38,092 nucleotides of DNA from Catajapyx aquilonaris (lineage: Eukaryota): positions 1 through 38,092 of the forward strand of contig KZ538971.1 of assembly GCA_000934665.2 (NCBI GenBank), given 5' to 3'. Shown piece after piece: positions 1 through 38,092 of the stretch. A model generated the notes under the pieces. The model was not told the origin of the DNA and did not search any database. It saw only the letters and a list, made by a program, of their open reading frames with translations. Every line of letters starts with the position of its first letter. Positions within the stretch are counted from its first letter, which is position 1. The position numbers were made by a program, and so were the translations under genes.

Positions 1-461
1 GATTTGCACTATCCAGGGTCCACAGCGTGAATTTTTTGGCCTCCGAGAAGTGTCATAAAAAATTCATTTTGTGGCGTAATGTCGGCAACTAGTCAAAAAA
101 TGTCACTTTCAAATGCGATGTCCCTCACTCCACCTTCGAGACTTGCTGACTAGAGTTTGTTTACAAGCCGGTAAAGACTCGCGCTGAAGCTCAGACCGGT
201 TCGGGGAAATGGGGACGACGCGACATGTGGTAATGGCGCAATTCTAACCGATGCTTGTCGTTCACATAGTAACCGAGGGTTTGTTTAAGCTCGAGAAATG
301 CTCACACTCGGAAGGAGAGTTTAAACTGCATCCAGCGTGTAGACGCAAACTCAGTTCAAATGGACTTGAACCACTGTTCGAGAAATCGGCCCTCAGCAAC
401 CCCATTTACAACACTTACAGTTCCATTGTGAGAAGCAGAGAAAAACAGCACCCATACTGAC

Positions 462-880
462 CAACTCAGACCATCATGCTGAGACGAAATGTAGCTTTTC
501 AGGGCTTCACTTATGTGCTCCACCAAGACCAACTCTCCTGAAGCAGCATCGTCCAGCCTCTTACCCGCTGACACAACTTGCTGAAACAGAGGCAGTCGGG
601 CTGCTTCCTCGTACTGACCCAGGAGGGTGAGCCTGACCAACTCGGCTGCATCGCCTGCATGATCGGTAATATTTATAATAAAAACCACGTGCTCCGCAAC
701 TGCTCCTAGAGTAACCTATTCTGCTTCCACAAAAAGCAACAACTGACCTTCACAGTGCTGATGCAACGCCTCCAGAACATCGTCGTCCAGCTCCACCTCC
801 TCCGGGGACATCAGAAGAGCCTGAACTCGTTCCAGAGCTTCCACGTGAGACGCAGAAAAGGGACTCCTCTCGGACGCCAT
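462..880 (-). CDS. 5' coding exons of a spliced gene, TTC27-like (tetratricopeptide repeat protein 27) candidate; continues beyond the left edge. Exons: 880-748, 654-462
   Basis: ORFs 716..943 and 356..688 join in frame through a 93-nt GT-AG intron (GAAG|gtcagt ... catgcag|GC), giving MASERSPF...HQHCEGDAAELVRLTLLGQYEEAARLPLFQQV...SQHDGLS. A second donor TTG|gtcagt lies at 462/461 and a pyrimidine-rich acceptor at 903/904 upstream of the AUG. LLGQYEEA recalls the TTC27 N-terminus (LLEGNYEA), but the diagnostic QSNWTGP segment is not in the window, so the name is tentative. Confidence 0.6.
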
Positions 881-1049
881 CTTTCCTGCTCCCAGAACTG
901 CAACTGCACAGAAAGACAGAAACACGGGCAGTCGGGGACGCACGAGGGAACGGATGACGGATGAGTCGGGGAGGGTGGGGGCATGAGGGTCGGGGGTAAA
1001 TTAACACAAGGAATGGTCAGGTGCATTCCGCATGCTGTCTGGCTAATTT

Positions 1050-1136
1050 ACCTGACTGGCACGGGAGGCGCTCGAAGCAAACCTCCTGCGCGCCATCATG
1101 CGGGAAGGAGTAAAGTTGAGATCTGGGCGGGAAAAA
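1050..1136 (-). promoter_or_regulatory. Probable housekeeping-type promoter / first exon of the TTC27-like gene
   Basis: Donor CAG|gtaaat at 1052/1051, YY1-like ATGGCG (1091-1096), E2F-like TTTCCCGCC (~1126-1134, minus), CpG-rich, no TATA box. Confidence 0.4.
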
Positions 1137-2036
1137 CCCTGAAATAGGCACTGAAATAGGCACGAAAAAAACCCTCAAATAGGTTCAAACATTTCATTTT
1201 TGTGGGTGTATGGAGGATAATGTTACAGAAAATCAAAAGAGAGGCACAAATTTTGTTGGTCTAAAGTATAAAATAATATTATAATAATATAGTTTTAGTT
1301 TTATTCACCTGCTGGGCTTTACGGGCCCTTGTGCAGGTAATATAACGTCACTAACCAGAGCAAAAACAGAATAACAACAATAAACGCAGAAAACCACAAA
1401 ACTTGGTCAAAAGACACAAATAAGTCACACCGTCACACTTGCTCTGGACTCGACTGGTTATATAGCCCGTTTCCACTTGCAATGTGTGTTACCAAAGATT
1501 TTTCTATATTTAAATTAGTGAAACTAATTACTTCTGAACGATTTTGGCCCTTTCAGGAGTACAAAAAATACTCTGCAAAAAAAAAACATGCCTCTAAAGG
1601 AATAGGTCTGGAATTGGCCCAAGAAGTCCAGAAATTGCTTCAAAAAGTTCACAAACTATCCAAAAAAAAAAGGCCAAATATAGGAGCAAAAAGCCAGAAT
1701 AGGTGAAATACGTAGTTCCCAAAAGCACAAAATAGGCAAATTTAGGCGCAATAAGACCTGCGTTTTTCACATCCTGCACGTATGGAATGGTCAGATCTCT
1801 TCAAAAACCATCCCAACTGTAATGGAACTAAATAGGCATTTGCCTAAAAATTCTGACTTTAGATAATATTATATTATATACCAGTAGTGTGACACTTGCA
1901 GCACTTTCAGAGAACTTGCTAATATTTTCCATTTTTACCACAACCCAGCTTTGTGCATCTTATCCAATGGAAAAATGCATCTATGTCCTGCTTTACCATC
2001 AGTGTCATTGCTTAATGCCCGAATATGAATTCACAT

Positions 2037-2269
2037 TGTGGGGACCACGTGTGTGGTTCCAGCATTTATCCTCTTTTGGAAATTGTCCCTGTTCTTGTGC
2101 GCCATGTGGTGGCTGTAATACTGTATAAAAGGAAGGGGGCTTATTCGGCCCTCGGAAGACTCTCTCTCCTGTATCACTCCTGCAATACACTGATGTAACC
2201 TCCTACAGGACTCTTATTCCCACACCCTGCGACCTAGGTAGGTCAGGGGTCAGGTCAAGGGTCCTGACA
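2037..2269 (+). mobile_element. Solo LTR (Ty3/gypsy-like), 233 bp
   Basis: Starts TGTGGGGACC and ends GGTCCTGACA (8/10 inverted match, TG...CA). Exact 4-bp target-site duplication ACAT at 2033-2036 and 2270-2273. Internal TATAAAA (~2124), a pyrimidine-rich stretch and an AATACA polyA-like signal (~2184). Confidence 0.85.
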
Positions 2270-2984
2270 ACATATTCTCTTCAATTGCATGGGCATTTAC
2301 GGGTACTGTCATTTCTACCTCTTTTTCTTGTCAGTTTACTGTACATGCATGACTGCATGGCTGTGCTAGCATACATTACCCTACACACATCACAGCAAGT
2401 GTTGGAAGTGATCACCATGATATGCGAAGCACATAATTATATCCACGCGCAGGTGTGCATGCTGTTGTAAACCCATCTCAATGTTACAATGTCAAAGCAA
2501 GCATCAAAGTTGTGCATTTTATTACGGTATTAATGTTTTCCTGTAAGGCTTCAATAATCATTATTGTACCTGGTTTGCACCTGTAAATGAATCAGTTGTT
2601 TCAAAAAGGTCTTGTCCACTTTTTGGAATTTTTGAGTTGACACTGCTATGTTTCTTCTTGAGTATAAACACATGTTCAGAATGAAAACGGCATCAGCCAG
2701 ATGCCTCTGTATGTGATAAATTGCACCCCAGAACTCTATATCAGATATTCAAGGCAGGGTAGTGTCAGCATGGTTGTTGCTTTCCCCCCTTCAGTTAACC
2801 TGCTCTGAGGGTATGGTTGCTGTGAGAATAGCAGTAGCCCGAGTCATATCGTACCCCATGTAGTACGCCAAGCATGTATGCCAGTCTTCAGAAATGCCCT
2901 TTAAAATGCCTGCTAGAAACCACCTTGAATTGCAATGTCTGTCAGTCTACCTTGCACACTTACCCTGTTGCCATAACCGGAATT

Positions 2985-3036
2985 CCCCCCCCCCCCNNNN
3001 NNNNNNNNNNNNNNNNNNNNNNGGGGGGGGGGGGGG
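2985..3036. other. Assembly gap (25 N, 2997-3021) flanked by poly-C and poly-G
   Basis: Seen directly. Confidence 0.95.
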
Positions 3037-3059
3037 TATTTGAGCAGTTAAGATGATCT

Positions 3060-3295
3060 TATTATTTACTCCAAGGATAGGTAGGAGGGGATGTGCAAAG
3101 TGCATGTGCGCTGTCGTTGAGTGGTCATTTTATGAACTCCCCCGGGTGACTTAGTCTGTCGTAAATTGCCACCCGAAATGAAGCCAGAGATGGCCCAACT
3201 CTGCACGGATCAAGGTGGGAACCCCGGGTGGGGATTGAACACGGGACCTTCATATCCGTGGGCGCACGCGTTGCCGCGACGCTCCTTCATCTCCC
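3060..3295 (-). mobile_element. Degenerate tRNA-derived SINE
   Basis: Minus strand has a tRNA-like head: degenerate A-box region (GCGTCGCGGCAACGCG), then GGTCCCGTGTTCAATCCC (B-box like, 3231-3248), followed by a non-tRNA body and an A/T-rich tail. No intact cloverleaf. Confidence 0.6.
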
Positions 3296-3385
3296 TCATA
3301 ACCGGAATTTATGACAGCATGTGGCAACACCGAGTCAAGGCAGTCAATCCAAGTAAATGAAATTGCTAACTTGTGCACAATACAA

Positions 3386-3391
3386 TTTATT
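3386..3391 (-). promoter_or_regulatory. Candidate polyadenylation signal of the bZIP gene
   Basis: AATAAA on the minus strand ~660 nt downstream of the stop at 4051. Confidence 0.4.
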
Positions 3392-4050
3392 TTCCCCATT
3401 ACACAAGTTGTACTTGTTGCATAGTAATACAATCCAAAGTAATCGCAACCCACATAATCCTGTTACAAAAAAGATGGTACATGTGCATCAACTCACCCCC
3501 TGAACAAGAGCAGTTTAATGTTGTTCTGTTCATGTCAAATTTAAAAAAAAGTTGTACAAGACATCAGTGAAACTAAATCCACAAACTAAACACAACGTGT
3601 ATCAAAACAAACTTTGCATAAACTGAATGTCATACATTGCTTAAAAGGGACTGAACTTATATCTGCTTGTCTCTTCTGACTTGTGCATGCAAATATAACT
3701 TTTGTGCATTCCATTACATCCCAAAGATCACAAAATGCCACAAATTAAACAGTGCAAGACTAGAAGAACAGCAACAGTTGGCAAGGGTGCCACGAGAATG
3801 GGCAAGTGGGCATGGCAAGCATGTGACCACCTGTGGGATTAGTGATTGGTTTCAGCTATGCTTGTGCATTCGATCTACCCCAGGTAGATTGAAGCCCCAA
3901 GCACATAGCCAAGGCATTCCATCTCAAGCATTCGAGGCTTATTCCAAGCACAAAAGTCCCAACTTCCGCACACAAGTCTCGAGTTACAAGATGATACAAA
4001 TTCAGACCTTAATTGACCAGTACCTCACCCTTTCAGATCATCTTAAGTTC

Positions 4051-7000
4051 TTATTTCTTGTTCTTTGCAATGCTGTTTAACACTTCTGCCTTAACCCTAG
4101 TGTAAAGGGATTCAAGTGTTTGGAGTTTCGCCTTCAACCGACGATTTTCTTTCTCTAGTAGGGTTTTCTGGATCTCCAGGTTGGACTCGCGTTGACGCCG
4201 CTTAGCCCTTGACCGACGAGAAGCCTCATTATTACGCTCCCTCAGGTCCTTCTCTTTGCTGGCTGCTGTTGTGCGACGGGCTGGCGTAATTGAAGGTCGG
4301 TGGAAAGCACTGGCTCCCTTACGCCAGTCTGGATCCTTTAAGTCATCCTCCTCCTCTGACTCTTCTGCATTTTCCTCCTGAGAAGGCTCTTCAATCCTGG
4401 CTGTTGTTGTCTCAGCCTTGGAAATGCCAAGCATTTTCTCGTAATCCTCCTAAAATTGACAAGAGTAAAGTGTATTAATTCCTCTCTCTTACTCAAATAG
4501 CATCTCTTAAAAGTAATGATCCATAAATTGAATCATATCAGGATACCATGTGCAGTGTTGAGAAATCACAGCTACCAACACACTTATTAGCAAATGACAA
4601 TGCTGCCGTCAGTTGTGAGAGGACCGTAACTAAATATTCACTTCTCTTGCGGCGAGAAAAGAGAGCAAGTGTTACCGAAAGCATCCAAGAGGTGGCGTTG
4701 GGGGAAGGGGGGAAAAAGGAACAGCCTCCCACCTCCACCTGTTGGGTGCTTTTGTTACCACTGCTTTTTTTCTCGCCACAAGGGGAAGTGGACGCTGAGT
4801 TACGGTCTTCTCATATCTGACGGCAGAATAGTGCCTGCAGGGAGCCCAGGGAGCCACATGTTAGCACAGGTTAAGGAGAATCGAGTTGGTAGGCAATAAT
4901 TTCAAAGCACACTGTGACACTCAAAATGCACCGAATTCCCTACATGCGAAGATTCTGTGTGCCCAACAACATTCAGGGTGAAAGAATGTGCTATAGGCCC
5001 CCGGCATCCATCGGTTCGTTATTCAAGGTTGGAAAATATTAAAATATTTATTTAAAAACTTTCAGTTCCAACACGATTATTAATTGCGAGGCAACCACAT
5101 GCGACATTTTTCCGAAGCGGCAGAAGAAGGAATATTGCTCGCCCGGCTTGTAGCATGCTTATCTTCGATTCCTTCTTCTGCCGCTTCGGAAAAATGTCGC
5201 TGCCGGTTGCCTCGATATATCGCCAGCATTGTACTATATCGCTCAAAAAGATAGAGACGATTGGCATTTGATTCAAGTGCAAGTTGCACTTGAGTCAAAT
5301 GCAAAATCGTCTCGATCTTTTTGGGCGATATAGTACATATATGCTAAAAACATAATTATGTTATATAGGGTTTGGTATTATCTGCGTGTGTGTGTGTGTG
5401 TGTGTGGGGGGGGGGGGAGGTGTCATTATTACTCATTGATAATATAATGGGAGCCCACTGTGGTACTGCATAATTTGCATCCTTTCTCAACACATCATCC
5501 AAGTTGATGACACCACCACAAAATAGTTTTCCTCACAAGTGTTCCCAATAGTTTCCATCTACCTGGGCATCCAGAATTGACCTATCTAAATGTCACAGCA
5601 GATAGTGACTGCATAGTAATGTCCTTTTTTAGCCTATTCAGATTACAGTGATCACTGACTACGATTACAATGCTTCATGCATCTAAATGCTCAGGTGCTT
5701 ATGCCGTTACATCCTCCCAAAATTACTCCATACATGCTGTCGTACCATGAATGCCCATGCCAATACTTGCAGGCAATATAAATTGGGGTTTGTCATTATA
5801 TTATGACTGCGTACTCATTTCACACCTCTACACTTTTCATTCGTTTTGGGTTAAGGAATCTAATTGCATCCTAGCAGCCCTTCCTTGCTGTTACACTTTA
5901 CATCCCATTTCAGTTTTCACAAAAATTACTCTCTCTTAAGGCAGAATAAACTGAAAAATACATACCTCACTGATAAATTTAACCAGGTCAAATTGGTCAA
6001 TCTCAGCGCAGTCAAGAATGTCAGCAGAAGAGGTGGAAGTTGATGGTTCAGGTTCAGGTTCCAATTTGGGGCAGAGTGGCAATTCCGTACTTGAATGAGA
6101 TCTGGGCACTGGTGAGTTGCGCAGTTGGGTGGCAACTGGTGGTTCCGGTGAATAAGCAATGTTCACATCCGATTCTGGAGGAGTTTCAATGGTCACAGCT
6201 TCTTCGTTGCTCATTTCTGGCAGCTCCATCTTCACCATTTCTGGAGTGCAGCCATTCTGCATTAAGGTGATCAGCTCCTCCGGATTTATCACTGACAGCA
6301 CCACAATGTGCCTGGCAGTGGAAGAAGGCCTGGTTGCAGTCTCCTCAATAGCACTCTCAAAATGCTGTATTGGGATTGACACTTCTTCCTCTGGCAGAAG
6401 CCCATTGATGGAGCTTGCCACTGCATCATCTATATTGCAGGTGGCACCTCCTTCCTGATGCCATCCTGCCAGTGGCACAGATTGTTCCATGGCCACTGGC
6501 AGGATGTCATCTTCAACACCCCCAAGGACGTTGTCCAGTGGGTCCTCCTCAGGTGTAAGGATGGTCTCAGGCTTCTTATCCAAAGTGATGAGGTTATCTT
6601 CACCCCATGTTTCCATATCATCAAAAACTGTCATGTCACTGTCCAATTTCCAGGGATCCTGCATGCCTGTAAGACAACAAAGTATGAGATTTACAAAAAG
6701 CTAACCCAAAATTATACACTTCATCATCAGCCATTCTGAAGCATCCCTAGTTTTCATAAGGAGACCTGCTGTAGATACTGAAAATTTGGATATTTGGTTT
6801 GAACATATTATTTAATTTTGCAAGTACAACCAGTACTTTTTATTACACTACAGAACTAATGTTATAAACTATCATATTCATTTTAATTGGTTGTTTTCAT
6901 GTCCTAATGTGTCTAACTTGTAAAATTTAACTTATAGGTATTTAATAGCTTCATATGCTGGGACGAGTCACATTTTGCCTGTGAAACTTGAGCATTTTTC

Positions 7001-7892
7001 CATCAAGTGATTTTGGTGTGATTTTCTCACTTTCCTCAAGAACATACCAGGAGGGTACATTTTGTTGATCCCTTCCAAAGCTTGTAAATCATACAAAATG
7101 GCATCCATCTCATTAGGGTTAAGATTCAATTAAGGCACTCCAGTAAGTAAAATAACGAGATTGAGTAAAACAAAACTGCCCCGTCACTGTCAGACAAACA
7201 CGAATAAAAATTTGGCAAGGGTGGATTTACTCCACTGGATTTACACGTAATGCCTCTCCCCCCACTATCCAGTATTGTGTCAGGATTATTATCAACCTAT
7301 GAGAACCCGAAAAATTCCAAGCGTTCACAAGTGATTTATTCAGCAATGAATAATAATTGTTTGATCCTTCAGTTGTCTCAGGACCACATATGCTCTACTT
7401 CAAAGTTTGGATTTTCCTAATTAGAATGAATATCCTGTCCTACCCATCTCACATTTTCCAAGCCATTTTCCACTTAAAAAATTGATCAAAGCTGTAAAAT
7501 AAAGGAGTCCCTTGCAGGAAGTATAAATTTTTGGCATAATGTTAAGCACTAATATTATGCTTTTACAACCACATGATGCACTAAATGGCGTATCAGGGTC
7601 AGAGATAAGGATCTGCAATGTCAAAATGCAACAGCAGCTATTTTCTCAATTAAAAACCCGAATCCAGTCTGTTTCCCAATTAGTGTACATAATACATTTA
7701 CTGCTTCTAACTTATAAAACAGAGCCAACTCATACCAATGACTGGAGTGTTCAGTTCACCTTCCATCTGGATGGAAGGGGTCCCAAACAAATTCCCGTAG
7801 AGCAGATCGCTTTTGTCCACTGTCTTGGTCAAGGCTGATGGGTCGAAGTGTGATGTAACTTGGAAGTCCACGCGGACCCTCTTGTTCATCAT
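4051..7892 (-). CDS. C/EBP-related stress bZIP transcription factor (Xrp1/DDIT3-CHOP-like candidate), 418 aa. Exons: 7892-7736, 6666-5966, 4449-4051
   Basis: Phase-consistent GT-AG joins: ATT G|gtatga...ttacag|GC ATG (phase 1) and GAG|gtatgt...ttttag|GAG (phase 0). The protein is MMNKRVRVDFQVTSHFDPSAL...LNTPVIGMQDPWK..., with an acidic/PEST-rich middle and FDLVKFI motif, then basic region LRERNNEASRRSRAKRR (N-x7-R) and leucine heptads L-EIQKTL-L-EKENRR-L-KAKLQT-L-ESLYTR-V at the extreme C-terminus. The bZIP call is secure; the subfamily is inferred. Confidence 0.88.
5087..5213. repeat. Inverted repeat with perfect 33-bp arms (5101-5133 / 5168-5200), extended by GAGGCAACC/GGTTGCCTC
   Basis: GCGACATTTTTCCGAAGCGGCAGAAGAAGGAAT is the exact reverse complement of ATTCCTTCTTCTGCCGCTTCGGAAAAATGTCGC; 34-nt spacer. 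Confidence 0.95.
5225..5345. repeat. Near-perfect palindrome with ~53-bp arms centred at 5283
   Basis: TGTACTATATCGCTCAAAAAGATAGAGACGATTGGCATTTGATTCAAGTGCAA-G-TTGCACTTGAGTCAAATGCAAAATCGTCTCGATCTTTTTGGGCGATATAGTACA; about 5 mismatches/indels. Confidence 0.93.
5387..5417. repeat. (GT)n microsatellite followed by a G run
   Basis: Seen directly. Confidence 0.9.
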
Positions 7893-8019
7893 CTTGGTCG
7901 TCTTCGTCAAGTCCGCTTGACCCCAAGATGAGAGAGACCCTGGGGCAGCCAGCGACTTGGCAGCCAGCGAGAGTTGCGAGTTGGCATTTGGCGCCGGAAC
8001 CTCCTTCGATTTGAACCAT
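7756..8019 (-). CDS. Upstream overlapping ORF of the bZIP mRNA, 87 aa (MVQIEGGSGAKCQL...REFVWDPFHPDGR)
   Basis: First AUG of the predicted spliced mRNA (exon 8033-7736), strong context gacATGG. Runs out of frame across the main AUG (7892) and stops at 7756, inside the same exon. Confidence 0.6.
   Translation of the reverse strand: MVQIEGGSGAKCQLATLAGCQVAGCPRVSLILGSSGLDEDDQDDEQEGPRGLPSYITLRPISLDQDSGQKRSALREFVWDPFHPDGR
7907..7987 (-). CDS. Nested short uORF, 26 aa (MPTRNSRWLPSRWLPQGLSHLGVKRT)
   Basis: AUG at 7987 in weak context (caaATGc), third frame; TGA at 7909-7907, 14 nt before the main AUG. Confidence 0.45.
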   Translation of the reverse strand: MPTRNSRWLPSRWLPQGLSHLGVKRT

Positions 8020-8915
8020 GTCGGAACACAAAACTGCAAGAGTAAAAAGATTATTGAGCACTCGCTCATATTCAACCGAAAGCCCTTCGTCACATCTTGG
8101 AAAAAATTGCTAGACAAGATGCATGTACTACTGATATATCAAATGCAATATGACTTGAATTTTGTTTGGCACATTTCCTCTTGCCGAGATTCTAAAATCC
8201 AAGGGGTAAATCACTCTGTAGTTGCGCGTACAACGAACTTGTAAAAAGCTGGACTTGACAAGTGATTTACCCCTTGCTAAAACCACACATGTTCTGTCAG
8301 TCTTCCAGCAACAACTTTCAGGAATAGTCTCAATTGACACCATTTGAGTCTCCTTATTCTAAAGGGGCACAAATGATAAATGTGCATAATACCTATCCCT
8401 ACCCTTGCACCCCACCCCCCCGAGCTGCTTCTTTCCTGAATCTGGAATTCTACACTGGGACCGGTACTGCAATTGGGGGGCAGACAAAAAAATGTACTGG
8501 TGCTGAAGCTGAAAAAAAAACAATCATTTTGTCACCTGTTAGTTTACCATTTGTTTCTCCAGCCAACACGCTCTGAGGACAGCTCGTGGTGCAATCATTT
8601 GAATTTTCTGTAGCACATCCCATATCTACATCCCGCATGCCTAGCTTCTGCACATTACTTGCCAATCCCACCCAATCACATTAGAAACCTTAAGTCATGT
8701 GATATTGTAGTACCAATCAGGCACTTCCATTACCATTTACATTCCACTAATCAGATTAAAAATATTTTGATGCTTGTTGGGAATGATAACTGCAAATATC
8801 ACTCCCTGTAGGTGAACCTTGAGCCCTAATAATCTCGAAATCAATTCTTTACCCTTAAAAGGTCATGCAAATTCAAACATCCAACAGGTGCCTCCACATC
8901 AAATTTCCCCCTTAA

Positions 8916-9198
8916 CCCTGGCACTGTGCCGTGGGATCTTTTTGGACCCCAAGGGAAAAAATTCATTAAAATGATAATTACAATGCACTTTTGCCATTTT
9001 TTTACAGTATATAACAGGAAGTGCAGGTTTATTTTGAATTAGCGATCATTTTAGGCATTGTTCAAAGAATGATTGTATATAGTCAATACATTGAAAAGTA
9101 TTATATAAAAATTAATAAAAATTAAAATATGGCTAGGCTCCGAAAAGACCCCACGGCATGGTTGCCGTAATACTCGTAGGCACGGCACGGTTCCAGGG
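8916..9198. mobile_element. Non-autonomous piggyBac-type MITE in a bZIP 5'-UTR intron
   Basis: TTAA|CCCTGGCACTGTGCCGTG ... CACGGCACGGTTCCAGGG|TTCA (16/18 TIR, one TSD copy mutated). Also an asymmetric subterminal repeat (TGCCGTGGGATCTTTTTGG vs CCGAAAAGACCCCACGGCA at ~9140-9158), typical of piggyBac ends. AT-rich non-coding interior. Confidence 0.85.
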
Positions 9199-9326
9199 TT
9201 CAAATCTGGTCAACCTAGAAAATTCACAAATACTACTTACTTTAGTATCCCTGGTGCTGTTGAGATAAATTGTGCCTACTGCAAGGTGATCCCTTTCTGG
9301 GAAGTGTTGCACGCTGTCTGGCTTAC

Positions 9327-9378
9327 GGACAAAGGACACGAGCTTCTGGTCACTCAATGTGGCAGCTGGCTCGACCAC
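9327..9378 (-). other. Predicted non-coding exon 2 (5' UTR) of the bZIP gene
   Basis: Acceptor gattttcag|G at 9379/9378, donor TCC|gtaagc at 9327/9326; no AUG. Confidence 0.65.
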
Positions 9379-9569
9379 CTGAAAATCACAACCGACATTA
9401 ACTACTCAATTCGACACCACACCACCCACTTCATGTTATGTCGTGGACAAGTGTTGCAGCCAGCTAAATGCACATCATGCCCTCTACGGCATGGCAATAA
9501 TTTTCCATATGTGAATCTGCATGCTTCATGAGCCACAACCTTGACCAAACCCTTGTTACATAACCTCAC

Positions 9570-9696
9570 CTGGTGAATCAACACCTCGGGTTGTAACCCA
9601 AGTCACAGCAACGCCTGTGCAAAAAAAGCCGGCTGGTTCGTCCAAGATGTCCCGTACAACTCAACAACAAGACTGCTCGCTGAATATTCGCCGATT
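9570..9696 (-). other. Predicted non-coding exon 1 (5' UTR) of the bZIP gene
   Basis: CA initiator dinucleotide with the A at 9696, 31 nt from the first T of TATATAA; donor CAG|gtgagg at 9570/9569; no AUG. Confidence 0.65.
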
Positions 9697-9840
9697 GCAC
9701 CGCATGATGCAATCCATCCCTTATATACTGCTCCTACGGACCAATCAGAACGTAGGTACTCCGTGGTCATGACGTCAACGGGAGCCAATAGGAAAGCAGG
9801 AGAGCCTATGACCTTCTCGTGACTCGACGTCGCCACGTCG
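9693..9840 (-). promoter_or_regulatory. Core/proximal promoter of the bZIP gene: C/EBP-ATF element, TATA box, two CCAAT boxes, CRE, UPRE-like site
   Basis: ATTGCATCA (minus, 9713-9705), TATATAA (minus, 9727-9721), CCAAT 9741-9745 and 9785-9789, palindromic TGACGTCA 9770-9777, GCCACGTC 9832-9839. Confidence 0.75.
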
Positions 9841-10944
9841 TCGGAGTGTTTGACGCGGATTATTTTTTTTTGTCCTCCCCCGCGATACTAACAGACGGTG
9901 GTGGTGTTGGTAACGTATCTATCACGCCCATTTTCATAGATTTCAGGCCCGAAATAAATACGTCATGCGGGGGTCACTCATGACCTTCGCAATACCGGCC
10001 GGTTATTATGTAAGTGGATGTGACATGTTTCGATATGCTGACAGGTGTGAGTATCATTGTAGCGGCGTAACATTGTTGGCATTGGGACGTCAGTGGGTAG
10101 ATTTTCGGCTTGTTTACAGAGGAATGACGCACGGAGTATTAATCGATATCTCTAGGGACGGATAAAGAAAATTGTCCCGTGCAAAGACTCATCAGCTGAT
10201 ACGACGAGGTGGACCTAAAAAAAAAAAAAAAGGGTAGCCAAGGACAGCGTACGGTGCCTTTCATGCCCTGCTCAATTCTCCGAAAACGAACTGGGGGAAA
10301 TCCCGAGGCGTTGCCAAGTTGTGCTTTTGTATAAACAGGATGTGCTACATGGAATTTACTCCGCATTGGTGTGCAAGATGTACAATCCAAAGTCGAAATA
10401 TGTAGATATGATGATTTTTTATTTTTAAGTGACCCAAATTTGTACTGTGTACCATGGTATTCATTGGGCTCAACGGTGACTCAGAGACGTATGAATGGGG
10501 AGTAAAATCCCGGATGTGCAAATGTCAATAACACATCATTTATAGGAATGTATCAGAAACACAATAATATCGGGTTAATTGTGAATCGTTGAGCAAGTTA
10601 TGACATTGAAGGTAGATAATTTTACAGATAAAGAAAGTGGTTGTTATCATGCCGAAACTAATTTTAAAAGTTCAATGAGTTACAGTAATATCGGTATAGC
10701 ATATGTTACGTTTGAACACGTACTGTACAGTACGTTGCCTTTTTGTTACATAAAAGGATGCCAGTCAATTATGTAACAGCTTGAAGGCAATAGTCGTTTT
10801 ATAAAAACCAAACTGCTGCGCAATGACTCATTAAACTATCTCTAGTAGTTGTTGCTTTTACAAATGGCTTGATGAGTCACAGGTAACTAAAATTATGCTA
10901 ACTAAAAAAAAACAACTAACAAGCTGAAATAAACTTACGCTAAC

Positions 10945-11588
10945 CAATGGGCCCCGGTTATCCGCGGTTTAAAAATATGAAATTAATATATTAATTTTCA
11001 AAATCCAACAATTATTTTTATTAAAGTACAGTGCTACATTGTTTTATAATTATCCGATTTTAATGTTAATTGTTTTTGTTGATGTCTAAATGTGTATACA
11101 AGCGGGAAGTCCCCAGTTTACGAACGACCCGACTTACGGCGATCCGTACTTACCAATGGGCTCTCGGGAAGGAAAATTTATAATTATTCCTCTACTTTCA
11201 ATCATTTCTTCGTATGCTGACCGACACCAAGTTCAACATAAATACTGCATAATTAATAAATAATTGGGAAACTACGTTCTTCGCGCATGTAAACTGATAC
11301 ATGGGACGTTAGCCGTTCGTTGGAGCGGAATATGTATAGTCTCAATAGGCATATATGCGCTGCTGTTCCTCAGGGACCAAAGTTACGTAGGCTACAAATC
11401 CGACTTATTGACATTTTCAGGAACGTAACTCCGTTCGTAGACCGGGGACTGCCTGTAATTCGTAAAATAAACATTTCATAGATGTGTACTATGTTAAAAC
11501 GCATATTACATAGGGTTCTGTTTTTCCTCGGATTTCACTTACCCGCGGTGCTTGGAACCAATTTCCGCGGATAACCGGGGCCCAACTG
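10945..11588. mobile_element. Tigger/mariner-type MITE (outer element)
   Basis: Exact 20-bp inverted match TGGGCCCCGGTTATCCGCGG (10948-10967) / CCGCGGATAACCGGGGCCCA (11565-11584); right end ACTG|TA. Confidence 0.8.
11099..11455. mobile_element. Second Tigger-type MITE nested inside the first
   Basis: TA|CA..GGAAGTCCCCAGTTTACGAACG ... CGTTCGTAGACCGGGGACTGCCTG|TA; internal CCGACTTA subterminal repeats; TA flanks. Confidence 0.8.
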
Positions 11589-14500
11589 TAAAGAGCGGTT
11601 AATATTTTAAGAGTGTAACTTATGCCATTAGATTCTATGGACAAAAATAAGTTAACAATGTAGAGGGACGATATGTGGTACATGTCACCAAATGTGAGAA
11701 AAACGTCCATAAAAATGGAATTTCTATTGTTATGCATTGCTATTCATTGTTATAATCCATGCTTACCCGTACAAATTCAATGAAAAAGTGCCACTTTCTC
11801 GGGTAAACGTGTTTAGTAACTACGAAAAAAAGACCCCTTTTTTTTCTCACATAATGTAGCCTGGACCACATATTCTCTCTCTACATTTTTCGTCCCCCTT
11901 GGCCCATGGAATCGTTTGGTATAAGTCACTTCCGTCACAGTACAAGTATGATACACCCTGTGTCCCCACCAATATTGTCATTTAATTCATTGTCATGATA
12001 CGAGGTGGTCGTCAGTAACTCGATAGTATTATGAGCACGTTGGGGCAATTCTCTCGGGCAAAACACTGCCTTGGCCTATTACAAGGCCAAAATGCTCAAT
12101 CTAATTTTTGCCATGGAGACATCAGAATTACGGAAATATCATACTGGTTAGATTACTCGCGGCCGCTATTGACTGAATACAGCCAGCATGATATTTTATA
12201 TAATTCACGTGCTGAGTACTGTACGTCACAAAATCCTAACCGATCCTAACTGTCTCTACACGACATAATGACTTTCCCTAACAATGTTGCAGTGTTTTGG
12301 TCTCGGAAAATGTCAAAATAATATTCCTGTAGTATACGTACTCTGCAGGCCTGTTACAGTACAGTATAATACCTGAATTGTCACCATCCTAACTCCTCAA
12401 TGGTATATTTTTTACACACAACGGCAAAAAAAAAGAAAAAAGAAACATAACAAAGCGAATCAAATAGACTTTTGGCTCATAGTGTACATACTGCTCCATG
12501 CAAGATCTAACAAGTTTCACAGTTCATGAATGTAACACAGCTCTGCAAACCTCCAGCTGTCAAAGTCACTGGCCTTGAGATAAGATGATGCGTAGTCTCA
12601 TAATTTCATCTGGAATCCATAGTATTGTGCGAATTAAAATAAACTGTAATATGCTGATCCTCTTTGCAGTTATAATATGTATTAAAAAGTCCACTTATTA
12701 TGGAAGCAACCAGAGAGTAGTAGTGACGTCACAATGTGCAGCAATGCCTGTCAACAATGAAATAACAGGCTTGTGACATCACTAGAGACACTTTCCTGCA
12801 ATGCAGGCCACAACTTCAGGATAGAAGAGGCTGACGGTCCTACAAGAAGGAAATAGTTCAGGAAATAAGCGATGGGGGAAATACCACGCAAAGGCCACGT
12901 GATATGGAAATGGAATTTGCACCCAGGACCTCGCCAATGACTAGTCTATTAGACTGTATATAAATATTATTTTGCTCAACTTTGATTTCATTCTGACTGC
13001 ACCATTTTGCATTTTAAGTGATTTGATTTAAGTGACCCATATTCGATCATAAAACTATAGAAATATCTGCCGACCGCACAACGATAAAAAAATTCAACAG
13101 TATTTCCATAGCAATAATTTGCGACACCGTACAGTGGTATAGGCTTTGCACGCGCTTTGTGACGCAAGAGGAAATTTCCCTTGGCTACAAACTCATAATT
13201 ATAGCTATCACACTTGTAACTATTGCCCATGTCAATGAGGAGGTCGATCTGCCTCCCGTAATGAAGTAGTGTAACTGCACATATAGTAGCCTACAGTAGC
13301 CTATATATAAGGCATTATTCATATTAGTCAGACTATGAATCATGGTACCACGAGTGTGGTGCTGGAATCGTGAGAATATTTACATTTATACAATTAAATA
13401 TAATTTGTGGTACACTCGAGGGTAGCCTAAATAGCCTTCTAAAATTGGAAAATAATATATTCAATAATCTGTTATATACCATAAAAATATTATAATAACC
13501 AAGAAAGCTGCACCGAGTGCCAATGTCAGATTTGTAGCACAAGTACATAATCACGATTAGTGTAATGTTAAGGTAGCGATATTTTCACGCAAAAGATGTG
13601 AAACCTCATTGATTTTCCTAAAATCCGACCTCTAAAAAAGCCAATAATTCTGTTTATTTCTTTTTTTAAAAAAAATCTTGCAATTTTACTGTATTCTAAA
13701 CTATCCTTGCAAAAACAGCAAGGTACGCAGTAGGTATGCTTCGCCGTGAGATTACTGTCATTGTCCGTCCACCCATTCATATACCTGTGCTAATATTATT
13801 TCTCTCCACATTGTCTGCTCAAGTTGACCGCATGATTTCCTGTACTGCCTCGCATAGGTTTATTATTCACTGATTCACGTTCAGTTTGCAGGTTGAGACA
13901 TGCCACAGGCCTTCTGATTACGAAGGCAATCTGACACCGCCGCGATAATACAGCGGAGAAAGCGGAAGGAATGCTCACGCACTCAACACATGCTAACCAT
14001 GTGCTTATTCATGTTTAGGAATATTCACCAAGAGTGCGCTACCTGCTGCATATCCTGTATCTGTGAAATGCTGTGAAAGCAGGCTACATGAGAGTTTCGT
14101 GTCCTGTGCAACAGATGGCATGCTGGTACATACTATTCTGACTATTGTACGAGTGTACTGTACAGTATTAATAATGTAGGGGTTATTATACCTATTATCA
14201 AATTAATGTAGGTTGTTGAACTTTTTTCCCCTATTTGCGAGCTCGGTCATTTCACGTTATTATCCGTCATAAAACATAACGATTCCCGTCCTTCATCAAT
14301 TTTTTTAAAAAAGTTGGCGGCATTCCTTTCAGTTAGTGTCAACGCAAGAGTTATTGAGTATATCTTATTGTAGGTATAGCGTATAGGTTAGTTCTCTTTC
14401 TGCCAAATGTTTGTTCAAACCGCGACACGATTTCCCCGAGCAAATTTTTAATCCCTGTAATCAGTGGCCTTTGTCATTCTTGCCATCTGTTTTCCTGACG

Positions 14501-14904
14501 CGGGTAAAAAGCACTCTGCTGAATAAGTAGGCAAAGAGTCGTTGCCTGGAATTTGTGTCAAGGAAACCGATTCACTTCCATCTGCCAACAAAAGTAAATT
14601 AATTGGCGTCATTTTCATATTTGAAAGGGTCAGAATCTGGACTTTCAGAAGTTGGTACGTCATAAATTAATAGCGGACTGATATTGATTATGAACAATCT
14701 TGGCGCAGTGTTTCCGGACTGAGGGAACGGAAATGTGATCGGAATAGTTAATTCCTTACCTCATAATTTTAAGCAAGGTACCAGAACCGCTTTAACATTT
14801 TATGTGTTAAAAAGTGGCAACACTTTTATTGAATATATGAATTCAATATAATGTAATATATTCAATTATTATAGTAATATATATATATATTGAAAGACTT
14901 TATA

Positions 14905-15085
14905 CAGGTTGGTCATACTAGTGGCCCAAATAAAACGCTGTAGGCCGCATTTTTCTAAACTGTCGCTTATATGCCTTTCTATATACCTTTGACACCCTGA
15001 ACACCTCTCACTCCTTTATTTTGGGCTTGTTACGGCTAACGATTACGTTGGCGGCCGGATGTCCCATTAGTAAGAAACACCCTTA
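14905..15085. mobile_element. Possible decayed Tc1/mariner-type MITE
   Basis: TA|CAGGTTGGTCATACTAGTGGCCCA loosely matches the reverse complement of TGTCCCATTAGTAAGAAACACCCTT; heavily diverged. Confidence 0.3.
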
Positions 15086-18000
15086 TGTCACACTGTAGTA
15101 CAGTATTATATCATAATTGCTGTTAGTCGCTGCGTGCACAATAAGGCTTTCAGGCAGATATGACTGTAACTTTCGCACTATATGACCATCTTTTTTGTGC
15201 CTCCAAACGTCATGTTGCACTTGTTGTAATCGTATACTTAACATAATGATAAGCGACAACCGGATTAATTCAATCCCACTTTGGGCAATGCCTTCAAGTC
15301 CAGCTTAGGTAATTCCCATGAAAAAGTGATCTGGTGGCATGGAAGCTACCCTGCGGATCTGTCCCACTAATTAGAGTGCGTTGTCCGGATCCAGCATAGT
15401 ACGCCCCAGTGGAGTATACAGAAGCTGAGCTGCTGCCAGATGCTGGTCGATATATATGCCCTCTTCCAAAAGATCAATAGTAGAGGCATTGAGGGGCGGC
15501 CGGTAGAGGGGTAGGGGGTTAGGGGGGTCCCACTCCCCAAAAGCAGAATAGGCGCATGTGTGTAGCTGGGAGAACCAGACGACGGCCATCTCTGCAAAAA
15601 CAGGCGGTGCATGGTAGGGGGGCATTGACCAACCTAACTCCTGTGCTGCAACAATAGGGCACATTAGGGAGGTGGCATTGCCATTATTCGGGCCCTCTCT
15701 GATCGTCCGGCTGGATTGGAGGAAGGAAGAGGAAGAGGTTATTCCTGAGAGGTAGGCCACCCACTTTACACTCTGGGGAGGTATAGTACACTGCCGTACG
15801 ATGATTGGTACGGATGCACGTACGGTATAGCGGGTGTGTATACAGATAGTATTGTTGTATATTGGCATGCCGGGTATTGTGTATCCGTCATTGGTCATTC
15901 CTTTGTTTATACTGTATATTCCTGTCGTGCGATCAATAATGAGCCAAAAATTGCTGCCCAGACTCAGTAGTGGGTTTCACTCTCTACTATTATTCTGCTA
16001 TGTCTGAATATTACATGCAAAAACTTGCGTGCGTCAAATGCTAAGTTTGGTGGCCTAAAATGGAGCGGTGATTTCTCATGTGCGGGTATGCACTCGTGTT
16101 TGGGTTTGCAAATGATGTGCATAATTTTCTAGCTGAGCAGTAGTTGTTAGTTTTTTGCGTTACTTCTCGGACTCATTTTTAGATACAAGAGCCGGCAAGT
16201 AATTAAATGCGATATCAATTCAGCAAGCATTTGAGGCCTATAAAAATGATCAATATAAGTGTTTGCGATTTTTTTTACTGTACAGTATATTAAATGTTTT
16301 TGTGTATACTTTTATTCTGGGCCATTTCCTATTGTATGCCTATAAATGTACTGATCCATGAGGAGCTTGAACTATATATTTTTTATTCTAATCTCGACCG
16401 TACCATATGGTGTGCAGGCATGCCGGAAACTATATCATGCACTAAATTATATACCACTAGACAGTTTCTTATCGTTATTTGGGCAGCTCAAGTCATGGTA
16501 AGCGATAAATGTGGCAGGTGGGAGTTTTCACGTTGTAGTGGTCCATAAACTGCGTCACGTTTTATTCCATGAACGTCACCTTACTTGCCCCCTCAGCCTC
16601 ACCGAAATTCCCCTGAATTTCCATCCCTTTTCCCCAAAGTTCAAATTTGGAGGATACTGTATACACATGAGGTCATGCACTTTACTGCATGCCACTTGCA
16701 TAATGCACTTATCTCTCCTTTCAAAGCCCATGAGACATCGTTGTACTGTGTTCACCTGAAACTTCCATCCATTGTCAGTGCCCCGCAGAGCAACTCTGGG
16801 CAAATACAATTAAAAATTAATATGATTAAGTGATTGCGGGCAACAAATGACAAAAGTTCTCTCGCTTTCTAGCTATCTTCCTTACAGTATTTTTTTACAT
16901 GTACTTTTACCACCCTCACTTTTTTTTATATACATTGACAAACGTGGGGCGCTTATTACAATAAACGACTCTCCCTCCCTTTATCTCCCACTATCTCCAT
17001 CGCACCCACTCATTACAAACGTCACACCATGTTAACCACCTGATCCTCTTTGTACGTGACAGTTCCCAAACTAGTTCTAGTTGTAGTCCACCAGTAGATA
17101 TTTCGAAAGTCCCCTTTGAAATTTCAATCACGAGATGATGAATGGGATCACGAACGCGAGAGTCATCCTCTTGGTTAGATGTGTGGGAAAATCCGGTGAG
17201 CTAGCGACATGTATGGAGGTAGGCGATTTGCGTACAAGAGTAGTATACCCTCCATAATGGCAACTGGGTCAGGATAGATGGTGTTGAAGGAAAATGAGGG
17301 CAAGCAGAAGAAGCGACAAGTTTCCTCTCGGCGAGTACACCTCTTCCGAACCACTCTAGTTGGCTAGGGGTTAAACGGAATTAATTATCTGGGATGCTGG
17401 ATGGAATGCTGCTCCTTTGGCTGGCTGGCGACCAAAGGGAAAGTAGTTTCTCGGAGCTGCCTGGGAAAGCGAGCGATTGTCCCACTGGCCCTCATTTTTG
17501 GATCATACACTTGTTGGCTGAAACTATGGATCATCTTCCTTCCTTCCTGCTTCCTTGTGCTATTACCGGATTTACTGGCGCATAACCTGCATCTTCCGTT
17601 TTTGGGGACGAGCTCATTTTACGCTTGGACTGGTGGAACACTTACGCCATGTAACAGTTACGCATTTTGTGATCCCATCCTACATATATACTCACTACAA
17701 CCTGTACTGACCCGGGTCAAAATAGTAGGAACAAGTGTATATCTGATAAAATGAAGGTGGGCGCCAATGCCATGCAAATAGGCATTACCACCCTGTTGCT
17801 TTGGACCTCCTCCGGACTGATCCAATGTACTAATATTATCACAGGCTGTCAATCTATCCATTATCGGGTTTCAAGGTTCGTTGTCAATATTGAATCCCCT
17901 CGTTGCCCGCCGAAGAATCAGCCTCATTTCGGAGCAGACCATAAAGATGTAGGACTGGGCGCGGTTATTATCACAACCCTCGCATATTGGTCCCAAAAGA

Positions 18001-19119
18001 CGGAAGTGGCCCCAGAGGTCACGACACTCCTCTGGAGTCATAATTATGGTGTGACTTACATTCTACATAACATTGGACTGTGTCCAACGGTGATGTGCCA
18101 AGAGGAAGTAGGGGCAGATGGGTTGACCCAGGATATGAGGGAGGAGGACCCCAAATCAGCGCTCTTTGACCTACACCCACTTTTCTAGCATAAGTGCTCC
18201 TTTCTAATTGCAGCAATTAATGGGCAGAAAATATCCAAAGACCTACACAAAAGATGCACCACGTCCTATTAACATATTTGTAGTTCGTTGCACCTTTACG
18301 CTTGTCAAAAATTGCATACTATCGCTTCGAAGAGCCTATAAATTAATCATAGAAGGGAGTTGTGTCAACATCAAAAGGGCGTCAGACCTTGGACTAGGTG
18401 GTCACTCCTTTGAGTGGAGGCGGCCTTTGGAATGACCAAGGCCATAGGTAGTGTTTTCACTCAGGGGGAACCCTCCGTCACATGTTTCGCCCACCGCGTG
18501 TACCATTCCTGGTGACCTCTTGGTCACAGCGTGAAGCGTCAAAGACCCTGTGACCCATCCAACAGTCGTCATGGATTCACCCCGCCTAGTTGTGCATGCG
18601 TGATGGTCTGATGCCACGAGATGTCCTTTAAGTAATTCGGCTGTAACGTGATTACTAGGTTGCCGTTACGAGCACGCCAAGTGAAACCGAAACTCTGTTA
18701 GCATTGTTCTCACCTCCACAATCCTAGCTAGCTCAGCTATAGCAAAGTAGTAGTGGGAAGTGGCGTTAATTCGCGACGAGTGTGCCTTGCACGTACACTG
18801 GCTTGCCCTCTTTTATTGCCCAACAACGCAATCGCCGCCGATGACCTTTTATTTCTTACCTATTTCGCAGCCGCCTACCCCTGAAACCACCCGGTGTTAT
18901 TTCATGCTTTGGTATGTTTCAACCTATGTTTCATTACACACTATGGATTGGGCAGGGGGACTGCACGCATGATTCCTTAATAGTCAGCCAGGATAGTAAT
19001 CCTTACACACACCAATGTGGGAGCGTAGGGCTTGTTACAACCTCATTACTTTCTCCAGTCTTCAAGAAGGTAAGAATGTCCTATTAAATTTTGATGGCGC
19101 CGTTAGAATATTTTCAAAT

Positions 19120-19121
<2 letters not shown>

Positions 19122-19153
<32 letters not shown>
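19122..19153. repeat. (AAT)n microsatellite
   Basis: Seen directly, ~10 units. Confidence 0.95.
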
Positions 19154-19154
<1 letters not shown>

Positions 19155-19403
19155 CGAATGTGCGTAGTCAATATTGACGACTGGATAAGGAAGTGAAGAT
19201 AGGCTATCATTAGTATCCGCTCCAAACCTGACGTCTATCATTACGACTGACTTCCGCATGTGCTAAAACTAAACGGGAGTTGTTGCGATAGAAATGAAAG
19301 GTATTCCGCTATTTTGGCCATGTAATTATTAAAAGCAGAGGCATGGTACTATGGTATTTAACACATTAACTTGCCCGGCAACTTCCAGCCCGGTACTAGT
19401 AAT

Positions 19404-19675
19404 GTCGGCCCTCCTTATCCGCGGGGATTGGTTTTCCGGGACCTTCCGCGGATGCTCAGGTTTATGGCGAAGTGTGTGCATACAATATGCATATAATCTA
19501 CGCATATCCTCTTGTAACTTTAAATCTTCTCTAGATTACTGATAATACAAACATAATGTAGGTAGTTATACTGTATTGTTGTGCTCGGCGTTCAAGTTGT
19601 TATTTTCAAAAGGATTTTTTTCGAATATTTTCGATACGTGGTTCGATGCAAATCCAGCGGATAAGGAGGCCCGAC
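19404..19675. mobile_element. Tigger-like MITE with eroded tips
   Basis: GTCGGCCCTCCTTATCCGC (19404-19422) vs GCGGATAAGGAGGCCCGAC (19657-19675), 18/19 inverted match; shares the TTATCCGCGG core with the element at 10945. Confidence 0.7.
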
Positions 19676-20812
19676 AAAACTATAGTTTTGTCGGGACTCC
19701 TTATTTTTATTTTTATATTTGGATTTTTTTAAATGTATGTATACATACATAAAAAAATTCAAATGCCATAAAATATCACTTGCTCCCTCGAAAAACCACC
19801 TCCTGGCCCTAAACTCAAAAATTCCTCCCATGACCTTCATCTACATCCCGCGTGCCCACTCAGGCACTGACCTACATGAATAATAACCACATCATTAAGC
19901 ACAAGAATCTCTCAGAAACAGTCTTCCCAGTGGCTACCGATGACTGTGAACAGATAGATTTCCCACGCGATCAAATCTATCAAATAGCCCGTAGTTGTTG
20001 ATCCTAGTGGCAATAAACGATCAGAAGGCGGGGATGGAATAACGAGTGTAGCGCGCGTAAGGGCAGTGGGTCGAAGCAGGCATACGTGTACGACGTATGT
20101 GGACGTAGTGGGCCGTACAGGTGCAAGCAGCTGGGGGACTGGGTGGGGGTCGGGGTGGATGGTGAGGCAATGTGGGTCAGCTGGAAAGAAGGATAGGAAG
20201 GCCACGTCCCGTAGTTGGAATCTTAGCTGGTTGCCAGTGTCTTGGGATACACTTGGCCGAGGAGGAAGGTGTCCTTCTGATGCATGGGATGGCAGGCATG
20301 CGTGCGGTGCCAGCTGTTGGCTCATTCCGCATTGGACTCTCCTAGAGGCAATACCCTTTGGATCTATAGTGGTGGTGACAACAATGGGACGCTTCTGGCG
20401 GATGTCTAGTTGAACACTCACGTTTTGCGACAAGGAAGGGAGGAACAATGTCCAAGTTGCAGTCGGTGAGTGTTCACTTTGTCAGCTGTTGATGGGTGGA
20501 TATCGTTTTGTTAATTATGCTATTGAAAGGAACTCAGCTGCGAATTTGGATGAATGAACTAGAAGTTAGATCGGTGCAAACAAGTGTATCATAAGCTTTT
20601 ATTTTCACTTGTGCCTTCATTTTGAATGAAATTGTGTGAAATTAAAGCTGATGTTATTTGACACAACGAAGCAATTTTAATACAATTATGCAGGTTCCAT
20701 GAACTCAAACGAAACATCAATCAGAACGATGCTTCAGGAGTGTCACGAAGGCCCGGCTCGTTTATTATATCGCTCCGTTTCATTATTTATTTTTCTATTT
20801 CTGCCTTCGTGA

Positions 20813-20880
20813 CGGGGACCCCTTGTGTACAGGGACCCTATTTCGGTTGAACTGATTGAACTACCCTAGTTCCTCCACTT
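20813..20880 (-). mobile_element. Possible single terminus of a hAT-like non-autonomous DNA transposon
   Basis: Minus strand reads AAGTGGAGGAACTAGGGTAGTTCAATCAGTTCAACCGAAATAGGGTCCC, resembling CAGTGGCGGA-type ends with tandem AGTTCAA subterminal motifs; partner end not found. Confidence 0.35.
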
Positions 20881-22306
20881 CGTGGAGGGTCCATTAGGCA
20901 TCGGCAGGAATTTGATTTTTTTTGCACATATTTATTTTAAGTAATATATTTAACGGCTTATGTCAAAAACAACATTAGTGGTGTACTGCACCTACCACAA
21001 TATGCACGATTGCCAGACAGTCCGCATTTTAATTTCCTCAGAATTATGTATTTTTCCGCATAACAAAGGGACATTGACATATTCAACACCTGTGGAACAA
21101 CATTACGTGGCAAGACGATAATTCAGTCTCTCCTCGCTTTAGAAAGGCAGGAAACCTAAACCACGATTATTCAGCACATCCCAGGGTAATTTGACATCTC
21201 AATGCGCAACAATTTGACTTTCAAAAAAGCTAGGATGCACATCTGGCAAAGGGCTATGCAGGTGTTATGCATCATAATACCCAGTATAACGGCACAAGTG
21301 TCTTCAAACTTTCGGAATCATCCCAGTGTCATATTTACCAGCATTGTTTTCACACAACGGTAGGCCCATACATTATAATTACACGGAAGAAAAAAAACCC
21401 CAGCTGACGTACAAGTCATTATTATTACAAGCACCAAATATTTTTTTGCTCAAACACTGACCACAGAATGTGACATTGACCTGTCAACAATGCAATCAGG
21501 AAGGTCGACTCTTATACCTCCCCCGGTGTGCAATCTGGTTAAAAAGATATATTATTCCCAAGTCCCAACTGGGGGCCATTTAAATGCTCATTAGCCTGCA
21601 ATTAAAAGGCACCATAGGCGAGCGAAGTCCCATTTGCAATTCCTCTTCCGCCAGGCGTGGATGTATATGACTGCATGTGCCCTGGCCCAAGTCCCAAGGT
21701 CTTACAAAGTAGAGCCAAGAATGTCATTGACTCTAGCTTGTATCAGCACTACTTACTACCTGGATACACCGGGAAATGTAGAGTTAGTCATAGTTGACTG
21801 CCGAGAAGTTGCACATGGTTGATAAAATTGCCGACTACAAAGCAATTACCCGCATTCTTCTGCATAACCATTTATGGCCCACCTTTTTTTTTTTTTTTGT
21901 CAGCACAGGTAACCTTGTGGAAACGGGAGCCCCCGTTCAGTGTACCGATGTCACAGGGTTATTTGAGCGTACCAGCCCAGGAAGAATAAAATTGGTCTGA
22001 AGTCCCTCATACTAAAACAGTAATGAAAGTACAAGTCTCCAGATATTCCTTACAATTCGAGATTACGCGTGTCCCGAATTCAGTGCTTGTGATCTCCATA
22101 TTTTCTCCTCTTCCGAATCCGTATAAGGAAACAGCTATGGAAAAAAAAAAATCCAAGCCGGTTTCCTCCTCTGCACTTTGACCCCAGGGAAAGAAAACTG
22201 CCATGATGGAGAACTGGTGGCACAATTTCTCATCTGGTATTACGGGCAGGTGGAATGCAACACGCATCAGCTGCCGAGTGGGGGTGGGATGCAATATGTG
22301 GATCAC

Positions 22307-22329
22307 NNNNNNNNNNNGGGGGGGGGGGG
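22307..22329. other. Assembly gap (11 N) next to poly-G
   Basis: Seen directly. Confidence 0.95.
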
Positions 22330-22989
22330 CAAGTCACACGAAAGCCCTTGAATCTGAGATTAGTGTGCGGCTTTCCATCTAACCCGAGTGACAACACGTA
22401 CCTCGACGTAATTGAGAAGAAAGTACGATTGAGTTACAACAGATAGGTAATTTGGAGGGAGGTCAGGTCACGTTAGTCGTGAGTTGTGGTCTGGAGCTAT
22501 AAAATGTCACTTCTAAAAAGCAGGAAATGGTGGAAAACAATGTGTTTCCTTTGATACGTAACATACCGCTACGCAAGCCGCGGGAAAAGAAAATGAGCGG
22601 CTGAAAAACACGAAATGTTGCGATTAGTTGCTCGAGTACATATCTGTCGCTTCCGCAACTGTCGTAATTGCCTTGTTGTACAAGCTATTACAAGGTGGGA
22701 AGATAGCCGGTACATGCTCATATGTAAATAGCCTAATTAACCAAAATCTGAACCGTTAATTAATGGAAAACCGCATCCACGGGGAAGGGACGGATAGAGT
22801 GCACCCGGAACCCGATAATCGAAAAAATGTCTTATAGCACGGCTCTGATACCTGTCCACAGCGATAAGACTTTTTTCTTCGAAAAAGTCTAAAAGTGCAA
22901 CAAGCTCATCAGTCTGATTCAAAATTTGTGGTAGGTACGAAGCACTTGACAATTACTTGCGTAGGTCGCAACGCACGGCGACAGATGGC

Positions 22990-23225
22990 GAAGCAGGCAG
23001 TTAGATGAGCGATATTTTTACGGTTTACAATACACGGTTTGGCTTCCCCTGCAAAAGGGCGGCATTGAGCTTGTGCCCTGCAGCCTGTAAACGTATACCA
23101 GTAGAGGGTTGGGAGACCTTAAAAATAGTTTGGACACCCAGTTAGGGAGCGAAAGAGATTCGTTGGGGAGACAAGGCGACAACCCGACAACTTGCTGAAG
23201 AAGACTTGACGAGACCAAAGTACAG
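22990..23225 (+). other. Candidate non-coding first exon of DAAM
   Basis: CpG-rich segment ending in donor CAG|gtcagt (23225/23226), upstream of the acceptor tgctttcttatgacag|G at 24376/24377. The 5' boundary is a guess. Confidence 0.4.
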
Positions 23226-24511
23226 GTCAGTTGTGTCAGTCACCAATAAAACAGGTGCTAAGTGCGCCCCCATTTTCCATCACGATTTTGGTACCACATA
23301 CAGACCATAAGATTTTTTTTTCGCATCAAATACGGAGTGGAAATGAACTCGTCACGCTTTTTTTGGTATTCCACCCCCCCCCCCCCCCCACTCTAGCTTT
23401 TATTCCGCTCCAAGTCAGACGTGTTGAAAACCCCCCAAGGTTTGGTCGCTTGATATCGGAAAGTGAGGTTGGAGGAATCAATTCCTGGTGGCTGAAGCTA
23501 GAAAAAAAACATTACGTCCTTCGATACGGTTAGTATTCCTTCCGCAGTGCGCTGAACTTACGATGAAATATGCATGATTCAAAGTGGCTGTTTGCTTTCA
23601 GGGAGTTGGCCGTCCACGCCTCTCTAAAGATGTAAACGATTGCGATTTTTGGTGTGTACTAAGCTGATTAGTTTCAGCAAACGTACCGGTAGTCACCTTC
23701 TTGGAAATCATCGTAGCCACTTGCTATTCATCAAGTTAGTCGTCATTATTTCCACGCGATATTTTCCAATTGGACGCACTTTGTAGGGTGCGTGCTTAGG
23801 GTTGTGCACGAAACGCAAAGTAATGCAGAAGCATGGATTCACAAATGAGTTAAAGACATTCCTGTATCCGAACCTGAACTGGCCTTTCCGTGGCTGGCTG
23901 ACTTGTTATGCTCCAGACCAGCATTCTCTTGAGCCAGTAAGCATTTCAAAGGTAACAAAAAAAAAAACTTCTTGTGTCGCTCAACAATCCCCCTCCTTTT
24001 TCCATTTCGGCGGCCCACTATTTTTTCGGCGTCCCACTATTTTGGTAACCAGTCCCTCATCAGCTTGGGACTAATAAGAAGGTGACATGGAGGTAGGGGG
24101 ATTTTTGTGGGCACATTTTTGTACCGTCATTCATTACCCCCCGCTTGTTCGCAGCTGGTGTAAAGTATGGGTAACAAACAACAGATGGGACGCAATACTT
24201 CCGCGCTGCTGGTTCAAACTGAGCACAGTTATTCCGTCTTGTCCAATCGAACTCACCTGCTGGTACACACACACAAAAAAACAGGCTCCTAACTTTCTCT
24301 GTACATATATAAAAAAGAGTCGTCCCTTTATGGAATCGGAATCGGTTGTGTTAATGGACATGCTTTCTTATGACAGGTTTTGGAAAGGCTGCCAGTAAGG
24401 CTGGCGTCGGGTGTGGAATTGGGCGGTCTTCCCAACCGCCTGGCAACCCTGAGTTCACGGCTGCTGGCACCACTGCTGCTTCTGAAGGGGCAGCAGCAGC
24501 CCGCCAGAAGG

Positions 24512-27500
24512 ATGCCGGCGGCTAGGGTCAGAAAAGGATGGTGCGGCTGCTTTCAGGTACAAATTTTCATTGTGTTTTTTTGGTGTCCCACTTCGAACCT
24601 TTAGTCTTGTAATGGATGGTATTTTGAACAGTCACTGGCAATTCATTTTCCTTGGCATATACGGAACTATTGAAGGTTGTTGTATTTCAAAACTGACAAG
24701 TTGTCAATAATGAGCAGTAATGATGTATTGGGTAATTGTTGATGGCTTCCATCTTGTTTGGCGGATGGTAAAAGTAGGCGGGTAGATAAATGCCAAGGGC
24801 AACACGAGTGCCATTTGAATTTCAATATGTGTAGAAAGGGTGAAAGCAACTGGTAGGCAAGGTTTTTATATTTTCGTGAAAAGTCTCATGATTACGTGCA
24901 ACTTCTGCTTCGTACAAAATATCGAATGGCGAAAGTCAAGTTAGTTGACTTTTGCCATTAGATAAAAAGTATACCATGTCTACCAAACATGGATGGAAAA
25001 TATCCATTACTTTTTGGGCAGTAAAATTGAGAGAATTATTTTCATATCACTTATTAATAAATTACTTTTAAACAGAAAAGTCCGTGACAAATTGTCGTGT
25101 ATAGGTGTTGAAACTTGAAATATCCTGTCCACCTCGAATGTGATTTAAAAACTTGACACATATCATTCGATACGCCACTTACTCATCGCGTACACAAATC
25201 CGAGTGATTCCCCCGCACGAAAGGTGTAGTTGAAACAAAGTGTCACGTCACAGATGTGGCTCGGGTCACATTTGTTTCTCCAGGTTTACCAGATATGAGG
25301 TGTCATAATGGCTACGTTACATTACTTATATTAAAGTTAATATTACCAGATAATTTTCGACAGAATTATTTCATACGGTAGAGAAGAAAAAGATAAATTA
25401 TTTATTTTTTGTTTCTGTACCAAATGAAAATAGATGCCCTCGGTTTAAAAACAGACTTTGATAATAAATATGATTACTTAATATTGAGTAGGTGATTACT
25501 AATGTTCAGCATACATTTGACAAGAATAAAACTGACCTTGTATAATAATATGCCTACTAATAGTGTATTTAAATTAATGTACCATATAAGTGAAGAATGA
25601 CATGGAACAGAGTCCAAGGTCATTCCAAAAATTTCTCACGACAGAGCTCTTAAACTTTGTCACCATATCGAGTGTCGCATGTTTATTGAACATAAAACGA
25701 GCATAAAATAGTACCCTCAAGTTTTCCATGAATTTTGCTCGCGTAATAATTATTTCGCTTCATATATACGTAGAGTGTAGGCCTAATCACATGACGAAGC
25801 GGTACTTTTCTTTCTCTGGGGTCATGTTTCCATGCCCAATGCGTTATAGAAACAACTGGCCCTATATAGTACTTTGGCAGAATCGAAATTCAACTGCGAC
25901 TATTCGAAATCATGCCTTAACACACCTCAAGGTCATAATGTGTATAATATCTGACACACATACCTGTTGTGTCAGCTGTTTGAGATATTTCGGAAAGTGG
26001 GTGATTTGTTGACACCAAACTAGTCAAAAATGTAGAGGTGTGAAATAATGAGGCACCCACCGTTAATGACATAGTCGTAAATATTTATATCGGTGCTAGG
26101 CATACCGGCCCGGGTCTTACTGACGCAATCGAAGGTATATGTCTACGAATCAAGGGATAGTGATAGTAAAAATAAGACCGAGCGATAGCAGCACAACAAC
26201 GCATCCATCGTGCCATATCTGCTGTCAAAGCTAGTGTATGGAAAATATTCTATAGTAGGCCTACTATATTGCTCCAAATAATTGTTATTATTATCGGTCG
26301 TTTACCGTTATTCGTGCCGCATTTTGTTCATTTACCTCTTTGTCATTTTCTGGACTAAGGAATATTTTTTCGCAAATTCTGCACCTGACATACTGTAGGT
26401 AATGCCTCTGTACTACAAGCTCGTTGTATTCATTCGTTAATGGTGGGTTCTTTGCAATTTCACATCCCTACATTTTCCACTTAATTGTGGTAAAGCAATC
26501 ACCTGGCATACGGATTTTGTTTGTTACATCGCGTCGAGTGAACGATAAAAGGCCCTGAGTGAGCACTTACTTGATTACCATCAAACGGAATTACAATCTC
26601 ATTGAGCACGATCAACGGGGAGGGGACCTGCAATATATATGCCCAATTGAAGATTATTTACACTTGAAAACTGCGTGATCTTCAATAATACAATATATCA
26701 ATCTGTAACAGAGAACACAAAAGTGAATCTGCTAGACCTTGTAAAAAAATGGACAAACCGACTCATAATTAACACGGAGCGTACCCGGTATCCGAAATAG
26801 ACAAATGTATAAAAAGTGATTAACTTTTGTGAGCCTAACAAAGCATTCTGTATATGGAGGGCTTTGCATACAATTCTTGATTTAGTGTTTCCCTCTGATT
26901 AGCCGGATGAGCCACCAGAAATTACCTACTGCGTGGTGGATCCTGCGGGCAATTTGTCCCTGCAGGCACTTACTCCTACTCAGCCAATGCCAGATGAAGA
27001 AGAGCTTAACAACAAGTTTGCCGAGTTAGTGGTGAGTGTCACTCCAGATGGCTGGAGTTTGGAAAGCAGACTCAGCTCAAACATCACATATAATTGCAGG
27101 AAGAGTTGGATCTCACTGCCACAAACAAGACTGCCATGCTCAACTTGCCTCCAGAGAAGAAATGGCAAATATATTGCAACAAGAAAAAGGTACTGTCGAC
27201 ATTTACAGAACAAGAACATCCTTTTCAATAAGCTAATATTATAATCAGCGACCTTGCCGGTTCTCAGAATTTGAAATGTCAATTCGCAATATTGTCACAC
27301 CTGACTGCATTTTGGTGTCGGTCACTTCTAAGTAACTCACTACCGGTAGGTTCCGTTCCTCACGAGTAGTTATGAAGACACCGAGCCATTATTTTGGTGC
27401 TAAGTGGAGATAGATTTGCTATGGGGGAGGACATCATTTTTTTTTGCACTTGAGATTAAGCAATAGGGATGAGGGAGTCTCAAAGCGTGATTCCCAAATG

Positions 27501-30500
27501 ACGAATGTATCATTTTGATCAATTATAGAACTTAATAACCATGTCCATTTTCACTTGCAGGACCAAGAAGGCGAAACGGATCTTTCTCACCATCCAGAAC
27601 ATTACATCGAAAGGGTTAATGCCCTAGCTTTGGTACGAACTCTGGTTACTTATGATTTAATAATTATTGATGCATTTCATCCTCAAATACTTGGTTCACT
27701 TGCTACAAACACAGTTTATATGCCACTGGCACAACTTTGGTTAGAAATGAACTGAGCGGGGTTGAGTGCAACACCTCAATTGTTACACTGAATATACTAA
27801 AACGAGGTGCAAAGTGTTCACTACAATGCCACATTTGCAGCTCACTCAGCCTTTTGAAGGATCGGAAGAAGAGGTCAGGAGTCGAGTAAAAGTCCTGGAA
27901 GGCCTCAAAACAGCTCTTCGTACTCAACCTCACAGTTTTGTGGTTCGTTTCATGGAATTGGATGGCCTACCCTCTCTCTTGTCCTGCTTGTCCAAAATGG
28001 ACTATGACACGGGACAGAGCTCCATCCACACCTCGCTCTTGGGGTGTCTCAAAGCACTCATGAACAACTCGGTGAGTTTTTTCACACATTTAATTTCTTA
28101 AATCAACTTGGTCTACTAATATGTCTCATACTATTTCAGAATGGACGGGCACATGTGCTGGCACATCCCAACGCCATCAACATAATCGCGCAAAGTCTAA
28201 GCACCGAGAATCTCAAAACTAAAGTGGCCGCCTTGGAAATCCTAGGAGCTGTATGTTTGGTCCCTGGAGGACACAAGAAAGTACTCGAGGCCATGCTACA
28301 TTACCAAAAATTCGCCGCTGAAAGAACTCGATTTCAGGTACGTCTCATTACTCATCCTAAATTGGGGACACACTACTAGGTGGTTACGCAACGATGTTAT
28401 ATTTAAAGTTCGATTGTAAGTGGATTAGTTTTTATGGTCCTGACATTCTATTTCGAGCCTCCCTTCCCCCCCCGTAAAACCGCTCCAAAAGTAACTTCCG
28501 GGATATTCCAAAATACTCCAGTGCAGAGTAATAGTGTACCACATCTATAGTACTAATCTGCATAATTTGTAGTAATCTAAGCCGAAACTAAAGACCGACC
28601 ATGAAACTCCCACGTGGTTTTGTGTACTGTAGCTACAGTTCGAAGACCTAGAATATATCCTACAGCAGCAGTTTCATTGCGTGGGAACCAAGAGAGAGGG
28701 GGGTTGGTGGGTGGATAGGTGGGCTGCTCCTGATGCAGGTCGATAGGATGCTGGGCGAGGTCAGTGTACCCAGACTACCTACGGTATTGATCTGTCTGGC
28801 TTGGCTGCTATAAATCCCCAAGTCATCAGTTGCGGAGGGGTGGATTCAGCGTTACGCACATAGACTGTGTGTACATAAGTAGCTTTCCGAGCCAATCCGT
28901 GCTCCCACACCCACTACCCACGCAAAGTGTGTGGTCAGCATTTCTTATGATCAGAGGTCCTATTATAATTACACGTGCTTTCAGCTACTTTAATGGGCGG
29001 AAGGGGGAATTTGGTTCAAGCTTTTTCATGGTGTGTAAAGACAGGGGGGGGGGGGGGGGGGGGNGGGGGAACGTTGGCACGCGATAAAAACATTATTTGC
29101 CTACCAAAAAAAATTATTGATCAGAGATGAACAGGGTTTTAAGCATGCATATGTTTGCTGAAAGAGATAGTAGTGTGAGAGTATTATTGCAGGTTGTAAA
29201 TGGGGATTTTAGTGTGTATATTTTGGGCGAGAACTTCCCTTTTCTCGTTAGTTATTTTTAAAAGGTTCAGAGCCTCAAGTTTTACTGCAAGCTTTTTCTA
29301 ATATTAACAGCAAAATTGGGAATATTGGGAGTGAAAGTAGTCTTCCCAATATGCTCTTGTGTATACTGTAGTCTAGGTGCGAATATTCTCAACATCCTAA
29401 AGCAAATGTGAATGAAAGTGATGAACATATGCACTAACCTTAAAATTAAATTTTAATTCCACGTTTCTCGTAATTTTAAAAATCTCCGGCTGCATCATGT
29501 AGGGTTTTCATCGAATTAGTAGCTGATATTGCGTCAAAATTTTGTTATCCGAGAGCGAGAAATCCGCTTCCACATGTGTACGACTTTACACTTACAACCC
29601 CAGTGTAATTTCCATCTTGATGTGGAGTTGGATGCGGTGTACTTACGACTAATCTTGTAGCTACTGCACTGCGCAAGACTGCTGAGACAATCAATGAATG
29701 TACCATATAGCTATCGGGAGGCAGACATGTCAGAAAGACTCAAGCATTTTGTTAAAGATGCTTTACAACTCGAAAGGTTTACACAAACCTGAAAAATACA
29801 CGCGCAAACAAAAACAGGAGGCTTATGGAAGATGTGGATCAATCTGATGCAGTATAAGATACTTTAATCCCCTTGTGACTAGAATATGGATATAATCAGG
29901 AGCAGTATCCACTTTCAACATATACTAAAACTTCCTTTGTACGAGTAATAATATTAAATATTAATTTAAATTAAAGACCTATCGCATCCAGCTTGAAAAA
30001 ACGTGTAAAACTGCAACTTGTTGGCAGTTACCTCCCTCTGATATATGGCACTATACATAACACGAAAAGAATAAAGTTATACAGCGTGTTCCACAATTGA
30101 GGTGCCCTTCTTAGAAGTTAGTTGAAAGCTATTATTTTGGCCCCAAGCTGCTGTCACTTTAGAAGAATTACTGTACTGATAGGTTATCAAATTTATTAGC
30201 TGCTAATATATTCGGTTGCGTGGACATATATCCTTCTTAAAAGCCCATAGGAGAGTCTATCCTGCGCAGAATGGGTTCTCTGGTATTGGCGATTGATGCT
30301 ATAATTGATCCAGCGGGCCATTATTAAAAGAAAATTTATTTAAATTGAGAACGTCTTGGTGGATAATTTAATTAGGCCTAATAGTAGCAGTTAATTCTGT
30401 ACGTAGCTGCTAGGAGTAACTGCTGTTCCAAAGTGGAGGCATAAAAATAAACACCTTAGGAGGACGAAATATCGTTAACTGAAACGGACAAATCAATCGG

Positions 30501-33500
30501 AAGAAGCTGTATTTTTGAGCTCAATATTTCGAAAATGATTGAACTATTGCATTTCAGAGTGTTGTGAACGATCTGGACAGGAGTACAGGGATATACCGCG
30601 ACGAAGTGAGCCTAAAAACTGCCCTGATGTCGTTTGTAAATGCTGTCCTTAATTATGGACCAGGACAAGATCAATTAGAATTCCGTCTCCACCTCCGCTA
30701 TGAGCTTCTTTTATTGGGGATCCAACCAGTCATTGACAAACTCCGACGCCATGAAAACGAAACCCTGGACAGGTAAGGAAATATCATAGAACTGCATTTT
30801 ATTGTTTTCTTGAACCCTATTTCTTACCACGCAGACATTTGGACTTTTTCGAAATGGTCCGCAACGAAGACGAAAAGGAACTAGCCAGGAGGTTCCACCA
30901 GACACACGCTGACACAAAAAGCGCTAGTTCCATGTTCAATTTGCTACAAAAGAAGCTTAATTACACTGCCGCATATCCACATTTCCTATCTCTCTTGCAA
31001 CACTGCCTGTTGCTACCACGTAAGTCTCAATATGTCGGTGTTCTACAATGGGAATATAATTTTACAACCATATTTTTCTTTGTCGCAGTGGACTATGGTG
31101 CACATCCTCAGCACTGGCTTTTGTTCGACAGAATTATTCAACAGATAATTCTTCAGGGAGAAGACGGTGACGATCCTGACGTGTCTCCTCTCAAGATCAA
31201 TGTCCGAGAAATTGTTCACTTGTGAGTACAAATTTGATCAGTTTTACTTTTCTGGCGGCAGAAAATATCTTGACAAAATCTAACTACAGGCTGGCCAAAG
31301 AAGAAGAGTTAATGGCAGCTCGATGTAAGGCCGAGTCTCTGGAGAAGGAGAATGGCGAATTGGTGACCAAATTGTCCAAAAAAGAGCAGGAATTAGATCA
31401 GAAAGTACAGGAAAAGGTCAGACATTCTGTCAACGATGTTGGGACAGCGATAAGTCACAATGCTAATTAATCGCCACATTTGCAGGAGGATATGGAAGCC
31501 AGTGTGTCTCGCTTGAAAGACAAGCTTGAGAAGGAGACCGTGAAACAACTGGAGGCCCGACAGATGATGGCTCAGCTGGACTTTCAACTGGCAGAGGTCA
31601 GGCAGCAATTGGAGGTTGAGCGGGGGCGTAATTCGCAAGCCACGGGGCCTTCTCCCGACGGCCGCCCCTGTGCTGTTCCACCCCCTCCACCTCCGTCATC
31701 AGCTCTTCATCCACCTCTTCCTCCACCACCTCCACCTCCAAGCCAAGGATTTGGCCCTCCACCTCCCCCACCTCCTGGTCCACCACCTCCTCCACCCCCG
31801 GGCCAATGCGCCCCGAGGCCGCTGACTTTGCCCCGAAAGAGTGTTCCGCAGGCGTCTGTCCCAATGAAGTCTTTCAATTGGGCTAAGCTACCCGAGTCCA
31901 AAGTAGACACAACTCTGTGGCGGGACCTGGACGAGTCACCTCTCTTTGCCATGCTTGACCTCCATACCCTAGAGAGCCTGTTCTCTGCCCACCAGCAGAA
32001 GAATGGCATCCCGGTATGTGACAAATCAGTAAGGACTCTTCTGATTTCCTGATGCACCATATAATGAGAATGGTGTCATATTAATTTGCTCTTCTTCAGT
32101 ATGATGGGTCGTCAGAAGACCTGAGGACGCTAGGCAGGAACAAGAACAAGGGGTTGTCAGTCATTGACAGCAGGCGAGCTCAAAACTGCACCATTCTACT
32201 GTCTAAGTTGAAGATGTCTCATCAGGACATCAGCAAGTAAGCATCAATAATAATAGATGCGCATGTTACCAAAAAATATGAACGTAACTCTTTCCGCCAG
32301 GGCTATATTGAGCATGGACAGCAAAGATCATCTTCCATTGGATATGGTAGAGCAGCTCCTCAAGTTTACTCCCAGTGCAGAAGAAAGGGCGCTTCTGGAG
32401 GAACATGGCGAAGACACCGACAGCATGGACAGAGCAGAACGTTTCCTCTTTGAGATTTCAAAGTGAGTGTCATAATAGGCCTACATATTAATTCAAATAT
32501 ATCTAATGTGTACGTGTTATTAAACAGGATTGAGCATTACGAGCAGAGATTGAAGACGTTGTGCTTTCGAAAAAAGTTTGGCGCCTTGGTTGGCGAGTGT
32601 CGACCCAGACTTCGTGCAGTCCAAGAAGCCTCGCGTGAGATGCAGAGGAGCAAACGTCTCAAACGGCTCCTGGAGGTTGTCCTAGCTCTAGGGAACTATA
32701 TGAACAGAGGTCAAAGGGGCAACGCCTATGGGTTCAAGCTGTCCAGCCTGAATAGACTCGTCGACACCAAATCGGCATCTAACAAGAACGTGACCCTCTT
32801 GCATTACCTGGTTCAGATCCTAGTAGCTAAGGTGGGTTGATTACATCGCATGCCGTTTCCTTCTATCCCATGCTTTTTGTCTATTCCAGTTCAAAGATGT
32901 CCTCGAAGTAGAAGATGACCTTCCTCATGTTCGTGAGGCTGCTAAAGTTAGGTAAGGTTTGTTAGTCGTGGGAATGAACTGCATTAGTTAACGACTCCAT
33001 TTCGTGGCTTTAGCTTGGCGGAACTAGAGAAGGATCTGGGCCAACTTAGGGCTGGCTTGCATGAAGTTGAACGTGAGATGGAGTACCAACGCAGCAGACC
33101 TGTGGCCACGGGTGACCGATTCTTGCCAGTCACCAAAGACTTTGTAGCCTCTTCCACTCTCCAGTTCTCCGAACTGGATGACCATTTCCGGGACATGAAG
33201 GCTGGGGTATGTCCGTTTTAAATGCTCGTACATAAAAGTCTAGAATTGGATTGCTCAACATTGGTTTGACCTTTCAGTTTGAGAGGACCGTCCGATTGTT
33301 TGGAGAGGACCCTAGCACCATCCAACCGGACGAGTTCTTTGCTACTGTGGACACGTTCATGGCAGCGCTGAACGAAGCTCGACAAGACAACGACAACAAC
33401 CGTCGCCGAAGAGAAGAGGAGGAGAAGCGGGCCAAACAAGAAGCAGAGGTAGACTCAATTTGCAACTGTATATGGCCCTCGTGACTCACAGTCATGATGT

Positions 33501-33817
33501 TTCAGCTGAAGAAGAGGACCATGGAGCGCAAGGGCAGTCGCGACGGACTGAAGGGAGGTCAAATGTCAAACGGGTCGGTAGTGGGCAGCGGGAGCGAGAG
33601 CAGCCGAGGAAGTAGCGGAGGTAGCCGAAAGGGCGAGTTTGATGACCTGATCTCAGCCCTGCGGACCGGCGACGTGTTCGGAGACGACGTGGCCAAGTTC
33701 AAACGAGGTCGCAAGAGGAGCGTGGTGGCCAATGGAGGCGGAAGCTCCCCTCCACTCATTATCGACGGTCTGGCTAGGGCCGGCAGCAGGGAGAGGGTCA
33801 TGTTGCCATCATCTTGA
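24512..33817 (+). CDS. DAAM: Dishevelled-associated activator of morphogenesis (formin; GBD/FH3, coiled coil, FH1, FH2, DAD), 1097 aa. Exons: 24512-24556, 26903-27031, 27100-27189, 27561-27632, 27841-28071, 28140-28337, 30558-30772, 30835-31019, 31089-31221, 31290-31416, 31486-32013, 32100-32236, 32301-32462, 32528-32831, 32890-32951, 33014-33206, 33278-33448, 33506-33817
   Basis: All 17 introns are GT-AG and phase-consistent (3294 nt in total). DAAM-specific motifs: [69 protein letters not shown], polyproline FH1, [48 protein letters not shown], and [19 protein letters not shown] followed by KRGRKR. Confidence 0.97.
29044..29069. repeat. Poly-G tract with one N
   Basis: Seen directly in DAAM intron 6. 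Confidence 0.9.
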
Positions 33818-34552
33818 GATGATTATCACTAATATACGCACACCTACCCGCGTCTGCTGTTACTAACTCCGTGCCATATCTCCTAAGAGTGGCTCCCTTT
33901 CCGGGCATCGATCATTCCGGTTTATCATTGCGGCATTTTTATGTCCCCTCTTTGGTAGCTTTTTCACTTTTGTACAAACGCCACGAATCTCGTCATTTGG
34001 AGTAGCTTTATGTGCCGTTTTTTTCTTGTTACATTCCTTCTTCACTTGCGGCACACTTGGGCTATGACTGCCCAAACACGGTGGACATTTTGCAGGCGAA
34101 TTGGTGGTGGGGTGGGGGGTGGGGGGTATAGCAGAATCATGTTGTACGGCAGTGATGTGAATCGTAATAATTGTACATAACGATATAACCTGTATGTATT
34201 GTACGGCAGCAAAAATTTGTGTTTATGGACGTCCTTTGACAGCTGAAGTAAATATAACAGGCATTTATCAGTGCTATAAATTGTGATAGGTTCAGCACTT
34301 ACCCTCTAAAAGTCTAAATGGTAGTATGTATATTGATAAAATTTTATGGTAATGACGTAGGTGAGTACCACCGTGTTTTGTCGTCACGGCTCAAGTGCCT
34401 CCTCTGTTCAATTTATCGGAGGAACGCTCCACCCTTCATCGGCATTTCAAAATAGTTGTTAATTTTGAGTGCGACGAAAAATGGTGTCACAAAATGTTTG
34501 GTCCAAAGTTGTCAGGCGCAGAAATGACGGTCACTTCATGTAAATGTTATGA

Positions 34553-34558
34553 AATAAA
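34553..34558 (+). promoter_or_regulatory. Candidate DAAM polyadenylation signal
   Basis: AATAAA ~735 nt after the stop codon. Confidence 0.4.
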
Positions 34559-37220
34559 TAGAAGATATACTGTCATAAGCTGTCTCCTCCAAACTTCTGA
34601 AAGTGTCACAGGGGTAATTAAATAAGTAAATAAATATACTGTCACTATGAGCATGGCAATGTGTGATTTAATTTTATTTAGCTCATGTTGTAGACATTTG
34701 CCCATATAGAAATTAATATTAGATCTACATAAAAGCAGCATTCTATCGCAAGTAATTGGAGTAGTAGAATGAAAATCCCTAACACATGTCGAAGGAAGCA
34801 GTCTTAAAGCCGGCCTCGTTTTCTAGTTGGAACATTGAGTAAGTTCGGAAGCGGTCCTTATGAGGAATAGATTTTTCAATTTGGATGCAAGCTATGCTCC
34901 ATTTGATGGATTTTAATCTTGAATTTAATTTCCATAAGTAAAAATATATCCAATTTGGTAATACAGTACGGCATAAGTAAAGAGTAATGTAGGTCAATGC
35001 TCGGCTCATTTCTATTCCTTTCACTTCAACCTGATTTCTCTCCTTTCCTCGTTTGTTGTTTTAAGAAATAATTCTGTCTATCCTCCTATCATCCCTCTTA
35101 TTATTCATTTGTTATAATCTCAAACATATGGCAGTGATGTTATTATCACGTCCATGAGACCTCGTAGTTTATCTGCTGAAACTCTGACACCTGAGAATAA
35201 TGTTCCTAATTGACGGTAAGATACATGTCATGGTCGGTGCACGTGTAGGTAATAAAATAAATAGTAAATTGCCAAACAACTGAGCTGGTATACACGATAT
35301 CGGGAATGACGCACTGAACCATGCACTGGACCATCCTTTTCCAAGCGAATCTGTTTCCAAATAATCCAAAGTAATTATGAAATTAATAAAGCCTGATACC
35401 CAAACCTACAACAAAATTGTCCTCATCAGATTTGCTTGTAATCTTCATGCGAATTTTAGGCCTTATGAAGGTCCGCTCTCTCGGAAATGCCACAATTTAA
35501 ATAGAAGGACAAAATAATATCTCTCCAAATTATGCAATAATCTATAATGCAATTTATCATTCGTGTGTTTGATTCCAGCATTTGAGTTATAGGCTACTCT
35601 ATGTGCAGTAGTCTATAATATTATGCCAGAATTTATTATACAGTTTTTTTTTCCCCCGAATCCACGAATATGTTTTGCCTACACTCTCGTTCAATTTCCA
35701 TTTATTTATGTGGGAAAATGCTTAATTACTGTAACTCTGACGCAGATATCAGCATAAGCTAGAAAAGTTCCTATACCAAATTGTATGATTTTGCTTTTTT
35801 TTTTTAACATGAGAAGCTTGAATGGTTCCCATTGCATGGTCCACACAATTTTCTCGGCCTTGTCCATATGCTTGATCTCTACAGTATTTACCCACCGACG
35901 GCGTACACCATTACCATTAGTTCCTCTTGGATTTTTTTTTCTGTAATTCAATTCATTCCCCGTTATGGGTTCCTGTAGGCAGGCTGTGACTGTACCACTC
36001 AGGAAGTCTGTCGTGGGCACTGAAATCATATATCCAGTGAATGATTGCATCAGGCAAATTTACAGTCTACTGCAGTCGCCCAAGTATATGAATTCATTCC
36101 CAGTGTGTATATGAAGGTATTGTTTTCAATATTTTCATAATGACTGGGATACCGTACCGGGAAATGTGTTCGCGTCGGGTCCATCAGGGGCATTGTCAAA
36201 TCGTTAGTTAGACAGCGTAACTATTATTTTTATCCGCATATTTTTGGAAGATTTGTTATTAAATAAATTTCTTAGTAGACTACAATCTGCACACTGTCAG
36301 TACAGTACATGCCAGAATTAGGACCGAAGCAAGTAGAGTAGCAGACTGTCTTCCCCTTTCCTGAGCATTTGATTCTTACGAACTCTGGCACACCGCTGCG
36401 TTGTGCTCTGGCGTATACCTTACATTGCAAGCACAGGCCAGAGCCATCTCTGGACTATTTGGGTAAGGTCGACATGTTGCATGACTCAGTTGATTAACTT
36501 CACTTTTGGGCCACTGGGAGCTCAACTTCTCTCAGTCTCTCACAGTAGGCTACAAATTGAACAATAAAAATTGAATGTCCCTAAATCATGCCTGGTCTGA
36601 ACCTCTGGGGCACCATTACCTTTTCTGCTTTTGCGCCAATGATTCGCTCAATCAGGATTCTATATCGTAAGGTTCATCATGAGTACTGGTACTGCCTTAA
36701 ACCTACGACGAATAGCCAATGTGCCAGTAACAATGTTTATGAACATGATTCCACTAGCACATTGTATAAAAGCTTAGGCCCATAAGGGGCTGTTCACACT
36801 TAACAATAAATGACTATATAACATTACATGACTGTTGAAAAGTAGACTGGGGCATCTAGGCATTGTCGTACAGTAGGATTACCACTGAAGTATGTGGGGG
36901 AATGCACTCGAGTGCCTCTCTGACTCAAGAAGGCCGATAGTTTATGGGGCATAGAAATGTTTGTTGAGGAACAGTCAGCCGTGATTTTTTGTCGAACTCG
37001 GGGAGAAGGCCAGATCTCAAAAGCGAACGTGATAAAGCACTGAAATGTTGAATTTGGCCGTTTCTCACGCACACCACTTTTCTACAGTTAATGCCTTTCT
37101 TGCTTCTAAAGATGTTCCACACAGTGAAGAGAGTGTGGTACATAAAACAATAATAAAAGCCTAGCACCAGAAAAAAATCAAGACACTACGACAGTAAAAC
37201 TACAATTACATTATGCACTG

Positions 37221-38092
37221 TGTCAGGAACCCCACCTGTAGGGTCCCTGGCTCCGGACTAGCTCCCGGGTTCAATCAAACACGGACACCGGATGAGGTAT
37301 AAAATGGTATATCTGTATTTCTCCACAGGCCCGCCTGCACACTCGCAAGGCGGGGAAGGGAATATGAGGGAAGGAAAAGAGAAGAAGGGGCGAACCCCCT
37401 CCTCGTACATGGTTGCCACTTTTGCTGCCCACCACGTGGCGGAGTTGCCACGTGGTGTCGCAATTCCTCCCACCAAGTGAAGCATGAGCAGACACCTGCT
37501 CATGTCTCCATAAAACAAAGGAAAATGACCCTATTGAACACGACGATAAAACATGAAAAAAATGAAAAAAAAAGAATCCCTCCACCAAAACCCAATTGTC
37601 CACCACACTCCAACGTAACTGGCTTTTTCATTTTCAGTCAGTTTCCTCCAAGAGCACTTTCTCCTCCTCTGCCGACACCTCCATCTGCGTCGCAGCATCC
37701 GTGTCTCGTGCAGGCGGCATCGGCGTCACGTCTCCACTGATTGACTCCCGCAGCTGTAGCAGCTCCCGCTGCAATTGTAGAGCTTTCGCCGCAACAATGC
37801 CCACAGCCTCTCCGCTGTTGAGGGCCCCCGGTGCCACAGGGATGTTGAGCAACCGGAGGGTGGCCCTGGTCTCCTCCTCCGCCCGCTGCCTGGTCTCCGC
37901 CGCCATGACACCCTCCCTCCACCGCAGGTACGCACCCGCTCCCATGCGGTGGACCAGGGGCTCCTCCTCCCCCGCCGTGGCCAGCACGAAGGGCTGCCCG
38001 GCCTCATGCACCTCCTCGTCCAACGCCGGCCGATATGAAGTCCCCACTTGTACGGTGCCCAACTTCGGGTGGGGGGCCGGGGTGTCCTTACC
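37221..38092 (-). mobile_element. 3' end of an LTR retrotransposon (3' LTR from 37221 to ~37512-37575, polypurine tract ~37576-37587), truncated by the window edge
   Basis: Abrupt GC increase at 37221. The minus-strand end GGGGTTCCTGACA resembles the solo LTR end GGGTCCTGACA. It shares GCCA(C/T)GTGGTGG, a pyrimidine-rich R-like tract and an AATACA signal with that LTR. PPT-like TTTTGGTGGAGGGA upstream. The inner LTR boundary is uncertain. Confidence 0.65.
37634..38092 (-). CDS. C-terminal part (>=152 aa) of an ORF of unknown function inside the LTR element
   Basis: Frame open from the window edge (GKDTPAPHPKLGTVQ...) to the TGA at 37634; GC-rich; Ala/Glu-rich with coiled-coil-like ALQLQRELLQLRESI; no integrase or chromodomain motif recognised. 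Confidence 0.55.
   Translation of the reverse strand, partial: GKDTPAPHPKLGTVQVGTSYRPALDEEVHEAGQPFVLATAGEEEPLVHRMGAGAYLRWREGVMAAETRQRAEEETRATLRLLNIPVAPGALNSGEAVGIVAAKALQLQRELLQLRESISGDVTPMPPARDTDAATQMEVSAEEEKVLLEETD

Follow-up and report, generated by a model that had tools for sequence, protein, structure and literature searches.

An upstream ORF overlapping the start of an Xrp1-like bZIP gene, with a probable role in cis

The window (i.e. the whole stretch of 38,092 nucleotides that was analysed) carries on its minus strand an ORF of 87 codons that begins upstream of the start codon of a bZIP gene and ends inside its coding sequence, in another frame. An earlier note on this DNA had proposed an ATF4-style translational switch combined with a microprotein, and the question is whether this frame controls the gene, encodes something of its own, or is simply there by chance. 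With somewhat better than even confidence, it seems to be a real overlapping uORF, carried by the mature mRNA of a C/EBP-class bZIP gene that resembles Xrp1, with a role that is probably exerted in cis.

Transcript and reading frames

The transcript evidence consists of one spliced contig of 2299 nt from public run X1 (the kind of run is unrecorded). It joins five exons, with joints at 4448/5965, 6665/7735, 8033/9241 and 9375/9567 (cut +1), and all four skipped segments read CT..AC on the plus strand, i.e. GT..AG on the minus strand (Table 1). The joint 8033/9241 places the exon 8033-7736 in a transcript and has it entered upstream of 8019. Since both upstream exons are free of ATG in the transcript seen, no AUG precedes that at 8019 in the contig; on both points the earlier note had read the sequence correctly. 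The contig reaches to about 9630 on its 5' side, and the modelled leader of ~210 nt upstream of 8019 (exons 1 and 2) holds no ATG. Exon 1 does contain a TGA in the main frame, 30-33 nt 5' of its 3' end. An ATG at 9705 sits downstream of the TATA box but 9 nt 5' of the predicted start of transcription.

Re-reading of the sequence and recomputation of the frames gave the ORF and the out-of-frame overlap that had been claimed. The ATG at 8019 (TCCGACATGG) lies in the strong context TCCGAC-ATG-G (G at -3, G at +4) and opens 87 codons followed by TGA, the stop ending at 7756, while the main ATG at 7892 lies in the context ACCAAG-ATG-A. The uORF is in frame +2 relative to 7892, and overlaps the main ORF over 7892..7756, i.e. 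137 nt. A further upstream ORF, absent from the earlier note, starts at ATG 7987 and has its stop ending at 7907, 14 nt 5' of the main ATG.

An alternative donor (GGAAG/GTGAAC), worked out by hand, would keep the main frame without rescuing that of the uORF, and the contig has no such joint. Predicted hairpins at the main AUG (z -1.4) and at the uORF stop (z -1.9) do not go beyond shuffles as signals, and Rfam gave 0 matches across the whole window.

Table 1. Features of the locus, in order of transcription
Feature	Position	Strand	Remarks
Palindromic CRE-like TGACGTCA	9770..9777	-	Inverted CCAAT boxes on flanks; read from sequence
Core promoter	9705..9727	-	TATATAA 9727-9721; ATTGCATCA 9713-9705, which we take to be a C/EBP-ATF composite site
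Exon 1	9570..9696	-	3' end 9570 and at least 61 nt in contig; 5' end ~9696 predicted from TATA box
Exon 2	9241..9378	-	138 nt; no ATG; open in main frame only
Exon 3 of 5	7736..8033	-	Borders from contig joints 8033/9241 and 6665/7735
87-codon overlapping upstream ORF	7756..8019	-	+2 frame relative to main ORF; AUG context gacAUGg
Second upstream ORF, inside the 87-codon uORF	7907..7987	-	+1 frame; 26 codons; weak context CCAAAUGC
Two exact 12-nt direct repeats	7944..7970 (7944-7955, 7959-7970)	-	Source of repeated AGC in uORF peptide
Main bZIP ORF start	7736..7892	-	ATG 7892, second ATG 7889; MMNKRV...SDLLYGNLFG...GELNTPVI plus first base of split Gly codon
Predicted hairpin around uORF stop codon	7748..7789	-	-21.4 kcal/mol, z -1.9; 9 of 200 shuffles fold equally well
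Exon 4, coding	5966..6666	-	Holds in-frame ATG 6664; ends in family motif FDLVKFISE
Exon 5, coding part	4051..4449	-	bZIP_2 domain, basic region RERNNEASRRSRAKRR; stop codon 4053-4051

The host gene and its N-terminus

The predicted main protein is a C/EBP-class bZIP, matching Pfam bZIP_2 (PF07716) at 38.9 bits against a gathering cut-off of 22.3 (E 8.9e-10). An exhaustive HMMER search returned 45 proteins at E<=0.001, the best being a beetle protein of 848 aa (5.7e-15). Names were available for 18 of the 45 matches, among which are 'uncharacterized' proteins of Abscondita, Gryllus, Cimex, Lycorma and Anabrus; the Drosophila Xrp1 protein is not among these 18. Word-index protein searches with exons 4 and 5, directed at longer proteins, found nothing, which reflects a limit of sensitivity, because the exhaustive search did find relatives.

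The basic region contains RNNEASRRSR, like that of Drosophila Xrp1 and of uncharacterised insect proteins, and NNEASR is present in the basic region of 30 of 53 proteins compared. Compared by eye, RERNNEASRRSRAKRR is of the KNNEASRVSR type of the D. melanogaster sequence KNNEASRVSRRKTK, as printed in the Xrp1 alignment of PMC6946401. No AT-hook (RGRP or GRP) occurs in the exon 5 translation; one is present in 9 of the 53 proteins and absent in those of Cimex, Gryllus and Lycorma and in P0050. The gene thus looks Xrp1-like by a basic-region motif compared by eye, which is short of proven orthology.

Within the overlap it is the main frame that carries the family motifs SDLLY and ELNTPVIG. Because ELNTPV(I) aligns with homologue N-termini (in 6 of the 9, with ELHTP in a seventh, Cimex), the main frame is, by this comparison, truly coding inside the overlap. 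In another isoform it might begin further upstream, by way of a different first exon or from a non-AUG codon, which would put 8019 inside the coding region. This has to be considered, since ATG 7892 is preceded by 104 open main-frame codons (as in 4.4% of shuffles) and the length of exon 2 is a multiple of three, with only this frame open. By eye, SLSSWG in the 104-codon stretch also resembles SLSQWG of the Gryllus N-terminus, and Gryllus has two predicted N-terminal isoforms. The transcript seen, however, has the in-frame TGA of exon 1 and no main-frame ATG before 7892, none of the 13 near-cognate main-frame codons listed has a strong context, and neither the upstream main frame nor the frame of exon 2 has a Pfam match. 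When the 104-aa stretch was compared with 10 N-termini, none matched significantly, and 32 and 40 of 400 shuffles were as good as the best results. A main-ORF start of this kind is therefore quite improbable.

Chance, relic or peptide

The length of the uORF is in itself unremarkable: in 5000 dinucleotide shuffles, 86 codons were stop-free in 11.2%, and the 41 codons 5' of the main ATG in 58%. The overlap was also compared with synonymous resamplings (a method chosen post hoc), in which the residues of the main protein and the gene's own codon usage are held fixed. The +2 frame is open for 44 codons of the overlap against a resampled mean of 9.1 (P=0.0185, 2000 resamples), and a repeat with 5000 resamples gave P 0.0168. 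The total of +2 stops over the whole CDS is as expected, both here (35 observed vs 32.6) and in the relative L001 (14 vs 18.9), and outside the overlap the CDS has +2 runs that stay open for up to 53 codons (P=0.31). Locally, third-position T is low (T3 of 0.15 vs 0.26 in the rest of the CDS) and GC3 is high.

A 5' leader was available for one relative, L001, out of five loci fetched. The first AUG of its contig (at 94, ACAATC-ATG-G) is again in strong context and in the +2 frame, 46 nt 5' of the main AUG at 140, and opens an ORF of 234 codons. Its +2 frame is open for 218 codons against a resampled mean of 33.6 (P 0.002). The two uORF peptides do not resemble each other (score 26, with 208 of 300 shuffles equal or better), nor do nucleotide alignments of the two leaders score above shuffles. 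By eye, the two upstream AUGs here and those of L001 seemed to correspond in position, with AUG-GUU openings and spacings of 32 and 35 nt, but positional homology was rejected as the alignments fail against shuffles, and only the relative frames are retained as a common feature. An alignment of the uORF found here with the main frame of L001 (score 42, equalled by 5 of 300 shuffles) was likewise rejected, being gapped and of low complexity and having no counterpart in P0032; the L001 +2 ORF, compared with P0032, reached a best E of 0.053 and was set aside too.

These numbers bear directly on the possibility that the frame is a chance ORF of little regulatory weight, with ordinary leaky scanning, or other transcripts, supplying the bZIP. 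The shuffles, the 53-codon run elsewhere, the local GC3 and T3, and the lack of peptide or nucleotide conservation with L001 all fit such an ORF. On the other hand, the same layout occurs in L001 and is published for Drosophila Xrp1-L, and the openness of the +2 frame exceeds resampling in both species. This resampling signal is model-dependent, becomes weaker once the locally low T3 is taken as given, and has n=2. Even so, the overlap may be under selection for its length. Under the scanning model, moreover, a first AUG with G at -3 and G at +4 in an AUG-free leader (here ~210 nt) is expected to capture most ribosomes, which argues against little weight. Overall, a mere chance ORF appears rather unlikely.

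It could also be that the upstream frame is a relic of, or still part of, the N-terminal coding sequence of the family, split off by a frame change. There is a precedent, in that the first 219 residues of D. melanogaster Xrp1 uORF2 match main-ORF N-termini of other Drosophila, as described in PMC8514241. For the present peptide the local matches are weak: VQIEGGSGAKCQL aligns with IGIQGSSGQKLQL, a P0001 segment that immediately precedes the conserved motif (equalled by 2 of 400 shuffles), a stretch of 56 residues aligns with P0050 (equalled by 3 of 400), and EFVW[DE] is common to P0027 and the uORF peptide by eye. These three matches are, however, not collinear, are of low complexity and come from 40 comparisons, and eight of the ten N-termini compared gave nothing. 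Furthermore, SDLLY and ELNTPVI sit in the main frame, and the contig agrees with the genome without indels over exon 3, so that a sequencing frameshift is unlikely as well. An N-terminal relic is for these reasons improbable.

What remains to be weighed is the product itself, which the earlier note had described as organised, and which would be a functional microprotein, made when unstressed, if the exon were truly dual-coding. Every peptide segment that had been quoted is present in the uORF translation (among its segments is EFVWDPFHPDGR), the scanning model predicts translation of the frame as the default, and the overlap exceeds synonymous resampling here and in L001. The organisation itself is not supported on closer inspection. 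The three-Cys pattern is produced by the 12-nt direct repeat (spacing 15 nt), and the aromatic tail, or last third, falls on the conserved main-frame codons for SDLLYG...ELNTPVIG, by which it is dictated. The peptide has no Pfam family; a word-index search found no homologue of near length, neither of its two candidates being scored, and the ESM Atlas gave no usable match (recognition 1417, where 91 of 100 known-family proteins reach 2300). A single-sequence AF2 prediction had a mean pLDDT of 43 without secondary structure, which is weak evidence and does not thereby show disorder. Similarity to the uORF peptide of L001 is absent too. Most likely the peptide is a by-product; a function of its own is unsupported, there being no sign of one, and a microprotein is very improbable.

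Translational control and known systems

The general features of an overlapping uORF, i.e. an upstream out-of-frame AUG, a stop past the main AUG and presence in mature mRNA, are all found at this locus, which is best read as carrying an inhibitory uORF that acts in cis, of the overlapping Xrp1-L or ATF4-uORF2 kind, a kind that is already known. Scanning ribosomes would meet AUG 8019 first, past about 210 nt of AUG-free leader, and those initiating there would travel 134 nt beyond 7892 and terminate at 7756, and would therefore not yield the full-length factor. Full-length bZIP would come only from ribosomes that skip both AUG 8019 and the weak AUG 7987, a fraction that, by analogy with Drosophila Xrp1-L, would be expected to grow under eIF2-alpha phosphorylation, with little ternary complex available. 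Some ribosomes might restart at the in-frame AUG 6664, 22 nt past the uORF stop in the spliced mRNA, and give a protein without the conserved N-terminal motifs. Translation of the uORF frame and the resulting repression are what we infer from the scanning model.

Should the reading be true, the locus would offer a comparative handle on how an overlapping uORF in strong context is bypassed; should the frame be only a chance ORF or a simple brake, it would be one further case of a well-known device. In flies, Xrp1 is central to stress responses and cell competition, and according to PMC8514241 and PMC6946401 it has no clear orthologue known from beyond Diptera. The combination of an Xrp1-like basic region, a promoter with a putative C/EBP-ATF site and an overlapping uORF in a distant arthropod lineage would suggest that the factor may be older than thought, and its translational brake may, if the likeness is true, belong to the ancestral design. 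It is possible, though doubtful, that the non-dipteran NNEASRRSR bZIP genes of arthropods, with the present one among them, are Xrp1 orthologues in which a long first-AUG out-of-frame ORF, reaching deep into the coding sequence, is ancient and selectively kept, so that uORF-based control by the integrated stress response, perhaps with a dual-coding N-terminus whose frames are swapped from lineage to lineage, would predate Diptera.

Among known systems, the uORF of C/EBP-alpha and -beta, which is very short and sets the ratio of long to truncated isoforms, is a pure analogy: there too an out-of-frame uORF adjoins alternative in-frame AUGs (here AUG 6664), but few ribosomes would be expected to reinitiate after a uORF of 87 codons. 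The uORF of DDIT3/CHOP is a short one that lies clear of the main ORF, and ribosomes bypass it owing to its poor start context. Both leaders have one upstream barrier, set before a stress bZIP with C/EBP-gamma as partner, but here the uORF does overlap the main ORF and its context, gacAUGg, is strong. Xrp1 has itself been proposed as a CHOP-like factor (PMC6946401).

In the two-uORF leaders of ATF4 and ATF5, the last uORF extends out of frame into the main ORF, as it does here, and blocks it in unstressed cells, as described in PMC8514241 and PMC13268129. The gene studied here is, however, not an ATF4 homologue, and the short 5'-proximal uORF that serves reinitiation is absent from the transcript seen (exon 2, and exon 1 from 9700 to 9570), which is provisional because the 5' end is a predicted one; an ORF of 14 codons would precede only if transcription started upstream of 9705. 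The ATF4-style layout of the earlier note is thus not supported in the strict sense. With a strong context at the uAUG and no short uORF ahead of it, a bypass of AUG 8019 under stress would be explained neither by the delayed reinitiation of ATF4 nor by the weak context of CHOP.

The long isoforms of Drosophila Xrp1 (uORF2 of RF, the single uORF of RG, the 'common uORF') come from a C/EBP-class bZIP gene with a KNNEASRxSR-type basic region as well, and their out-of-frame uORF likewise has its AUG 5' of the main one and its stop within the main ORF. Long uORFs are common to all three genes, with 288 codons in fly Xrp1, 87 here and 234 in L001. Differences lie in the AT-hook, which the gene found here does not have, in the host, which is non-dipteran as far as the matches tell, in the extra upstream uORF1 (124 codons) of the fly RF isoform, and in the fly uORF2 peptide, which is kept as main-ORF N-terminus in other Drosophila, whereas no such conservation was found here. 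In fly reporters the 5' leader by itself did not suffice (PMC13268129). The fly precedent cited in the earlier note is borne out by the passages describing it: uORF2 and the main ORF overlap in different frames (PMC8514241), replacement of the uORF ATG by CCG gives strong expression, with isoform RG having a single overlapping uORF (PMC13268129), and deletion of the common uORF ATG derepresses Xrp1-L (bioRxiv 10.64898/2026.10.09.757274). In the fly, therefore, these three sources describe a uORF AUG that represses the main ORF, and the arrangement read from the sequence here points to the same role for AUG 8019.

Exon structure and upstream frames of the bZIP gene

The transcript evidence comes from one public sequencing run of unrecorded type (X1), aligned over 3900-9900, in which a single contig of 2299 nt crosses four joints (4448/5965, 6665/7735, 8033/9241 and 9375/9567), with all skipped parts being CT..AC on the plus strand (i.e. 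GT..AG on the minus strand). The joints thus define a five-exon gene. Separate low-depth contigs cover the introns, and it seems that the run is RNA-derived, consisting of mature mRNA and some precursor. The exon in which the earlier note had placed the bZIP start (exon 3) does occur in transcripts, being joined in the spliced contig, and since its part of the contig matches the window with 0 mismatched letters and 0 gaps, an assembly frameshift error is unlikely. In the exon 4/5 intron, the contigs of run X1 reach a high summed depth (104) over 5106-5431, where several of them end loosely and a repeat (5376-5431) is skipped; this stretch is probably a fragment of a transposon or a dispersed repeat, with its expression coming from elsewhere. 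Downstream of the bZIP gene lies an assembly gap (a run of N, ~2980-3010), while ~26900-33800 (+) holds several exons of a Diaphanous-related formin gene (Drf_GBD, Drf_FH3, a proline-rich FH1 stretch and FH2, the latter with E 6.8e-38).

Features of the bZIP gene on the minus strand
Feature	Position	Strand	Basis or remark
palindromic TGACGTCA	9777-9770	-	inverted CCAAT boxes on its flanks
TATATAA box	9727-9721	-	sequence
ATTGCATCA	9713-9705	-	core promoter, just ahead of predicted start
exon 1	end 9570	-	spliced contig; at least 61 nt
exon 2	9378-9241	-	spliced contig; 138 nt
exon 3	8033-7736	-	spliced contig
exon 4	6666-5966	-	spliced contig
in-frame ATG	6664	-	context TTGGC-ATG-C; 22 nt 3' of uORF stop in spliced mRNA
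exon 5	from 4449, stop codon 4053-4051	-	spliced contig

ATG 8019 (-; TCCGAC-ATG-G) opens 87 codons closing at TGA 7758-7756, in the +2 frame relative to the main frame, of which the ATG lies at 7892 (ACCAAG-ATG-A; the second at 7889). The two frames have 137 nt in common. The overlap of the bZIP start noted earlier is confirmed, and all peptide segments named with it are present in the translation. An additional upstream ATG (7987), absent from the earlier note, is in the +1 frame and in weak context (26 codons, stop 14 nt 5' of the main ATG). Neither upstream exon as modelled (exons 1 and 2) contains an ATG, the contig having an AUG-free leader of ~210 nt ahead of 8019.

Further upstream, 9700-9790 (-) has the look of a textbook promoter (inverted CCAAT boxes, TGACGTCA, TATATAA and ATTGCATCA), and the TATA box predicts a transcription start near 9696. 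Between the two lies ATG 9705 which, if transcribed, would open a 14-codon ORF. ATTGCATCA, which we take to be a C/EBP-ATF (ATF4) site, has 2 matches in the window versus 0.66 expected (16 of 100 shuffles had at least 2); a putative ATF4 site here would agree with reports that ATF4 controls Xrp1 transcription in flies, but the number of matches by itself does not exceed chance.

The main frame is itself stop-free for 104 codons 5' of ATG 7892 (7893-8033, 9241-9378 and 9570-9602 (-)), spanning exon 2 and bounded 5' by an in-frame TGA of exon 1, as were 4.4% of shuffles; exon 2, a multiple of three in length, is open in the main frame only. This stretch has no ATG in the main frame, 0 of 13 listed near-cognate codons in strong context and no significant match to 10 homologue N-termini. 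Because 104 codons are open without an ATG or strong near-cognate start, the main ORF may have another first exon or may have lost a start codon.

The 87-aa peptide and the openness of its frame

The earlier suggestion of an organised microprotein found no support. For the 87-aa peptide, a Pfam search gave no family, a search for homologues of near length 2 candidates of which 0 scored, and the ESM Atlas no usable match, while a single-sequence AF2 model (weak evidence) had a mean pLDDT of 43 and no secondary structure. Its three-Cys part is the product of two exact 12-nt repeats (15 nt spacing), and the family motifs SDLLYG and ELNTPVIG are encoded in the main frame within the overlap (7811-7737), so that the aromatic end (EFVWDPFHPDGR) is largely dictated by conserved main-frame codons.

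Alternatively, the upstream frame could be former N-terminal coding sequence of the family. Against 10 homologue N-termini, the peptide gave two local matches beating nearly all shuffles, namely to the homologous proteins P0001 (5/400 shuffles equal or better) and P0050 (3/400), which are short or low-complexity and mutually non-collinear, and are taken here as leads. There is also a printed precedent, uORF2 of D. melanogaster Xrp1 (288 aa) being alignable to main-ORF N-termini of other Drosophila species, according to the available text of PMC8514241. P0001 itself (Abscondita, a beetle; 848 aa) has a near-identical AT-hook + bZIP block three times, probably a tandem duplication or an assembly/annotation artefact.

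The length of the ORF by itself is not remarkable (in 5000 dinucleotide shuffles, its 86 codons were stop-free in 11.2% of cases; for the 41 codons ahead of the main start the figure is 58%). With the main protein fixed and codons drawn from the gene's own usage (2000 resamples), the +2 frame is open 44 codons into the CDS versus an expected mean of 9.1 (P 0.0185), a value to be read with T3 being locally low (0.15 vs 0.26), +2 open runs of 53 codons elsewhere in the CDS and a test picked after the data were seen. The resampling model looks calibrated, since total +2 stops match expectation (35 observed vs 32.6).

A metagenome contig scan yielded 5 loci, four of which are cut on the 5' side. 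The remaining one (L001, from a relative) has 139 nt ahead of the main AUG, and the first AUG of its contig (position 94, ACAATC-ATG-G) is in the +2 frame and the second (129) in the +1 frame, both as in the window's gene. Its +2 ORF (94-798 (+), 234 codons) shares 659 nt with the main ORF and is open 218 codons into the CDS, where resampling gave 33.6 on average (P 0.002), whereas the +1 frame has no excess openness by resampling (P 0.40). Fisher's method combines both +2 P values to ~4e-4 (by hand). Sequence comparison found no similarity between the two leaders or upstream peptides; the genes have architecture rather than sequence in common, which with n=2 is suggestive only, and hints that two distant members both maintain a long +2 overlap. 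The predicted product of the 234-codon ORF is acidic and Cys-rich in the middle, and the ORF overlaps a main-ORF part poorly conserved between P0050 and P0032 (another homologue).

Family membership and likeness to known translational switches

The exon 5 product contains a bZIP_2 domain (E 8.9e-10), and an exhaustive HMMER search gave 45 proteins at E<=0.001 (top match 5.7e-15), the 18 looked up including uncharacterised proteins of firefly, cricket, bed bug, lanternfly and katydid. The basic region NNEASR[RK]SR, present in 30 of the 53 proteins compared, is shared by the window's gene; local alignments of the main frame match the N-terminal motif (D/E)ELNTP(V)(I/F) in 6 of 9 N-termini, and FDL(V/I)x(F/Y)(I/V), closing exon 4, is by eye common to homologues. 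In the alignment printed in the available part of PMC6946401, D. melanogaster Xrp1 has KNNEASRVSRRKTK with an AT-hook directly ahead, whereas the window's protein has RNNEASRRSRAKRR and lacks the AT-hook. Based on the motifs common with homologues and this comparison of basic regions, we call the gene Xrp1-like. The available parts of PMC8514241 and PMC6946401 (section 11) know of no clear Xrp1 orthologue outside Diptera, and a literature search for one in Tribolium gave nothing on topic by title.

Following the scanning model, most ribosomes are expected to initiate at the first strong AUG. In the spliced transcript this AUG is 8019, out of frame and with its frame closing 134 nt beyond the main AUG; most ribosomes would thus start there and miss 7892, which would amount to basal repression of the bZIP main ORF, possibly relieved when ternary complex is limiting. 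After the uORF stop, ribosomes could restart at AUG 6664, which would yield a protein lacking the conserved SDLLY/ELNTPVIG motifs of the N-terminus, loosely comparable to the short and long Xrp1 isoforms. Termination 5' of the junction between exons 4 and 5 could also make the mRNA a target of nonsense-mediated decay. Two hairpins are predicted, one (7748-7789 (-)) holding the uORF stop and in-frame AUG 7766 in a stem of -21.4 kcal/mol (z -1.9), the other (7889-7931 (-)) in which the main AUG (CCAAGAUGA) pairs to UCAUCUUGG, located 25 nt 5' of it (z -1.4), neither being clearly beyond shuffles.

This regulatory reading of the overlapping uORF is plausible, and the ATF4-style switch proposed earlier is only partly apt: the first AUG does open an overlapping out-of-frame uORF, but the transcript seen lacks the short upstream uORF of the strict ATF4 design. 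CHOP-type uAUGs differ by their weak context, that of 8019 being strong. The device would be of an already known kind, with Drosophila Xrp1-L as the closest system. In the available text of PMC13268129, mutation of the fly uORF2 ATG to CCG gives strong expression and the leader by itself is insufficient for induction; in that of bioRxiv 10.64898/2026.10.09.757274, Xrp1-L is derepressed on deletion of the common uORF ATG and also transcriptionally driven by ATF4. Of most interest are the possibility that the Xrp1 family has members outside flies and the hinted maintenance of the long +2 overlap.
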